Shown here: positions 1 through 56,174 of the stretch, piece by piece | How positions within the stretch are numbered: position 1 is the first letter of the stretch | Layout: every line of letters begins with the position of its first letter | DNA from: Staphylococcus epidermidis | GTDB taxonomy: Bacteria > Bacillota_I > Bacilli_A > RFN20 > CAG-826 | DNA length: 56,174 nucleotides | Assembly: GCA_945870555.1 (NCBI GenBank) | Contig: CAMBSI010000003.1 | Location: 1 to 56,174 of the forward strand | Direction of reading: 5' to 3' | Made by a program: the position numbers and the translations under genes | The notes under the pieces: generated by a model | What the model saw: the letters and a program-made list of their open reading frames with translations, nothing else | The model's database searches: none | Told to the model about the DNA's origin: nothing

Positions 1-17
1 AACCATATCAATTTACT

Positions 18-1988
18 TTGAAAAGTTGGGGTTTCTTTCTTGTTTGTTTATCGATTGTCCTCGCGACGATCAGGCCGCATTGGATTTGGTATTTGTTTTC
101 CGGAATCAGCTGTTTTATTTTATGGTTTCAATATCGATCATTAAGAAAATGGTTTTTAATGTGGATGATGTTGTGGTTCGGTATCCAAACCCTTGCAAAC
201 ATTATCCTACAAAACCAAAAGGAAATTTATGTGGTGGTTGACCGGCGTGACACATGGATGATTGTAAGGAATGGAAATGGGCGATACTTTGTTGAAACGG
301 TGATAGATGACCCTTATCAATGGGGTGATTTTTTAGGATTATCCGTCAACATAAGGCCCTTGGCATTCACAACTTATGAAGGTAAATTTAATTTTGTTTC
401 ATACCTCAATGAGCGTGGGGTTACCCAGCAATTAACCATCGTGAAAAGTCGGATAGTTTTTGCGTTTCCCATCAGAACAAGACGTATCATCGATCATCGA
501 CTCAATCAGTTACAACCCGAAACCAGTCATCTTGTTTCCTTGCTTTTGTTCAATCGATCTCGTGGTGAAGGGCAACCAAGTATCCTTCAAGAGTTATTCA
601 CGATGTCAGGATTAGGTTTTTATTTACTATGGTCTGTGTTACTTAAATGCTTCATGATTCGATTTGATGAACATCAGTCACGATTCATCTTGTTGGGTTT
701 CTTTCTTCCATATTTAATATTATCAATTGGCCATTGGTCATTCTTGAGAATTTATCTTTTAGAAACACTACGATGGACGTTTAAATCGAAAGGGATTCAA
801 CCGATTAAAGGTTATGGATTAGCATTCTTTTCCATGATCAATCCATATTATTGGATTCAACCAGGAGGAAAAATTTATTTAGCATTCCAAGCTTTTATCC
901 TATTCATCCTACCTTTACTTCAAATGAAGAAAAGGTTAGGTCGATGGCTGGCCTTTAGCAGCATGTCTTTTTTATGGGAATGGATGAATGAAGGAACCAT
1001 CAGCATCATCCAAACCATGTTGTTCGCGCCGATGGCCATGATTCAAATTTGGTTCATTCCAGGGTGGGTAATCTACTTGTATTTTGGCATCGAGATTCCT
1101 CTCTTGGCTTGGTTAACAAAACGTATAAGTGAGATGATCCTGTACATTCCAAACCTTTCACCCATCTATTTAGGCCTCCTGAATCCGTGGTTAATGTGGA
1201 TGCTTTTGATATTTATATTCCTATGGTTGTGGTTTCAATGGTTAAAATTAACCATCCATAAGCATCATGTGTTGATGATGGGTTTAATTCTACTCACCGT
1301 CCATATGAGTAACTTGGACCAACGTTTCGTGAGTTATGTTGATTTTCTAAATGTAGGTCAAGGCGATGCCACGCTCGTCTATTCACATGGTCAATCCTTA
1401 TTAATTGATACGGGTGGAGTCAAACAATTTGATATTGCAAAAGAAGTTTTAATTCCTTACTTGCGCAAGCAACGCATTCGGCATTTGGATTACCTCATCA
1501 TTACCCATAATGATTTCGACCATAATGGCGGACTTGAATCCCTCCTTAAACACTTCCATGTTAAAAACCTCATCATGGCAACCTTCCAACCCTTCAAACT
1601 TGGGCGAATGGTCATCACCAATTATCAACAATATTGGCCTTCTTTAATTGAGGATAATGAGCGATCCTTAATGGTGGGGATTGAAGCGGTTGATTGCCGC
1701 TGGCTTGTCATGGGAGATGCGACAATCAAGACGGAGGCATTATTACTAAGTGATTTTCCAAATTTAAAAGCGAATGTATTGAGGATTGGCCATCATGGTT
1801 CGAATACCTCGACATCCGATGACTTATTAAACCAACTTCAAGTCAAGCATGCAGTAATTTCAAGTGGAGGAGGAAATCGCTATGGGCATCCCCATCCAGA
1901 AGTGATGGAACGGTTAAATGCGAGGGACATTCAGATTCGCCGCACCGATTTAGAGGGGACAATCCGCTATCAAACGTGTAAAATATAA
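18..1988 (+). CDS. comEC: ComEC/Rec2 DNA-uptake membrane protein with C-terminal metallo-beta-lactamase domain (may extend 5' beyond the window)
   Basis: Multi-TM central region followed by MBL motifs VDFLNVGQGDA, LIDTGG, THNDFDH, GHHGS, YGHPH; directly upstream of holA as in Bacilli. The frame is open back to base 3, so the TTG start is uncertain. Confidence 0.9.
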   Translation: MKSWGFFLVCLSIVLATIRPHWIWYLFSGISCFILWFQYRSLRKWFLMWMMLWFGIQTLANIILQNQKEIYVVVDRRDTWMIVRNGNGRYFVETVIDDPYQWGDFLGLSVNIRPLAFTTYEGKFNFVSYLNERGVTQQLTIVKSRIVFAFPIRTRRIIDHRLNQLQPETSHLVSLLLFNRSRGEGQPSILQELFTMSGLGFYLLWSVLLKCFMIRFDEHQSRFILLGFFLPYLILSIGHWSFLRIYLLETLRWTFKSKGIQPIKGYGLAFFSMINPYYWIQPGGKIYLAFQAFILFILPLLQMKKRLGRWLAFSSMSFLWEWMNEGTISIIQTMLFAPMAMIQIWFIPGWVIYLYFGIEIPLLAWLTKRISEMILYIPNLSPIYLGLLNPWLMWMLLIFIFLWLWFQWLKLTIHKHHVLMMGLILLTVHMSNLDQRFVSYVDFLNVGQGDATLVYSHGQSLLIDTGGVKQFDIAKEVLIPYLRKQRIRHLDYLIITHNDFDHNGGLESLLKHFHVKNLIMATFQPFKLGRMVITNYQQYWPSLIEDNERSLMVGIEAVDCRWLVMGDATIKTEALLLSDFPNLKANVLRIGHHGSNTSTSDDLLNQLQVKHAVISSGGGNRYGHPHPEVMERLNARDIQIRRTDLEGTIRYQTCKI

Positions 1989-1990
1989 TC

Positions 1991-2950
1991 ATGATTCGAT
2001 TAATCACATCCCCATCATTCCAATTGCTTGATCAACAACTCAAGCAAATCTTATCAACCTATCCTAAAACAACGACAATCGAAACCGTCGATGCCTCGAA
2101 CACAGGTATGGCTCAATGGTTACAAGAGATCACCCAACCAAGCCTATGGTCGGAAGCAAAAGTGGTGGTGGTTTATCAAGCATATTTCTTTGCGGGTACG
2201 ACGGTAAAAGGTTTAGCCAAAACCAAAGACGAAGAACCACTGGTGTCATTTTTAGAGCAAAAGGATTATCCAACGGATGTGATCTTTACGTATCAAGGTG
2301 ACGTAGACGAACGTCTTACCTTCATGAAACTCATCAAAAAACATCATGAATGGATTGCCTTACCAATTGAGAAAAAAGACATGTGGTCATCGTTATTCAT
2401 TCGTTGGCAAAAGCAACTTGAGGTTAACCTCAATTCAAAAGCTTTAATGACACTCATTGATTTAACCTTCCCTGATTTGGATCGCGCATATCAAGAATTA
2501 AAAAAGTTAAGCGTTTATGGCAAAGACATTAACGAAACCACCGTTCGCAACTTGGTATCTGCAAACTTAGATGACAATGTCTTTGCGTTAACGAACCATT
2601 TGATGGCGGATTCCCTACAAGGAGCGTTAACCTCATTAAAAGATTTAATGACGTTACAAGTTGAACCAACGTTACTGATTAGCCTAATTGGAAAACATTT
2701 TCAATTGTTTGCAAAAGTGACGCATCTATTAACTCAGTCCATGGATACTTTTCAAATGAGCCAAACCCTTAAAGTGCATGAATTTCGAATTCGTTTAATG
2801 TCGCAAGCTAAAAAACGATTTCCTATCCGAAGAATTAACCACATTTTATTAAGTTTAGATGCATTGGATGAATCCATTAAAAAAGGCCGCCAAGATAAAG
2901 TGGAGGCCCTGAGTTGGTGGATTGTTAACTTTAATACGATTACTTCTTAA
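1991..2950 (+). CDS. holA: DNA polymerase III delta subunit
   Basis: 319 aa; QELKKLSVY, DNVFALT and EPTLLISLI patterns typical of HolA; comEC-holA synteny. Confidence 0.88.
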   Translation: MIRLITSPSFQLLDQQLKQILSTYPKTTTIETVDASNTGMAQWLQEITQPSLWSEAKVVVVYQAYFFAGTTVKGLAKTKDEEPLVSFLEQKDYPTDVIFTYQGDVDERLTFMKLIKKHHEWIALPIEKKDMWSSLFIRWQKQLEVNLNSKALMTLIDLTFPDLDRAYQELKKLSVYGKDINETTVRNLVSANLDDNVFALTNHLMADSLQGALTSLKDLMTLQVEPTLLISLIGKHFQLFAKVTHLLTQSMDTFQMSQTLKVHEFRIRLMSQAKKRFPIRRINHILLSLDALDESIKKGRQDKVEALSWWIVNFNTITS

Positions 2951-3794
2951 GAATACGTTCGTACATCGATGGTCGTCTATCTCGAAAAACGCCCCAAGAA
3001 TAACGTAATTTTTCTAATTCCTTTAAGTCAAACGTTTGGGTGATTAATCCGGTGGTGGTTCGATCCATTTGTTGGAGAATCACACCGTTGTAATTACTAA
3101 TAAAACTGGTTCCATAAAAGGTCATATGATGTTGCCCAAAGGATTCTTTGCCAATCCGGTTGGCAGCAATGACCGGTATCAAATTCGCTGCAGCATGACC
3201 CATCATCGTATTTTGCCAGTGAATTTGCGAATCAATCGGTAAGGTTGGTTCTGACCCAATCGCCGTTGGATATAACAGCATATCCGCACCTTCTAGGGCA
3301 AGGATGCGTGCGACTTCGGGAAACCATTGATCCCAGCAAATGCCAACGCCAATTTTACCAAATTTAGTGGTATACACTTTTAATGGCGTGTCCCCTGGGG
3401 TGAAGTAAAACTTTTCTTGATATGATTCTCCGGTAGGAATATGCATTTTTCGATACTGACCAAGCAAGGTTCCATCTGCATCGATGATGGCAATGGAATT
3501 GTAAAAGACGTTGTTTGCTTTTTCAAAATAAGAAATCGGTAACACCACATTCAATGACTTCGCAAGTTTTTGAAAATAAATCAAATCCTGATTATTTTCA
3601 AAAGGTCTCGCAAGTTCAAAATGATCATAGTTTTCGACTTGGCAAAAATATAAGCCCATAAACAGTTCTGGTAACAAAATAACATTTGAACCTGCTTGCG
3701 CAGCTTGCTTGACAAGTTTAGTCGCAAGGTCAAGATTGACCTGACGTTGTGGGCTCATCGCCATTTGGATGGCAGTTACGGTCACTTTGGACAC
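2940..3794 (-). CDS. aguB: N-carbamoylputrescine amidohydrolase (nitrilase family)
   Basis: E-K-C triad motifs LPELF, YRKMHIP, ICWDQWFPE; GSEP; AANRIG. Start moved to GTG at 3794, one base after the aguA stop and behind AAAGGGG. Confidence 0.92.
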   Translation of the reverse strand: MSKVTVTAIQMAMSPQRQVNLDLATKLVKQAAQAGSNVILLPELFMGLYFCQVENYDHFELARPFENNQDLIYFQKLAKSLNVVLPISYFEKANNVFYNSIAIIDADGTLLGQYRKMHIPTGESYQEKFYFTPGDTPLKVYTTKFGKIGVGICWDQWFPEVARILALEGADMLLYPTAIGSEPTLPIDSQIHWQNTMMGHAAANLIPVIAANRIGKESFGQHHMTFYGTSFISNYNGVILQQMDRTTTGLITQTFDLKELEKLRYSWGVFRDRRPSMYERILKK

Positions 3795-3795
3795 G

Positions 3796-4902
3796 TTAGC
3801 GAACCCCTTTAGGAATTTGTTGAGTGATACAGTGGATGTTTCCTCCACCTAACAAAACTTCTTTACTGTCAATCATGACCACTTTTCGTTTAGGAAAGAC
3901 AGCCTTTAATTGGGCAAGTGCAATCTCGTCAGTTTTTTGATTAAATTTTGGGACAATGACCCCATCATTGACAAAATAAAGGTTAAGGTATGAGGCAGCT
4001 AATCGTTCATTCATGGGGCGATTCTTGCTTTGTGTCCCTGCACCTGGGGTTAAACCTGCAGATTCAAAATAAGTCCGATGAATTGCTTTGGGCATCACCA
4101 CGGTTGAAATTTTTAATGGTTGACCATTGATATCCGTTTGTTGTTTCAGGGCTTCGATGGTCAATAATGACAATGGTTGTTGGGCATCTCGTGGATCAAC
4201 CCCTTCGGCAACAAGGACATGCCCTGGACCAACAAAGGTTGCCACATTATCCACATGTTCCTTGGTTTCATCATTATAAATACCACGCGGTAACCAAATG
4301 ACTTTCTTCGCGCCTAAGGATTCCAATAATTTTGTTTCAATTTGTTTTTTCGTGAGTTTTGGATTTCTGCCTTTATGAAGTAGGTTGTACTCGGTCGCCA
4401 TGACCAATCCTTCTCCATCGACATGAAATGCGCCACCCTCCATCACGAACCCGTCCGTACGGTAGGTGTCTAACTTTAAAATAGAGGCGATTGCCTTCGC
4501 CAATGCGTCATCTTGATCCCACGGTTGATATAAACCGAATTCTTTACCACCATAAGCATTAAATTCCCAATCAACTGCGCGAAACTGACCAAGTTTATTC
4601 TTTAGAATGGTTGGTCCAGTGTCACGAACCCAGGCATCATCGTAAGGAACTTGAAAGAATTCAATATTTTTAATCTTTGTTTTTTGGAAACTTGGCCATA
4701 TAAGAGGATGAACCCCAATCATGACCGGTTCAAACTTTGCAATTTCTTTTGCAATCTTGAGAAACGCTTCTTGGGCTTCTTTCGCTTGATTGCGCCAAAC
4801 GTCACCACGAAAAGGCATGAGCATGAGGGTTGCGTCATGAGCGGAAAACTCCGCCGGCATAAAATACCCGTCTTTAATTGGGTTAAGGAGTTTGGTGTTC
4901 AT
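3796..4902 (-). CDS. aguA: Agmatine deiminase
   Basis: MPAEF, DAWVRDTGP, EGG, HVDN and C-terminal GGGNIHCITQQIP catalytic Cys motif. Confidence 0.95.
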   Translation of the reverse strand: MNTKLLNPIKDGYFMPAEFSAHDATLMLMPFRGDVWRNQAKEAQEAFLKIAKEIAKFEPVMIGVHPLIWPSFQKTKIKNIEFFQVPYDDAWVRDTGPTILKNKLGQFRAVDWEFNAYGGKEFGLYQPWDQDDALAKAIASILKLDTYRTDGFVMEGGAFHVDGEGLVMATEYNLLHKGRNPKLTKKQIETKLLESLGAKKVIWLPRGIYNDETKEHVDNVATFVGPGHVLVAEGVDPRDAQQPLSLLTIEALKQQTDINGQPLKISTVVMPKAIHRTYFESAGLTPGAGTQSKNRPMNERLAASYLNLYFVNDGVIVPKFNQKTDEIALAQLKAVFPKRKVVMIDSKEVLLGGGNIHCITQQIPKGVR

Positions 4903-4941
4903 TAAGATTATTTTATAACAAAATAAGAAAAAGTGTGCGAA

Positions 4942-5223
4942 CTAGGACTTTGCGAGGAGTTTGCTTTGTTCAGAAAAAAATGACATTAATCGAGATTTTT
5001 GTCTTGCTGCAGTTTGGGATTTTTGAATGCCATGACTGACCGATTTATCAATAAGCTTGATTGCAAGGTTTAATGCAGTTTGAGCAGCGACGAGGTCTTT
5101 GTTCGTTAATTGTTGTTTCACCCGTTTAATTGCGGTACGCATACTCGCTTTAAAGGTGAAGTTATGATCTTCCGCTTTTTGATTGGTTAGGATACGCTTA
5201 ATTTGAGATTGAATATTTGCCAT
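4942..5223 (-). CDS. rpsT: 30S ribosomal protein S20
   Basis: MANIQSQIKRILTN...AARQKSRL; start reassigned to the ATG at 5223 behind an AGAGGT SD. Confidence 0.97.
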   Translation of the reverse strand: MANIQSQIKRILTNQKAEDHNFTFKASMRTAIKRVKQQLTNKDLVAAQTALNLAIKLIDKSVSHGIQKSQTAARQKSRLMSFFSEQSKLLAKS

Positions 5224-5243
5224 ATAGACCTCTTTTCTTTGAT

Positions 5244-5271
5244 ATTTTACCACAACGTCGGCATGATTCAA
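5244..5271 (-). promoter_or_regulatory. Sigma-A promoter for rpsT
   Basis: Minus strand TTGAAT-16 nt-TAAAAT with a TGn extended -10. Confidence 0.6.
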
Positions 5272-5327
5272 TGAAAACGCGAGAAAGCGTGCTCCGAAAG
5301 ATTCATTTTACAAACGACCATATATAC

Positions 5328-5355
5328 TTGACAGAATCAAGCAGAGTGATAACAT
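5328..5355 (+). promoter_or_regulatory. Sigma-A promoter for the acpP-acc-fab operon
   Basis: TTGACA (5328-5333), 16 nt, TGn-TAACAT (5350-5355); AAGGAG SD before acpP. Confidence 0.65.
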
Positions 5356-5384
5356 AGGGGCATATATTTAAAGGAGAAATTGCT

Positions 5385-5672
5385 ATGGTTTTAGAAAAAA
5401 TTCGCGAAGTTGTCGCAAAGAAATTCAAGGTACAAGCGCAAAATCTTAAACCAACTACCCGTTTAAGAGAAGATTTAAATGTGGATTCATTAGATGCCGT
5501 TGAATTAATCATGGAGTTAGAAGATACCTTTAAAGTTAAAATCGGCGATGATGAAGCGCAAAAATTGAAAACAATTGGTGATATTGTTAACTTTATTCAA
5601 CCTAAAGTTACTCAACCTGTTGCCCAACCTAAAGTTACTCAACCTGTTACTCAACCTAAAGTGAAAAAGTAG
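5385..5672 (+). CDS. acpP: Acyl carrier protein with C-terminal repeat tail
   Basis: DLNVDSLDAVELIMELED phosphopantetheine motif; heads the acc/fab cluster. Confidence 0.96.
   Translation: MVLEKIREVVAKKFKVQAQNLKPTTRLREDLNVDSLDAVELIMELEDTFKVKIGDDEAQKLKTIGDIVNFIQPKVTQPVAQPKVTQPVTQPKVKK
5598..5663 (+). repeat. In-frame 27-nt tandem repeat (about 2.4 copies) encoding QPKVTQPVA/QPKVTQPVT/QPKV
   Basis: caacctaaagttactcaacctgttgcc (5598-5624), caacctaaagttactcaacctgttact (5625-5651), caacctaaagtg (5652-5663). Confidence 0.95.
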
Positions 5673-5678
5673 GTTTTT

Positions 5679-6152
5679 ATGGATTTCAAAAAGGTCCAAG
5701 ACCTCATTAAGTATTTTGAATCGTCTAAGTTAACGACCATGGCTTTAGAGGATGGTACCTTTAAACTCGCACTATCAAAACTTAAAGAATCCACCCAAGT
5801 TGAATCAAAAACGACAAATATTCCCGTCAGTGATGGAAAAATTTTACCTCCAAATGTCAATCCTAAAGCTCAAAATAATAGTGCCAATAAAGTGACGGAA
5901 GATGTTTTACTTAAAGATGTGACATCACCACTTGTTGGTACATTTTATGCTGCGAGTTCACCCACGACGGAACCTTTTGTTAAGGTCGGTCAACGTGTGA
6001 ACAAGGGCCAAACTGTCTGTATTGTTGAAGCGATGAAAATCATGAACGAAATTGCTTCACCTTTCTCAGGAGTGGTCGAAAAAATTAATTGTAAAAATGG
6101 TGATGTGGTTGGTTTCAATCAAGTCATTATTTCACTTAGACCACAGGAGTAA
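5679..6152 (+). CDS. accB: Acetyl-CoA carboxylase biotin carboxyl carrier protein
   Basis: SPLVGTFY and EAMKIMNEI biotinylation motif. Confidence 0.97.
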   Translation: MDFKKVQDLIKYFESSKLTTMALEDGTFKLALSKLKESTQVESKTTNIPVSDGKILPPNVNPKAQNNSANKVTEDVLLKDVTSPLVGTFYAASSPTTEPFVKVGQRVNKGQTVCIVEAMKIMNEIASPFSGVVEKINCKNGDVVGFNQVIISLRPQE

Positions 6153-6154
6153 TT

Positions 6155-7516
6155 ATGGCGGAAAAACTTCTCGTCGCCAACCGCGGTGAGATCGCAGTGC
6201 GGGTCATTAGGGCCTGCAAGGAACTTTCCATTCCAACGGTTGCCGTTTATTCAACTGCCGATCGTGACACGATGGCAGTAAAGATTGCCGACGAATCAAT
6301 CTGTATTGGTGAACCACGCTCAAACAAAAGTTATCTCAATATCAATAACGTCATCAGTGCTGCCTTAGCAACGGGTGCAACAATGATTCATCCAGGCTAT
6401 GGTTTTTTATCTGAAAACGAACAGTTTGCAGAAATTGTGGCAAGCTGTGGCGTGAAATTTGTAGGTCCCTCTGCGAATGCTATCCGTCAAATTGGCGACA
6501 AAGCATCGGCCAAAAAAATTGCACGGAAAGCTGGCGTTCCTGTAATTGAAGGTTCTGAAGGTATCGTTGAAAACCTTGAAGAAGGGCTTAAAGTAGCAAA
6601 AACAATTGGCTTCCCTGTCATGATCAAAGCAACATCAGGTGGTGGCGGTCGTGGTATTTCCATCATTCGTTCTGAAAAAGAGTTCCGTGATATATTTGAC
6701 CGCACCTCATTAGAAGCAGAAGCCAGTTTTGGCGATAAAAATTTGTATGTTGAAAAGTACATTGAAAATCCTCGCCATATTGAAATACAAGTCCTTTGTG
6801 ACAGTTTAGGTTCCTGTGTGTTCTTAGGTGAACGAGACTGCTCACTGCAACGCCGAAACCAAAAGTTAGTTGAAGAAGGACCTTCCCCGGTTGTGGATGC
6901 ACGCTTACGCAAAAAAATGGGTGACGCTGCAATCAAACTCGCAAAAGCGGTCGGTTACGTAAACGCTGGTACCGTCGAATTTTTAGTTGATAAAAATTTA
7001 AATTTTTATTTTATCGAAATGAATACACGCATTCAGGTTGAACATCCAGTGACGGAATTCATTACCGGTATTGATTTAGTCAAGGAACAAATCAAAATTG
7101 CGTTAGGAAAACCTTTACCCTTCACCCAAAGACAAATCAAAATTACGGGTCATGCGATAGAATGTAGAATTAATGCAGAAGACGTGAAAGAAAACTTCCG
7201 ACCAGCGCCGGGAAAAATCACCCAATTGGTCATGCCAGGCGGCATCGGTGTTCGCATTGATACGCACATTTACCCAGGTTATGAAGTTCCTCCATTTTAT
7301 GATTCCATGATTGCTAAATTAATTGTGCATGCGCCAACCAGAAAAGAAGCAATCCGGAAAATGATTGTTGCGTTGGAACAATTCATGATCGATGGCATCA
7401 CCACGAATATTGCCTTCCATTATTCCATTCTTCACACCCAAGAATTTGTGTCCGGACAAGTGGATACCGGTTTTGTGGGACGCTTTTTGGAACGAATCAA
7501 GGATTTACATGAGTGA
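6155..7516 (+). CDS. accC: Biotin carboxylase
   Basis: ANRGEIAVR, HPGYGFLSEN, GGGGRG, EMNTRIQVEH, RINAED, YDSMIAKL. Confidence 0.98.
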   Translation: MAEKLLVANRGEIAVRVIRACKELSIPTVAVYSTADRDTMAVKIADESICIGEPRSNKSYLNINNVISAALATGATMIHPGYGFLSENEQFAEIVASCGVKFVGPSANAIRQIGDKASAKKIARKAGVPVIEGSEGIVENLEEGLKVAKTIGFPVMIKATSGGGGRGISIIRSEKEFRDIFDRTSLEAEASFGDKNLYVEKYIENPRHIEIQVLCDSLGSCVFLGERDCSLQRRNQKLVEEGPSPVVDARLRKKMGDAAIKLAKAVGYVNAGTVEFLVDKNLNFYFIEMNTRIQVEHPVTEFITGIDLVKEQIKIALGKPLPFTQRQIKITGHAIECRINAEDVKENFRPAPGKITQLVMPGGIGVRIDTHIYPGYEVPPFYDSMIAKLIVHAPTRKEAIRKMIVALEQFMIDGITTNIAFHYSILHTQEFVSGQVDTGFVGRFLERIKDLHE

Positions 7517-8393
7517 CATTTTTACGAAACAAAAACCGAATTTAAGGACTTTCCTAAAGGTCGCGGAAAAACCTTTACCAAAAACACCTATTGATATTCC
7601 AGATGGATTGTTTGTTGAATGTGAACAATGCCACTCTGCGCTCTATCAAAAAGCCCTTCAAGAAAATCTCTTTGTCTGTATGCATTGTCAATTTCATTTT
7701 CGAATCAAAACCTCAGAACGCATCCGTTTAATGGTCGATGATCAATCCTTCAAGCCCATTGATACATTGATGACATCGAAAAACCCTTTATCGATGCCTG
7801 AATACGAACAAAAATTAGCAATTTCAAAAAAAAGCACCGGTCAAGCAGAAGCATTTGTTGGTGGGCAAGCTTCGATTTCAGGGATACCCATTGCCCTGGG
7901 AATTTTAGATTCATTCTTCATGATGGGTTCAATGGGATCCGTGGTGGGCGAAAAAATCACCCGTTTAATTGAATTTGCAGTTCAACAACATTTACCACTT
8001 GTCATTTTTTCTGCAAGTGGTGGGGCAAGAATGCAAGAAGGTATTTTGTCCTTAATGCAAATGGTGAAAACCTCCGCTGCGCTTAAAAAGTTAGATCAAG
8101 CAGGTGGCTTGTTTATTTCCGTGTTAACACATCCTACCACCGGTGGCGTTGCGGCAAGTTATGCATCACTTGGCGATATCATCGTTGCCGAATTTGGAGC
8201 GTTGATCGGTTTTGCTGGGGCACGGGTGATTAAACAAACCATCCAACAAGACCTACCCGATGGATTTCAAACCGCTGGATTTCAATTAAAACATGGGCAA
8301 GTTGACCTTGTCGTTGAACGAAAACATTTAAAGCAATCATTATTAACCCTCCTCCGCTTCCATCAAAAAGAAGGGGGCACGAAGCATGAATAA
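7509..8393 (+). CDS. accD: Acetyl-CoA carboxylase carboxyltransferase beta subunit
   Basis: Zn finger CEQC..CMHC, FMMGSMG, SGGARMQEG, PTTGGV; start reassigned to ATG 7509 overlapping the accC end. Confidence 0.96.
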   Translation: MSDIFTKQKPNLRTFLKVAEKPLPKTPIDIPDGLFVECEQCHSALYQKALQENLFVCMHCQFHFRIKTSERIRLMVDDQSFKPIDTLMTSKNPLSMPEYEQKLAISKKSTGQAEAFVGGQASISGIPIALGILDSFFMMGSMGSVVGEKITRLIEFAVQQHLPLVIFSASGGARMQEGILSLMQMVKTSAALKKLDQAGGLFISVLTHPTTGGVAASYASLGDIIVAEFGALIGFAGARVIKQTIQQDLPDGFQTAGFQLKHGQVDLVVERKHLKQSLLTLLRFHQKEGGTKHE

Positions 8394-9222
8394 TCTAGAA
8401 GAAAAAGTTTGGGAAAAAGTTCGCTTAGCTCGCCACCCTAAACGGCCGACAGCTTCGATGGTCATTAAACAACTGTTTCCAGATTTTTTAGAACTTCATG
8501 GTGATCGTCAATTTGGTGATGATGCCTCTTTAATTGGAGGTCTTGCAACCTTTAACGGCATACCGATTACCGTGATTGCCCAAGAAAAAGGTTCTACAAC
8601 CGAAGAAAAAATTGCAAGAAACTTTGGGATGCCACATCCGGAAGGTTATCGCAAAGCGTTACGATTAATGAAGCAAGCTGAAAAATACCAACGACCCATT
8701 TTCTTGTTAATCGATACCCCAGGAGCTTATCCAGGGATTGGTGCAGAAGAACGAGGTCAGGCTCAAGCGATTGCCTTTAATTTATTTGAAATGATCGCTT
8801 TAAAAACCCCATTGATTGGTGTGGTTTTATCCGAGGGTGGTTCTGGTGGTGCCTTGGCGATTGGTGTGACCGATTCACTTTTCATGTTGGAAAATAGCAT
8901 TTATTCCATTATCTCTCCAGAAGGTTTTGCATCGATTCTTTTTAAAGACTCGACCAAAGCCAAATCGGCTGCCGCCTTGATGAAGTTAACGGCAGAAGAC
9001 CTATTATCTTTGGGCATTATTGATGGGATTATCCCAGAAGCCAAAGGTGGTTTCCAAGATGATGTTGCAATGACGTTACAAGCATTGAAAACCTCACTTC
9101 TAAAATCCTTAAAGCAATTAATGAAATTATCGTTAACTAATCTCTTGCAAAAACGGGAAGCAAAGTTCCGAAACATTGGCGTATTTGAAGATCAGAAAGT
9201 GGATAGCAAAGATGGAAAATAA
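8386..9222 (+). CDS. accA: Acetyl-CoA carboxylase carboxyltransferase alpha subunit
   Basis: LHGDR, FGMPHPEGYRKA, DTPGAYPG, EGGSGGAL, SPEG. Confidence 0.97.
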   Translation: MNNLEEKVWEKVRLARHPKRPTASMVIKQLFPDFLELHGDRQFGDDASLIGGLATFNGIPITVIAQEKGSTTEEKIARNFGMPHPEGYRKALRLMKQAEKYQRPIFLLIDTPGAYPGIGAEERGQAQAIAFNLFEMIALKTPLIGVVLSEGGSGGALAIGVTDSLFMLENSIYSIISPEGFASILFKDSTKAKSAAALMKLTAEDLLSLGIIDGIIPEAKGGFQDDVAMTLQALKTSLLKSLKQLMKLSLTNLLQKREAKFRNIGVFEDQKVDSKDGK

Positions 9223-10150
9223 ATTAACGGTCAAATTAATTGGAACTGGAAAATATGTTCCACCAGGTTTAATTACCAATGCAGACCTTGAAAAAATGGT
9301 TGATACCACGGATGAATGGATCGTATCCCATACCGGCATTAAAACTCGCCATAAAGTGGTCAACGAAACGACTGCAGACTTAGCTTATTTAGCAGCACTA
9401 AATGCCATTGAGAAGGCAAAATTTGATCGAGAAATGATTGATGCGATTATTGTTGCAACCATCACCCCAGATTTTGCGTCTCCAAGCATGGCGGCCGTTG
9501 TCCAAGCAAAACTTGGCTTAAATCATCGCGATATAACTTGCTTTGATATCAATGCTGCCTGTACAGGTTTTGTCTATGCGTTACAAGTGGCAACCGCTTT
9601 ATTAAACAGTCCAAATTATCGTCATATTCTCATCGTTGGTGCGGAAACGCTGACAAAAATTATGGATTACACCGATCGTAGCACCTGTATTCTTTTCGGT
9701 GATGGGGCAGGAGCGTTGCTCGTTGGTCGTGGTCAAAGTCATCAAACCGTTTCGTTTTATACCGCTTCTGAAGGTGACATGGAAGATGTCCTTTCGGTAA
9801 AGGAAGTTTTAAGAATGCAAGGGCAACGAGTGTTCAAATTTGCAATCAACGCGATTGAAAAATCAATTAATCGTTTATTGGAACTCGATGGAAGCCGCCT
9901 GGATATGGTGACAAAAATTATACCTCATCAAGCAAACTATCGTATCGTTGAAGGGGTTGCAGAATTAAAGAAAATTCCTCTCAATAAATTTTTCCTAAAT
10001 TTAGAACATTATGGCAATACATCTGCAGCATCGATTCCGATTGCCTTAGATGAGTTTCTTTCCATGAACCCACTTAAAAAAGGCGATAAATTAATGTTGG
10101 TGGGCTTTGGTGCTGGATTAACTTGGGGCGGAGCGCTTATCAATCTATGA
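9212..10150 (+). CDS. fabH: 3-oxoacyl-ACP synthase III
   Basis: Catalytic C/H/N in AACTGF, PHQAN, GNTSAAS; FGDGAGA; start moved to ATG 9212. Confidence 0.96.
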   Translation: MENKLTVKLIGTGKYVPPGLITNADLEKMVDTTDEWIVSHTGIKTRHKVVNETTADLAYLAALNAIEKAKFDREMIDAIIVATITPDFASPSMAAVVQAKLGLNHRDITCFDINAACTGFVYALQVATALLNSPNYRHILIVGAETLTKIMDYTDRSTCILFGDGAGALLVGRGQSHQTVSFYTASEGDMEDVLSVKEVLRMQGQRVFKFAINAIEKSINRLLELDGSRLDMVTKIIPHQANYRIVEGVAELKKIPLNKFFLNLEHYGNTSAASIPIALDEFLSMNPLKKGDKLMLVGFGAGLTWGGALINL

Positions 10151-11082
10151 AACGATATGCTATCTTGTTTGCAGGTCAAGGGGCCCAAGCGATTGGGATG
10201 GGTATACAAGCTTTAGCTGCAAGTCCTTATCTGACAAGTTATTTTGAATCGATTCAAAAGCATTTACATTTTGATTTAAAAGCAATCCTAACTGGAGAAA
10301 AACCCGGGTTAAACCAAACCGAGTTTACCCAACCTGCTCTTTTAGCAACTTCTTTACTATATGTTCAACAATTACAACATGAACTGCCGCTTCGTCCATC
10401 GTTCTATTTAGGATTCTCGCTTGGAGAATATACGGCGTTACACGCGAGTGGTCATTTAGATTTACCAAGCACATTAAATTTGATTCAAGTTCGGGCGAAT
10501 GCCATGGCAAAGGCTGGTCTAGAACAACCTGGATCGATGGCAGCGATTATCGGCATGAGCGCAGAGGATTTAAATCGCCTTTGTCTGCAAGTCAATCAAC
10601 CAAATCAAATCGTGATGATTGCAAATTATAATTGTCCTGGTCAATTGGTGATTTCTGGACATCAAGAAGCGGTCAAACAGGTGATGAACTTGGCAACCCA
10701 ACATGGCGCAAAACGCGCCATTGCATTGAATGTTTCTGGAGCCTTTCATTCGCCATTAATGAAACCAGCAGGTTCAGTATTGGCAACCGCATTACCAAAG
10801 TTTCGTTTTTTACCTGCCAAGACCCCAATGATTTTTAATTGGACGGGAAAACCCTTAGCTAACCTAAAGGATTTACCCAATCATTTGATTCAACAAGTCC
10901 AATCGTCAGTATTGTTCGAAAATTCGATTCGCTATGTGGCACAAGAAGGGATTCAAGACTTCCTTGAAATCGGACCAGGTAATGTCTTATCTGGTTTTGT
11001 TAAGAAAATTCTTCCAAGTGCAAACGTGGTTTCTTATAACGGTCTAAGTGACCTTAACTTAGTGAAGGAGTTCATCGCATGA
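10147..11082 (+). CDS. fabD: Malonyl-CoA:ACP transacylase
   Basis: FAGQGAQ, TQPA, GFSLGEY, ANYN, SGAFHS; ATGA overlap with the fabH stop gives start 10147. Confidence 0.96.
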   Translation: MKRYAILFAGQGAQAIGMGIQALAASPYLTSYFESIQKHLHFDLKAILTGEKPGLNQTEFTQPALLATSLLYVQQLQHELPLRPSFYLGFSLGEYTALHASGHLDLPSTLNLIQVRANAMAKAGLEQPGSMAAIIGMSAEDLNRLCLQVNQPNQIVMIANYNCPGQLVISGHQEAVKQVMNLATQHGAKRAIALNVSGAFHSPLMKPAGSVLATALPKFRFLPAKTPMIFNWTGKPLANLKDLPNHLIQQVQSSVLFENSIRYVAQEGIQDFLEIGPGNVLSGFVKKILPSANVVSYNGLSDLNLVKEFIA

Positions 11083-11825
11083 ATGACGTCAAAAAAGTTG
11101 CCATCATCACCGGTGGTGCAACCGGTATTGGTTTAGCAATTAGTCAGCAACTCGCAAATGAAGGTTATTGTGTGGTGGTCAATTACAATGCCTCAAAAGA
11201 TGCTGCTTTAGCGTTTGTTCAATCGGTTCAAGCCAAAGGTGGTCAAGCACTTGCCGTCCAAGCGAATATTAGTCAAGTCAAAGAAGCAGAACAATTGATT
11301 CAAACAACCTTACAAACCTTTAATCGTTTAGACGTGCTTGTCAACAATGCAGGGATTACCGATGACACGTTAATGTTGAGGATGACAGAAGAACAATTTG
11401 ATCGGGTGATTGACACAAACTTAAAGGGCGTTTGGGCGATGTGCAAGTTTGCCTTAAAACCTTTAATGCAAAGTGGCCAAGGCCGGATCATTAATATCGC
11501 ATCCGTTGCAGGCATGATGGGGAATGTTGGCCAAGCCAATTATGCAGCTGCAAAAGCAGGTGTGATTGGCTTAACCAAAACTTTAGCAAGAGAAATGGCT
11601 TCTAGAAATCTAACTGCAAACGTGGTTGCCCCAGGATTTATTGAAACCAAGATGACCGCAGGTTTATCTCCACAAATTAAAGAAGCAGCATTAAATATGA
11701 TTCCCTTAAAACGATTTGGACAACCCGTCGATATTGCAAACATCGTTAGTTTTTTAGCCTCAAGTAAGGCACAATATATAACAGGTCAAACGTTTGTTGT
11801 CGATGGCGGGATGACCATGTACTAA
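11079..11825 (+). CDS. fabG: 3-oxoacyl-ACP reductase
   Basis: SDR motifs TGGATGIG, NNAG, NYAAAK, VDGG within the fab cluster. Confidence 0.96.
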   Translation: MNDVKKVAIITGGATGIGLAISQQLANEGYCVVVNYNASKDAALAFVQSVQAKGGQALAVQANISQVKEAEQLIQTTLQTFNRLDVLVNNAGITDDTLMLRMTEEQFDRVIDTNLKGVWAMCKFALKPLMQSGQGRIINIASVAGMMGNVGQANYAAAKAGVIGLTKTLAREMASRNLTANVVAPGFIETKMTAGLSPQIKEAALNMIPLKRFGQPVDIANIVSFLASSKAQYITGQTFVVDGGMTMY

Positions 11826-11838
11826 AGGGAGCATATCC

Positions 11839-13068
11839 ATGAAAAAAAGAGTTGTCATTACTGGGCTAGGAGCGGTTACCCCAATCGGTAACGATGTCAC
11901 CACGATGTGGAAAAATATGCTAAGCGGGATGAATGGTATCGACCGTATCACCTTATTTGACCCATCAAAAAGTAAAGTGAAAATTGCCGCAGAAATTAAA
12001 GGTTTAAATCCTAGTAAATATCTTGATGAACGAAGTGCAAGTAAACTTGACCGCGTCATTGTCCTTGGCATTTTAGCCGCAAGTGAAGCCTATGATGATG
12101 CCAAACTTAAACCAGAATCGGTTGATCCTTATCGCTTTGGAACATTTGTGACATCTGGCATTGGTGGACTAAACTCGATTTGGGCAGAATCACAAGTCGC
12201 AATTAGCCGTGGTGTTGATCGTGTATCGCCACATTTTATTACAAACGCCATCATCAATTTAATTGGTGGAAATATATCCATGCGGTTTAAAGCAAAAGGA
12301 CCAAATTTACCGGTGGTAACGGCTTGTTCTGCAAGTACAAATTCAATTGGAGAAGCTTTCCGATACATTCGCGATGGCTACCTAGATGTAGCCTTTGCCG
12401 GTGGTTCTGAATCCTCAATCAATGATTTAGGAATCGCCGGATTTGCCGTCATGCGTGCCCTTCATATGGGAGAAAACCCAGCTGCGGCAAGTATGCCTTT
12501 TGATAAGAAACGCTCTGGATTTGTCATGGGTGAAGGTGCCGGCGTCTTAATCCTTGAATCGTATGAACATGCCGTTGCAAGAAAAGCAAAAATTTATGCG
12601 GAGCTTGTTGGATATGGTTCAACGTCCGATGCATTCCATGTCACTGCTCCAGATGAAACGGCAGAAGGCATTACCAAATGTATGCAACTTGCAATCCAAG
12701 ATGCAAACATTACCCCTCAAGCGATTGATTACATAAACGCCCATGGAACTTCGACGCCATTAAATGACCGCATTGAAACCTTGGGTATCAAGAAAGTTTT
12801 TGGCGAACACGCATATCGTTTAAATGTATCAAGTACCAAAGGGATGACCGGTCACATGTTAGGTGCAACGGGTGCGGTTGAATCGATCGCTTGTATTCTT
12901 TCGTTGGTGAATCAAATTGTGCCTCCAACCATCACCACGACCGAATTAAGTCCTGAATGCGATTTAAACTATACCCTTGGCAAAGCGGTGAAGCGGTCTG
13001 TTCAATATGCTTTGAATATCAATTTAGGTTTTGGTGGTCAAAACGCTGCCCTTATTTTTAAGAGGTAA
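11839..13068 (+). CDS. fabF: 3-oxoacyl-ACP synthase II
   Basis: TACSAS, AHGTST, GHMLGA catalytic motifs; GFGGQN. Confidence 0.97.
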   Translation: MKKRVVITGLGAVTPIGNDVTTMWKNMLSGMNGIDRITLFDPSKSKVKIAAEIKGLNPSKYLDERSASKLDRVIVLGILAASEAYDDAKLKPESVDPYRFGTFVTSGIGGLNSIWAESQVAISRGVDRVSPHFITNAIINLIGGNISMRFKAKGPNLPVVTACSASTNSIGEAFRYIRDGYLDVAFAGGSESSINDLGIAGFAVMRALHMGENPAAASMPFDKKRSGFVMGEGAGVLILESYEHAVARKAKIYAELVGYGSTSDAFHVTAPDETAEGITKCMQLAIQDANITPQAIDYINAHGTSTPLNDRIETLGIKKVFGEHAYRLNVSSTKGMTGHMLGATGAVESIACILSLVNQIVPPTITTTELSPECDLNYTLGKAVKRSVQYALNINLGFGGQNAALIFKR

Positions 13069-13076
13069 TCTAATCC

Positions 13077-13499
13077 ATGTTTGATTTAAAAAAAATAAAA
13101 ACGATTATTCCTCATCGTGAACCATTCATTTTAATTGATCGGGTCATGCAAAATGAACCATTAATACATAGTGTTGCTGAAAAAGATATTCGTCTAACTG
13201 AATTTTGGGTTCCAGGCCATTTTCCTAATAATCCAGTTTTTCCGGGCGTTCTCATCGTTGAAGCTTTTGCTCAAACTGGGGCAATTTGTATTTTAACTGC
13301 GCCACAATACATTGGAAAAATCGGTTATTTCTCTGCAATCCAAGAAGTTAAATTTAAACGCAAAGTGGTTCCCGGAGACACGCTTCGCCTTGAAGTCAAA
13401 TTAACCAGTTCAAAAGTTGGTTTTTTCTTTTTTGATGGTGAAGCATTTGTCGATGAACAATTGGTATGTGTTGCTAAATTCTCAGTTGCTGTAGGTTAG
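13077..13499 (+). CDS. fabZ: 3-hydroxyacyl-ACP dehydratase
   Basis: PHREPF, GHFP, PGVLIVEAFAQ. Confidence 0.96.
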   Translation: MFDLKKIKTIIPHREPFILIDRVMQNEPLIHSVAEKDIRLTEFWVPGHFPNNPVFPGVLIVEAFAQTGAICILTAPQYIGKIGYFSAIQEVKFKRKVVPGDTLRLEVKLTSSKVGFFFFDGEAFVDEQLVCVAKFSVAVG

Positions 13500-13501
13500 T
13501 C

Positions 13502-14017
13502 ATGACGCTACTCACTTTTGATACGATTGATTCCACCAACAATTATGTAAAAGAACATGCCAATCAACTGGCACACTTTACGGTGGTTCGTGCCCGTTAT
13601 CAAACTGCTGGCCGTGGCCAATTTAATCGCCAATGGCAAAGTAATCCTAATGAAAATTTGTTGGTGTCTTTTTTTCTTAAAAAATTCAAAAAGCATACAA
13701 CAGTTCAAACCATTGAACAAGTCCTCCTTCAATCTTGCCACCATTTTTTTAAACACTTCGGTTTAACCACGGTCCATAAATTACCAAATGATCTCATGGT
13801 TCAAGGCAAAAAAATTGCAGGGATGTTAATTGAAACCAAACAAACGGATGGAAAATTAGATCATGTGATTCTTGGGATTGGTCTGAACATCAATCAACAA
13901 TCTTTTGATAATTTATCAACCGCCACATCCATCGCATTAATTTCCAAGAAAATTCATCCAATCGATGAAGTATTTGAAATATTTTTGACTGCATCAAAAC
14001 CCTTATTATCGCTATAA
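13502..14017 (+). CDS. birA: Biotin-protein ligase, catalytic domain only
   Basis: IDSTN, QTAGRGQ, KLPND, KIAGML, GIGLN; no N-terminal HTH, only 171 aa. Confidence 0.9.
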   Translation: MTLLTFDTIDSTNNYVKEHANQLAHFTVVRARYQTAGRGQFNRQWQSNPNENLLVSFFLKKFKKHTTVQTIEQVLLQSCHHFFKHFGLTTVHKLPNDLMVQGKKIAGMLIETKQTDGKLDHVILGIGLNINQQSFDNLSTATSIALISKKIHPIDEVFEIFLTASKPLLSL

Positions 14018-14020
14018 ACG

Positions 14021-14029
14021 TGATAAAAT
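14021..14029 (+). promoter_or_regulatory. Possible extended -10 promoter for gnd-zwf-cyclase
   Basis: TGaTAAAAT in the birA-gnd gap, followed by an AAGGAG SD; no good -35. Confidence 0.4.
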
Positions 14030-14052
14030 AAGATAGTTAAAGGAGATTTTTT

Positions 14053-15081
14053 ATGTTACATGTTGGCATTATCGGTTTAGGTAGAATGGGTGAAAATATG
14101 TCCCGTCGATTGCTTGAAAAAGGTTTTACAACTTATGGTTATCGGACCTCAATCGATAAATTAAAAGAACAAGAAAAATTAGGTTATATCTCGAAAGCAT
14201 GTCTTGATTTACCCAGTTTAGTCAAGGCAGTCAAAGCAAAACAAAAACGAGGTATTTTCCAATTGGTTGTCCCTGCACAAACGGTTGAAGAAACGATCCA
14301 AACGCTCATCCCTTTACTTGCAAAAGGTGACATCATCATTGATCACGGTAATTCAAATTTTAAGGATTCTAGACGTCGGGCCATCACCTTGAAGGCCAAA
14401 GGCATCGATTACTTAGACTGTGGTACATCCGGTGGCGTTTATGGTTTAGAACGTGGTTATTGCTTAATGATTGGCGGAGAATTAGAGGCGGTTAATTTCT
14501 GTTCCCCTATTTTTGAAACGCTATCCCCTCATGTTGAAGGCGCACCTCGCTTATTACCAAATCTAGCCATCAGTCCAGCTGAACATGGTTGGTTACATTG
14601 TGGTCCAGCCGGTGCTGGTCATTTTGTGAAAATGGTTCATAACGGCATTGAATACGGCATCATGCAAGCCTATGCAGAAGGTTTCAATATTTTAAAACAA
14701 GCAAACTTAGGAAGCAATTTTATTAATAAAGGGGATGCAGAAGTTGCCCCAATGTCGGATCCTGAAAACTATCAATACGCGATTAATGTTCCTGAAGTTG
14801 CAGAATTATGGCGCCGTGGTTCCGTCATTGGTTCATGGTTATTAGACTTAACCGCAGAAGTCTTAAAAAAAGATGGAGCATTAAATCAATTTGTTGGTGG
14901 TGTCTCTGACTCTGGCGAAGGTCGCTGGACGGTTAATGCTGCTGTTGATTTAGGGGTTCCAGCTCCGGTCTTATCCACCGCCCTTTTTGCCCGATTCGAT
15001 AGCCGTGGTCAAGCAGATTTTTCCCGACGTATTCTCAATGGGATGCGATTTATGTTCGGGGGACATCATGTCCGAAAATAA
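14053..15081 (+). CDS. gnd: 6-phosphogluconate dehydrogenase (decarboxylating), short-chain class
   Basis: GLGRMG, DHGNS, DCGTSGG, GHFVKMVHNGIEYG, DSGEGRWT, FGGH. Confidence 0.96.
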   Translation: MLHVGIIGLGRMGENMSRRLLEKGFTTYGYRTSIDKLKEQEKLGYISKACLDLPSLVKAVKAKQKRGIFQLVVPAQTVEETIQTLIPLLAKGDIIIDHGNSNFKDSRRRAITLKAKGIDYLDCGTSGGVYGLERGYCLMIGGELEAVNFCSPIFETLSPHVEGAPRLLPNLAISPAEHGWLHCGPAGAGHFVKMVHNGIEYGIMQAYAEGFNILKQANLGSNFINKGDAEVAPMSDPENYQYAINVPEVAELWRRGSVIGSWLLDLTAEVLKKDGALNQFVGGVSDSGEGRWTVNAAVDLGVPAPVLSTALFARFDSRGQADFSRRILNGMRFMFGGHHVRK

Positions 15082-16351
15082 CGTTCTCGTTATTTTTGGA
15101 TCGACTGGCGATTTAACCTATCAAAAACTCTTACCTGCCTTAGCAAGACTGAACGAACTTTCACCGAAACTTCTTAAAAAAATTGTCTTGATAGGACGAC
15201 AAGTCGAAACCCTTGAAGCCTATTTTCAATATGGCCTCGAGCATGGTTTAGACATGTCAGCAGTTCAACCGATGACTTCAAAACTCCAATACGTTTATTT
15301 ACAAGCATCTGAAACCAATGCTTATGGCATCCTTGAACCAATCTTAAAGCCATATCAAGGTCGATTTTTTTATTTGGCAACCCCACCAAGCATGTTTCAC
15401 CTCATCACCAATGCGTTAAGCATGAAAGGTTTGATTAAAAAAGGCAATCCACAGCATCGCCTTGCTTATGAAAAACCGTTTGGTGAAAATGGTAGCGCCG
15501 CTCAAGTGTTGAATGACATGCTTCACGAAACGATTGAAGAACCACAGCTTTATCGGGTTGATCATTATTTAGCAAAGCCTTTGATTCAACAGTTACTAAA
15601 AATCCGGATGCAATGGGCAACCGTTGGCATGGAAGATCTTTGGAATCAACAACATATCAAAACGATTTCCATCCATGCATATGAATCGATTGGCATTTTG
15701 TCACGAGGCAAATTTTATGATGTTACCGGTGCCTTAAAAGACATGGTTCAAAGTCACTTGCTCGAGACCCTTGCATTATTAATGATGGATTTGCCAAAAC
15801 GAATCGATGATATTAAAACCATTCAAGACCATAAAATTAAGTTTATTCAATCCATTCAACCGATGTTAAATCAAATCATTCTTGGTCAATATAAGGGTTA
15901 TTTACAAGAACTGAATGTGAATCCTTCATCCATCACCGAAACCTTTGCCCATGTGCCAATGACGTCTTCAAGTGCTCGTTGGAAAGGAACACGTTTAACG
16001 ATTACCACGGGCAAAAAATTAGAAGAAAAGCGAACTGAAATCATCGTTGAGTTTCAAAAAGGTCATTCCTTAGTTTTCAATATTTCTCCAACCATTGGGG
16101 TTCAATTTGAAGAGGGTTTTCTTGAAACACTGATGCCACCTTTAAAGCAACATATGCAGCAACTTCATCGCCATCCTTTTGCCCGTGAAGATGCCTACGT
16201 GACGATCTTTAAGGATTGGATCCAAGGAAATCAAACGTTATTCCCTTCCGCTGGAGAAATTGAAGCAACCTGGAACATCATTGATGCGATTAAACAAACG
16301 CCAAACTTACCAAAACCATATTCAAAACTAAAAGATTTGCTTAGAAAGTAG
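15068..16351 (+). CDS. zwf: Glucose-6-phosphate 1-dehydrogenase (divergent, 427 aa)
   Basis: FGSTGDL..KLLP, EKPFG, RVDHYLAK, RGKFYD, DMVQSH, GQY, TGKKL; start moved to ATG 15068 overlapping the gnd end. Confidence 0.9.
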   Translation: MSENNVLVIFGSTGDLTYQKLLPALARLNELSPKLLKKIVLIGRQVETLEAYFQYGLEHGLDMSAVQPMTSKLQYVYLQASETNAYGILEPILKPYQGRFFYLATPPSMFHLITNALSMKGLIKKGNPQHRLAYEKPFGENGSAAQVLNDMLHETIEEPQLYRVDHYLAKPLIQQLLKIRMQWATVGMEDLWNQQHIKTISIHAYESIGILSRGKFYDVTGALKDMVQSHLLETLALLMMDLPKRIDDIKTIQDHKIKFIQSIQPMLNQIILGQYKGYLQELNVNPSSITETFAHVPMTSSSARWKGTRLTITTGKKLEEKRTEIIVEFQKGHSLVFNISPTIGVQFEEGFLETLMPPLKQHMQQLHRHPFAREDAYVTIFKDWIQGNQTLFPSAGEIEATWNIIDAIKQTPNLPKPYSKLKDLLRK

Positions 16352-16362
16352 AGGATAAACCA

Positions 16363-16980
16363 ATGGCAACTTATGACATTTCTATGCCAATCCAATCTGG
16401 GATGAGTGTGTACAAAAACAAACAAGAAAAACAGCCAATTTTTACTCAACAAAATCGCTTAGCAGAAGGTGGAAGTTTTGAAACCACCATCACGATGAAT
16501 GTGCATACAGGCACCCATTTAGATTTCCCTTTACACATGGTGGCAAATGGTCAAAACTCAAGTCAATTTGATATTCATCGACTGCTTCGGGAAGTTCGCG
16601 TGATTGATTGCGGGCAGCTTGATGTCATTGATGAAACCTTCCTACAATCACAACATCTTAAAGCGGGTGAATTTATCTTATTGAAAACGAAAAGTAGTCA
16701 ACATGAAACCTTTCTATTTGATTTTCCTTATCTTTCGAAAAATGGGGCAAGTTTTTGCGTGAAAAAGAAAATTGCTGGTGTTGGGATTGATGCCCTTGGC
16801 ATTGAACGCGATCAACCGGGTCACGAAACCCACCAGTTGTTAATGAAAGCAAATATGCTCATTCTTGAAGGTTTACGATTGGCTAAAGTCCCTGCTGGTT
16901 TTTATCAGATGATTGCCTTACCTTTATCGATACCAAACTTGGATGCTTTACCGGTACGCGCAATCTTGTTATCAAAGTAA
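16363..16980 (+). CDS. Cyclase-family (kynurenine formamidase-like) metal-dependent hydrolase
   Basis: HTGTHLDFPLH family signature, GIDALG, ILEGL. Confidence 0.9.
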   Translation: MATYDISMPIQSGMSVYKNKQEKQPIFTQQNRLAEGGSFETTITMNVHTGTHLDFPLHMVANGQNSSQFDIHRLLREVRVIDCGQLDVIDETFLQSQHLKAGEFILLKTKSSQHETFLFDFPYLSKNGASFCVKKKIAGVGIDALGIERDQPGHETHQLLMKANMLILEGLRLAKVPAGFYQMIALPLSIPNLDALPVRAILLSK

Positions 16981-16989
16981 AGATTCATC

Positions 16990-17931
16990 ATGAAAGATCT
17001 TAAAAAGATTAATATTCTTTTGATGGGAACCCCTGATTTGGCGCGTGATGTTTTTCAAGCGATTGCAGAACAAGGTTATCAAATCGTGGGTGTTGTTTGC
17101 CAACCGGATACCGTCACCGGTCGAGATAAAATTGCGACAAAGCCACCAACCAAAATGTGGGCAGAATCAAAAGGAATACCCGTTTTTCAACCCGAAAAAA
17201 TTAGACTTGATCACGCCTTTTTAAACACACTTGATATTGACTACATCTTGACCCTTGCTTATGGGCAAATTGTTCCCCAAGTGGTGCTTGATAAACCACG
17301 TTTCGGAGCATTTAATTTCCATGGGAGTATCTTGCCAGCATACCGTGGCGCATCCCCGATTCGCTTTGCTTTAATTCATCAAGAAAAAATCACAGGGATG
17401 ACCCTGATGAAAATGGTCCTTGCCATGGATGCAGGCCCAATTTATGCGATCAAACGTATGCCGATTCAACCCGATGACAATTACACAAGTTTATTACAAA
17501 GATTTTCTTCCTTCACGTCTCAGTTTGCAACTCAAATTCTTCCGCGCTTAATCAATGGAGAATTATCACCGATTCCGCAACTTGAATCAGCAGCAACGTT
17601 TGCACCGATGATCAAAAAAGAAGATGAGCATTTACGTTTAGATTTACCTATTATTCAATTGATTGGTTGGGTTCGTGGATTATCGGAAACCCCTGGTGGT
17701 TATCTCCTCTTGGAAGAAAAGAAACTCAAAATTTTACAAGTCTCGATCTTGAATCAAACTGAAAATTATCCTGTCGGAACGCTGATCAAGGTTGATCATC
17801 TCGGTGTTCACTTACAAGTAAAAGGTGGGGTGATGTCGCTCGATCAAGTTCAACTTGAAGGCAAAGGCAAAATGCTTGGAAAGATCTTTGGAAATGGCCA
17901 CAAGCATCTTCAAGGTGTTGTCTTAAGGTAA
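16990..17931 (+). CDS. fmt: Methionyl-tRNA formyltransferase
   Basis: MGTP, VVCQPD, AYGQI, NFHGSILPAYRGASPI, MDAG, VQLEGK. Confidence 0.96.
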   Translation: MKDLKKINILLMGTPDLARDVFQAIAEQGYQIVGVVCQPDTVTGRDKIATKPPTKMWAESKGIPVFQPEKIRLDHAFLNTLDIDYILTLAYGQIVPQVVLDKPRFGAFNFHGSILPAYRGASPIRFALIHQEKITGMTLMKMVLAMDAGPIYAIKRMPIQPDDNYTSLLQRFSSFTSQFATQILPRLINGELSPIPQLESAATFAPMIKKEDEHLRLDLPIIQLIGWVRGLSETPGGYLLLEEKKLKILQVSILNQTENYPVGTLIKVDHLGVHLQVKGGVMSLDQVQLEGKGKMLGKIFGNGHKHLQGVVLR

Positions 17932-17936
17932 TCCGG

Positions 17937-20258
17937 GTGGACGTCTATCTTTCCGTTCATGATTTAGTGGACTTCGTTTTAAGAACCGGTGACTTAGATG
18001 GTCGAATTTTTAATCGTTCCACGATGCAAACTGGCACAGAGATGCATCAACGTTACCAAAAACAGACCATCATTCCAGGTTATCAACGTGAAGTCTTATT
18101 ACAAGGTGATTTCCAATATCAAGACATCACGTTTCATGTCACCGGAAGAGCAGATGGTTTGTTTGAACGCGATGGTAAAGTCATCATCGAAGAAATTAAA
18201 ACCACGATTGCCGACTTGAAAACGTTTCATGAGCAACATGAAACGTGGCATATGATGCAAGGACTACTTTACGGATACATGTATGCAAGCATTCACCAAT
18301 TGCCATCCATGGATGTCAAACTCATATATCTTCATCAAATCAACGAAGAGCGCATGGATAAAAGCTATTCCTTTTCAATGGAAGAAGCAAAAAAAGATAT
18401 TCAAGCGGTGATTGATGAATATGGAGAATTTTATCAAATCATTCAAGCGCAACAACTGGCCGTAAAAAAAGCGTTACCGCAGCTCCAATTTCCCTTTCAA
18501 ACCTTTCGCCAAGGGCAACGAGATTTAGCCAAGTATGTGTATGGCATTAGCCAAAAAGGTGGGCGGTTATTTGTTGAAGCACCCACCGGGATTGGCAAAA
18601 CCATGTCGACCTTATTTCCGATGATCAAAGGTTTATACACCCATCATGAAAAAGTCTTTTATTTTACGGCTAAAAATTCGGGAAAAATAGCAGCGATTGA
18701 AGCTCTAGAAAAACTAAGAGCCCAAGGCGTTCCGATTCGATATGTGGTCATCACCGCAAAAGATAAAATCAGTTTTTGTCCAAAAGGAAAAATCAATCCG
18801 GATGATTGCCTATATGCCCGTGGGTATTTTGACAAAGTAAAAGATGTGATTATCGACGGCCTTAAAAATTATCAAGCGTTTCAACCTTCCACGATTGAAG
18901 CCTTAGCAGAAAAACATCAAGTGGAACCTTTTGAATTAAGTTTAGATTTATCGCTCTATGTGGATGTTGTGATTGCCGATTACAATTATCTATTTGATCC
19001 AAATGCTTATCTTCGCCGTTTCTTTGAGGATGTGCAGCATCCATACGCCGTATTGATTGATGAGGCCCATAATCTTGTTGAACGTGGACGCGATATGTAT
19101 TCAGCTACGTTGACAGACCAAATCTTTCAGCAACTTGATAAAGGGACTAAAAAAGGTAGTTCAAAACCATTTCGGCAACGTGTCGTTCGCTTAACCAAAC
19201 AATGGCAAACGTTGATGGAACCAATTCAAACTCCGCAACGGATTCAAGTCGATGAGACATTTATCAATCAGTTGGATAAATTTTTGACGGAAGCACAAGT
19301 TGAAATGCGAACCAAACGAAAGTCTTTATCGGACGAAGCGATGGATAGTTACTTTAAAATCTTACGGTTTTTTCGACTTCGCGAATTAACCGGTGACCAT
19401 TATCGCGATTGGGCGAATCAAGAAGGGTCTGATCATCAACTCCATTTTGAATGCTTAGATGCATCGCGATACCTGAAAGCGATGACAGAAAAAATTCATA
19501 GTGTTGTCTTTTTCTCTGCGACGCTAGCGCCACTCAATTACTACTTACCGATGCTTGGGGCAACCGACAAAGATGTGCAATTTATCTTACCGTCACCATT
19601 TCCTCGTGAACACTTTAAAGTCCTCATGGCAAGTAAGATATCGACCACCCTCAAAAACAGAAATAAAACGTATTTAGAGATTGCACTTTATATTGAAAAA
19701 TTAGTGGAAAATAAATTAGGAAACTATCTTATCTTCTTTCCTTCGTACCAGTACCTAGATGATGTGAAGCAACACTTACGTTTTTCTAAAGAGGCACTCG
19801 TTTTAACCCAAACCAAAGAAATGACGCTGCAAGATCGTGAAGGTTTTTTGAATCAATTTACGCATATGCCAAAACAAACGACAGTCGGCCTAGCGGTTTT
19901 GGGTGGGGTTTTCTCCGAAGGTATTGATTTGGTCGGTGATCGTCTGATTGGGGTTGGTATTGTTAGTGTGGGATTACCTCAGTTATCTTTTGCCCGTGAC
20001 CTGATGGTGGAATACCAAACGTCAAAAGGTCATCAAGGATTTGATTTTGCTTATGTCTATCCTGCCATCAATAAAGTCCTTCAGGCGATGGGTCGTGTGA
20101 TTCGATCAGAAAAAGACCGCGGGGTCGCTTTATTGTTAGATGAACGATTTTTAAGAGAAGAATATGGTGCAATTCAACAACGATATTCACAATATGAAGT
20201 AGTCCATTCACCCGATGAGGTTGAAGAGGCATTGGCCGATTTCTTTCGTAAAGACTAG
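17937..20258 (+). CDS. DinG/Rad3 (XPD)-family helicase with N-terminal PD-(D/E)xK nuclease domain
   Basis: N-terminus GTEMHQ..GRADGL..IEEIKT; helicase motifs APTGIGKT, DYNY.FDP, DEAHN, FSATL, FFPSY, EGID, QAMGRVIRS. Confidence 0.9.
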   Translation: MDVYLSVHDLVDFVLRTGDLDGRIFNRSTMQTGTEMHQRYQKQTIIPGYQREVLLQGDFQYQDITFHVTGRADGLFERDGKVIIEEIKTTIADLKTFHEQHETWHMMQGLLYGYMYASIHQLPSMDVKLIYLHQINEERMDKSYSFSMEEAKKDIQAVIDEYGEFYQIIQAQQLAVKKALPQLQFPFQTFRQGQRDLAKYVYGISQKGGRLFVEAPTGIGKTMSTLFPMIKGLYTHHEKVFYFTAKNSGKIAAIEALEKLRAQGVPIRYVVITAKDKISFCPKGKINPDDCLYARGYFDKVKDVIIDGLKNYQAFQPSTIEALAEKHQVEPFELSLDLSLYVDVVIADYNYLFDPNAYLRRFFEDVQHPYAVLIDEAHNLVERGRDMYSATLTDQIFQQLDKGTKKGSSKPFRQRVVRLTKQWQTLMEPIQTPQRIQVDETFINQLDKFLTEAQVEMRTKRKSLSDEAMDSYFKILRFFRLRELTGDHYRDWANQEGSDHQLHFECLDASRYLKAMTEKIHSVVFFSATLAPLNYYLPMLGATDKDVQFILPSPFPREHFKVLMASKISTTLKNRNKTYLEIALYIEKLVENKLGNYLIFFPSYQYLDDVKQHLRFSKEALVLTQTKEMTLQDREGFLNQFTHMPKQTTVGLAVLGGVFSEGIDLVGDRLIGVGIVSVGLPQLSFARDLMVEYQTSKGHQGFDFAYVYPAINKVLQAMGRVIRSEKDRGVALLLDERFLREEYGAIQQRYSQYEVVHSPDEVEEALADFFRKD

Positions 20259-20300
20259 TAGCATTCAGGGGGAATTATCGGTATGATAATAACGTGATTT

Positions 20301-22106
20301 ATGACATACGACATTAAAAAAATACGTAATTTCTCCATCATTGCGCATATTGACCATGGCAAATCGACATTGGCCGATCGAATTTTGGAATTAACCGGTG
20401 CTGTGAGCAAACGAGAAATGAAAGAACAAATGCTAGATTCCATGGATCTCGAACGTGAACGTGGCATTACCATCAAGTTAACGACTGTAACTTTGCAATA
20501 TAAGTCTCGTGATGGCCAAGAATACACCTTTAATCTCATCGACACCCCAGGGCATGTCGACTTTACCTATGAAGTGTCGCGGTCATTAGCGGCATGTGAA
20601 GGGGCGTTATTAGTCGTGGATGCTTCTCAAGGGGTTGAAGCTCAAACCTTAGCGAATGTGTATTTGGCGGTAGACAACAATCTATGGATCATTCCTTTAA
20701 TTAACAAGGTTGATTTGCCTCAATCGGATCCAGCAAAAGTCAAACTTGAAATTAAAAGACGAATTGGTTTAGATGCAGCGGATGCTTTAGAAATTTCTGG
20801 TAAAACTGGAAAAAATGTCTTAGAAGTGTTGGAAAAAATTATCGTTGAAATTCCCCCACCAGAAGGTGATTACAATGCGCCTTTAAAAGCGCTTATTTTT
20901 GATTCTTTTTATGATGCTTATCGTGGTGTGGTTGCCTTAATTCGTATCAAAGAAGGACATGTCAAAGTCGGAGATTATATTCTCTTGATGGCGTCAGGTC
21001 ATGTCTATCAAGTTACGGAATTGGGCATTTTTCGTCCTCATCAAGAAAAAAAGGATGAATTAGCATCCGGTGAAGTCGGTTATTTGGCGGCGCAAATCAA
21101 AGAGATCAAAGATGTGCGTTCTGGCGAAACCATTACCCTAAGAGACCATGCAGCCACCGAGGCATTACCAGGATATCGTGATTTAAACCCAATGGTTTTC
21201 TGCGGTTTGTTTCCGGTTGATGGTAAAGAGTACCGAGACCTCAAGGACGCATTAGGAAAATTAGCATTAAGCGATGCGAGTTTAAAATTTGAACCAGAAA
21301 CCTCACAAGCTTTAGGCTTTGGCTATCGTTGTGGTTTCTTAGGTTTACTCCATATGGATGTCATCCAAGAACGTTTAGAACGAGAATACAACTTGAATTT
21401 AATCTTAACTGCACCCAGTGTGGTTTACCATGTTCATCTCCACAACGGAGAGATGATCTTGTTAGATAATCCAAACAAATTACCGCAGCTCACGACGATT
21501 AAAGAAATCAGTGAACCTTATGTAAAAGCGACCATTACAACACCAAAAGAATACGTTGGACCATTAATGGAACTTTGCCAAAATCGCCGGGGTATTTATA
21601 CCGAACTTGAATATGTCGATGAAACCCGGATGACCTTACGTTATGAAATCCCTTTAGCAGAAATTGTGTATAACTTTTTTGATAAACTCAAAAGCTTATC
21701 AAAAGGTTATGCTTCTTTTGATTATGTCTTGTCAGATTATAAAGTTGGAAACCTCGCAAAAATGGACATCCTCCTCAATGCCGAAATCATCGATGCGCTT
21801 TCGACGATTGTCCATAAACCATCAGCCTATAATCGGGGAAACTTTATTGTTGAAAAATTGAAAACGATTATCCCACGGCAACAATTTGAAATACCGATTC
21901 AGGCAGCCATCAATGGAAAAGTGATTGCCCGGACGGATATCAAAGCCGTTCGTAAAGATGTTTTAGCCAAGTGTTATGGTGGGGATATTTCCCGTAAACG
22001 TAAATTACTCGATAAGCAAAAAGAAGGCAAGAAGCGAATGAAAAACATCGGTTCAGTTGAAGTACCTCAAGAAGCTTTCATGACGGTTTTATCGATCGAC
22101 GATTGA
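20301..22106 (+). CDS. lepA: Elongation factor 4
   Basis: [41 protein letters not shown]. Confidence 0.99.
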
Positions 22107-22116
22107 ACTTGTTTTA

Positions 22117-22138
22117 ATCTACTAAATATCTACTACTT
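22117..22138 (+). promoter_or_regulatory. Site A of the 11-bp-period CTACTA direct repeat; overlaps the -35 position of an extended -10 promoter (TGgTATATT, 22151-22159)
   Basis: ATCTACTAAAT|ATCTACTACTT; near-identical elements at 37922-37954 and 54786-54807. Confidence 0.7.
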
Positions 22139-22174
22139 TTTCAAATTTTATGGTATATTTTAACAAGTTTAATT

Positions 22175-23506
22175 ATGGCAATTAATGATTTAGCCATCCG
22201 CTTTACGGATGAACAATATGCAACCAAACAAGATGTCGCAAAGACCCTTGGAACCGCGGTTGTCGATGCATTGTGGGGAACCATTCTTCAGTATCGTGCT
22301 ACGTTTGCGCGGATCTTACCGCTACAAGCAATGGATAAGCAACCCTTGCAAATCGTATTGACCCCTAGTTTGTTAGAGAAAGTCATGGCCTTTGATCGAA
22401 AAATGTCAAAAGCCGTCAGTCTCTTCAATTATCATCAAATTCAAAACAAAATTGCTTCCCCGTTTTATCCATTATTGTTACCAATTCTTGCAAGTGTAGG
22501 TAAGCAATATGGCGCGTCGACCGCCGAACGAAATTTAATGTATATTCTCGAAGGTAAAGCGGTCGAAAGAAAGGCCGAATTATCATCCGTTAATCAGTAT
22601 TTTCGTGGGATTGATTTGATTGCGGCAAGACGCCAAACCAAACTCGACGAGGACTTAATGGGTGACTTGCTTATGTTACTCAATCAAACACAAGAGTTAA
22701 CGATGTTTTATCGAGAAAAAGAGTTAACCAACCGGCCCAAAAGTTTAGTGGCCAGGGTTTACGAAGCTGCACCGTATCCTTTAATTGAACCGATGATGAA
22801 GACGTTATTGCAAACCGTCAACCAAATGACCTTGTCACCATTGGTGATTGCCACGATAGCTTTATATTATCTTGATTACATCAAACCATTTGAAACCTTT
22901 AATGATGAAATGAGTTTTCTATTATTTAAAAACATCTTAATCCATAGTGATTATGAGGCCGTTGCTTGCTACCTGAATATCGAACAATTTATGGACAATG
23001 AAGCTTACGAAAAGTGTATGTTAGAGGTTCAACGCACACGCGACATCACTTATTTATTGGACTTCATGTTGCCTTTCATGTTAACGAGCGTGGAACAAAT
23101 TCTTGATCGATTGGTTGGTTTACAAAAACAGACCTTAATTGCAGAACAAAAACAACCTCAACCTACCCTTGCTTCGTTTCCAGTCCCGGCTGCATTACCA
23201 AAAGAAACCACGGCGTTTTCTGCAAGTGAGTCCACCATTGGTGAGGTAGAATCGAATCGCTTGCAACAACATTTGATTGAAACCCACCCGAGTATGAAAA
23301 AAGGTGAAGCGTTCTTCTATGCCCGGCACCATACGGTTGGAAAATATTACACGCTTTCACAATACAAGCAACAACTGTCCTGTGCTTATGAAACGGCACG
23401 AACTTCAATGGAACATTTGGTTCAATTAGGTTATTATCGTAAAGAGAAGTATAAAAATAAATACGTTTATACACCTGTTGACTTAAAAGGAGCAACCCAT
23501 GATTAA
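22175..23506 (+). CDS. Fic-like protein with degenerate catalytic motif and C-terminal winged-helix-like domain
   Basis: IKPFETFNDEMSFLL occupies the position of the Fic signature HPFxDGNGRxxR, preceded by the typical helical 'P.LVIATIALYYLDY' segment; C-terminus YTLSQYKQQLSCAYETARTSMEHLVQLGYYRKEKYKNKYVY has an HTH-plus-wing pattern. Confidence 0.6.
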   Translation: MAINDLAIRFTDEQYATKQDVAKTLGTAVVDALWGTILQYRATFARILPLQAMDKQPLQIVLTPSLLEKVMAFDRKMSKAVSLFNYHQIQNKIASPFYPLLLPILASVGKQYGASTAERNLMYILEGKAVERKAELSSVNQYFRGIDLIAARRQTKLDEDLMGDLLMLLNQTQELTMFYREKELTNRPKSLVARVYEAAPYPLIEPMMKTLLQTVNQMTLSPLVIATIALYYLDYIKPFETFNDEMSFLLFKNILIHSDYEAVACYLNIEQFMDNEAYEKCMLEVQRTRDITYLLDFMLPFMLTSVEQILDRLVGLQKQTLIAEQKQPQPTLASFPVPAALPKETTAFSASESTIGEVESNRLQQHLIETHPSMKKGEAFFYARHHTVGKYYTLSQYKQQLSCAYETARTSMEHLVQLGYYRKEKYKNKYVYTPVDLKGATHD

Positions 23507-23825
23507 CATTTATAGTTCAATCCTTGAAAATCCGTTTGTAACGATTTTTTTATTGCTGGCCGTGTTTGGTCTCGTCGCCTTATTGGCAAGTTGGATTCGC
23601 AAACTGATTTGGCCAAATCAAAAGGATAGTGCTGTCATCGATCCTAAAAAAGCGGTTCAAGAAGAACTTGATCGCGTTTTGGTTCCTTTAAATCAACCTT
23701 TAACGACCAAAAGCAATCCAGCATCTACATCCAATCCAAAACCAACTCGTAAAAAAGCAACCACTTCAACATCGAAAAAACCATTAGCAAAGAATGCCCG
23801 TAAACGTACCACCAAAGCATCCTAA
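23499..23825 (+). CDS. Small single-pass membrane protein with Lys/Thr-rich tail, unknown function
   Basis: AAAGGAG SD; hydrophobic residues 13-32; basic C-terminus; overlaps both neighbours. Confidence 0.75.
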   Translation: MINIYSSILENPFVTIFLLLAVFGLVALLASWIRKLIWPNQKDSAVIDPKKAVQEELDRVLVPLNQPLTTKSNPASTSNPKPTRKKATTSTSKKPLAKNARKRTTKAS

Positions 23826-24906
23826 GTCTTTATATGTTCACATTCCGTATTGTGACCATATTTGCCATTATTGTGATTTTACTAAAATGCTGACCAATCC
23901 TCTGCAAACCTCTTTTTATGTTGCCGAAGTTTTAAAAGAAATCGCAAGTTATGGTTCGCATCGTTATGAGACGATTTTTTTTGGTGGTGGTACCCCGACC
24001 GCACTTTCCTTAGAAGTTTTCAAAACATTATGTGAGGGCGTTTCATCATTCGCAGCGGTTGATGCTGAATGGTCGGTTGAATGTAATGTGGAATCGACGA
24101 CCCCTGAAAAGCTAGCCGTCATGAAAGCCAACGGGGTCAATCGATTATCCTTTGGTGTGCAAACATTTCAAACAACCGCGCTTCAATCTTTAAACCGGCA
24201 CCATAACGCAGATGATGTTCGGAACACAATTGCCGAAGCAAAGCGCCAAGGCTTTAAACGCATCAATGTTGACTTAATATATGATTTACCAAAAGTCAGT
24301 GACGCCGATTTAAAAAAGGATCTTCAAGCATTTTTGTCGTTAGATGTTGACCATATTGCTGCCTATGCTTTAACCATCCATCCAAACACCGTGTTTGGTA
24401 TTCAAAAAGTAAAGCCAGCAACGGACGAGGTTTCCCGTGGACATTATGAAACCATTTATCAAACCTTAACGCAACATGGTTATGAACGCTATGAAGTGAG
24501 TAATTTTGCCCGTCATCAAGAATATGCAAAACATAATTTAACGTATTGGAGAAACCAAGAATACATCGGTTGTGGCCTTGGGGCGAGTGGGTATTATCAA
24601 AGCATCCGCTATACGAACACAAAAAACATGACAAAATACCTAAAAGGTATGCGCCGTGATGTTGAAGAAATCATCGATTTAAAAATGAAACGTTTTGAAT
24701 ATCTAATGTTAAATCTTCGACTTAAAGATGGTTTTTTATTATCTGAATACGAAAGTTTATTTGGCCAATCATTTGAAGTTGATCACCACAACACCTTACC
24801 AATGTTGTTAGAACGTCAATTGATAAAGATCGATCAAAATAGAGTTTTTTTATCCTTTGACGGCATGCTCTTATTAGATTATGTCGTCATTAAATTAACG
24901 GCATAA
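23794..24906 (+). CDS. hemW: Radical SAM heme chaperone HemW (HemN-like)
   Basis: LYVHIPYCDHICHYCDF, GGGTPT, YEVSNFA, HNLTYW; lepA-hemW-hrcA synteny. Confidence 0.93.
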   Translation: MPVNVPPKHPKSLYVHIPYCDHICHYCDFTKMLTNPLQTSFYVAEVLKEIASYGSHRYETIFFGGGTPTALSLEVFKTLCEGVSSFAAVDAEWSVECNVESTTPEKLAVMKANGVNRLSFGVQTFQTTALQSLNRHHNADDVRNTIAEAKRQGFKRINVDLIYDLPKVSDADLKKDLQAFLSLDVDHIAAYALTIHPNTVFGIQKVKPATDEVSRGHYETIYQTLTQHGYERYEVSNFARHQEYAKHNLTYWRNQEYIGCGLGASGYYQSIRYTNTKNMTKYLKGMRRDVEEIIDLKMKRFEYLMLNLRLKDGFLLSEYESLFGQSFEVDHHNTLPMLLERQLIKIDQNRVFLSFDGMLLLDYVVIKLTA

Positions 24907-24911
24907 ATTAT

Positions 24912-24938
24912 TTAGCACTTTATAATTGACAGTGCCAA
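24912..24938 (+). promoter_or_regulatory. CIRCE element 1 (HrcA operator) overlapping the -35
   Basis: TTAGCACTT-N9-CAGTGCCAA versus consensus TTAGCACTC-N9-GAGTGCTAA. Confidence 0.85.
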
Positions 24939-24953
24939 AAACCTTGTTATAAT
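24926..24953 (+). promoter_or_regulatory. Sigma-A promoter of the hrcA-grpE-dnaK-dnaJ operon
   Basis: TTGACA (24926-24931), 16 nt, TGn-TATAAT (24948-24953). Confidence 0.88.
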
Positions 24954-24957
24954 ATTT

Positions 24958-24984
24958 TTAGCACTCAATAGATATGAATGCTAA
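24958..24984 (+). promoter_or_regulatory. CIRCE element 2 overlapping the hrcA Shine-Dalgarno
   Basis: TTAGCACTC-N9-GAATGCTAA (one mismatch), running into AAGGAGG. Confidence 0.92.
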
Positions 24985-24995
24985 AGGAGGTTTAT

Positions 24996-26029
24996 ATGGA
25001 ACGCAACCGTCGTGATTTAATCTTAAAGCATCTCGTTGAGCATTTCATAAAAACCGCTTCTCCAGTTGGTTCTCATACATTAATCGATACCTATCAATTA
25101 CCTTTTTCATCTGCCACCATTCGTAATGAAATGTTAGCCCTTGAAACCGACGGACTCTTGGAAAAAACCCATACATCGAGTGGAAGAATTCCTTCGAGCA
25201 AAGGTTATCAATACTATGTTGAGCATCTACGAACCAAGAGTGTGGATGAACGAATCAAGCAACAATTACAAGTCATGCTCTCGCAAAAATCACAATCCGT
25301 TAATGACATCATTCAAAAAAGTTCCGAGATCCTTTCTAACATGACCAAGCTTGCATCGGTCGTGCTCGGTCCTAACGCAAAACAAGAAAAACTGATGAGC
25401 ATTCAAGTGACGCCACTTGATAACAATTCAGCTACCGCCGTCTTTATCACGGATTCAGGATATGTTGAAAATAAAACCTTTGTCTTACCTAAAAAGATTG
25501 ATAAAGAAGCGTTAGCAAACTGTATGGACTTGATTAACAAACGTTTAAAAGGAACACCGGTATCAGAACTTTCGGAAAAAATGAACGCCATCCGACCAAT
25601 CCTCGAAGACTTTATCACCGAACACGATGTTGTCTATCAAGCCTTTTCTCAAGCATTCATAAACTTTGCAAGTGAACGCTTAAAGCTCTACGGTAAAGAT
25701 TCCTTATTTAATCAACCTGAATTTGCTCACGATGGTGATAAATTAAGAAAGATTTTAACCTTGCTTGAATCCCCGAGTTTACTGAAGGACTTTACAAAGT
25801 CAAAAGAGGACCTTTCTATTTCCATCGGCCAAAATTCACAGAATCAAGATTTATCAATTGTCTCAAGTAAATTCAAACTTCCAGGGGAAAAAGAAAATCG
25901 GATCGCACTTGTTGGCCCGACGAGAATGGATTACGATCGAGCGCTCTCTGCCTTAGAATATGTCACTCAAATGCTTGAAAAATACTTTGAAAAGAATCAA
26001 GAAAAGGAAACCAAGGAGGTCAAAGGAAA

Positions 26030-26033
<4 letters not shown>
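24996..26033 (+). CDS. hrcA: Heat-inducible transcription repressor
   Basis: PVGS, SSATIRNEM, LEKTHTSSGRIPS.KGYQYYV, GPTRMDY; start moved to ATG 24996 behind AAGGAGG. Confidence 0.97.
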
Positions 26034-28503
<2,470 letters not shown>

Positions 28504-28510
28504 GTAGTTC

Positions 28511-29647
28511 ATGGCCAACAAACGAGATTTATATGAGGTCCTAGGCATTAGCAAAAGTGCCAGTAAGGATGACATCAAAGCAGCGTATCGTAAGCTTGCA
28601 AAACAATATCATCCGGATCTCAATAAAGCCCCGGATGCAGAAAAGAAATTTAAAGAAGTGCAAGAAGCTTACGATATCCTCTACGATGATCAAAAACGCT
28701 CATCGTATGACCAATTTGGTCATGCCGCCTTTGATCAACAAGCAGGTGGCAATCCTTTCCAAGGCGGAGGCTTTGGAGGTTTTTCTGGTTTCCAAGATGT
28801 TGATTTAGGAGATATTTTTGGTTCATTCTTTGGTGGAAACGGTCAACGTCGAACTCGTCAAGCAAGTGGTCCTCAACGTGGTGCGGATACACAAATGCGT
28901 TTACGCATTGATTTTATGGACGCAATCAACGGTAAAAAATTGACGATACCCATTCAATATGATGAAAGCTGTATAACCTGTGCTGGTAGTGGCGCACGCT
29001 CGGCAAGTGATCTAGAAACTTGTCGCCAATGTGGTGGTTCTGGACGTCAACGCGTCAGGCAACGAACGATTTTGGGGATGATGGAAACAGAAGCCATCTG
29101 TGATAACTGCCAAGGCCGTGGTAAGAAAATCAAGAGTGTATGTACCACTTGCCAAGGCAAAGGATTTAATCATACGAAGCATGATATTGAAGTTAATATA
29201 CCTGCAGGAATCAACGCTGGTCAGCAAATTCGCCTTTCTGGAAAAGGTGAACGCGGAGACTTGGGTGGCCCAAATGGTGATCTATATTTAGAAGTCGCCA
29301 TCAATAAGCATCCTCACTTTACGAGGGAAGGCAATGATATCCATTTAGAAATTCCCATTTCTTTTGTCGATGCAACCCTTGGGGTGACGATTGATGTTCC
29401 CACCGTATATGGTGACGTCTCCCTTGTGATACCCTCTGGAACTCAACCCGATAAGGTCCTAAAAGTCAAAGGCAGAGGGGTAAAAGATTTAAGAGGACAA
29501 ACCCCAGGTGATCAATACCTTCACATCAAAATTGAGACACCAACGCAATTAAGTAAAAAACAAAAAGAACTATTAGAAAACTTTAGAGAAGAAGATCGCC
29601 AACAAGATTCAAGTTATAAAAAATTTAAGAAGTTCTTTCGAAATTAA
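28511..29647 (+). CDS. dnaJ: Chaperone DnaJ
   Basis: J-domain HPD, G/F region, four CxxCxGxG repeats. Confidence 0.99.
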
Positions 29648-29661
29648 TTTATAATAGAGGC

Positions 29662-30078
29662 ATGACCAAAACTTGCCGCAAATGCGGAACTGCATTTAGT
29701 GATGACTTAAAAACATGTCCGGTTTGTAAAACCGCGATTATTTTTGATAAACAAGAACAACCCGTTTCCAACGTCACCGCAAGTTATGCATCCCTACGAG
29801 ATCAATTGGAATTGGTTTCTTTAAAATCGAGAACAATCGCAAGTATTTTCTTCTTTTTCTTAGGATTTTTAGGATTGGGTTGGTATTACTTAGGTTTCAA
29901 AAAGCGAGCATTGCTCAACCTGAGTTTCGTCATCATGACCTTTATTTTATTTTGGACATTATGGTCCACGCAAATGTTTTATCCATTCTTAGGATGGTTT
30001 ATCTTTCAGACCGTGATTGCTTTATATTATTTATTCAATCCTGATGCAAAAGATGCTCGGGGTGAATTATTAAAGTAG
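29662..30078 (+). CDS. Zinc-ribbon + TM2-domain membrane protein
   Basis: CRKC..CPVC followed by KSRTIASIFFFFLGFLGLGWYYLG (TM2-like). Confidence 0.75.
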   Translation: MTKTCRKCGTAFSDDLKTCPVCKTAIIFDKQEQPVSNVTASYASLRDQLELVSLKSRTIASIFFFFLGFLGLGWYYLGFKKRALLNLSFVIMTFILFWTLWSTQMFYPFLGWFIFQTVIALYYLFNPDAKDARGELLK

Positions 30079-30079
30079 T

Positions 30080-30787
30080 ATGATTCGGATCTTTGCCCAG
30101 TGGCAAGACCGCGTTATCTTGTCTGAGGATGACCGACATCATTTGGTTAATGTGTTAAGAGTTAAACCGGGCGAGAAAATTGAATTATTGATGCAGGGAC
30201 AAGTGTACGCTGGTGAGGTTCAATCGACTCAACCGCTTGTGATTAACCGATTAGACCAAATACAAAGTAACCATGAACTACCTTTTTCATTGAACCTCAT
30301 TTATCCAATTAGCAAAGGTGATCGCTTTGATTGGGTCATTCAAAAAGCCACGGAATTAGGAACCGATTCCGTCATCGTCTGTACAAGTGAACGAAGTGTT
30401 GTGAAATGGGACAAAGCAGATATTGAAAAGAAACGAATTCGTTATCAACGCATCATCGATGAGGCAACGTTGCAATCAAAACGAGAAAAAATCATGTCAT
30501 TTAATGCGATTCATTCCTTAAAGGATGCCTTAACGTTACCTTTTGATATAAAATTCATCGCCTCGGAATATCATCTTGGATCTTCATTTAACCTTCCCTC
30601 TGCATTCCGCATCAAAAAAGGTTCAAGCGTGGCCTTATTGGTTGGCGCAGAAGGTGGATTCAGTGAACATGAAGTCACACTTGCCATCAAGCTTGGGTTT
30701 AAACCTTTATCTTTAGGTCCCAGCATCCTCCGAACGGAAACTGCGGTGGTCACTGGATTATCGATCCTACGCGAGAAAGGATTATGA
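30080..30787 (+). CDS. rsmE: 16S rRNA m3U1498 methyltransferase
   Basis: HHLVNVLR, KATELG, EATLQS, VGAEGGF, LGPSILRTETA. Confidence 0.96.
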   Translation: MIRIFAQWQDRVILSEDDRHHLVNVLRVKPGEKIELLMQGQVYAGEVQSTQPLVINRLDQIQSNHELPFSLNLIYPISKGDRFDWVIQKATELGTDSVIVCTSERSVVKWDKADIEKKRIRYQRIIDEATLQSKREKIMSFNAIHSLKDALTLPFDIKFIASEYHLGSSFNLPSAFRIKKGSSVALLVGAEGGFSEHEVTLAIKLGFKPLSLGPSILRTETAVVTGLSILREKGL

Positions 30788-30788
30788 T

Positions 30789-31586
30789 ATGGCAAATTAT
30801 ATTGGACAAAGTTACCGCGAAAAGAAACTCTTTTTAAGGTCAAAAGATGGCATCTTCTATCTTCAGCAACGGCGAAAATTGCTCCTTTATCCAGCCTTTA
30901 AACATTTGTTTTTTGCAAGCAATTTGATAAGTCTGATTCAGGCGGTCATGATCCTTAAGGGATTGGTCCAAAAAGAAGCAATTGATACGTACTTGAAACA
31001 ACAAGGACAAAACTCCATGGCAATACATGGTCGAATCAAACATCATGCCATTCGAGAAAGTTTCCTAAAAGATTTAAGATTCCAATATCAGTTCAAAGAC
31101 CAACAACAGATGTCGATCATCCTTCCTTTCTTTAATCGAGCAATGAATCATATTTATCAACATGAACCGGATAAGTTGTATGACTACCCGTATAGCAGAC
31201 TTGAAGAAGACTTTTCAACCTCGATTGTCGATGCCTTTGAACATTATGGTTTTGATCTTTATCAATCCAATTTTGTTAACTTAGTTACGTTGACGCCACG
31301 TGATCGAAGTTCGATGGCTTTTTATCAACCAGATGCGAGAGTCGTACTAATTATTAATCGTCAGGGTCGACTCGATGTCAGTCTGTCGCTTTTTGATAAA
31401 GGCATCAAAAAACCTAACCTTTCATCCATCCAAGAACGGCTCAATCTTGCCATCAAACCTTTTTTTGATCATGATCGCCAAGATCTCATTGAACAATTGA
31501 AGGTTCAAGGGTTTTTATCAGAAGGTTATGCAAAATCGATGATTCATGAAAAAAAAGCAAGCTTCATTCGTCGCTATAAAGATTAG
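30789..31586 (+). CDS. Hypothetical protein
   Basis: 265-aa ORF tightly packed between rsmE and the rpmF promoter; no motif recognised. Confidence 0.75.
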   Translation: MANYIGQSYREKKLFLRSKDGIFYLQQRRKLLLYPAFKHLFFASNLISLIQAVMILKGLVQKEAIDTYLKQQGQNSMAIHGRIKHHAIRESFLKDLRFQYQFKDQQQMSIILPFFNRAMNHIYQHEPDKLYDYPYSRLEEDFSTSIVDAFEHYGFDLYQSNFVNLVTLTPRDRSSMAFYQPDARVVLIINRQGRLDVSLSLFDKGIKKPNLSSIQERLNLAIKPFFDHDRQDLIEQLKVQGFLSEGYAKSMIHEKKASFIRRYKD

Positions 31587-31595
31587 TTTTTTTGA

Positions 31596-31624
31596 TTGAC
31601 TCAAGTCAAAAACCCCCATATAAT
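31596..31624 (+). promoter_or_regulatory. Sigma-A promoter for rpmF
   Basis: TTGACT-17 nt-TATAAT, then an AAGGAGGT SD. Confidence 0.85.
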
Positions 31625-31650
31625 ACATTAGGAAATAAGGAGGTGGTTTT

Positions 31651-31920
31651 ATGGCAGTGCCATTTCATCGCACGTCGCAAACTCGTAGAGATAAACGACG
31701 CACACATTTTAAATTAAAAGTTACTGGCTTAATCGCCTGCAGCAATTGTAGCAAACTCATTCGGTCGCATACCGTTTGCCCATCTTGTGGTTTTTATGCA
31801 AAGAAACAAGTCATTCAAGTTGGCGAAAAACCAGTTGAAACTGTAACCAAACCCGTCAAAGAAACAGCAAAAAAACCAGCAAAGAAAGCAAAAGCTAAAG
31901 CTGGCGAAAAGAAAGAATAA
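31651..31920 (+). CDS. rpmF: 50S ribosomal protein L32 (Zn-ribbon form) with Lys-rich C-terminal extension
   Basis: MAVPFHRTSQTRRDKRR; CSNC..HTVCPSCGFY. Confidence 0.97.
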   Translation: MAVPFHRTSQTRRDKRRTHFKLKVTGLIACSNCSKLIRSHTVCPSCGFYAKKQVIQVGEKPVETVTKPVKETAKKPAKKAKAKAGEKKE

Positions 31921-31941
31921 AATGCCCTAACGGGCATTTTT
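31919..31941 (+). terminator. Intrinsic terminator after rpmF
   Basis: AAAATGCCC-TAAC-GGGCATTTT-T hairpin with U tract. Confidence 0.8.
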
Positions 31942-31946
31942 CATCT

Positions 31947-32612
31947 ATGCAACATTTAGCAAAATATATTGATCACACCTTATTAAAACAAGATGCAACC
32001 TATGCTCAAATTGAAACCCTTTGCCAAGAAGCAAAACTATATGATTTTATGTCAGTTTGCATTCAACCCCATTTTGTCAGCTTCGCCAAACAAAAGTTAT
32101 TAGAATCTGCAGTCAAAGTTTGCACCGTTATTGGTTTTCCCCTTGGACAAAATACAAGAGAAACCAAAGTCTTTGAAACTAAAAAGGCAATTCATGAAGG
32201 GGCTGATGAAATTGATATGGTCATCAACCAAAGTTTATTGAAGTCAGGAAAGTTCCATGAACTTTATTTGGAAATTGCCGATATCAAATATGCATGCCAA
32301 GGAAAAATTCTTAAAGTTATTTTAGAAACATGCTTATTAACAAATGAAGAAATCATCAAGGCGTGTGAAATCTGCAGAGAAGCAAAAGCAGATTTCGTCA
32401 AAACGTCGACTGGTTTTTCCACCGGGGGTGCAACCATTGAGCACGTCAAGTTAATGAAGAAAACTGTCGGTGATAAACTACAAGTCAAAGCCAGTGGCGG
32501 CATTCGCTCGTTAGCAGAGATGCAAGCGATGATTGAAGCCGGGGCAACCAGAATTGGAACAAGTAGTGGCGTGAAGATACTTAGCGGACAAATGAGTCAA
32601 AATTCATACTAA
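31947..32612 (+). CDS. deoC: Deoxyribose-phosphate aldolase
   Basis: IDHTLLK, VIGFPLG, EIDMV, KVILET, FVKTSTG, KASGG, RIGTSS. Confidence 0.97.
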   Translation: MQHLAKYIDHTLLKQDATYAQIETLCQEAKLYDFMSVCIQPHFVSFAKQKLLESAVKVCTVIGFPLGQNTRETKVFETKKAIHEGADEIDMVINQSLLKSGKFHELYLEIADIKYACQGKILKVILETCLLTNEEIIKACEICREAKADFVKTSTGFSTGGATIEHVKLMKKTVGDKLQVKASGGIRSLAEMQAMIEAGATRIGTSSGVKILSGQMSQNSY

Positions 32613-32615
32613 TCA

Positions 32616-32644
32616 TTGCGTAAGCTTCAATGCTTGCGTATAAT
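32616..32644 (+). promoter_or_regulatory. Sigma-A promoter for rpsU
   Basis: TTGCGT-17 nt-TATAAT. Confidence 0.75.
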
Positions 32645-32677
32645 AAGGTAGATTTAAGGGTAAGGAGGTGGAACAAC

Positions 32678-32851
32678 ATGGCAAAAACACCCGTTCGTGA
32701 CAATGAATCTTTAGATGAAGCATTACGTCGTTTTAAGCGTCAAGTGAACAAGTCTGGCGTCTTACAAGAAGCGAGAAAGCGTGAGTTCTATCTTAAACCA
32801 GGACTTAAACGTAAATTAAAATCCAAAGAAGCTCTCCGCAAAAAATACTAA
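32678..32851 (+). CDS. rpsU: 30S ribosomal protein S21
   Basis: [26 protein letters not shown]; start moved to ATG 32678 behind AAGGAGGT. Confidence 0.97.
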
Positions 32852-32857
32852 ACTAAC

Positions 32858-32882
32858 AAAGGACCGGATACGGTCCTTTTTC
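32858..32882 (+). terminator. Intrinsic terminator after rpsU
   Basis: AAAGGACCG-GATA-CGGTCCTTT-TT. Confidence 0.85.
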
Positions 32883-32899
32883 TTCACCTATTCATAAGG

Positions 32900-34066
32900 G
32901 TGAAACGGATTTATTCCATACAACAAGTCAGTCAACAAGATTGTGGACCCACTGCCTTAAAAATGCTGCTTGCCTACCTGTTTCAGAAAGAATCATTTTT
33001 GTTTTTACAAGAATCATGGAATCGCCCATCCACGTTTAAAAACCTCTTAGAGTACGCGAGTCATTTTGGCGTTACCTTGAAAGGGTATAAACTACATCAT
33101 CCCAGTTCAGTCCGCGGGCTGAAGTCACCTTTTCTAGCGTTAATGAAAAATCCAAATCCACATTACGTCACCGTAATGCCAATAAAAAAAGACTGGTTTT
33201 ATCTACTCGATCCTTCTGGAACCAAAAAAAGAATTCGCTCACAATACTTTGATCAAACGTTTACAGGATATATCTTGTTGGTGAAACACATCAAATCACT
33301 ATCTTTACCAACCTTACCGATGGAAGAAGTGTTCCATTATGGTTTTTGGTACGTCAGTTTTTTCCTTTTGATTGGGTTAACCTTTGCTTGGTTATGGTTT
33401 CCTTCTCTACTTCATTGGTGGATGCCAATTCTTTTTGTATTGATTGTCGCCATGTGGGGTGGTTACCTCTTTCAAAAATTGAAAAACCTTGATCAAACGA
33501 TGGTGAAAAGGTACCTACCCTTGATTGCGAATCCGTTACAATTCCAACGGTTTCACTCATGGAAACAAGGTTGGATGCAATTGCCTTTAACAAATTTATA
33601 TCGATGGTTAGTTGCTTTTGGGATGGTCTTGTATTTATTAAGGGCTTCGCCAAGTTTCTTATTCGCACTGATTGGTTTGCACACGTTTACTTGTTTATGG
33701 TTACCAAAGGTTGAAAAAGAATTTGCAAACAAAATCGTCAATCTTGAGCAAAAAGAAAAAGCATTAAAATTTCCGATGTTGACGTTAGCATCCATGAAGC
33801 AACTTTACCAAGGCGTCTATCAAGTTTTTCGCTTTCAACTTGAAATGTGGCTCGTGTTTTTGATGAGCATGGGTTTGACAACCATCGTCTATGGATGGTT
33901 CTTTCCGTATGAAGATTTTTTAAGCTGGGCAAGTATGGTTAGCATCATGGTTGTATCCTTGATTCACCATCGAGGCATTTATCAAGACAATCGCGGAAAA
34001 CAACGATGGCGCCAAATCGGATATCTCTTTTTGAATGATAAAGAATATGATAAAATTAAGGTGTGA
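32900..34066 (+). CDS. C39 cysteine peptidase domain fused to a multi-pass membrane domain; no ABC ATPase domain
   Basis: QQVSQQDCGPTAL (Q..DCG), HYVTV, YLLDP, then several hydrophobic helices; no Walker A/B motif. Confidence 0.8.
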   Translation: MKRIYSIQQVSQQDCGPTALKMLLAYLFQKESFLFLQESWNRPSTFKNLLEYASHFGVTLKGYKLHHPSSVRGLKSPFLALMKNPNPHYVTVMPIKKDWFYLLDPSGTKKRIRSQYFDQTFTGYILLVKHIKSLSLPTLPMEEVFHYGFWYVSFFLLIGLTFAWLWFPSLLHWWMPILFVLIVAMWGGYLFQKLKNLDQTMVKRYLPLIANPLQFQRFHSWKQGWMQLPLTNLYRWLVAFGMVLYLLRASPSFLFALIGLHTFTCLWLPKVEKEFANKIVNLEQKEKALKFPMLTLASMKQLYQGVYQVFRFQLEMWLVFLMSMGLTTIVYGWFFPYEDFLSWASMVSIMVVSLIHHRGIYQDNRGKQRWRQIGYLFLNDKEYDKIKV

Positions 34067-34518
34067 ATATCGATTTAATTGCACCCCAATCCTTAACCTC
34101 TTATCGCTTGGAAGAACGCTATTTATCATTGATGAAGACAACATTGAGCCTGATCAAACATTCACTTGATGCAAATGTGGATGTCTTGATGACAACAAAC
34201 AAAACCATCCGACAATATAACGCAACGTATCGACAAAAAGACCACGCCACCGATGTTTTGAGTTTTGGTTTCCAAGAACAACCAAGCAAAATCCTTGGTC
34301 AACCGATTCATTTAGGACAGCTTATCATCAGTTATCAAAAAGCCAAGACCCAAGCGGTTTCCTATGGTCATTCGATTGAAAGAGAATTTTCTTTCTTATT
34401 TGTCCATGGCCTATTACACTTACTAGGCTATAATCATGAGACGGAAAGCGAAGAAAAGATCATGCTTTCTTTACAAGATAAAATATTAGGAAAGAGGGTT
34501 CCTCATGGAAAAGAATAA
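34063..34518 (+). CDS. ybeY: rRNA maturation endoribonuclease YbeY
   Basis: YRQKDHATDVLSF, FVHGLLHLLGYNH. Confidence 0.96.
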   Translation: MNIDLIAPQSLTSYRLEERYLSLMKTTLSLIKHSLDANVDVLMTTNKTIRQYNATYRQKDHATDVLSFGFQEQPSKILGQPIHLGQLIISYQKAKTQAVSYGHSIEREFSFLFVHGLLHLLGYNHETESEEKIMLSLQDKILGKRVPHGKE

Positions 34519-34906
34519 GTTGATTGAAGCCGCCATTGATGCAACCAAACATTGCCATGTTCCTTATTCAAAGTTCAAAGTTGGTGCTGCCATTTTACTG
34601 AAAAACGGTTCCGTTATTGTCGGTGCAAATATAGAAAATTCATCGTATGGTTTATCAATGTGTGCAGAAAGAAATGCTCTTTATCATGCTCATTTACAAG
34701 GTTTTCGAAAAAAAGATTTCGTATCAATGGCCGTCATTGGTCCAACCGATGGACCAATTTCTCCATGTGGGGCATGCCGTCAAGTGATGCACGAATTGAT
34801 GGATGAAAATACACCCATCTACTTGTCCAATCTTAAAAAAGACATCAAAGAAACAAATCCGAAAGCGTTATTACCTTATGCATTTAGCAGCAAGGATTTA
34901 AAATAA
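34505..34906 (+). CDS. cdd: Cytidine deaminase (homotetrameric Cys type)
   Basis: PYSKFKVGAA, GANIEN, CAERNA, PCGACRQ. Confidence 0.97.
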   Translation: MEKNKLIEAAIDATKHCHVPYSKFKVGAAILLKNGSVIVGANIENSSYGLSMCAERNALYHAHLQGFRKKDFVSMAVIGPTDGPISPCGACRQVMHELMDENTPIYLSNLKKDIKETNPKALLPYAFSSKDLK

Positions 34907-34908
34907 AT

Positions 34909-35781
34909 ATGAAATCAGGTTTTGTTGCGATTGTAGGGCGACCAAATGTCGGAAAATCAACCTTGCTTAACGCTTTGGTTGGAAAAAAGATTTCGATTGT
35001 ATCGAATAAACCACAAACCACGAGGTTAGCAATTCAAGGTGTTTACCACGAAGAAGGGTTACAAATCGTATTCGTGGATACCCCAGGAATTCATAAACCC
35101 AAGGCACGTCTTGGGGAAATTATGAATGCCCAGGCTTATGCCTCCCTTCAGGATATTGACGCCGTTATTCTCTTAGTCGATGCAAGCAAAGCGTTTGGCC
35201 CTGGTGATCAATTTCTTGTTTCACGTTTGGAAAAGATCCCAAATCTGATCGTGGTCTTTAATAAGATCGATCTTACGAACGTGCAATTAATCGAGTCATT
35301 AAAAGCAACCTACACTCGCTTACTTCCTCAATCCAAACAGTTGGAACTTTCTGCGCTGAAACGAACCTTTATTCAAGACTTACTTACCATGATTAAACCT
35401 CAATTAAAGATTGGTCCTGCTTTTTTTCCAAAAGATGTCTTAACCAATTTTCCAGAAAGTTTTCAATTAATTGAGTCGATTCGTGAACAAGTCTTACATT
35501 TAACATATGAAGAAATACCTCATAGCGTTGCGATTGTGATTGACCAATTAAAAGTTGAAGAGAAGAAGCGCATTCTCTATGCAACCATTATTGTCGAAAA
35601 AGATTCTCAAAAAGGAATTTTGATTGGCAAAGATGGTAATATGCTGAGAAAAATTCGGCAACGGGTTGTTCAACAAGTGGAAAAAAATATGGGTTTAGAT
35701 TTGTCTTTAGAGTTATTCGTTAAGGTTGAACCGCATTGGCGAGATTCACCCAATCGATTAAAGGAGTATGGATTATTTTAA
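34909..35781 (+). CDS. era: GTPase Era
   Basis: GRPNVGKS, KPQTTR, DTPG, NKID, EEIPH, IGKDG KH domain. Confidence 0.98.
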   Translation: MKSGFVAIVGRPNVGKSTLLNALVGKKISIVSNKPQTTRLAIQGVYHEEGLQIVFVDTPGIHKPKARLGEIMNAQAYASLQDIDAVILLVDASKAFGPGDQFLVSRLEKIPNLIVVFNKIDLTNVQLIESLKATYTRLLPQSKQLELSALKRTFIQDLLTMIKPQLKIGPAFFPKDVLTNFPESFQLIESIREQVLHLTYEEIPHSVAIVIDQLKVEEKKRILYATIIVEKDSQKGILIGKDGNMLRKIRQRVVQQVEKNMGLDLSLELFVKVEPHWRDSPNRLKEYGLF

Positions 35782-36497
35782 AGACCCTACCAGGATTTAT
35801 CCTCAGACAAACCCCCTATCGTAACGCGGATGCAATCCTCGACGTGTTAACGCCAGAGGGTTTTTTTACGATTCAAGCAAGGGGTATCTTGAAATTAACC
35901 TCAACCATGCAGGCCATGGCAAGTCTTGGATCATGGGCAACGCTGACCTTCAGTATGACGCGGAACAAACATTATTTGGAAAAAGCTGAGTTGATTCGAT
36001 TTGCGCCGCTTCCAGATCAAGATGGTTTGATTCCCACCATCATGCTACAAGTTGGATTACAAATTCTCCTGCTTGATGAAACCAAAACGAATGCCCCGCA
36101 ACTTTATCAACTTTTGGTCAATCTCCGCGAAGCAAATACAGCTTACCCATGGCATTGGTTAAGTTTTCTCAAAGCAATCCTGACCTTACAAGGTGTCCCG
36201 ATTGTCGTGGATTATTGTGTTGAATGCCAAAACAAAACCTCTATTGTAGGTGTGAGTGCAAGATTAGGTGGCTTTATATGCCAAGATTGTTTAAAACACA
36301 CGACGGCAACTGCCTTACCCGCAAAGACATTAAAAGCACTAAGGCAATTATATAAACAACCCGAGGAACTGAAATTAAATCAAGAAGAAGTCATTGAATT
36401 GGTTCCATTGGTTCAAGATCACTTCGAACACCATCTTGATTTGCACATCGAAGGATTTAAAACCATCAAGCAATTATTCAAAAAAATACACTTATAG
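35736..36497 (+). CDS. recO: DNA repair protein RecO (start uncertain)
   Basis: era-recO-glyQS synteny; GFILRQTPYRNADAILDVLT OB-fold start; Zn motif CVEC..GGFICQDC. Confidence 0.88.
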   Translation: MARFTQSIKGVWIILKTLPGFILRQTPYRNADAILDVLTPEGFFTIQARGILKLTSTMQAMASLGSWATLTFSMTRNKHYLEKAELIRFAPLPDQDGLIPTIMLQVGLQILLLDETKTNAPQLYQLLVNLREANTAYPWHWLSFLKAILTLQGVPIVVDYCVECQNKTSIVGVSARLGGFICQDCLKHTTATALPAKTLKALRQLYKQPEELKLNQEEVIELVPLVQDHFEHHLDLHIEGFKTIKQLFKKIHL

Positions 36498-36501
36498 TAG
36501 G

Positions 36502-36531
36502 TTGACATAGAAGACGTTGTTTTGAGATAAT
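36502..36531 (+). promoter_or_regulatory. Sigma-A promoter for glyQS
   Basis: TTGACA-18 nt-GATAAT with TGn extension. Confidence 0.65.
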
Positions 36532-36556
36532 CCCCATGTGTGCGAAAGGAAAAAAC

Positions 36557-37927
36557 ATGAAAACATTTACTTTTGATCAATTAGTCACCCATTTAACAAG
36601 TACAGGCTTTGTCTACCAAGGATCCGAAATTTACGGTGGATTATCAAACACGTGGGATTATGGTCCGTTGGGTGTCGAACTTATCAATAATTTACGTCGC
36701 TCATGGTGGAAAAAATTTGTCCAAGAGAATCCCATGAATGTAGGCGTTGACTCTGCAATTTTAATGAACCCTAAAGTATGGGAAGCAACAGGACATGTCG
36801 CCACCTTTAACGATCCGTTGGTTGATTGTAAAAATTGTAAATCACGCCATCGCGCGGATCAATTAATCACCCAGGCAAAACCAGACATTGACATCAGTAA
36901 TATACCAAGTTTAGAACTAGGAAAAGTCTTGAAAGAACAAAAGATAGCTTGTACAAAATGCGGTAGTCACGACTTTACAGATATTCGTCAGTTCAACATG
37001 ATGTTTAAAACTCATATTGGCGTCATTGAGGATGCAAAAACGGTTGTTTATTTACGTCCAGAAACTGCCCAAGGTGTATTTGTGAACTTTAAAAATATTC
37101 AACGAACGACTCGAAAAAAGATTCCTTTTGGCGTTGCCAGTGTTGGAAAAGCATTCCGAAATGAAATCACACCAGGAAACTTTACATTTAGAACCCGTGA
37201 GTTTTCCCAAATGGAATTAGAATTCTTTTGCAAACCTGGAACCGAAGCATCTTGGTATAAATTTTGGCAAGATGCCTGTATGCAATACTTAGCTTCTCTC
37301 GGGATTCAAAAACAAAACTTAAGAATTCGTGAACATAGTCCAGAAGAGTTAGCCTTTTATTCAAAGGGAACGTCGGATATTGAATATGCATTTCCTTTTG
37401 GTTGGGGTGAAGTATGGGGCATTGCAAGTCGAACCGATTATGACTTAAAACAACACATGCAATTTAGTAAAGATGATTTAACCTACTTGGATCCAGAAAC
37501 CAATGAAAAATATATCCCATACGTCATCGAACCTTCACTTGGTTTAGACCGTCTAGCGTTGATGGTTTTAAGTGATGCTTATCAAGAAGAGGTTTTAGAA
37601 AAAGATACGCGAATTGTTTTGAAATTACATCCAGCGATTGCCCCCTATAAAATTGCCATCCTCCCTTTGAGCAAACAACTCAATGATAAAGCTCAAGAAG
37701 TCATGACCATATTATCCAAGCATTTTATGGTGACATATGATGAGTCAGCAAGCATCGGAAAAAGATACCGTCGTCAAGACATGATCGGCACCCCATATTG
37801 CGTGACGATTGATTTTGAAACACAAACCGACCAAAGTGTAACGATTCGTGAACGGGATTCCATGAAACAACTTCGGATGCCAATCGACGACCTGATTAGA
37901 TATTTTAATGTGAAGTTATATTATTAG
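36557..37927 (+). CDS. glyQS: Glycine--tRNA ligase (homodimeric alpha2 type)
   Basis: EIYGG, WDYGPLG, LRPETAQG, GKAFRNEI, FRTREF.QME, IEPSLG, IGKRYRRQD; start moved to ATG 36557. Confidence 0.97.
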   Translation: MKTFTFDQLVTHLTSTGFVYQGSEIYGGLSNTWDYGPLGVELINNLRRSWWKKFVQENPMNVGVDSAILMNPKVWEATGHVATFNDPLVDCKNCKSRHRADQLITQAKPDIDISNIPSLELGKVLKEQKIACTKCGSHDFTDIRQFNMMFKTHIGVIEDAKTVVYLRPETAQGVFVNFKNIQRTTRKKIPFGVASVGKAFRNEITPGNFTFRTREFSQMELEFFCKPGTEASWYKFWQDACMQYLASLGIQKQNLRIREHSPEELAFYSKGTSDIEYAFPFGWGEVWGIASRTDYDLKQHMQFSKDDLTYLDPETNEKYIPYVIEPSLGLDRLALMVLSDAYQEEVLEKDTRIVLKLHPAIAPYKIAILPLSKQLNDKAQEVMTILSKHFMVTYDESASIGKRYRRQDMIGTPYCVTIDFETQTDQSVTIRERDSMKQLRMPIDDLIRYFNVKLYY

Positions 37928-37954
37928 TCGTAAATTAGTAGTTATATAGTAGTT
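37922..37954 (-). promoter_or_regulatory. Site C of the 11-bp-period CTACTA direct repeat (three units), upstream of dnaG
   Basis: Minus strand AACTACTATAT|AACTACTAATT|TACGACTAATA. Confidence 0.7.
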
Positions 37955-37982
37955 TTATGAATATTTATGAAAGGAGGGCACA

Positions 37983-39827
37983 ATGAATTTTGATCGACAA
38001 TTATTAGACGACCTATTAAAGAAATCTGATATTGCAAATGTAATTTCTCGATATATTCCTATCACAAAAAAAGGTAGAAATTTTGTTGCCCTTTGCCCCT
38101 TTCATGATGATAAGAATCCCTCTCTAAGTATTAGTCCCGAAAAGCAGATCTTTAAGTGCTTTGTTTGTGGCACTGGAGGCTCGGCGATTCAGTTCGTGCA
38201 AAACTTTGAAAAAATATCGTTCCCACAAGCGGTTAAAAAAGTTGCGGAATGGGCTGGATTTGATGACCCCCGTTTTAAACAAAATGATGCCGCCATTCAA
38301 CGGGATGAAAAACTTGAACCATCCTTTCGTTGTTTAGAAGATTTGCTTAGTTATTATCATTTTGGTCTTGCAAGTGATGAAGGCAAACTTGCCCGGGAAT
38401 ATTTAAAAGGTAGAGGTCTTGATCAACCCATTATTGAAAACTTCCAAATTGGTTATGCGTTGAAGGACGGAGCAACCACCATTCAATACCTGATTAAACG
38501 AGGCCATCACCGAACCGTGATTGAGGCATTAGGGATTACGGCAAGTAGCAATCAGCAAGTGGATCGGCTCGCTGGTCGGGTAATTTTTCCCATTCATAAT
38601 CGAGATGGAAGGGTCGTTGGTTTTTCTGGACGATTACTGGTTGATGAACCTGGCCAAGCAAAATATGTCAACTCAACGGATTCTCCAGTTTTCAATAAAG
38701 GGAGCATTTTATATAACTTTCACCAAGTCAAGCTCGCGAGTAAGCGGGTTGGCTTTGTTTATTTGATGGAAGGTTTTATGGACGTCATTGCATTACACCG
38801 AGCAAATCTTCCTCAAGCGATTGCGCTCATGGGTACTGCGATTACACCAAACCACATTAAGCTATTGCAAAGTTTAGGGGTTGAAATCCGTATTTGTCTT
38901 GATCAAGATCAAGCAGGACAAACCGCGATGATGAAATTAATGGCACCGCTCGCCCAAGCAAATATTCCGTTTCGCTATGTCATCAGTGATCAAGAAACCC
39001 GTGATGCCGATGAAATCTTAATTGCAGATGGCGAAGTTGGATTAAAGACATACTTGAACCAATTGGTCGCAAAAATGGATTATAGTTTCCATTTCTATCA
39101 ACGGGTGATGCCTTTGACCACGACGGAACAACGCGTTGCCTTCATCAATCGGATGTTACCTTATATTGCGGCGACATCTGATCTTGAACAAATTGATTAT
39201 CTCAAACGTTTAGGTCAATTGACCCAGTTTGCAATGAAAGATTTGCAACTGTCATTAAGTAATTTGACCAAAAAAGACATCAATTATTTTGAATCTTACC
39301 GACCAGAAGCCAAACTACTCAACCGCCTAAAACGAGCTGAAAAAGCAATTTTATACAACATGTTTCTCAGTGGTGATGCGGTTGCGATGTATCAACAAGA
39401 TGTCAAGTTTTTCCATGATGATCTTTATCGCCAAATTGCAACGTACTTCATTGAAATTTATCAACGGAATCGGGATGAGCATCCAAACCTAGTCAGCGAT
39501 CCTCCTGACCATCAAACCTTAATCAATCACATCAGTATGACCGAAAGCAAAGACCAACAACGGGTCATCAATGCGATTGCCGAATTGATGAGTGAAAAAA
39601 ACTTACCAAAAGCAGACAAACACCAACTCTTGGATTACTTGAACACCTTGAAAGAGGAACGGGAAAAGCTTATCAAAGCTCACCAAATGCAAGCAAGTAT
39701 CGCTGGCAAACCCGATCACGAACAAGCTCGCATCATTAAAGAGTTAACTAAACAGGGAAAACCTGAAGCAAACAAAGGAGACAATGACGATGAAAACAAC
39801 GAAGAAGAAAACAAAGATAATGCCTAA
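37983..39827 (+). CDS. dnaG: DNA primase
   Basis: [14 protein letters not shown] Zn domain, GRVIFPI, KYVNS, EGFMD, DQD. Confidence 0.98.
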
Positions 39828-41340
39828 AGGTAAACCAACACCTGTGGCAAAAAAGAATGTAAAAGCCAAACCACTTGCTGGAAAAAAAGTGATACCAAGT
39901 AAAGGTAAACCAATTTCAGCATTACCTAAAAAAACCACGATCAAATCTAAGGGTAAAGCAACCAAGGTTGTCTTACCAGTGAAGGCCGTCACCGCGAAAG
40001 CAAATGCCAGTAAAGCGGCAGTGCTTAGCAAACCTTCAAAAACCAATGAAAAGGTAATGAAACCAACCCCCTCGCTTCCAGTTAAACCAGGAAAAGGCAA
40101 TAAAACTTCATTAAATGTTGGCGAGCAAAAGTTACTCGCACGCGTGTCTAAAAAGGCAATGAAGGATGACGAAGATGAAATCGAATCCCTTGATCAAATC
40201 AAAAAGCGCTTTGAGAAAAAAGCTCAACAAGAAGGTTTTATCATTCAAGATGAATTATTTGATGCAATTGAACATCTTGAATTAACTGATCAAGATTCAG
40301 AAAATCTTCTCCTCTATTTTAAGAATAAAAAGATTGATATCAAAATTGAAGACGAAGACTTAGAAGATGGAGAAGTCGATGAAGAAGAATTAAAAAAAGG
40401 GGCCGTCGCAGCTGATGAACCTTTTGAAACCGAATATGAACCTGATGTTTCCGAAGATGAAGTGGATGTGAATAAAGTCGATGTGTTTGCGAATTCGGAA
40501 GTCAAAGTCAATGACTCCGTTAAAATGTATCTTAAAGAAATTGGTAAAGTCGATCTCTTAAAACCGGATGAAGAAGTCGCCATTGCAAAAGCGATTATTG
40601 CCGGTGATATGGAAGCGAAAAATAAACTGATCAACGCTAACTTACGGCTGGTGGTCAACCTTGCCAAGCATTATGTTGGTCGTGGGATGCTTTTCCTTGA
40701 TTTGATTCAAGAAGGAAACATGGGATTAATTAAGGCAGTTGAAAAGTTTGATTATACCAAGGGCTTCAAGTTTTCAACTTATGCAACCTGGTGGATTCGC
40801 CAAGCCATCACGCGAGCGATCGCCGACCAAGCAAGAACGATTCGGATTCCCGTTCATATGGTGGAAACGATTAATAAAATGACCCGTGTTCAACGTCAAT
40901 TGGTCCAAGAACTTGGTCGTGAACCGACCGCGGAAGAAATCAGTGTTAAACTCGAAGGATTAATGTCTCCTGAACGGATTAGAGAAATTCAACGCATTGC
41001 CTTAGAACCGGTGTCGTTAGAAACCCCAATCGGTGAAGAAGATGACTCCCATTTGGGTGACTTTATTGAAGATAAAGAAGCAACCTCACCATCAGATCAC
41101 ACGACTCAAGTTTTACTCAAAGAAGAACTTTACAAGATCATGCAAGACCTCACTGACCGCGAAGAAAGAGTGTTAAGGTTGCGCTACGGTCTAGATGATA
41201 ATCGCCCTCGTACATTAGAAGAAGTCGGTCATGAATTTGGGGTTACCCGTGAACGTATTCGCCAAATCGAAGCCAAAGCAATTCGTAAATTACGCCACCC
41301 AACCCGAGCAAAACGTCTTGGCGATTACCGCGATTCTTAA
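39784..41340 (+). CDS. rpoD: RNA polymerase primary sigma factor with long basic N-terminal extension
   Basis: [57 protein letters not shown]. Confidence 0.99.
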
Positions 41341-41342
41341 TC

Positions 41343-41981
41343 ATGGTTTCTCGTCGCATTGAAACCATTGCTTCCTTATGTCCATTCACCGGACCTTTGA
41401 TTGACATTGGTTCTGATCATGGGCAATTATTGCAAGTCCTCATTCAAAAAGGATTTGCTTTTCCTTTACATGCAACGGAATTATCGGAAGCAAGTTTTAA
41501 AGGATTACGCCATGCACTACAAGACCTAAATGTCCACGTTTATCAGGCCAATGGATTAACCCATTTATCTCCATCGATTGAAACGGTGGTCATCACCGGC
41601 ATGGGTGGCAATTTAATCCAGGAAATTCTCGACGGCGGTAAAAGCAAGTTAGCAAAGGTCAACACCATCATCTTGGGTCCACAACGAGATCCCTACATTG
41701 TTCGCACATGGCTGCAACGAAATCAATGGAACATTACGCATGAAACCTTTGTGTATGAGGATGAAAAAGGTTATCCATTTATCATTGCTAAAAAAGGTAA
41801 CATGACCCTAACTGAGATGGAAGCATGGTATGGACCATGGTTAATTCGCAAGCAAGAACCTGAGTTTTTGACGTGGTTAAGATTGGAAGCAAAACAATTA
41901 ACAGCCGATTTAAAATTACACAAGCATGATGTTAAGCAACTGCGCTTAGAATGGATTCAACAATATGTTAAAAACCGCTAA
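41343..41981 (+). CDS. trmK: tRNA m1A22 methyltransferase
   Basis: DIGSDHG, ITGMGG, ILGP; rpoD-trmK-nif3 synteny. Confidence 0.92.
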   Translation: MVSRRIETIASLCPFTGPLIDIGSDHGQLLQVLIQKGFAFPLHATELSEASFKGLRHALQDLNVHVYQANGLTHLSPSIETVVITGMGGNLIQEILDGGKSKLAKVNTIILGPQRDPYIVRTWLQRNQWNITHETFVYEDEKGYPFIIAKKGNMTLTEMEAWYGPWLIRKQEPEFLTWLRLEAKQLTADLKLHKHDVKQLRLEWIQQYVKNR

Positions 41982-42735
41982 ATTACTGCGAGCTTTTGGT
42001 GAAGATTTTCCAAAACGTTTAGCGAAACCATATGGTGACTTTGTCGGATTAATGACCGGTAAATTACCGAAGGAATTATCCACCATTGCCATTGTTCTCG
42101 ACATGGAACCAATCCTATTGGAGCCGATGATCAAAGAAAAACCAGATCTTATTCTGACCCACCACCCATTTATTTATGGTTCAAAAAAGACGGTGCTTAA
42201 AAACGATTTAGCGAAACGGCAAATGGTGAAGATGCTCGATGCGCATCACATTCCGGTTTATAGCTTACACACCAACTTTGATGCAGGTCGAGGCGGCATG
42301 AACGATGCCTTGGCGAATGCGTTAGGTTTAATCGAGATTGTCCCCCTTCAAGGCGATCCGCTTGCTCGCGGTGGTCGATTACCCAAACCGATGAAAAGAG
42401 AAATGTTTGCATCCTTGGTCAAAAAACAATTAGGTTTACCTTATCTTTGGATGATTCCTTCCGGTAAATCCGTCATCGAAAAAGTAGCACTCATTGGTGG
42501 GGGTGGCGCGAAGTACTATCCAACGGCACAAGCAGAAGGTTATGACATTTTTCTATCGGGTGATAGTGCCCATGATGTTCGCCGTGGCATTGTCAATGCT
42601 GCATTCAATTATTTAGAAATTCCCCATGAGGTTGAAACCATCTTTATCCCGACGATGGCAAGTTATTTAAAAAAGCTTGATGCAGATTTAAATTTAGTAA
42701 CCCGCTTTGTTCAAGCATTTCCAACCTTAGTTTGA
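41965..42735 (+). CDS. Nif3-like dinuclear metal protein (YqfO/YbgI family)
   Basis: LTHHP, LHTNFD, GGMNDAL, GD..HD, HEVE. Confidence 0.93.
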   Translation: MLKTAKLLRAFGEDFPKRLAKPYGDFVGLMTGKLPKELSTIAIVLDMEPILLEPMIKEKPDLILTHHPFIYGSKKTVLKNDLAKRQMVKMLDAHHIPVYSLHTNFDAGRGGMNDALANALGLIEIVPLQGDPLARGGRLPKPMKREMFASLVKKQLGLPYLWMIPSGKSVIEKVALIGGGGAKYYPTAQAEGYDIFLSGDSAHDVRRGIVNAAFNYLEIPHEVETIFIPTMASYLKKLDADLNLVTRFVQAFPTLV

Positions 42736-42747
42736 TACACTTACCCT

Positions 42748-44088
42748 ATGAATCAAGGATTACCATTTTCTAGTTATGCGTTGAGTCAACAACTACTCAA
42801 AACCTTAAATACATTAGGTTATTTGAACACCACACCCGTTCAAGCTGCCACGCTACCACGGGCAATGCAAGGTGACTCTTTAATCGTTCGTTATCAAACT
42901 GGGAGTGGAAAAACCCATGCGTTTTTAATCCCAATTTTTGCCCGATTGAAACCGCATGCTGGGCTACAAACGATTGTGGTTTCACCAACGCGAGAATTAG
43001 CGATGCAAACTTTTTTATTTGCCAAAGCCATCAACGATGGTTTAGGTAATCCTTTCAAAATGGTGGTTTTACAAGGTGGATTTGATAAACAACGCGATGG
43101 AGAAAAACTCTCAGTTGAACCAGATGTGTTATTCATTACACCCGGACGGATGATGGAAATTGACAGTCTCATCAAGAAGGATTCATTAGCAAAAGTAAAA
43201 TTGATTGTCTTGGACGAAGCAGATATGTTAATGGATGGGAGTTTTATTGACACCACCTTAGAGGTTTTAGCATTGTTGAAAGACCCACAAATTTTGGTTT
43301 TTTCTGCATCAATGGCTGCGCCATTATTAAATCGATTATCAAAATATTTTCGACCTGACAGTGTCGTTGAACCAAAAGAAAAAACCATCAATCCTCTTGG
43401 CGTTAAACATGCATTAATTGACATCAAACATCAAGATCCTATTCAAGCAATTATTGATTTTATATCGGTTACAAAACCTTATTTTCTTTTAATCTTTGCT
43501 TCAAGAGTCCAACGTGTTATCTCGCTTGCGACTGCATTGGAAAGTCGCCAAATGAAAGTAGCAAGTTTACATGGAGAATTACAAGCCCGTGAACGCCGGC
43601 ATTTGTTAAAGCGCATTCAAGATGGTGAATTCCAAGTGGTGGTTGCTTCCGATATTGCCAGTCGTGGCATGGATCTACCGCATGTATCAGATATCTTGAG
43701 CGTTGATCTTCCTCAGGATCTTGATTATTATTTCCACCGAGCCGGGCGTGCTGGACGTTTTAAAGATCAAGGTCAATCCTATGTTTTATACAATAGCCAT
43801 GAAGAAGATAGTCTCAACCGTTTGAAGCAACGCGGCGTTCAGTTTCAACTTTTATCTTTAAAAAACAAACAACTTTTACCAATTAAAAATTTAACCCGCG
43901 GACAAATCTTTAAAAAGGAAGATGAATCCCTAACTCGTGATATTAAGATTGCGATTCAAAAATACCGATCGACGGAAGTTAAACCTGGGTATAAAAAGAA
44001 AGTCAAACTCGCCGTAGAAAAAGTCAAGAAACTATATAAGCGAAAAGCCATCAAGCGGAAAATTCGTGATCGCTTATTTGGAGGTTAA
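42748..44088 (+). CDS. cshB: DEAD-box RNA helicase (CshB-like)
   Basis: TPVQ, TGSGKT, PTRELA, DEAD, SAS, SRGMD, HRAGRAGR; directly upstream of nfo. Confidence 0.88.
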   Translation: MNQGLPFSSYALSQQLLKTLNTLGYLNTTPVQAATLPRAMQGDSLIVRYQTGSGKTHAFLIPIFARLKPHAGLQTIVVSPTRELAMQTFLFAKAINDGLGNPFKMVVLQGGFDKQRDGEKLSVEPDVLFITPGRMMEIDSLIKKDSLAKVKLIVLDEADMLMDGSFIDTTLEVLALLKDPQILVFSASMAAPLLNRLSKYFRPDSVVEPKEKTINPLGVKHALIDIKHQDPIQAIIDFISVTKPYFLLIFASRVQRVISLATALESRQMKVASLHGELQARERRHLLKRIQDGEFQVVVASDIASRGMDLPHVSDILSVDLPQDLDYYFHRAGRAGRFKDQGQSYVLYNSHEEDSLNRLKQRGVQFQLLSLKNKQLLPIKNLTRGQIFKKEDESLTRDIKIAIQKYRSTEVKPGYKKKVKLAVEKVKKLYKRKAIKRKIRDRLFGG

Positions 44089-44091
44089 GTC

Positions 44092-44973
44092 ATGCCTTTA
44101 TATGTAGGAAGTCATGTTGATTTGGTTGCCCCAGATTATTTAGTTCATGCCGTAGAAACCTCCATTCAACAAGGTGCAAATACGATGATGATTTATACGG
44201 GTGCACCACAAAATTCATTAAGAAAACCAACCGAAATCATGCGCATCGAATCAGCGCACGCATTGATGAAAGCAAATGGCATGCCCCTTGATAAAGTGGT
44301 TGTTCATGCCCCATATATTATCAATTTAGGAAATACAATCAATCCAGAAACTGCCACAATCGGTGTCACGTTTTTGATTCGAGAACTCGCACGCGTTCAT
44401 GCGATGGGTTTTTCCATGCTCGTCCTTCATCCTGGTGCCCACGTTGGCGCGGGTTCAAAGGTTGCTTTAGATGGTATTGTAGAACGATTAAATCAAGTCT
44501 TTGAAGAAGAAAAGTCTCCCGTTAAAATCGCTTTAGAAACGATGGCAGGTAAAGGATCAGAAGTTGGGACGACCTTTGAAGAGCTTGCGTATATCATGAA
44601 ACATTGTCGTCATCCAGAACGCTTAGGCGTTTGCCTTGATACGTGTCACCTTTCCGATGCCGGTTATGACGTGCATGATGTAGAAGGTGTCCTTGGTACA
44701 TTTGATCGCGTGATTGGCCTTAAGAAATTGTTGGTCCTCCACATCAACGACTCAAAGAATCCTCGTGGGGCCAAAAAGGATCGCCATGAAAACCTTGGTT
44801 ATGGAACGATCGGTTTTGAAACCCTTCATCGGTATGTTCATCATCCTCGCTTGAAGGACATTCCAAAGATTTTGGAAACCCCATGGATTGAGGAAAAGAC
44901 ACCCTATGCGATGGAAATCAAAATGTTAAAAGAAGGTCGATTCATAAAAGATTGGCGTGAGCAATTGAAGTAA
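44092..44973 (+). CDS. nfo: Endonuclease IV
   Basis: HAPYIINLG, HPGAH, LETMAGKG, CLDTCH, HINDSK, DRHEN, ILETP. Confidence 0.97.
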   Translation: MPLYVGSHVDLVAPDYLVHAVETSIQQGANTMMIYTGAPQNSLRKPTEIMRIESAHALMKANGMPLDKVVVHAPYIINLGNTINPETATIGVTFLIRELARVHAMGFSMLVLHPGAHVGAGSKVALDGIVERLNQVFEEEKSPVKIALETMAGKGSEVGTTFEELAYIMKHCRHPERLGVCLDTCHLSDAGYDVHDVEGVLGTFDRVIGLKKLLVLHINDSKNPRGAKKDRHENLGYGTIGFETLHRYVHHPRLKDIPKILETPWIEEKTPYAMEIKMLKEGRFIKDWREQLK

Positions 44974-45036
44974 AACCTCATAGATTAATCAAGGAAGGTA
45001 TGCTATGCTAATTTACGTGCGTTGGAGGATACCAGC

Positions 45037-45186
45037 ATGAGAGAAAGTTTTATGTTAAAGTGCACCGTTTGTGGTGAAGAAAACTATTTAGCAAGCAAAA
45101 ATCGCAGAACAAAACCTGAAAAGATGGAAATCAATAAGTTTTGCAGTCGTTGCAACAAATCAAGCGTTCATAAAGAACGTAAGTAA
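45037..45186 (+). CDS. rpmG: 50S ribosomal protein L33 (Zn-binding form); absent from the ORF track
   Basis: Manual translation MRESFMLKCTVCGEENYLASKNRRTKPEKMEINKFCSRCNKSSVHKERK*; GGAGG SD. Confidence 0.96.
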   Translation: MRESFMLKCTVCGEENYLASKNRRTKPEKMEINKFCSRCNKSSVHKERK

Positions 45187-45218
45187 GACTCACATAAAAG
45201 ATTAGGAGGACCGAATTC

Positions 45219-45776
45219 ATGGTCAATGCAACCGAATTAAGGCCAGGTAACCACTTTGCATTTGAAAAAAACATTTATACGGTGATTGATGTTGGTTTGA
45301 ATAAGACCGCGATGCGTAAAATGGTGGTCAAAGCCAAAGTAAAAAATTTAAGAACTGGTTCGATCACAGAAATGTCATTTTTAGGTGGCACAGATGTTGA
45401 AAAAATCACCTTAGATAAGCGAAGAATGACTTATTTATACGAATCCAATGGTAGCTTGGTTTTTATGGACAAAATTACCTTTGATCAATTAGAAATTACC
45501 AGAGAAAAGTTATCATGGGAAGTTAATTTCTTAGTGACCGAACAAGAAATTGAAATTCTCTTTTATGAAACTGAAATCTTAGGGGTTTCATTACCGGCTA
45601 AAGTTGCCCTCAAAGTCAGTGAATGTGAACCAGCTGTCAAAGGCGACACCATCAATAAAGCAATGAAAGAAGCAACCTTAGAAACGGGCTTTAAATTACG
45701 CGTCCCACTTTTCATCTCCGAAGGCGAAACAATTAGTATTCGCACCGAAGATGGCAGTTATGATGGTCGCGCATAA
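45219..45776 (+). CDS. efp: Elongation factor P with atypical tip loop
   Basis: ELRPG, KNLRTG, YLY, FMD, AVKGDT, KEATLETG, VPLFISEGE, IRTEDGSYDGRA. Confidence 0.95.
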   Translation: MVNATELRPGNHFAFEKNIYTVIDVGLNKTAMRKMVVKAKVKNLRTGSITEMSFLGGTDVEKITLDKRRMTYLYESNGSLVFMDKITFDQLEITREKLSWEVNFLVTEQEIEILFYETEILGVSLPAKVALKVSECEPAVKGDTINKAMKEATLETGFKLRVPLFISEGETISIRTEDGSYDGRA

Positions 45777-45794
45777 ATTATAAAGGAGAAAATT

Positions 45795-46013
45795 ATGGCA
45801 GATATTTGGCAAACCTTATTGTATCTTGTGATTGGTTTAATTGGCGGTCTCGTCGGTGGATTTTTCTTATCACGTTGGTATTTTAAACGTGAATTAACAA
45901 AGAATCCTCCTATCAATGAAAAAATGATTCGGGCCATGTTCATGCAAATGGGCCGCAAACCAAATGAAGCGCAAGTTCGCGCAGTCATCAATAGCATGAA
46001 TGCTCAAAAATAA
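45795..46013 (+). CDS. yneF: YneF-family small membrane protein
   Basis: GGFFLSR..NPPINEKMIRAMFMQMGRKP. Confidence 0.93.
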   Translation: MADIWQTLLYLVIGLIGGLVGGFFLSRWYFKRELTKNPPINEKMIRAMFMQMGRKPNEAQVRAVINSMNAQK

Positions 46014-46015
46014 CG

Positions 46016-46705
46016 TTAAACTTTTGCTTTTTTCTTAAAATTTAGTTCTTGTCCAGTGAGTAATCGCTGGATATTTTTTTTATGGCGATAAACCAGGATG
46101 AACCAAAGTAGGAGGGTGGTGAGGCTATATAGCCATCCCGATGTTGCCCCATTCCACATGCCGATTGTTTGCCATTCAGGTATCCAAAGTAAAAAGGTAA
46201 GTAGGACAGCAAAGAAGAAACCAATGATGGATCCAATGGAGACAATTTTTGAAAACTTAATGATCGTTAACATGACGGTGATACCGATGAGGGCAATGAT
46301 CCAATTCGTCATTAAGACAAAGGAACCCGCGGAGGAAACCGCCTTACCACCTTTGAACTGTGCAAAAATCGGGTAACTATGACCAAGACTTGTCCCCATA
46401 CCGGTAAGCATTAAACTCAATTGACCGAGAAATGCATCCGATCCTCCTAGCATGGTCCATTCAAAGATAAAGGTACTTGCGATGAGAACAGGGAGGGTAC
46501 TTTTCAGTAAATCCATCATAAACACAAGCGCAGCAGCGGGTTTACCAAAATTTCTTAAGACGTTGGTCATCCCACTTCCACCAGATCCTAAGGTTCTGAC
46601 ATCTTTCTTAAAAAATAGTTGACCAACCCATACCCCAGAAGGGATAGACGCTAGCAGGTAACCAATCACCATCGGCACGAGAGAAAGGAAGAAGTTTGGG
46701 TTCAT
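46016..46705 (-). CDS. plsY: Glycerol-3-phosphate acyltransferase
   Basis: GYLLASIP, GSGGSGMTN..R, DLLK, GHSYPIF..FKGGKAV, HKKNIQRL..G.E. Confidence 0.96.
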   Translation of the reverse strand: MNPNFFLSLVPMVIGYLLASIPSGVWVGQLFFKKDVRTLGSGGSGMTNVLRNFGKPAAALVFMMDLLKSTLPVLIASTFIFEWTMLGGSDAFLGQLSLMLTGMGTSLGHSYPIFAQFKGGKAVSSAGSFVLMTNWIIALIGITVMLTIIKFSKIVSIGSIIGFFFAVLLTFLLWIPEWQTIGMWNGATSGWLYSLTTLLLWFILVYRHKKNIQRLLTGQELNFKKKAKV

Positions 46706-46708
46706 AAA

Positions 46709-46738
46709 TTTACGCTTTCCATTGAGATTTGCTATAAT
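46709..46738 (+). promoter_or_regulatory. Promoter for parE-parC
   Basis: TTTACG-18 nt-TATAAT with TGn extension. Confidence 0.65.
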
Positions 46739-46761
46739 GCTTTAAGTAAATCATAACAAAA

Positions 46762-48717
46762 ATGGCAAAAAATCAAAACCTAAATACATATAACGAAGAT
46801 AGCATAGATGTCCTTGAAGGATTGGATGGGGTTAGAAAACGTCCAGCCATGTATATTGGGTCGACCAATAGTACAGGTTTACATCACCTTGTCTGGGAAA
46901 TTTTAGATAACGCGATCGATGAAGCCCTCTCTGGGTTTGGCGATACGATTTATCTCACTATCCATAGCGATGGATCATTAACCGTGAAAGACGGGGGTCG
47001 AGGCATTCCAGTCGGGATTCAAAAACAAACTGGAAGACCGGCAATTGAAATCATTTTTATGACGTTACATAGTGGTGGTAAATTCTCTGACAAAAACTAT
47101 GTCTCCAGCGCTGGTTTACACGGGGTCGGGGCATCAGTAACGAATGCATTATCCGAGTATGTGGATGTCACGGTTAATCGTGAAGGTTTTACCTTTCATA
47201 TTCGTTTTGAAAATGGCGGTAAAAAAGTCGGCAAATTAGAAAAACTTGGTAAATCCACCAAAACCGGGACAACCGTTCGCTTTAAACCGGATGCTAAGGT
47301 TTTTAGTACCACAGACTTTAAATGGGAAACGATCATTGCTCACTTGCAAGAATCCGCCTTCTTAATGAAAAAAGTACGATTCATCGCCAAAGATGAACGT
47401 ACCAATATGGAAGCAGAATATTACTATGAAGACGGCTTGAAAGAGTACATTTCCACGTTAAATGAAACCAAGGAAAAGATGCATCAAGTTCTCGTTTTTG
47501 AAGATTTAGCGAGTGAAATCAAGATTGAAATTGCCATGCAATATTGCTTACAAGACTATAACGAAAACATTTATTCCTATGTGAACAATATTCGCACCAA
47601 AGATGGTGGAACGCATGAAAACGGATTCCGGGCTGGTCTGACGCGTGCAGTCAATGAATATGCTGAAACAAACGGATTGTTAAGAAATAAAGTCAAGCTA
47701 GAAGGAACCGATATTCGCGAAGGTTTAACCGCCATTATCTCCTTAAAGATTCCGGAAGGAAAACTTGAGTTTGAAGGTCAAACCAAAGGTAAGTTAGGGA
47801 CCCCTGACGCCTTGGCATCCGTTCAAAACATGATTCTCTCTAAATTAACGTATCATCTGGTTGAAAATAAAGATTTTGCAACCAATCTCATTAAAAAATG
47901 TGTGGATTCTCAAGCCGCAAGAATGGCTGCCCGCAAAGCAAAAGATGAAGCGCGCGGCAACAAAAAATTTAGATCCGACACCTTGCTATCCGATAAACTG
48001 ACGCCAGCGCAAAGTAAAGATTATCCTTTAAATGAATTATTTATTGTTGAAGGTGATTCCGCTGGTGGCACCGCTAAAAATGGTCGTGACCGTTTACATC
48101 AAGCCATCTTACCACTTCGAGGTAAACCTTTAAATACGGATAGCTTAACGATGGAACAAATGCTCAAAAATACAGAGTTTGCGACCTTGATTGCCACGAT
48201 TGGGGCAGGTGTAGGACCCGGGTTTGATCTTCAAGATGCAAAATATGGAAAAATTATCATTATGACCGACGCAGATACGGACGGTGCTCATATTCAAACG
48301 CTTTTATTGACGTTCTTTTATCACCACATGCGACCTTTGATTCAAGCAGGAAAAGTCTATATTGCCATCCCCCCACTTTATCGGATCATGAACGAACAAA
48401 AGCCGAATCAGTTCGCGTATGCTTGGACAGATGAAGAACTCGAAAAATCAAAAAAAATTGTTGGCTCACCATTCCGGATTTCGCGTTATAAAGGTTTAGG
48501 GGAAATGAATGCTTCTCAATTAAAAGAAACCACGATGGATCCATCCTCAAGAACCTTAATCCGTGTCAATATCGAAGATCCACTCATTGTCGAACGTCGT
48601 GTTGGTATTCTCATGGGTAAAGATCCGTCGATGCGAAGAAAATGGGTAGAAGAAAATATTGATTTTACCATTCGTGAAGTAGCAGGAAAGGTCGCTCCAG
48701 ATGCCAAAAAAACCTAA
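46762..48717 (+). CDS. parE: DNA topoisomerase IV subunit B
   Basis: VRKRPAMYIG, LHSGGKF, GLHGVG, EGDSAGG, DADTDG, YKGLGEM; plsY/parE-parC synteny favours parE over gyrB. Confidence 0.9.
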   Translation: MAKNQNLNTYNEDSIDVLEGLDGVRKRPAMYIGSTNSTGLHHLVWEILDNAIDEALSGFGDTIYLTIHSDGSLTVKDGGRGIPVGIQKQTGRPAIEIIFMTLHSGGKFSDKNYVSSAGLHGVGASVTNALSEYVDVTVNREGFTFHIRFENGGKKVGKLEKLGKSTKTGTTVRFKPDAKVFSTTDFKWETIIAHLQESAFLMKKVRFIAKDERTNMEAEYYYEDGLKEYISTLNETKEKMHQVLVFEDLASEIKIEIAMQYCLQDYNENIYSYVNNIRTKDGGTHENGFRAGLTRAVNEYAETNGLLRNKVKLEGTDIREGLTAIISLKIPEGKLEFEGQTKGKLGTPDALASVQNMILSKLTYHLVENKDFATNLIKKCVDSQAARMAARKAKDEARGNKKFRSDTLLSDKLTPAQSKDYPLNELFIVEGDSAGGTAKNGRDRLHQAILPLRGKPLNTDSLTMEQMLKNTEFATLIATIGAGVGPGFDLQDAKYGKIIIMTDADTDGAHIQTLLLTFFYHHMRPLIQAGKVYIAIPPLYRIMNEQKPNQFAYAWTDEELEKSKKIVGSPFRISRYKGLGEMNASQLKETTMDPSSRTLIRVNIEDPLIVERRVGILMGKDPSMRRKWVEENIDFTIREVAGKVAPDAKKT

Positions 48718-51259
48718 AATCGACATTAAACCAATTGTCGAAAAAATTAACATTGCTCCCCTTGAAGACATCATGGGCGAACGTTATGCAACGTATGCCA
48801 AATACGTCATTCAAGATCGGGCAATCCCAGATTTACGCGATGGGTTAAAACCTGTCCAACGCCGAATTATTTATGCGATGTACCATAGTGGTAATCTTTT
48901 CCGCAAACCGTATCGAAAGAGTGCAACCAGTGTTGGTGAAGTGATGGGTAAGTATCACCCCCATGGTGACGCTTCTATCTATGACGCCTTGGTTCATATG
49001 TCTCAACCATGGAAGTATCGCGTTCCGTTAATTGATTTTCAAGGAAACAACGGTTCCATCGATGGAGATAACGCTGCTGCTCACCGTTATACCGAAGTTC
49101 GCCTTGCACAAATCAGTGAAGAATTGGTTCGCGATATTGACAAAAATACCGTGGATACGCAATTAACATTTGATGACTCCCAAGATGAACCAACGGTCTT
49201 ACCGGCGCGGTTTCCAAATCTGCTTGTTAACGGGACCCAAGGTATTGCGGTCGCGATGGCAACCAACATTCCACCCCATAACTTACGCGATGTGATTGAT
49301 GCAGTCATTTATCGTTTAAACCATAAAAAAACCACAATCGAAGATTTAATCGATATCATCAAGGGTCCAGATTTTCCAACCGGTGGAACGATTTATCGCA
49401 CCGATTCTCTCAAGCAAATTTATTTAAGTGGTCATGGTCGGGTTGAAATTTTATCAAAAGTCGATATTGCGAAATTAAAAGGCTATCACCAAATTGTGAT
49501 TAAAGAAATTCCATATGGTGTGATCAAATCTGCGTTAGTGAAGCAAATGGATGAGATTCGATTTAAGAAAATCATCGATGGTATTCTCGAAGTTAGAGAT
49601 GAATCCGATCATCACGGTATGCGGGTAGCGATTGATATTCGTGAAGATGCCAATCCAGAAAAAATCCTTCAATATTTTTATGCAAAAACAGATTTAAAGA
49701 GTTCGTTTTCCGCGAACATGGTTGCGATTGATAAGGGCCATCCCATCACGTTTAACTTGCTTCAATATATTGACTCCTACATCGATCACCAAGTTGAGGT
49801 CATTACGCGCTTGTCGCAATTTGACTTAACCAAAGCATCGGCACGATTAGAAATTGTCGAAGGGTTAATCAAGGCCATCGGCATCCTCGATGACGTGGTC
49901 AAGGTTATTCGCAAGAGTGAAGACAAACAAGATGCGATGGCAAATTTAGAAAAGAAATTTGCATTCACAAAACCACAAGCAGATGCGATTGTCTCCTTAC
50001 AACTTTATCGGCTTACCAATACCGATGTCACCACATTAAAAGATGAAGAAAAACAACTCAAAGCAACGATCAAGGAACTCAAAGAAATCCTCAATGATCG
50101 CGACGTCCTTAACAAGAAGATCATCAAAGATTTAAAACTGATTAGTACAACCTATGGGCAAAACCGTTTAACCAAGATCGTCACCGAACCAAAAGAAACC
50201 TTACAAATTGACAAGCGAGATTTGATTGCCAAAGAAGACATATATCTTGCGGTCACGCGAGATGGTTATATCAAACGTTCTCCTTTAAAATCCTATAAGA
50301 GTTCTGAAGGTCAATGGCCAGGCGTGAAAGAAGCAGATTTACTCGTTGGGATTGGTCAAGCGACCACCTTAGATTTTTTACTCGTATTCACCCAATTAGG
50401 TAACTACTTATTTATTCCTGTTCATGAATTACAAGAAACCAAATGGAAAGAAGAAGGCAAACATATTAACTATTTGGTGAACCTCGGTCCTGAAGAAAGA
50501 TTAATCAAAGCGATGATTGTTTCCGAATTTAAACCTGACGCATTTGTGGTGATGGTGACCCGTAATGGTCAATTAAAGAAAACCCCTTTATCTGAATTTG
50601 TTGTCCAACGTTATAGTAAGCCACTAACCTGTATGCGTCTCTTGGGAGATGACACGGTGGTCGATGTCGACATTTCCAATGGTCAAGGTCAACTCTTGAT
50701 TGCAACCTTAGAAGGAAATGTGACTTATTTTTCCGAAACCGAAGTCAATCCAGTCGGCATTAAAGCGGGCGGGGTGAAAGCGATTGGTTCTTTACTTGGT
50801 AAAGATCGTTTAGCCAAATTACTCGTTTATCAACCAGATGAACGCGGTAAAATCGTCATGTTTACGCGCCAAGGAAATTTCCGTATCTTTGATATTAGTT
50901 ATGTCACCTTAACGAGTCGCTTAGGTAAAGTCCAATACGTTTTCCAAAGCTTTAAGTCCGATCCACATCAACTTGTCTATTGGCGTAAACTCAACAAACA
51001 AGAAGAGTTCTTGAAGATCACTGTTTTATTATCCAACAAAGAATTGGTGAACTTAGAAACCAATGACTATGCGCCAACCCCTATTGATAAATATGCTAAA
51101 AAGAATTTAACAATGCCTAAAGAAACCGATGTTATCGGTGTCTATCATGATGCTTTACCAAAAATCGATAACACGTATAAAACCGTTGCCCAACCAAAAG
51201 TAAGTTTAGAAACCGGAGAAAAAATCGAAAAAGTTTCTCTTTTTGATGACAAAAAATAA
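48701..51259 (+). CDS. parC: DNA topoisomerase IV subunit A
   Basis: RAIPDLRDGLKPVQRR, YHPHGD, RYTE, PPHN, GPDFPTG; follows parE. Confidence 0.9.
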   Translation: MPKKPKIDIKPIVEKINIAPLEDIMGERYATYAKYVIQDRAIPDLRDGLKPVQRRIIYAMYHSGNLFRKPYRKSATSVGEVMGKYHPHGDASIYDALVHMSQPWKYRVPLIDFQGNNGSIDGDNAAAHRYTEVRLAQISEELVRDIDKNTVDTQLTFDDSQDEPTVLPARFPNLLVNGTQGIAVAMATNIPPHNLRDVIDAVIYRLNHKKTTIEDLIDIIKGPDFPTGGTIYRTDSLKQIYLSGHGRVEILSKVDIAKLKGYHQIVIKEIPYGVIKSALVKQMDEIRFKKIIDGILEVRDESDHHGMRVAIDIREDANPEKILQYFYAKTDLKSSFSANMVAIDKGHPITFNLLQYIDSYIDHQVEVITRLSQFDLTKASARLEIVEGLIKAIGILDDVVKVIRKSEDKQDAMANLEKKFAFTKPQADAIVSLQLYRLTNTDVTTLKDEEKQLKATIKELKEILNDRDVLNKKIIKDLKLISTTYGQNRLTKIVTEPKETLQIDKRDLIAKEDIYLAVTRDGYIKRSPLKSYKSSEGQWPGVKEADLLVGIGQATTLDFLLVFTQLGNYLFIPVHELQETKWKEEGKHINYLVNLGPEERLIKAMIVSEFKPDAFVVMVTRNGQLKKTPLSEFVVQRYSKPLTCMRLLGDDTVVDVDISNGQGQLLIATLEGNVTYFSETEVNPVGIKAGGVKAIGSLLGKDRLAKLLVYQPDERGKIVMFTRQGNFRIFDISYVTLTSRLGKVQYVFQSFKSDPHQLVYWRKLNKQEEFLKITVLLSNKELVNLETNDYAPTPIDKYAKKNLTMPKETDVIGVYHDALPKIDNTYKTVAQPKVSLETGEKIEKVSLFDDKK

Positions 51260-51798
51260 TGATGACAGTTAAACCTCGTTCGCGTTGGCAACCTACTTTT
51301 TACGCACCATCTTTATTCGATGTGACCCCTAACTTTTTTATCGAACAAGGGGTGAACTACCTTTGTTGTGACCTTGATAACACGCTTGCCCCTTTTGATG
51401 AAGCCTTACCAAGGGCAACCGTTAAAACATGGGTACGTTCGCTGCAAGATCGTGGTTTAACCTTCTTAATCATCTCGAACAATAAAGAAGCCCGTGTCAA
51501 ACCTTATGCGGATGCGCTTGGTGTCGATTATCTGGCAAAAACTGGAAAACCTTTTCAAGACAAACTCCTTATGTTTTTAAAGGAAAAAGGTTATCCTAAA
51601 GATAAGGTCATGGTGATCGGCGATCAATTGTTAACGGATGTTTGGTTAGCAAATCGGTTAGGTCTTCCAAGTTTATTTGTAGAAAAGTTGGTCCCATACG
51701 ATCATTGGCCAACCAAACCCAATCGATGGATTGAAAGCTTTATCAAACGCCATTACCACCGGCATCACCGATTTAACCATTGGAGGAAACAAGGATGA
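51259..51798 (+). CDS. yqeG: YqeG-family HAD phosphatase
   Basis: DLDNTL, ISNN, KP, IGDQLLTD. Confidence 0.93.
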   Translation: MMTVKPRSRWQPTFYAPSLFDVTPNFFIEQGVNYLCCDLDNTLAPFDEALPRATVKTWVRSLQDRGLTFLIISNNKEARVKPYADALGVDYLAKTGKPFQDKLLMFLKEKGYPKDKVMVIGDQLLTDVWLANRLGLPSLFVEKLVPYDHWPTKPNRWIESFIKRHYHRHHRFNHWRKQG

Positions 51799-52928
51799 AC
51801 GAAATGAAAACGATTCGCCGTTGTCCTGGATGTGGTGTGATTTTGCAAACGATTGATGAAAAGTTGCCAGGTTATGTTCCGAATAAACACGTTGACCGGC
51901 ATGAAGTCGTCCTCTGCCAACGATGCTTTAAACTTCAACATTATGGCGAAGATATTGCACCAAAAGAATCGTTTTTATTTGATGATTTCTACCAAATCTT
52001 ACGCCAAGCAAAAAAAGATCAAGCATCCATCATTTGGGTCTTGGATATTCTTAACTTTGAAACAACCCTGTCGATGGAACTGCTCAATGCGGTGAAAGGT
52101 TTGAAAGTTTACTTTATTGCAACCAAGCGTGACCTCCTTCCTAAAACCATTCAAAACAAGAAGCTTGAAACCTATATTCAACATTTTTTAGAATCGATGC
52201 AAATGCCTTTTGAAAAAATCATCATTGCTTCTAGTAAAACGAATCAAGCGATGGATGATATCAAGACGATGATCGCTGAGGACAACCAAAGAAAAGATCT
52301 TTATGTCATCGGCGCGACCAGTTCTGGTAAATCATCCTTGATCAATACCTACCTCAAGCACTTTTCAAATCAAACCAAAAAATTAATTACCACCTCACCA
52401 TTTCCTGGAACCACGTTACGGGTCATTGAAATTCCCCTGAATGATCAACAAACCATTTACGATACCCCAGGATATGTTGCGAACCATTCGATGCTTGCAA
52501 AAGTAGAAAAAGAAGTAATTAAAACGATGATGCCAAAAGTGGAAATTAAACCAATGAGCTTTCGCTTAGGGGCAAAAGATGCCTTGGCGATTGGTGGCTT
52601 AGTTCGCTTAGATGTTTTATCCGGCAAAAAAGAATTTGTGTATACCTTTTTTGCCAATCCCATTACCTATCAAAAAATGCAAGTACTCAAAGCCGATGAA
52701 AGTTTCTTTAAGATGATTGAGAAAAAACAATTAAAACCGATTTCAAAATCCTATACCAAAATGGCCGACTTCACGACGATTGAGTTTACTCTACCAACCA
52801 AAGGTAGAATCGATCTGGCAATTTCAGGATATGGCTGGTTAAACTTTCTTGCAGAAGGACAAACGATTCGGTTACTATTACCAAAAGGTGTCTTGGCAAA
52901 ATTATTACCAAGCAAGGTTCAAGCATGA
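51795..52928 (+). CDS. yqeH: Ribosome biogenesis GTPase YqeH
   Basis: CPGCG..CQRCF, TKRD, GKSSLIN, PGTT, DTPG; start moved to ATG 51795 (ATGA overlap, GGAGG SD). Confidence 0.95.
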   Translation: MNEMKTIRRCPGCGVILQTIDEKLPGYVPNKHVDRHEVVLCQRCFKLQHYGEDIAPKESFLFDDFYQILRQAKKDQASIIWVLDILNFETTLSMELLNAVKGLKVYFIATKRDLLPKTIQNKKLETYIQHFLESMQMPFEKIIIASSKTNQAMDDIKTMIAEDNQRKDLYVIGATSSGKSSLINTYLKHFSNQTKKLITTSPFPGTTLRVIEIPLNDQQTIYDTPGYVANHSMLAKVEKEVIKTMMPKVEIKPMSFRLGAKDALAIGGLVRLDVLSGKKEFVYTFFANPITYQKMQVLKADESFFKMIEKKQLKPISKSYTKMADFTTIEFTLPTKGRIDLAISGYGWLNFLAEGQTIRLLLPKGVLAKLLPSKVQA

Positions 52929-53218
52929 TCACCACCAAACAAAAATTGTATTTGCGTAAACTCGGGCAAACTTTACCAACCAAATTTCAAATTGGTAAAG
53001 AAGCCAATCATCCTGACTGGATTAAAATGGTCGACCTCGCCTTAGAAAAACAAGAATTGATTAAATTGCATGTATTAAAAGCTGCACAAGAAGATGCCGA
53101 TCAATTATTGGCAACGATTACCTCAAATTTAAAAGCTGAACTGGTGCAAGTGATTGGTCACCGCGCAATCTTGTATCGCCGTAACCCAGCGAAGCCAAGG
53201 ATTATCCTTCCCACATGA
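52925..53218 (+). CDS. yhbY: RNA-binding protein YhbY (CRM domain)
   Basis: QIGK, ELIKLHVL, VQVIG..ILYR. Confidence 0.92.
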   Translation: MITTKQKLYLRKLGQTLPTKFQIGKEANHPDWIKMVDLALEKQELIKLHVLKAAQEDADQLLATITSNLKAELVQVIGHRAILYRRNPAKPRIILPT

Positions 53219-54312
53219 TTCGTTTACTTTATGGTTCACCTTTTGACCCCATTCACGAAGGTCATTTGGCGATGCTTCGCACAGCGCAACAATATCTTCA
53301 TGCCGATGAAGTGAGTTTAATCATCACCAAGAATCCGCGGTGGAAAAACACCACCACTAATATTCTTGATCGCATCAACATGGTGAAATTGGCCATTGCA
53401 AATGATCCGACGTTTCAGCTTTCGTTATACGAAGTTGAAAAAGATGCGGTCATCAATTTTACAATTCATACGGTTCAACACTTTAAACAACTTTATCCCC
53501 AAGACCAACTTTATTACTTAATTGGTGGCGACCAAGTTGAACAATTCCATAAATGGAAAGACGCCGACCAATTAAAGACCCTCGTTCAGTTGATTGCCTA
53601 TCCTCGCCCAGGGGCAAGTTTAGATCATCCAAACTGGAAGCGATATCAAATCCAAGCTTTATCAGGACCACTGTTTTCAATTTCATCGACGAGTATTCGT
53701 AATCTAGAAAGTTTAGCGACACCCTTAAGTGTCATTCACTATATCTTTGAACACCAACTTTATTTTGTCCCAAAACTGAAAGCTTTCTACCAACCGAAAC
53801 GTTTTGAGCATGTTTATAGCACGGCGCGTTTGGCTTATCAAATTGCCGAGGCCAATCAATTCTCTGGCACCGATGCATTTTTGGCAGCGATTCTACATGA
53901 TATCGCAAAAGATATGGATGAAGAAGATGCCCGTGCTTTACTGGATGAATATGAGACCGTCAATCAACCCATCGAAAGTTACGCCCTTCACCAATTTGTG
54001 GGAGCGGTCTTAGCCCGGCAAGAATTCAACATCAAACAGGACCAAATTTTAGAAGCGATTCGTTACCACACTACCGGCAAAGCTCAAATGGGTCCGCTTG
54101 CCCAAATTGTCTATGCTGCTGACAAGATTGAACCAACCCGAGGATACGATTCAAGTGCCATGATTGCGGCATGCAAAAAACAATACCATGAAGGTTTCCT
54201 TTTGGTGCTGAAAGAAAACCTCTTGCACCTGAAGAAAAAGAAGCAGAAAATAACCAACGCTTTTGTGAAAGAATGCATGGGGTATTATTTAGGAGAAAAT
54301 GATGGCAAATAA
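53215..54312 (+). CDS. nadD: Fused nicotinate-nucleotide adenylyltransferase (NadD) / HD-domain hydrolase (YqeK)
   Basis: N-terminus FDPIHEGH, IGGD, W, ISSTSIR; C-terminus RFEH, LHDIAK, LH, HTTG, ADKIEP.R. Confidence 0.93.
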   Translation: MIRLLYGSPFDPIHEGHLAMLRTAQQYLHADEVSLIITKNPRWKNTTTNILDRINMVKLAIANDPTFQLSLYEVEKDAVINFTIHTVQHFKQLYPQDQLYYLIGGDQVEQFHKWKDADQLKTLVQLIAYPRPGASLDHPNWKRYQIQALSGPLFSISSTSIRNLESLATPLSVIHYIFEHQLYFVPKLKAFYQPKRFEHVYSTARLAYQIAEANQFSGTDAFLAAILHDIAKDMDEEDARALLDEYETVNQPIESYALHQFVGAVLARQEFNIKQDQILEAIRYHTTGKAQMGPLAQIVYAADKIEPTRGYDSSAMIAACKKQYHEGFLLVLKENLLHLKKKKQKITNAFVKECMGYYLGENDGK

Positions 54313-54637
54313 ATTACTGAAGACGCTGGTGTTAAAAGTGCTTGAAGATAAGCAAGCGGAAGCAATCAAACTTTATAACGTGAAAGGTAAATCTCCTATC
54401 ACGGATGGGGTGATCCTTTGTACGATCAATAATAGTCGGAAAATGGATGCCATTGTTTCCCAACTTCGTCGAGACTTTCTGCAACACCCAACCTATCGAT
54501 TACACCACATCGAAGGTAAACCAGAATCGGGTTGGATGGTGGTCGATCTTTATGACATCGTCGTTCACCTCATGGACAACGTTACCCGTGAGAAGATGAA
54601 CCTTGATTTCATTCTGGAACAACAAGTCAAATCCTAG
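54299..54637 (+). CDS. rsfS: Ribosomal silencing factor RsfS
   Basis: EDKQAEAI, EGKPESGWMVVDLYDIVVHL; operon position. Confidence 0.92.
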   Translation: MMANKLLKTLVLKVLEDKQAEAIKLYNVKGKSPITDGVILCTINNSRKMDAIVSQLRRDFLQHPTYRLHHIEGKPESGWMVVDLYDIVVHLMDNVTREKMNLDFILEQQVKS

Positions 54638-54656
54638 TAAGTTGTGAGTTGAACTA

Positions 54657-54684
54657 ACTTCGTATAATGTCTATTATGTTAACC
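54657..54684 (+). other. dif site (Xer chromosome dimer resolution site)
   Basis: ACTTCGTATAA-TGTCTA-TTATGTTAACC fits the 11-6-11 dif architecture (compare E. coli GGTGCGCATAA-TGTATA-TTATGTTAAAT and Firmicute ACTTCCTAKAA-TATATA-TTATGTAAACT); intergenic, at the gene-orientation switch, about 1.3 kb from xerD. Confidence 0.9.
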
Positions 54685-54743
54685 AAAGTATTAAAAAGTG
54701 CCTTATCATCAATATATTTATTTATCGTGACACCACTATTATG

Positions 54744-54768
54744 AAAAAGGTTGATCCTAAAATCAACC
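54744..54768 (-). terminator. Intrinsic terminator downstream of deoB
   Basis: Minus strand GGTTGAT-TTTAGG-ATCAACC-TTTTT. Confidence 0.75.
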
Positions 54769-54770
54769 AG

Positions 54771-54779
54771 TTATCCACA
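54771..54779 (+). promoter_or_regulatory. Perfect DnaA-box sequence
   Basis: TTATCCACA; a single copy, function unproven. Confidence 0.4.
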
Positions 54780-54785
54780 TCCATT

Positions 54786-54807
54786 ATCTACTAAATAACT
54801 ACTAATT
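54786..54807 (+). promoter_or_regulatory. Site B of the 11-bp-period CTACTA direct repeat, overlapping the deoB stop
   Basis: ATCTACTAAAT|AACTACTAATT; 54788-54809 matches the reverse complement of 37931-37952 at 21 of 22 positions. Confidence 0.7.
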
Positions 54808-55989
54808 TAGAATCTCGACGATTGGCTTTCCAATTAAGTGTGAAGGTTGTTTTAACTTAAAGTTCTTTAAAATGGTTGAGGCTAAATCTGCAAAGGTTGA
54901 TCGTTCTAGGAGCGCCTTACCTTGTTTAAAGGCGGGGCTATACATAAACAATGGAACCCGTTCCCTGGTGTGGTCCGTTCCCGTATGGGTTGGATCGTTA
55001 CCATGGTCAGCCGTAATCATTAATAAATCATCGTTGCGAATCAAAGGTAATAACTGACCTAATTGTTGATCAAATTGTTCAATCGCTTTTCCATATCCGA
55101 TCGGGTCTCGACGATGACCAAATTCGGAATCAAATTCCACGAGGTTAACAAAGACTAAACCTTGGAAGGATAATTTGGTTTCTGACATCGTTTTATTCAT
55201 GCCGTCAAGATTCGAAATAGTCTTCTGGGTTCGGTTCACACCTTGACCATTAAAAATATCATTTATTTTACCGATACAACTTGTGGTAAGTTTTGCTTGA
55301 TTGAGCACATCCATCGCCGTATCTACACCAGGGGATAAAGCATAGTCATGGCGATTGGTCGTCCGTTTGAAAGTCTTACGATCTTTTCCGACAAATGGTC
55401 TAGCAATAATGCGCCCCAACAGATACTCAGGTTTCATACAAATTTCTCTCGCGATTTCACAAATGCGGTACAACTCTTTAACCGGAATAATGTCTTCATG
55501 GGCGGCGAGTTGCAACACACTATCCGCAGAGGTATAAAGGATTAACTTTTTAGTCCGCATATGCTCTTCACCTAATTGGGTCAAAATGTCGGTTCCACTT
55601 GCGGCAACATTGCCAATAAAGTCATGCCCAGTTTTTGCCTTCAGTTCTTGAATCAAGGATAGTGGAAAACCTTTGTCTGTAAAGGTTTTAAAAGGCTTCT
55701 TGGTTTCTAAGCCCATGAGTTCCCAATGACCCGTCATCGTATCTTTGCCTGCGGATATTTCTCTCATCGTGGTGACATAACTCTTGGGATGGTTAACGAC
55801 TTTCACCCCAGGAATGGGTGATAAATCGGCCAAACCCAAGGATTCTAAATTGGGAATTGTTAATCCTCCACACCGTTGTGCGGTGTGAAGAAAGGTGTTC
55901 GTACCAACATCGCCAAAACGATTTGCATCGGGTAAAGCCCCAATACCAACCGAATCCATGACGATGACAAAAATTCTTTTAAATTGCAT
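54802..55989 (-). CDS. deoB: Phosphopentomutase
   Basis: VMDSVGIG, GKDTMTGHWE, YTSADSV, GRIIARPF, NRHDY, NLVEFD..FGHRRD, TADHGNDPT, DHTRE. Confidence 0.97.
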   Translation of the reverse strand: MQFKRIFVIVMDSVGIGALPDANRFGDVGTNTFLHTAQRCGGLTIPNLESLGLADLSPIPGVKVVNHPKSYVTTMREISAGKDTMTGHWELMGLETKKPFKTFTDKGFPLSLIQELKAKTGHDFIGNVAASGTDILTQLGEEHMRTKKLILYTSADSVLQLAAHEDIIPVKELYRICEIAREICMKPEYLLGRIIARPFVGKDRKTFKRTTNRHDYALSPGVDTAMDVLNQAKLTTSCIGKINDIFNGQGVNRTQKTISNLDGMNKTMSETKLSFQGLVFVNLVEFDSEFGHRRDPIGYGKAIEQFDQQLGQLLPLIRNDDLLMITADHGNDPTHTGTDHTRERVPLFMYSPAFKQGKALLERSTFADLASTILKNFKLKQPSHLIGKPIVEILN

Positions 55990-56008
55990 CTTTTTAACCC
56001 CTTATAGT

Positions 56009-56174
56009 TTACTTTCTTTTGGAGTATAAATCAAAAGCAGAGAGGATTCTTTTTTCAGAAACGTGCGTATAAATCTGGGTAGTAGATAAATGGGTATGGC
56101 CCAACATGTCTTGAACAGCCCTTAGCGACGCCCCTTGTTCAAGCAAGTGAGTAGCAAAAGAATGGCGTAAAGTA
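56009..56174 (-). CDS. xerD: XerC/XerD-family tyrosine recombinase, C-terminal fragment (runs off the window); absent from the ORF track
   Basis: Manual translation [54 protein letters not shown] with the [10 protein letters not shown] and catalytic Tyr motifs; the xerD-deoB order matches Bacillus ripX-drm. XerD versus XerC rests on synteny only. Confidence 0.88.

Follow-up and report, generated by a model that had tools for sequence, protein, structure and literature searches.

The oxidative pentose phosphate pathway is textbook central metabolism, yet its second enzyme, 6-phosphogluconolactonase (6PGL or Pgl), is seemingly missing from many sequenced bacteria. The lactone hydrolyses spontaneously, and a dedicated enzyme is not strictly required for the step. 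Two families of Pgl are known: the DevB type (TIGR01198), with a NagB fold, and the YbhE/YkgB type (PF10282), a seven-bladed beta-propeller that is not known to be metal-dependent. Geobacillus has been reported to have no 6PGL gene of any kind, and in genome-scale models the absence of the enzyme has been treated as tolerable and the step as spontaneous (PMC9678985; bioRxiv 10.1101/2021.02.01.429138).

The cyclase family (PF04199) contains several enzymes and structures that are relevant to the locus described here. KynB (EC 3.5.1.9; structures 4CO9/4CZ1, 4COG and 4COB; NCBIfam model TIGR03035) is a kynurenine formamidase, or arylformamidase, and deformylates N-formylkynurenine in tryptophan breakdown. 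Its Trp20, which is Phe or Tyr in about 18% of KynBs, lines a hydrophobic substrate pocket (PMC4243253). The same family includes the metal-dependent carboxylesterase MGS0169 and the trans-dienelactone hydrolase of Pseudomonas reinekei MT1 (PMC5341072), both acting on unphosphorylated aromatic-pathway or model esters, as well as the phosphotriesterase 8F9X. Structures without functional annotation are available for a Bacillus smithii 'metal-dependent hydrolase' with Mn (8HMO) and for a Geobacillus stearothermophilus 'predicted metal-dependent hydrolase' (1R61/3KRV); we found no citation of 8HMO in the papers searched.

Here we analyzed a gene of this family that directly follows zwf in a stretch of 56,174 nucleotides, referred to below as the window. 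A preliminary description of this DNA had put forward a non-orthologous 6-phosphogluconolactonase. Linkage to zwf, complementarity with the YbhE-type enzyme and Gnd-cyclase fusions all support that proposal, and on this sequence-based evidence we consider it quite probable that the gene encodes a metal-dependent 6-phosphogluconolactonase (EC 3.1.1.31) unrelated to both known Pgl families.

Gene order and linkage to zwf and gnd

The candidate gene (16363..16980, plus strand) has an ATG start and encodes a PF04199 metallohydrolase of the cyclase/KynB fold with 205 amino acids. Upstream of it lie gnd (14053..15081, plus strand), encoding a short-chain 6-phosphogluconate dehydrogenase of 342 amino acids that matches PF03446 and PF00393 and scores 389.7 bits with NF007161 and 344.1 bits with TIGR00872, both above the cut-offs, and zwf (15068..16351, plus strand), encoding a glucose-6-phosphate dehydrogenase that matches PF00479 and PF02781. 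The longest open reading frame of zwf begins with a TTG at 14987; the likely start is the ATG at 15068, ten codons 5′ of the GSTGDL motif, from which zwf would overlap the gnd stop by 14 nt. The window's Zwf is very divergent, with 272.7 bits against a TIGR00871 cut-off of 400.6 bits and the longest branch of the Zwf tree described below, yet the cofactor and catalytic motifs are kept in its sequence, with GSTGDL, EKPFG and RVDHYLAK all present.

The zwf stop codon (TAG, 16349-16351) is followed directly by an AGGA Shine-Dalgarno-like element (16352..16355, plus strand) and, after a 7-nt spacer, by the cyclase ATG at 16363, leaving a gap of 11 nt between the two genes. At the other end, the cyclase stop codon (16978-16980) is separated by 9 nt from the ATG of fmt at 16990. 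These readings bear out the preliminary description, which had placed a metallohydrolase gene of the cyclase/KynB family 11 nt after zwf, behind an AGGA Shine-Dalgarno sequence of its own. Both junctions belong to a longer co-directional string in the window, consisting of fabF, fabZ, a gene of the lipoate/biotin-ligase family, gnd, zwf, the cyclase gene, fmt, a DinG-like helicase gene and lepA. A scan of positions 9000-23000 for promoters and terminators gave a site count not above that of shuffled sequence, with no site between zwf, the cyclase gene and fmt; these three genes form a tightly packed co-directional string.

Within the window's genus, the order zwf, cyclase, fmt, helicase was found in 13 of the 13 loci fetched. 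In ten of these gnd was detected ahead of zwf; of the other three, L017 has zwf directly behind lipB, and L005 and L009 are too short to tell. At the level of the genus, gene order alone could be explained by simple descent. Among 151 sampled genomes of the window's order, only two have zwf; both also have the cyclase, and in the second, which belongs to another genus, the cyclase gene again comes directly after zwf. A wider scan with a profile of 31 subfamily members, in which a single genome stood for each bacterial or archaeal species, returned 80 loci, named as Bacilli (among them Anoxybacillus, Fictibacillus, Rossellomorea, Paenibacillus, Alicyclobacillus and Thermoactinomyces), Clostridia, Acholeplasmataceae, Izemoplasmatales and Haloplasmataceae, plus two oddly labelled bins. 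Neighboring zwf and gnd genes were called by tblastn, using the two proteins encoded in the window as queries, and four of the 80 loci were unassessable, with less than 350 nt of upstream sequence. This gene-neighborhood analysis of co-occurrence with zwf and gnd found zwf adjoining the cyclase gene in 70 of 76 assessable loci across the Bacillota, on the same strand and less than 400 nt away in 67. Two of the six loci without an adjoining zwf have gnd adjacent instead (as gnd-cyclase or cyclase-glucokinase-gnd), and four are true exceptions; members without zwf nearby or in the genome are those of G327, G470, L020/L021, L048 and L057. The zwf-cyclase pair persists at 42-50% identity between the cyclases and approximately 30% identity between the Zwf proteins, with varying other neighbors. 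Of 300 sampled genomes from the window's class, 46 had a strong subfamily match (>250 bits) and 66 had zwf; 44 had both, and the two genes were adjacent in every one of these 44. The adjacency of zwf and the cyclase gene is far beyond chance.

Fused forms extend this linkage to gnd. In an exhaustive, profile-free search, which yielded 51 representative clusters at E ≤1e-30, the only solid fusions found were two Gnd-cyclase proteins, P0183 (515 amino acids) and P0212 (410 amino acids, cut by the contig end). The two share 38% identity in an alignment that continues across the Gnd-cyclase junction, and each of their contigs was seen in two samples, so this architecture is real and conserved and not an accident of assembly; zwf lies immediately upstream of P0183. 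In P0123 and P0272, the last ~45 residues of Zwf are in frame with the cyclase, but we count these as weak hints only, because the upstream part of each locus is damaged, by a frameshift in L169 and by truncation of gnd to a fragment in L170. A further candidate, the 3182-residue P0121 with 21 'stretches', gave no Pfam match to a cyclase domain and is probably an artefact of composition. According to one source, fusions of glucose-6-phosphate dehydrogenase with 6PGL or with 6-phosphogluconate dehydrogenase have been described, and consecutive enzymes of the pathway are recurrently fused (PMC3148214); here the partner is Gnd and the putative lactonase domain belongs to PF04199. Joining a lactonase to the next enzyme, which uses the lactonase product, would fit the fusion habit of the pathway. 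Genomic coupling to zwf and gnd is expected of a 6-phosphogluconolactonase, and it was found both as adjacency (70/76 and 44/44) and as fusion to Gnd.

Complementarity with known lactonase families

The window's assembly (G000; 924 kb in 59 contigs), which is 82% complete, had no match to PF01182, to TIGR01198 (DevB type) or to PF10282 (YbhE type). Because this genome is incomplete, the search was extended to the five congeners with the highest completeness (86-93%), none of which had a match to PF10282 or TIGR01198. The absence of pgl that had been noted for the window thus extends to the assembly at its 82% completeness and to five congeners, with no canonical pgl found elsewhere in either. 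The window's genome does contain rpe and tkt, and the Gnd product therefore has an onward route.

In the 300-genome class sample, the cyclase was anti-correlated with pgl: a full-length YbhE-type Pgl was present in all 22 zwf-bearing genomes without the cyclase, versus one of the 43 zwf-bearing genomes with it, the window's own genome being left out of this count. The YbhE gene often lies 2-3 kb from zwf in the cyclase-less genomes, and ybhE-gnd-zwf clusters in five genomes (G316, G381, G405, G417 and G465) occupy the same neighborhood that the cyclase gene occupies elsewhere. The YbhE-type enzyme and the cyclase share an operon neighborhood and, as proposed here, a reaction, but they have unrelated folds and no sequence similarity, and among zwf-bearing genomes they are nearly exclusive of each other. 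For the DevB type, which would likewise share the reaction and not the fold, none of 68 class-sample genomes exceeded the TIGR01198 cut-off, the sub-threshold matches being NagB-like genes that PF01182 also matched. A second, independent set, 50 carriers drawn from the scan across species, contained no DevB-type Pgl and six of the YbhE type, mostly in large genomes. Overall, the 118 Bacillota genomes examined yielded no DevB-type Pgl above the cut-off, and the cyclase and a YbhE-type Pgl occur together in seven genomes. We rejected PF01182 alone as a Pgl marker; it matched 39 of the 50 genomes, in the same places that reached at most 90 bits with TIGR01198 (cut-off 124), and these matches are most likely NagB-type deaminases.

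To allow for the non-independence of related genomes, we built a tree of 67 Zwf sequences. The cyclase label changes at least six times on this tree, and at least five of the changes are forced by well-supported branches. There are four independent contrasts on well-supported branches and six on all branches, and wherever YbhE differs in a contrast it does so in the opposite direction to the cyclase, never in the same one. Switches between cyclase and YbhE were found inside three taxonomic families (f11, f16 and f19). Four to six contrasts are too few for significance (sign test on four pairs, p = 0.125), and the reciprocal switching is a consistent pattern, not statistical proof.

[quoted passage not shown] The same linkage to zwf and gnd speaks for such a role, as do a locus with gnd in a genome that lacks zwf (L085 in G327) and another beside a sugar transporter (L167 in G470), and the seven genomes that keep both the cyclase and a YbhE-type Pgl could mean that the two have non-identical roles. 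The complementarity of 22/22 versus 1/43, however, would be expected of the same job and not of a side job, and the conserved basic residues described below would fit a phosphorylated substrate, so we regard a related substrate as unlikely.

Passive hitch-hiking, by which an unrelated hydrolase became fixed beside zwf in an ancestor and spread by descent and transfer, is very unlikely. Related genomes do share gene order by descent, and the block probably moved as a unit in the window's order, where zwf is confined to two genomes of 151, both with the cyclase. But Bacilli, Clostridia and mollicute-like lineages retain the pair at protein identities of 42-50%, with varying other neighbors, and hitch-hiking predicts neither the reciprocal replacement by YbhE inside three families nor the fusions to Gnd.

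Protein family, fold and active site

The sole Pfam match of the cyclase protein is PF04199 (Cyclase), with an E-value of 1.3e-21, a score of 77.8 bits against a cut-off of 23.1 and coverage of profile positions 1-141 of 142; it has no homology to PF01182/TIGR01198 or PF10282. Among NCBIfam models, it matches only the arylformamidase equivalog TIGR03035, scoring 118.8 bits where the cut-off is 223.05. The AlphaFold2 model of the protein has a mean pLDDT of 95.6, and Foldseek superposed it on 8HMO with a TM-score of 0.96, on 1R61/3KRV with 0.89-0.91, on KynB structures with 0.86-0.91 and on isatin hydrolases with 0.82-0.85. Both structures without functional annotation belong to the same subfamily as our protein: 8HMO (phmmer E 2.4e-50, 46% identity) and 1R61/3KRV (phmmer E 1.1e-47, 42% identity) share the VYKNKPEKQP and GID(A/S)LGIER motifs with it. 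Their linkage to zwf is known here from relatives in the Anoxybacillaceae and Bacillaceae, not from the exact strains; two segments of 1R61 match zwf-adjacent Anoxybacillus proteins at 25 of 27 and 30 of 38 residues.

The metal-binding and catalytic motif H48-T-G-T-H52-L-D54-F-P-L-H58 (16504..16536, plus strand) corresponds to His50, His54, Asp56 and His60 of KynB, with all four residues invariant in 121 homologues. This is the classical His-x3-His-x-Asp-x3-His form, in contrast to the modified Gln-x3-Gln-x-Asp-x3-His of trans-dienelactone hydrolase and MGS0169. In the second active-site segment, G141-I-D-A-L-G-I-E148-R149-D-Q151-P-G-H154-E-T-H157 ... E169 (16783..16869, plus strand), identified by alignment, H157 and E169 occupy the positions of the KynB ligands His161 and Glu173. 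All six ligand or catalytic residues of the KynB type are invariant in the 121 distinct zwf-adjacent homologues. The gathering score, the metal and catalytic motif and the fold agree in placing the protein in PF04199, and given the motif residues and the confident superposition of the predicted structure, we judge it to be a catalytically intact member of this fold, in a subfamily distinct from KynB.

Eight residues that are absent from KynB are invariant or nearly so in the 121 zwf-adjacent homologues (K18, K23, K108, S112, E148, R149, Q151 and H154). They are specific to the subfamily, and E148, R149, Q151 and H154 among them belong to the second active-site segment. A subfamily-specific N-terminal loop, V16-Y17-K18-N-K-Q-E-K23-Q-P25 (16408..16437, plus strand), contains Y17 at the position of the substrate-binding Trp of KynB. 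This position is flanked by K18 (kept in 116 of 121 homologues) and K23 (121 of 121), and in the alignment to 4COG a three-residue gap in KynB stands opposite Q21-E22-K23. By alignment, R149 is three residues past the position of KynB Ser149, and H154 is three before the ligand H157. The placement of these subfamily-specific residues in the pocket comes from sequence alignment to KynB, not from coordinates; the resulting conserved cationic cluster beside known active-site positions would suit a phosphorylated sugar as substrate.

The strictly immediate position of the cyclase gene downstream of zwf, which OpcA takes in cyanobacteria and actinobacteria, could also be that of a Zwf partner with a regulatory or non-catalytic role. 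The invariance of the metal-binding and catalytic residues in the 121 homologues argues instead for an enzyme, and a role as Zwf partner, which we hold to be highly improbable, would leave unexplained both the complementarity with YbhE and the choice of Gnd, not Zwf, as fusion partner.

That the protein is a kynurenine formamidase is extremely unlikely, even though JGI and UniRef call its relatives arylformamidase or kynurenine formamidase, TIGR03035 is the best NCBIfam match, and the fold and the binuclear-metal ligand set are those of KynB. The score of 118.8 bits is far below the equivalog cut-off, identity is 27-30% to the solved KynBs versus 42-46% to 8HMO and 1R61, and KynB has a different N-terminal substrate loop, without the insertion, and lacks the extra invariant Lys, Arg, His and Gln residues of our protein. 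The neighbors are zwf and gnd, not kynA or kynU, and 68 of 80 carriers, including all 47 of the class sample, lack tryptophan dioxygenase. The window had been described as having no kynA, and the tryptophan dioxygenase profile PF03301 was unmatched in the whole assembly at its 82% completeness. An N-formyl hydrolase in the def slot of a def-fmt operon, functionally linked to fmt and replacing peptide deformylase, is barely conceivable and was rejected, for although the cyclase gene ends 9 nt upstream of fmt and deformylation is the family's best-known activity, the genome encodes a normal peptide deformylase on a different contig, adjacency to fmt is confined to the window's gene order (four of 84 scanned loci: L017, L018, L019 and L022), a locus of the second genus (L016 in G164) has zwf and the cyclase gene without fmt, and adjacency to zwf is phylum-wide.

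Proposed reaction and its implications

As a 6-phosphogluconolactonase, the cyclase would be produced together with Gnd and Zwf from one tightly packed run of genes. Glucose-6-phosphate is oxidised by Zwf to 6-phosphoglucono-delta-lactone, the cyclase-family hydrolase would open the lactone ring to give 6-phosphogluconate, and Gnd would then decarboxylate this product. The fold and ligand set shared with KynB make a metal-hydroxide mechanism likely, in which one or two divalent cations would be held by H48, H52 and D54 together with D54, H157 and E169; the metal is Mn in the orthologue 8HMO and Zn in KynB. H58 would activate a metal-bound hydroxide for attack on the C1 carbonyl and would then protonate the leaving ring oxygen. 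The residues K18, K23, K108, R149, Q151, H154 and S112 may bind the 6-phosphate and the sugar hydroxyls, where KynB has an aromatic pocket. We infer the substrate, the metal and the roles of the subfamily-specific residues, with the metal and the catalytic chemistry taken by analogy from KynB.

KynB cleaves an amide, whereas the bond proposed for the cyclase is an ester, that of a lactone. The preliminary description had regarded this as a new activity for the family; that view holds only in part, in that lactone and ester hydrolysis is already found in PF04199 (PMC5341072), where the metal-dependent trans-dienelactone hydrolase and MGS0169 offer a precedent for the proposed chemistry, but 6-phosphoglucono-delta-lactone would be new as a substrate. 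The literature searched contained no proposal or test of a Pgl role for this PF04199 subfamily and no enzymatic assay of any member. What is new here, with support from sequence comparisons, is a proposed substrate within a known fold, which would add a third analogous form of a known activity.

We think it likely that the zwf-linked PF04199 subfamily is a third class of 6-phosphogluconolactonase, metal-dependent and evolutionarily unrelated to the others, and that it serves as the main Pgl of many Bacillota, including Acholeplasma- and Izemoplasma-like lineages, Clostridia, Anoxybacillaceae such as Geobacillus, Alicyclobacillus and the Thermoactinomycetes. If this is true, it would fill the 'missing 6PGL' hole that has been patched as a spontaneous step in Geobacillus models, closing the gap for a large part of the Bacillota, and would give a function to three orphan crystal structures (8HMO, 1R61 and 3KRV). 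Public annotation of the relatives currently reads arylformamidase, kynurenine formamidase or cyclase family protein, and the first two names, a widespread mis-annotation that falsely implies tryptophan catabolism, would be corrected. The catalytic range of the cyclase fold would also gain a sugar-phosphate lactonase.

Zwf and Gnd of the window

The Zwf of the window's genus (zwf at 14987-16351 in the window) is extremely divergent: it forms the longest branch of the Zwf tree, at 3.08 changes per column, and its identity to any other sampled Zwf is at most 38%. Against the NCBIfam model TIGR00871, the window protein scores 272.7 bits (cut-off 400.6), with the GSTGDL and EKPFG motifs retained and the catalytic motif present as the variant RVDHYLAK. 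A long branch was also observed for the Zwf of genome G164, which represents the other zwf-bearing genus of the order. Comparison of the short-type Gnd (14053-15081) with profile models suggests an insertion in this protein, because it is approximately 40 residues longer than the NCBIfam profile (342 aa versus 302 matched positions) and its PF00393 match is split into two separate stretches.

Fusion proteins and other search matches

Two of the proteins recovered with the cyclase query, P0183 (locus L168, 1274-2821) and P0212, are Gnd-cyclase fusions from two lineages with a mutual identity of only 38%; at the P0183 locus, the fusion gene begins exactly at the end of zwf. Two further open reading frames, P0272 (L169, 721-1614) and P0123 (L170, 3064-4044), carry the C-terminal tail of Zwf, with its final ~45 residues in frame with the cyclase domain. 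The remainder of Zwf in L169 lies in a different frame, with a frameshift near 721-748, and upstream of the P0123 frame in L170 there is only a 141-aa N-terminal Gnd fragment; both proteins may derive from Zwf-cyclase fusions that have decayed or were mis-assembled.

In four other proteins (P0270, P0276, P0281 and P0280), PF04199 is joined to a GNAT acetyltransferase or a HAD-hydrolase domain, and these proteins probably represent different PF04199 subfamilies with other substrates. The 3182-aa protein P0121 matched the cyclase query with an E-value of 1.4e-55 through 21 short stretches; a Pfam search of it returned no cyclase domain, and the match is probably a repetitive or compositional search artefact.

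Distribution and possible gain of the gene block

Members of the zwf-linked subfamily with 45-49% identity were observed in two oddly labelled bins, L090 (Nanoarchaeota), where the gene cluster is cyclase-glucokinase-gnd, and L073 (Treponema); mis-binning or lateral transfer may account for these occurrences. Two copies of zwf, as well as of gnd, occur in Halalkalibacter nanhaiisediminis (L092) and genome G433 (L156 and L162), each with the cyclase downstream of just one zwf copy.

In the window, the gnd-zwf-cyclase block is flanked by a lipoate-ligase-family gene and fmt (region 13502-17931), and in the congener G004 (L017) the block occurs without gnd, in the order lipB-zwf-cyclase-fmt. Since zwf was found in only 2 of the 151 sampled genomes of the order, with the cyclase present in both, the gnd-zwf-cyclase block looks like an insertion gained as one unit.

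Follow-up and report, generated by a model that had tools for sequence, protein, structure and literature searches.

CTACTAA repeat arrays beside dif and a candidate pseudo-Fic binder in an uncultured order of Bacilli

Arrays of a CTACTAA direct repeat with an 11-bp period recur beside dif and in front of one gene, P0001, in genomes of an uncultured order of Bacilli. On balance, we think it probable that these arrays are the cognate sites of the P0001 family, in which a catalytically dead Fic fold is joined to a winged helix-turn-helix (wHTH), and that a complex assembled on the XerD side of dif modulates events at dif. The arrays themselves, with their period, geometry and conservation, their restriction to the terminus and their co-occurrence with P0001, are observed; the identity of the binder, the sign of its regulation and its function at dif are what we infer here, and the protein fold is taken from a predicted structure. 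Few lineages have a terminus-specific binding system that is understood in detail; enterobacteria and vibrios have MatP, Bacillus has RTP and XerD/XDS. How do most bacteria mark and handle dif? The arrays offer a conserved and directly testable element with which to address this question. If P0001 does bind them, the widespread and unexplained Fic+wHTH architecture would acquire a sequence-specific DNA role; to our knowledge, no specific operator has been described for its known members. In addition, the DnaA box hard-wired beside dif hints at cross-talk between termination and initiation. A limited full-text literature search found no description of a dif-linked DnaA box with a repeat array, nor of a sequence-specific pseudo-Fic DNA binder. 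We would place the element among the terminus-specific DNA-binding systems, with a real chance that it is something newer.

The repeat and its sites

The window, the whole 56,174-nt stretch analyzed here, is contig C3 of assembly G000 (924 kb in 59 contigs, 82% complete, 39.6% G+C). The initial annotation had pointed out three tandem CTACTA sites; on re-reading, A, B and C all lie where it placed them (Table 1), and a scan of the whole 924-kb assembly finds the exact pattern CTACTA-N5-CTACTA in these three places only. With up to one mismatch allowed, the window holds four matches against 0.03 expected (100 shuffles, none of which reached four), which bears out the supposed enrichment over background. 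Of the window's nine CTACTA hexamers, six fall inside the three sites, and the same scan of the 924-kb assembly gave no convincing matches with one or two mismatches elsewhere. Sites B and C are slightly less alike than the 21 of 22 positions first given: comparing B with units one and two of C gives 20 matches in 22.

Table 1. Features of the window (coordinates from its first nucleotide)
Feature	Coordinates	Strand	Description
Site A	22117..22138	+	Two CTACTA units, 11-bp period: ATCTACTAAAT then ATCTACTACTT
Probable extended -10 of the P0001 operon	22151..22159	+	TGgTATATT, read from the sequence
P0001	22175..23506	+	443 aa; predicted catalytically dead Fic fold and C-terminal winged helix
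P0002	23499..23825	+	108 aa; single-pass membrane protein, overlaps the end of P0001, co-operonic
Site C	37920..37954	-	Three-unit array (units at 37922-37954) filling the 55-nt gap between the glyQS stop codon and dnaG-rpoD
dif	54657..54684	+	XerC arm ACTTCGTATAA, spacer TGTCTA, XerD arm TTATGTTAACC
deoB intrinsic terminator hairpin	54749..54768	-	Just beyond box and array
DnaA box	54771..54779	+	Perfect match to consensus TTATCCACA; 87 bp after dif, 8 bp upstream of site B
Site B	54786..54807	+	Two units, 102 bp beyond the TTATGTTAA (XerD) arm of dif

The 11-bp period is specific: in about 1.35 Mb from the window's genus, exact TACTA pairs occur 11 times at period 11 and 0-3 times at each other period from 6 to 25. 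When sites from relatives are aligned, the unit reads approximately (C/T)TACTAA followed by four A/T-rich bases, and the arrays comprise two to five such units at the 11-bp period. A relaxed pattern, ACTAW-N6-ACTAW, was dropped because its reversed control outscored the motif; three-unit and one-mismatch patterns were used in its place.

Two weak two-unit matches elsewhere in the window's assembly may reflect chance or minor sites. One, TTACTAA-N4-TTACTAT, is intergenic, upstream of a sodA-like gene (C11:5752); the other, TAACTAA-N4-TTACTAT, is intergenic before a LemA-like gene (C2:10803).

P0001, its putative operator and its membrane-protein neighbor

By sequence, P0001 is only weakly related to known families, with Pfam matches to Fic (PF02661; E = 0.016) and a BlaI-type wHTH (E = 0.002). 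Its AlphaFold2 model (pLDDT 89.5) has the Fic/Fido (PF02661) fold: the top 40 Foldseek matches in the PDB are all Fic proteins, the best being the Fic+wHTH structures Dde_2494 (4RGL), Coxiella Fic2 (8CIL) and SoFic (3ZCN/3EQX), with E-values of 1e-8 to 1e-6 at 12-14% sequence identity. The model matches these proteins in fold and architecture, but its catalytic motif is replaced. The Fic signature HxFx(D/E)GNGRxxR is absent from P0001, which reads KPFETFNDEMSF, and the corresponding stretch is KPF(E/D)x(Y/F)N(E/D)E in all 48 aligned homologues. No homologue has a histidine in the catalytic column (K in 40, Q in two, R in two, E in two, A in one) and GNGR is missing from all; P0001 is thus a pseudo-enzyme. 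The other end of the protein has been kept: across the same 48 homologues, the recognition helix YETARTSM(D/E)xL and the wing KNK(F/Y)VYTP of the BlaI/MecI-like wHTH are invariant, in parallel with a DNA motif that is unchanged across the order. The candidate binder has no receiver domain.

The family comprises about 500 clusters at 50% identity, all from MAGs of uncultured "Bacilli bacterium"; of 151 genomes of the order, whose members have small genomes of about 1-2 Mb, 137 carry it. Its setting is conserved as well. In 13 of 14 distant loci the P0001 homologue comes after lepA, either next to it or no more than three genes on, and in 12 of 14 distant genomes it is itself followed by an ORF of 69-109 aa equivalent to P0002. 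The latter begins with a transmembrane helix, shares a conserved (E)LDRxLVP-like motif with its equivalents and matched no Pfam or NCBIfam family.

Site A has the lepA stop codon on one side and the P0001 ORF on the other. The initial annotation had it cover the -35 position, and this holds: the second unit occupies the -35 place of a conserved extended -10, and GGTATATT or GGTATAGT is kept at a constant distance from the array across the window's genus. The extended -10 was not among the elements listed by a consensus promoter scan. Conservation upstream of orthologues was also borne out: two to four motif units stand just upstream of every P0001 homologue examined, in more than 20 genomes of families f1, f3, f4, f5 and f7, and in one independent MAG. 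In most lineages the units read TTAGTAG in the direction of the gene, but the window's genus and g31 have them the other way round; the promoter architecture is therefore not uniform.

The P0001 start codon is about 8-9 nt after the inferred transcript start (22160-22177), with no Shine-Dalgarno sequence, and the P0001 mRNA may be near-leaderless.

Do the arrays follow the protein? Three-unit arrays gave 62 matches in P0001-bearing genera and families, none in seven good genomes that lack P0001 and nine for the reversed control, a co-occurrence confounded by phylogeny in a sample made up of MAGs of one uncultured order. The box and array at dif described below are likewise absent from all five P0001-lacking genomes read (G031, G032, G037, G038 and G039). 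The last of these represents an independent loss of P0001 within family f3, and has neither box nor array at its dif. Probably only three or four independent gains or losses lie behind the overall pattern. The adjacent pseudo-Fic/wHTH protein had been put forward as the autoregulating binder; the array before every homologue examined, the matching phyletic pattern and the Fic+wHTH fold favor that candidate, and P0001 as a putative autoregulating binder of the arrays is supported by strong comparative evidence.

A complete genome of 1.1 Mb (G140) keeps only the dif-adjacent array at the one-mismatch level. Its P0001 homologue (C1:676407-677960) consists of two overlapping pieces in different frames and may be frameshifted.

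A composite element on the XerD side of dif

The arms of the window's dif were assigned by analogy with the dif sites of E. coli and B. subtilis. The pattern is essentially single-copy in 32 of 41 relatives, two genomes having a second match with one mismatch, and the reversed pattern matched once in the 41 genomes. On the 278-kb contig of G008, long ORFs number 76 plus and 9 minus to the left of dif and 30 plus and 71 minus to its right, and dif is near the maximum of the cumulative GC skew; the flip in gene strand together with the skew maximum identifies the dif locus as the replication terminus. Site B had been reported about 100 bp from dif, in agreement with the coordinates in Table 1. 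Site B is not in a promoter. The genes on either side of it, rsfS and deoB, are convergent, and it overlaps the stop codon of deoB.

Of 34 genomes from P0001-bearing lineages, 32 have an array at +95 to +125 from dif, in constant orientation away from the XerD arm; they represent more than 15 genera in families f1, f3 and f7. The supposed link to the terminus is thereby supported. The gene to the right of dif varies meanwhile, being deoB or one of several unrelated ORFs of 181-227 aa. The DnaA box is kept too: 23 of 25 P0001-lineage genomes have TTWTCCACA on the same strand between +76 and +97 from dif, where about 0.003 would be expected by chance per 60 bp. Most genera place it at +85 to +88 and three at +76 or +97; it was seen in further genera as well. 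The two genomes without it near dif are G026 and G030. The gap between box and array is 7-8, 19-20 or 29-33 bp, steps of about 11 bp which imply that box and array keep their helical phase, and the stretch of about 85 bp from dif to the box is not conserved in sequence. Elements that keep their distance, phase and orientation while the sequence between them varies freely point to a stereospecific nucleoprotein complex. This geometry was established in families f1, f3 and f7; the dif pattern had no match in f4 and f5. In one f5 genome, four arrays of mixed orientation are packed into 220 bp (G028:C4:93225-93445), with no recognizable dif nearby.

How might such an element work? In the model we favor, the wHTH domains of P0001 would bind successive units head to tail, on one face of the DNA. 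At site A, an array over the -35 element of the gene's own promoter would provide autoregulation; at site C (dnaG-rpoD) and at a further site, D, before xerD(-deoB), P0001 would probably act as a repressor or a roadblock. At dif, the order is dif, about 85 bp, the DnaA box, 8 bp (or 8 plus multiples of 11) and an array running away from the XerD arm; on this element P0001, possibly with DnaA, would build a nucleoprotein complex. This complex would modulate XerCD/FtsK dimer resolution or the handling of the terminus, and P0001 would in addition tune xerD and nearby replication and transcription genes. A replacement of FtsK by P0001 was considered and rejected: FtsK/SpoIIIE is present in 40 of 41 genomes, P0001-bearing and P0001-lacking alike. 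Its presence leaves no gap in the Xer system to be filled, which counts against the favored model. So do the reversed orientation of the operators in the window's genus and g31, the XerC-side position of the known plasmid accessory sites, the missing DnaA boxes of G026 and G030, and the dif-adjacent array that G140 keeps despite a possibly broken P0001 gene.

The closest parallels to a complex of this kind are plasmid resolution sites. A recent preprint describes accessory proteins that act with XerCD (bioRxiv 10.64898/2026.02.23.706985). As at cer (ArgR/PepA) and psi (ArcA/PepA), a putative accessory-protein site lies about 100 bp from the XerCD core at a constrained distance, with the array at +95 to +125 and the box at +76 to +97. 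ArcA at psi is itself a direct-repeat wHTH binder, and the known plasmid accessory sites are on the XerC side. The dif arrays differ in several respects: they accompany a chromosomal dif, lie on the side of the TTATGTTAA (XerD) arm and include a DnaA box; the proteins are unrelated, and FtsK is present, whereas resolution at cer and psi is FtsK-independent and topologically filtered.

A more ambitious version would make the dead Fic protein P0001, its membrane partner P0002 and the dif/box/array element parts of a terminus machine of a kind not known before, which couples termination to initiation or division. The complex on the XerD side would then recruit or sense DnaA, so that completion of replication and dimer resolution are coupled to initiation control or division, and topoisomerase IV or XerD might be recruited through the old target-binding surface of the Fic domain. 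We regard this version as tentative and rather doubtful; if true, it would amount to a new mode of Xer or terminus control in an uncultured order of Bacilli.

Sites across the terminus and alternative readings

How far do the arrays extend from dif? In a complete single-contig genome of 1.3 Mb (G164), all seven matches with up to one mismatch lie at 1,047,693-1,094,243, a stretch of 46.5 kb that includes dif and the P0001 gene, the reversed-pattern control giving 43 matches genome-wide. By a hand calculation, the chance that six further matches would fall so close to the first is about 1e-7. On contig C1 of G071, which is at least 681 kb long, a 78-kb span takes in 17 of the 21 matches; in G099, G144, G041, G111 and G134 most matches are within a few tens of kb of dif, with a few one-mismatch outliers. 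On contig C1 of G008 (278 kb) the real sites lie within 35 kb: A at 99,049 (+), C at 114,804 (-), B at 131,565 (+) and D at 133,673 (+); a fifth match, at 13,351, has two mismatches and was judged noise. G009 carries the same four sites. The idea of a new regulon raised by the initial annotation must therefore be narrowed: a regulon dispersed over the genome is rejected, given that in the window's own assembly and in complete or near-complete relatives the few sites lie within tens of kb of dif, but conserved sites, that of P0001's own promoter included, do exist.

Confinement to the terminus is what one would expect of a MatP/matS-like organizer or tether, a serious rival to the favored model, although we consider it unlikely. 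P0001 would mark the terminus and P0002 would anchor or insulate it, for example by membrane or septum positioning or by exclusion or unloading of SMC; the promoter sites would be secondary, with no direct role in Xer catalysis. Sites lie within about 10-60 kb on either side of dif in every well-assembled genome, many of them at gene 3' ends or between co-directional genes rather than at promoters, and a single-pass membrane protein with a shared motif is conserved directly after P0001. MatP and matS are a precedent for terminus-specific sites (PMC4177673; PMC11564523). The arrays share with matS sequence-specific sites found only in the dif region, as seen in G164, G071, G008, G099 and G144. 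MatP, an RHH/coiled-coil protein, binds a 13-bp palindrome, matS, of which about 20 copies are spread over hundreds of kb. By contrast, there are only four to ten direct-repeat arrays per genome, in tens of kb, one of them at a putative autoregulatory site, and the modeled fold of P0001 is Fic+wHTH, with no homology to MatP. Furthermore, the fixed distance to dif and the DnaA box and the phasing argue for a local stereospecific complex and not for domain-wide marking, and the partnership of P0001 with P0002 is drawn from their operon neighborhood.

Promoter-proximal sites suggest something more conventional, an ordinary small regulon of another direct-repeat binder of the OmpR/PhoB type, with proximity to dif incidental and P0001 only a target. 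The layout does resemble that of OmpR/PhoB operators, such as the PhoB boxes, the WalR site TGTWAH-N5-TGTWAH and the SaeR site GTTAA-N6-GTTAA: at least two hexamers are repeated head to tail with an 11-bp period, hexamer-N5-hexamer being the classic form, and some copies overlap a -35 element. Sites A, C and D are all promoter-proximal. Site C, next to a glyQS-like gene for a class-II tRNA synthetase, keeps its position and orientation in the glyQS/dnaG gap of G000, G008, G009, G019 and G022; the dnaG-rpoD site singled out by the initial annotation is thus present in its place, but recurs only within the window's own family. Site D has three units and in G008 abuts the start codon of a gene for a 294-aa XerC/D-type recombinase, which heads the xerD-deoB operon in the window's genus and has no visible Shine-Dalgarno sequence. 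The window ends within the gene beyond deoB (55990-56174), so that site D would fall just past its right end. In G019 (C78:28050-32055) the order is dxs-dinB-xerD-deoB, and a CTACTAA array stands immediately before the start codon of dxs; G024 has a syntenic string and G033 a similar arrangement. Against another regulator, the phyletic pattern of the motif follows P0001, whose own site is the sole promoter site to be universally conserved, and the dif-adjacent site keeps its distance and orientation while the neighboring gene changes and no promoter is there. The arrays also differ from OmpR/PhoB operators in having up to five units and in their terminus restriction, and the candidate binder is not a response regulator. 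On these grounds we judge an unrelated regulator improbable. Judging from the sites compared, the universal members of the set appear to be the array at P0001's own promoter and the array next to dif.

Terminus clustering and own-gene control together also recall the B. subtilis RTP/Ter system, in which a winged-helix protein binds terminus-clustered sites and rtp is autoregulated through one of them (TerI). Could the arrays be polar fork traps, stopping forks in one direction and focusing termination at dif? Sites do cluster at the terminus, one is at the P0001 promoter, some 70-75% of the arrays read away from dif, and in G026, G030 and G036, the last of which also has a DnaA box, inverted arrays flank dif on both sides within 100-300 bp. 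However, orientation is incoherent. Six genera (G019, G024, G099, G111, G134 and G144) share a site at -8.5 to -8.7 kb, at the 3' end of head-on plsY (about -9.6 kb in G023), and it points the opposite way. So does site A, both in g31 and in the genus of the window, and so do single sites in G026, G033 and G036. Whichever the polarity, neither fork could then reach some interval near dif. Rather, the bias tracks local transcription and strand composition, even at plsY: in most arrays TTAGTAG is on the coding/leading strand of the local unit. The uniformly opposed orientation of RTP/Ter or Tus/Ter sites is thus not found around dif, and a strict fork trap is rejected on this account. P0001 has neither the RTP nor the Tus fold, and its sites are direct-repeat arrays and not A/B dimer sites. 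Fork arrest of this type is very improbable.

An element acting at the RNA level, in which an RNA-binding protein would recognize UUAGUAG repeats in untranslated regions or the repeats would act on transcript ends, would fit the TTAGTAG reading on the local coding strand of most arrays (head-on plsY included), but is extremely improbable: site A is upstream of the promoter's -10, its orientation is inverted in two genera, arrays upstream of -35 in distant genomes would stay untranscribed from that promoter, and the exact 11-bp period fits the helical repeat of DNA. Rfam found no RNA family in the window.

One more likeness concerns the DnaA box. Iteron plasmid origins combine a DnaA box with direct repeats of 17-22 bp and an autoregulated winged-helix Rep protein; in the arrays, too, a DnaA box adjoins phased direct repeats, and the promoter of the candidate binder carries the repeat. 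Unlike in iterons, the unit is 11 bp, P0001 has neither Rep homology nor the Rep fold, and the locus, 100 bp from dif, is by skew and gene strand the chromosome terminus and not an origin. The layout of the arrays lacks at least one defining feature of each of the systems compared: OmpR/PhoB operators, cer/psi, MatP/matS, RTP/Ter and iteron origins.

Other sites recur as well. An array occupies the gap after parC in G019 and G022; the genus of the window has no array at parC or plsY, where the corresponding gaps are occupied or closed. In the window, a small ORF for a membrane protein of about 72 aa (MADIWQTLLYLVIG...; 45796-46013) fills the efp-plsY gap, the position that holds a CTACTAA array in other genera of the window's family.

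Follow-up and report, generated by a model that had tools for sequence, protein, structure and literature searches.

The locus described here raises the question of whether a bacterial elongation factor P (EF-P) can work with methionine at the position that carries a modified Lys or Arg in other EF-Ps. The gene concerned, efp, lies at 45219-45776 (+) of the window, i.e., the entire 56,174-nucleotide stretch of DNA that was analyzed. It is an intact open reading frame (ORF) for a protein of 185 amino acids, with a Shine-Dalgarno sequence (AGGAGG, 45204-45209, +, read from the sequence) 9 nt 5' of its ATG. The product is a true EF-P. The family has a three-domain architecture with a KOW-like domain I and OB-type domains II and III; the corresponding Pfam domains (PF08207, PF01132, and PF09285) all score above their cut-offs, and the NCBIfam EF-P equivalog TIGR00038 is matched with 204.3 bits (cut-off 185.8). 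The domain-III loop motif G142-D143-T144 (45642-45650, +; codons GGC GAC ACC) and the C-terminal Y/R are present and conserved in the subfamily, in the alignment of which G142, T144, and Y181 are invariant and R184 is nearly so. Established structures tie the G-D-T motif and the C-terminal Y/R to contacts with the 30S subunit and the E-site codon. The membership feature that is replaced is the Lys/Arg at the beta3/beta4 tip, where both the alignment and the structural model have Met32; a Lys/Arg tip is typical of about 96% of EF-P members and is not demanded by the family models.

The tip loop corresponds to residues N28-K29-T30-A31-M32-R33-K34-M35 (45300-45323, +; codons AAT AAG ACC GCG ATG CGT AAA ATG), which take the place of V-K-P-G-K-G-A-A in canonical EF-Ps. 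A preliminary description of this DNA had held that the PGKG motif is gone, with residues 27-35 reading LNKTAMRKM instead, and that Met32 (ATG, 45312-45314, +) aligns without gaps with Lys32. Both points were borne out. By HMMER, residues 1-184 align without a gap to the EF-Ps of Staphylococcus aureus (6rk3/6rji, E 3e-41) and Thermus thermophilus, and the segment HVKPGKGSAFV of S. aureus 6rk3 stands opposite GLNKTAMRKMVV of the query, such that N28 to M35 face V-K-P-G-K32-G-S-A. Given this gapless alignment to solved EF-Ps, Met32 corresponds to the residue that is modified as Lys32, Lys34, or Arg32 elsewhere. An AlphaFold2 model built from 34 homologs (mean pLDDT 88; TM 0.8-0.9 to solved EF-P structures) has strands at residues 18-29 and 35-43, which leaves T30-A31-M32-R33-K34 as the loop and predicts Met32 as the center of this five-residue beta3/beta4 turn.

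Tip residues have been cataloged for 1,166 EF-Ps, among which K accounts for 81.11%, R for 14.75%, N for 2.23%, M for 0.77%, Q for 0.6%, and A for 0.51%, and a Met tip never occurs together with Pro at position -2 (Volkwein et al., 2019; PMC6544042). The supplementary tables of that work include the T/M types of Ureaplasma (SFNKTAMREG) and Mycoplasma (SFNKTAMRGG), which lack EpmA/EarP (PMC6544042). Modification enzymes are lacking in Mollicutes, all of which retain EF-P (Grosjean et al., 2014). Beyond the 2019 catalog and a negative result with an engineered Escherichia coli protein (K34M), no literature on a characterized native Met-tip EF-P was found. The protein studied here has a Met tip and no Pro at -2, and neither EpmA nor EarP was found in the genomes searched (0/41 for both). 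It belongs to this cataloged, uncharacterized subtype.

Conservation of the loop is high at every scale sampled. Among the best 120 of 1,569 homologs (61-92% identity), NKTAM is present in all full-length proteins save for single-residue variants, and nearly all of these 120 read LNKTAMRKM or LNKTAMAKM. In an alignment of 34 homologs (61-91% identity; mean column identity 76%), seven of the eight loop positions (N28, K29, T30, A31, M32, K34, and M35) are invariant, and the loop is therefore not a feature of chance or error. When one genome per GTDB species was scanned for the NKTAM pattern, at least 599 matches were obtained, at least 591 of them confirmed relatives. Titles among the matches listed include river and lake Bacilli/Bacillota MAGs, the closest of these at 96% identity, as well as 'uncultured Mollicutes', Erysipelotrichales/Erysipelotrichaceae, Thomasclavelia, Coprobacillus, Solobacterium, and Traorella. 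Within the class, a degenerate DNA pattern (NKTAM-x7-K-xx-N) matched 78 of 401 evenly drawn genomes, once in each, and the reversed control pattern gave one hit in total. By group, matches were found in 39 of 41 genomes of the same family, in all nine sampled genomes of families f7 and f8 of the same order, and in 29 of 38 genomes of family f11; one Ureaplasma-like genome also matched, with NKTAMREGIVKCKVKN. The DNA of these matches draws on all four codons for Thr and for Ala although the encoded peptide is unchanged, which indicates that selection, rather than recent shared ancestry, maintains it. Strong purifying selection acts on the tip loop.

Since the Met tip is the norm in hundreds of small-genome Bacilli, it characterizes the lineage as a whole rather than this genome in particular, and the Met-tip protein is the standard EF-P of large Bacilli lineages. 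These counts (at least 591 GTDB species genomes and 78 of 401 class genomes) supply the survey of loop distribution that the preliminary description had proposed. They also remove any novelty of the variant for this genome, as it is both lineage-wide and cataloged (PMC6544042).

The history of the loop was examined with a maximum-likelihood tree of 129 EF-Ps from which the loop columns had been removed. The query falls in a starred Met-tip clade, which is joined by NKTAMRQM and by the Arg-tip NK[ST]ARGQM sequences of the same-order family f2 to form a starred clade of 17 rows. The starred clade of 31 rows that encloses these consists solely of Arg- or Met-tip loops without Pro and is separate from the PGKG Lys types. 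A Gln-tip version (NKTAQRQ) was found on the same scaffold among the representative clusters. Judged from these sequences, there appears to be a loop lineage that is free of Pro and Gly and follows N-K-[T/S]-A-x-[R/G/A]-x-M, where the tip x is Arg, Gln, or Met depending on the clade and is Met in the clade of the query. On this one scaffold, the tip residue has changed among Arg, Met, and Gln, all with long unbranched side chains. These changes fit the ancestral states reconstructed by Volkwein et al. (2019; PMC6544042), which run from K to R and on to N/Q/M. The residue that follows the tip is more variable: of the 228 distinct NKTAM sequences, 204 have Arg at residue 33, 23 have Ala, and one has Ser. 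In 21 of the 23 Ala33 sequences, position 36 is Lys in place of Val/Ile (residues 33-36; window 45315-45329). This pairing may represent charge compensation within the hairpin, the counts being uncorrected for shared ancestry.

The gene is the only efp match in its own genome, an assembly of 0.92 Mb in 59 contigs that is 82% complete. A match was found in 57 of 60 relatives, including all 40 of high quality (genomes of about 1 Mb). Same-genus genomes with a match have exactly one efp each, and four of these are at least 90% complete. A second efp, for which the preliminary description had advised a search, was found neither in the own genome at its 82% completeness nor in any same-genus genome with a match. 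A second canonical efp was rejected as a candidate; within the order, extra PGKG copies are confined to genus g28, which belongs to another family.

Known modification enzymes were sought with profile models, and EpmA, EpmB, EarP, deoxyhypusine synthase (DHS), YmfI, and YnbB were all rejected as candidates; EpmA, EpmB, EarP, and YmfI are among the enzymes that the preliminary description had named. For EpmA (TIGR00462), none of 41 genomes exceeded the cut-off; hits below it were LysRS, AsnRS, and AspRS, and the positive control worked. EpmB (TIGR03821) was absent above the cut-off from 26 genomes, with a positive E. coli control, and DHS (PF01916) had no match in 26 genomes, with positive controls in six genomes. 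EarP (PF10093) had no match in 41 genomes; this absence is weak by itself because no control genome carried EarP. YmfI (NF047420) was absent above the cut-off from 21 genomes, and the YnbB family (PF06838) was missing from the own genome and all Met-type relatives, with a positive Bacillus subtilis control in both cases. The best match to the YmfI model in the own genome lies in the window at 11079-11825 (+) and reaches 207 bits against a cut-off of 238. It was rejected as YmfI, being FabG (TIGR01830, 313.8 bits vs. 297.75) located between fabD and fabF. In an automatic search, this FabG could pass for an EF-P modification enzyme.

With its Met tip and this set of absences, the protein falls outside the known modified types of EF-P. 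Beta-lysylation is linked to a PGKG loop with EpmA/EpmB, the 5-aminopentanol type to Lys32 in PGKG with YmfI/YnbB, EarP rhamnosylation to an Arg tip in K-S-G-R-N with EarP, and the DHS-linked type to a Lys or Asn tip with a DHS homolog.

Three relatives provide an internal contrast. Two efp genes were found only in these genomes, all of genus g28 (family f2), which have a native NKSARGQM version together with a canonical HVKPGKGAA version. The PGKG efp is followed directly by a YmfI-like SDR gene (NF047420, 166-171 bits, cut-off 238) and by a PF06838 YnbB-family gene (535 bits). These loci are at 870-3421 (-) in L117 (genome G044, C24:243000-248500), at 1987-4578 (+) in L118 (genome G050, C1:10500-16000), and at C11:18399-20921 in genome G060. 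Among the 61 genomes, PF06838 is limited to these three. The contrast indicates that, within the order, Lys-tip efp genes are accompanied by modification-type genes, whereas the native Met- or Arg-tip efp occurs without any. The g28 module resembles a Lys-type efp with 5-aminopentanol-type modification and was possibly acquired horizontally. In the extra PGKG copies of G050 (L084) and G060 (L090), the domain-III G-D-T is lost, as PAIKSASTNATK and PPIKVASANATK replace KGDT. These extra copies may thus not be fully canonical EF-Ps.

The reading that we consider probable is that the gene encodes a sole housekeeping Met-tip EF-P that is functional and needs no modification. The host would be an uncultured member of the Bacilli, about 1 Mb in genome size, with this gene as its only housekeeping EF-P. 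The protein would bind between the E and P sites as any EF-P does, with recognition of the tRNAPro D-arm and the domain-III contacts kept. The side chain of Met32, which is long, unbranched, flexible, and uncharged, would pack on the CCA end where other EF-Ps use a modified Lys or Arg. Positive charge would come from the flanking K29 and R33/K34, or from K36 where residue 33 is Ala, and post-translational modification would be unnecessary. We infer that polyproline-stall rescue occurs in the unmodified state and that Met32 and the flanking basic residues have these roles. The preliminary description had proposed a modification-independent EF-P in which Met32 and Arg33 contact the CCA end. Its first part stands in that no known modification enzymes were found, but Arg33 is not an obligatory contact, as Ala or Ser takes its place in 24 of 228 distinct NKTAM sequences. 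That such a protein would spare the cell a modification pathway, as the preliminary description suggested, is a plausible rationale.

Clients and tRNA partners for such an EF-P are in place. LepA (window 20301-22106) contains EIPPPEG, the PPP of which (residues 185-187; codons at 20853-20861, +) belongs to the five PPP motifs found genome-wide and marks LepA as a likely EF-P client. This target had been pointed out in the preliminary description and was confirmed by a proteome scan, which adds the conserved motifs of ValS (IPPPNVTG), IleS (GPPYANG), and Lon and FtsH (both GPPGxGKT). Conserved PP/PPP motifs of this kind are lost where EF-P is dysfunctional (Brewer and Wagner, 2024; PMC11388002). 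The three tRNAPro genes (CGG, GGG, and UGG; C4:44341-44417, C33:6742-6818, and 3722-3798 on a third contig) share a D-arm in which a D-stem of 4 bp carries a 9-nt D-loop (AGCUUGGUA or AGUUUGGUA). This D-arm signature is the EF-P recognition element reported by Katoh et al. (2016; PMC4890201).

The same proteome also bears on an alternative that we regard as unlikely, namely that the EF-P is attenuated. It would bind the ribosome but have lost most polyproline rescue, strong stallers would have been purged, and the cell would rely on YebC-family/ABCF proteins, with a residual or other role left to EF-P, e.g., first peptide bond formation or general E-site occupancy. In a crude ORF call (889 ORFs), PP occurs 272 times against 478 expected (57%) and PPP five times against 19 (26%), with expectations taken from the proteome's own composition. 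By context, the most depleted motifs are APP (observed/expected 0.16), PPW (0.37), DPP (0.43), and PPP (0.46), and LPP is enriched (1.89). Depletion of strong stallers is, however, a general trend across bacteria. A YebC/PF01709-family gene (136.9 bits) is also present at C2:4208-4663 (+) (L116). Members of the YebC family have recently been linked to the relief of polyproline stalls, and the protein may thus share the load with EF-P. The low polyproline load, with the strongest stalling contexts depleted, and the part of the rescue that a YebC-family protein could carry both count against the preferred reading. The inactivity of E. coli EF-P K34M in vivo, shared by K34A/N/Q, does so as well, since Met alone is no substitute for Lys in a PGKG loop (PMC6544042); it implies that the context of the whole loop must matter. 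Attenuation is nevertheless difficult to reconcile with other observations. Within domain I, conservation is highest in the tip loop, with seven of eight positions invariant over 61-91% identity, which would be unexpected for an idle loop; efp is kept in all 40 high-quality reduced genomes; and ValS, IleS, Lon, FtsH, and LepA still carry their universally conserved PP/PPP motifs.

The gene neighborhood is relevant to a further alternative, in which the EF-P is modified after all by an enzyme outside the known types that acts on K29, R33, K34, or the Met thioether. Along the DNA, the genes follow one another as dnaG, sigA, trmK, NIF3, DEAD-box helicase, nfo, rpmG, efp, UPF0154, plsY (-), parE, and parC, and this housekeeping block contains no candidate modifier gene beside efp. 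Directly 5' of efp is rpmG for ribosomal protein bL33 (45022-45186, +; Pfam Ribosomal_L33, 63.6 bits). Its listed TTG start is probably too long because the Pfam match begins at residue 11, and the true start is probably an internal ATG. The UPF0154 small membrane protein gene (45795-46013, +; PF03672, 105 bits) lies 19 nt 3' of efp, adjoins it in 49 of 80 related loci by neighborhood clustering, and is probably co-transcribed with it. In 54 of 80 Met-type related loci, the gene immediately 5' of efp encodes an MBL-fold hydrolase (GloB-like, THGHFDH; loci L002-L081, about 600-700 nt 5' of efp, e.g., L048 2362-3000). As tblastn found no homolog in the own genome (82% complete), this hydrolase was rejected as an obligatory EF-P partner. 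IspG and Nfo are also frequent neighbors of efp in related loci.

Modification by such an enzyme appears quite improbable. A modification enzyme of an undescribed type may escape homology searches, and about half of bacterial EF-Ps are of unknown type, with no modification status assigned (Brewer and Wagner, 2024; PMC11388002). K29 is invariant, and digestion with trypsin would leave only very short loop peptides (TAMR and K), such that a modification would probably escape standard proteomics. Nevertheless, no conserved candidate gene adjoins efp (nfo, rpmG, UPF0154, plsY, parE), and the extra neighbor that is frequent in relatives is the hydrolase that the own genome lacks. As for the residues, K29 is conserved in nearly all EF-Ps regardless of modification, R33 gives way to Ala/Ser in 24 of 228 sequences, and K34 is not conserved in the Mycoplasma/Ureaplasma versions (NKTAMREG, NKTAMRGG).

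It would be a very long shot that Met32 is a regulated site, with polyproline translation switched on or off by the reversible formation of methionine sulfoxide, or by an undescribed modification that affects either the thioether or a basic residue beside it. If this were true, proteins such as ValS, IleS, Lon, and FtsH would come under redox- or metabolite-sensitive control in reduced-genome bacteria. A register artefact, by which the structural tip is really Arg33 or Lys29 and an ordinary Arg- or Lys-tip EF-P has been misaligned, could draw on the basic residues that flank Met32 and on the somewhat lower pLDDT of the loop (mean 80 over residues 31-40), but it is highly unlikely, and a shift with Arg33 as the tip was rejected, given that the whole of domain I aligns without gaps with three solved EF-Ps, the modeled loop 30-34 is centered on Met32, the sister sequences NK[ST]A-R-GQM put Arg exactly in the Met column, and about 10% of members do without Arg33.

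Within this genome, the gene is simply the EF-P usual in its lineage, and the interest lies in the subtype as a whole, which spans at least 591 species and amounts to a natural experiment on whether EF-P requires charge or modification at its tip. If the native Met-tip EF-P, preferred here as functional and unmodified, does rescue polyproline stalls, the tip needs to be neither positively charged nor modified, and the Pro/Gly-free NKTA-x loop would be a further working design beside the known types. This bears on how EF-P and eIF5A stabilize the CCA end, on why no modification is known for about half of bacterial EF-Ps, and on how EF-Ps that need no modification could be designed for heterologous expression and minimal cells.

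Among known systems, the Met-tip EF-Ps of Mollicutes (Ureaplasma WP_006688853, SFNKTAMREG; Mycoplasma WP_013609371, SFNKTAMRGG) share with the query the core N-K-T-A-M-R, with Thr in place of Pro at -2. Like the query, they are the sole EF-P of a small-genome Bacilli/Mollicutes organism with no EpmA/EarP recorded. However, the query loop continues with K-M-V-V, whereas the Mollicutes versions have E/G-G-I/L-V. The query host belongs to a lineage of free-living or environmental MAGs and not to Mycoplasma, and identity to the Mycoplasma-like representative (P0130) is 41%. The Arg-tip EF-Ps (NK[ST]ARGQM of family f2, and the 'T/R' and 'S/R' loops of M. mycoides, Mesoplasma, and Spiroplasma) have a Pro/Gly-free loop of the same length, fall in the same starred clade, and likewise lack EarP, but their tip is Arg instead of Met and the next residue is Gly instead of Arg.

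Outside these groups, the closest solved relatives are the Lys32 EF-Ps of B. subtilis and S. aureus, which have the same length, align without gaps, and are 39-42% identical (144 bits to 6rk3). In these proteins, Lys32 receives 5-aminopentanol via YmfI, YnbB, and GsaB, whereas the query has Met32, TAMR for PGKG, and no YmfI or YnbB. The EfpL/YeiP paralog has an unmodified Arg tip and the same three-domain fold, and the query is presumably unmodified too. However, EfpL/YeiP has a two-residue loop extension, whereas the query has the canonical loop length, is a sole EF-P and not a paralog, and scores far below the cut-offs of the EfpL/YeiP equivalogs (NF003392, 103.9 vs. 216; TIGR02178, 92.6 vs. 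264). EF-Ps of the PGKGP subfamily (Actinobacteria) reportedly work unmodified, according to Pinheiro in 2020 and Tomasiunaite in 2024. The query is probably modification-free as well, and its model superposes on the Corynebacterium glutamicum protein (6S8Z) with a TM of 0.90 to 6s8z. The PGKGP subfamily keeps a tip Lys in a rigid, palindromic Pro-Gly-Lys-Gly-Pro loop, whereas the T-A-M-R-K loop of the query has a different makeup, without Pro, Gly, or a tip Lys.
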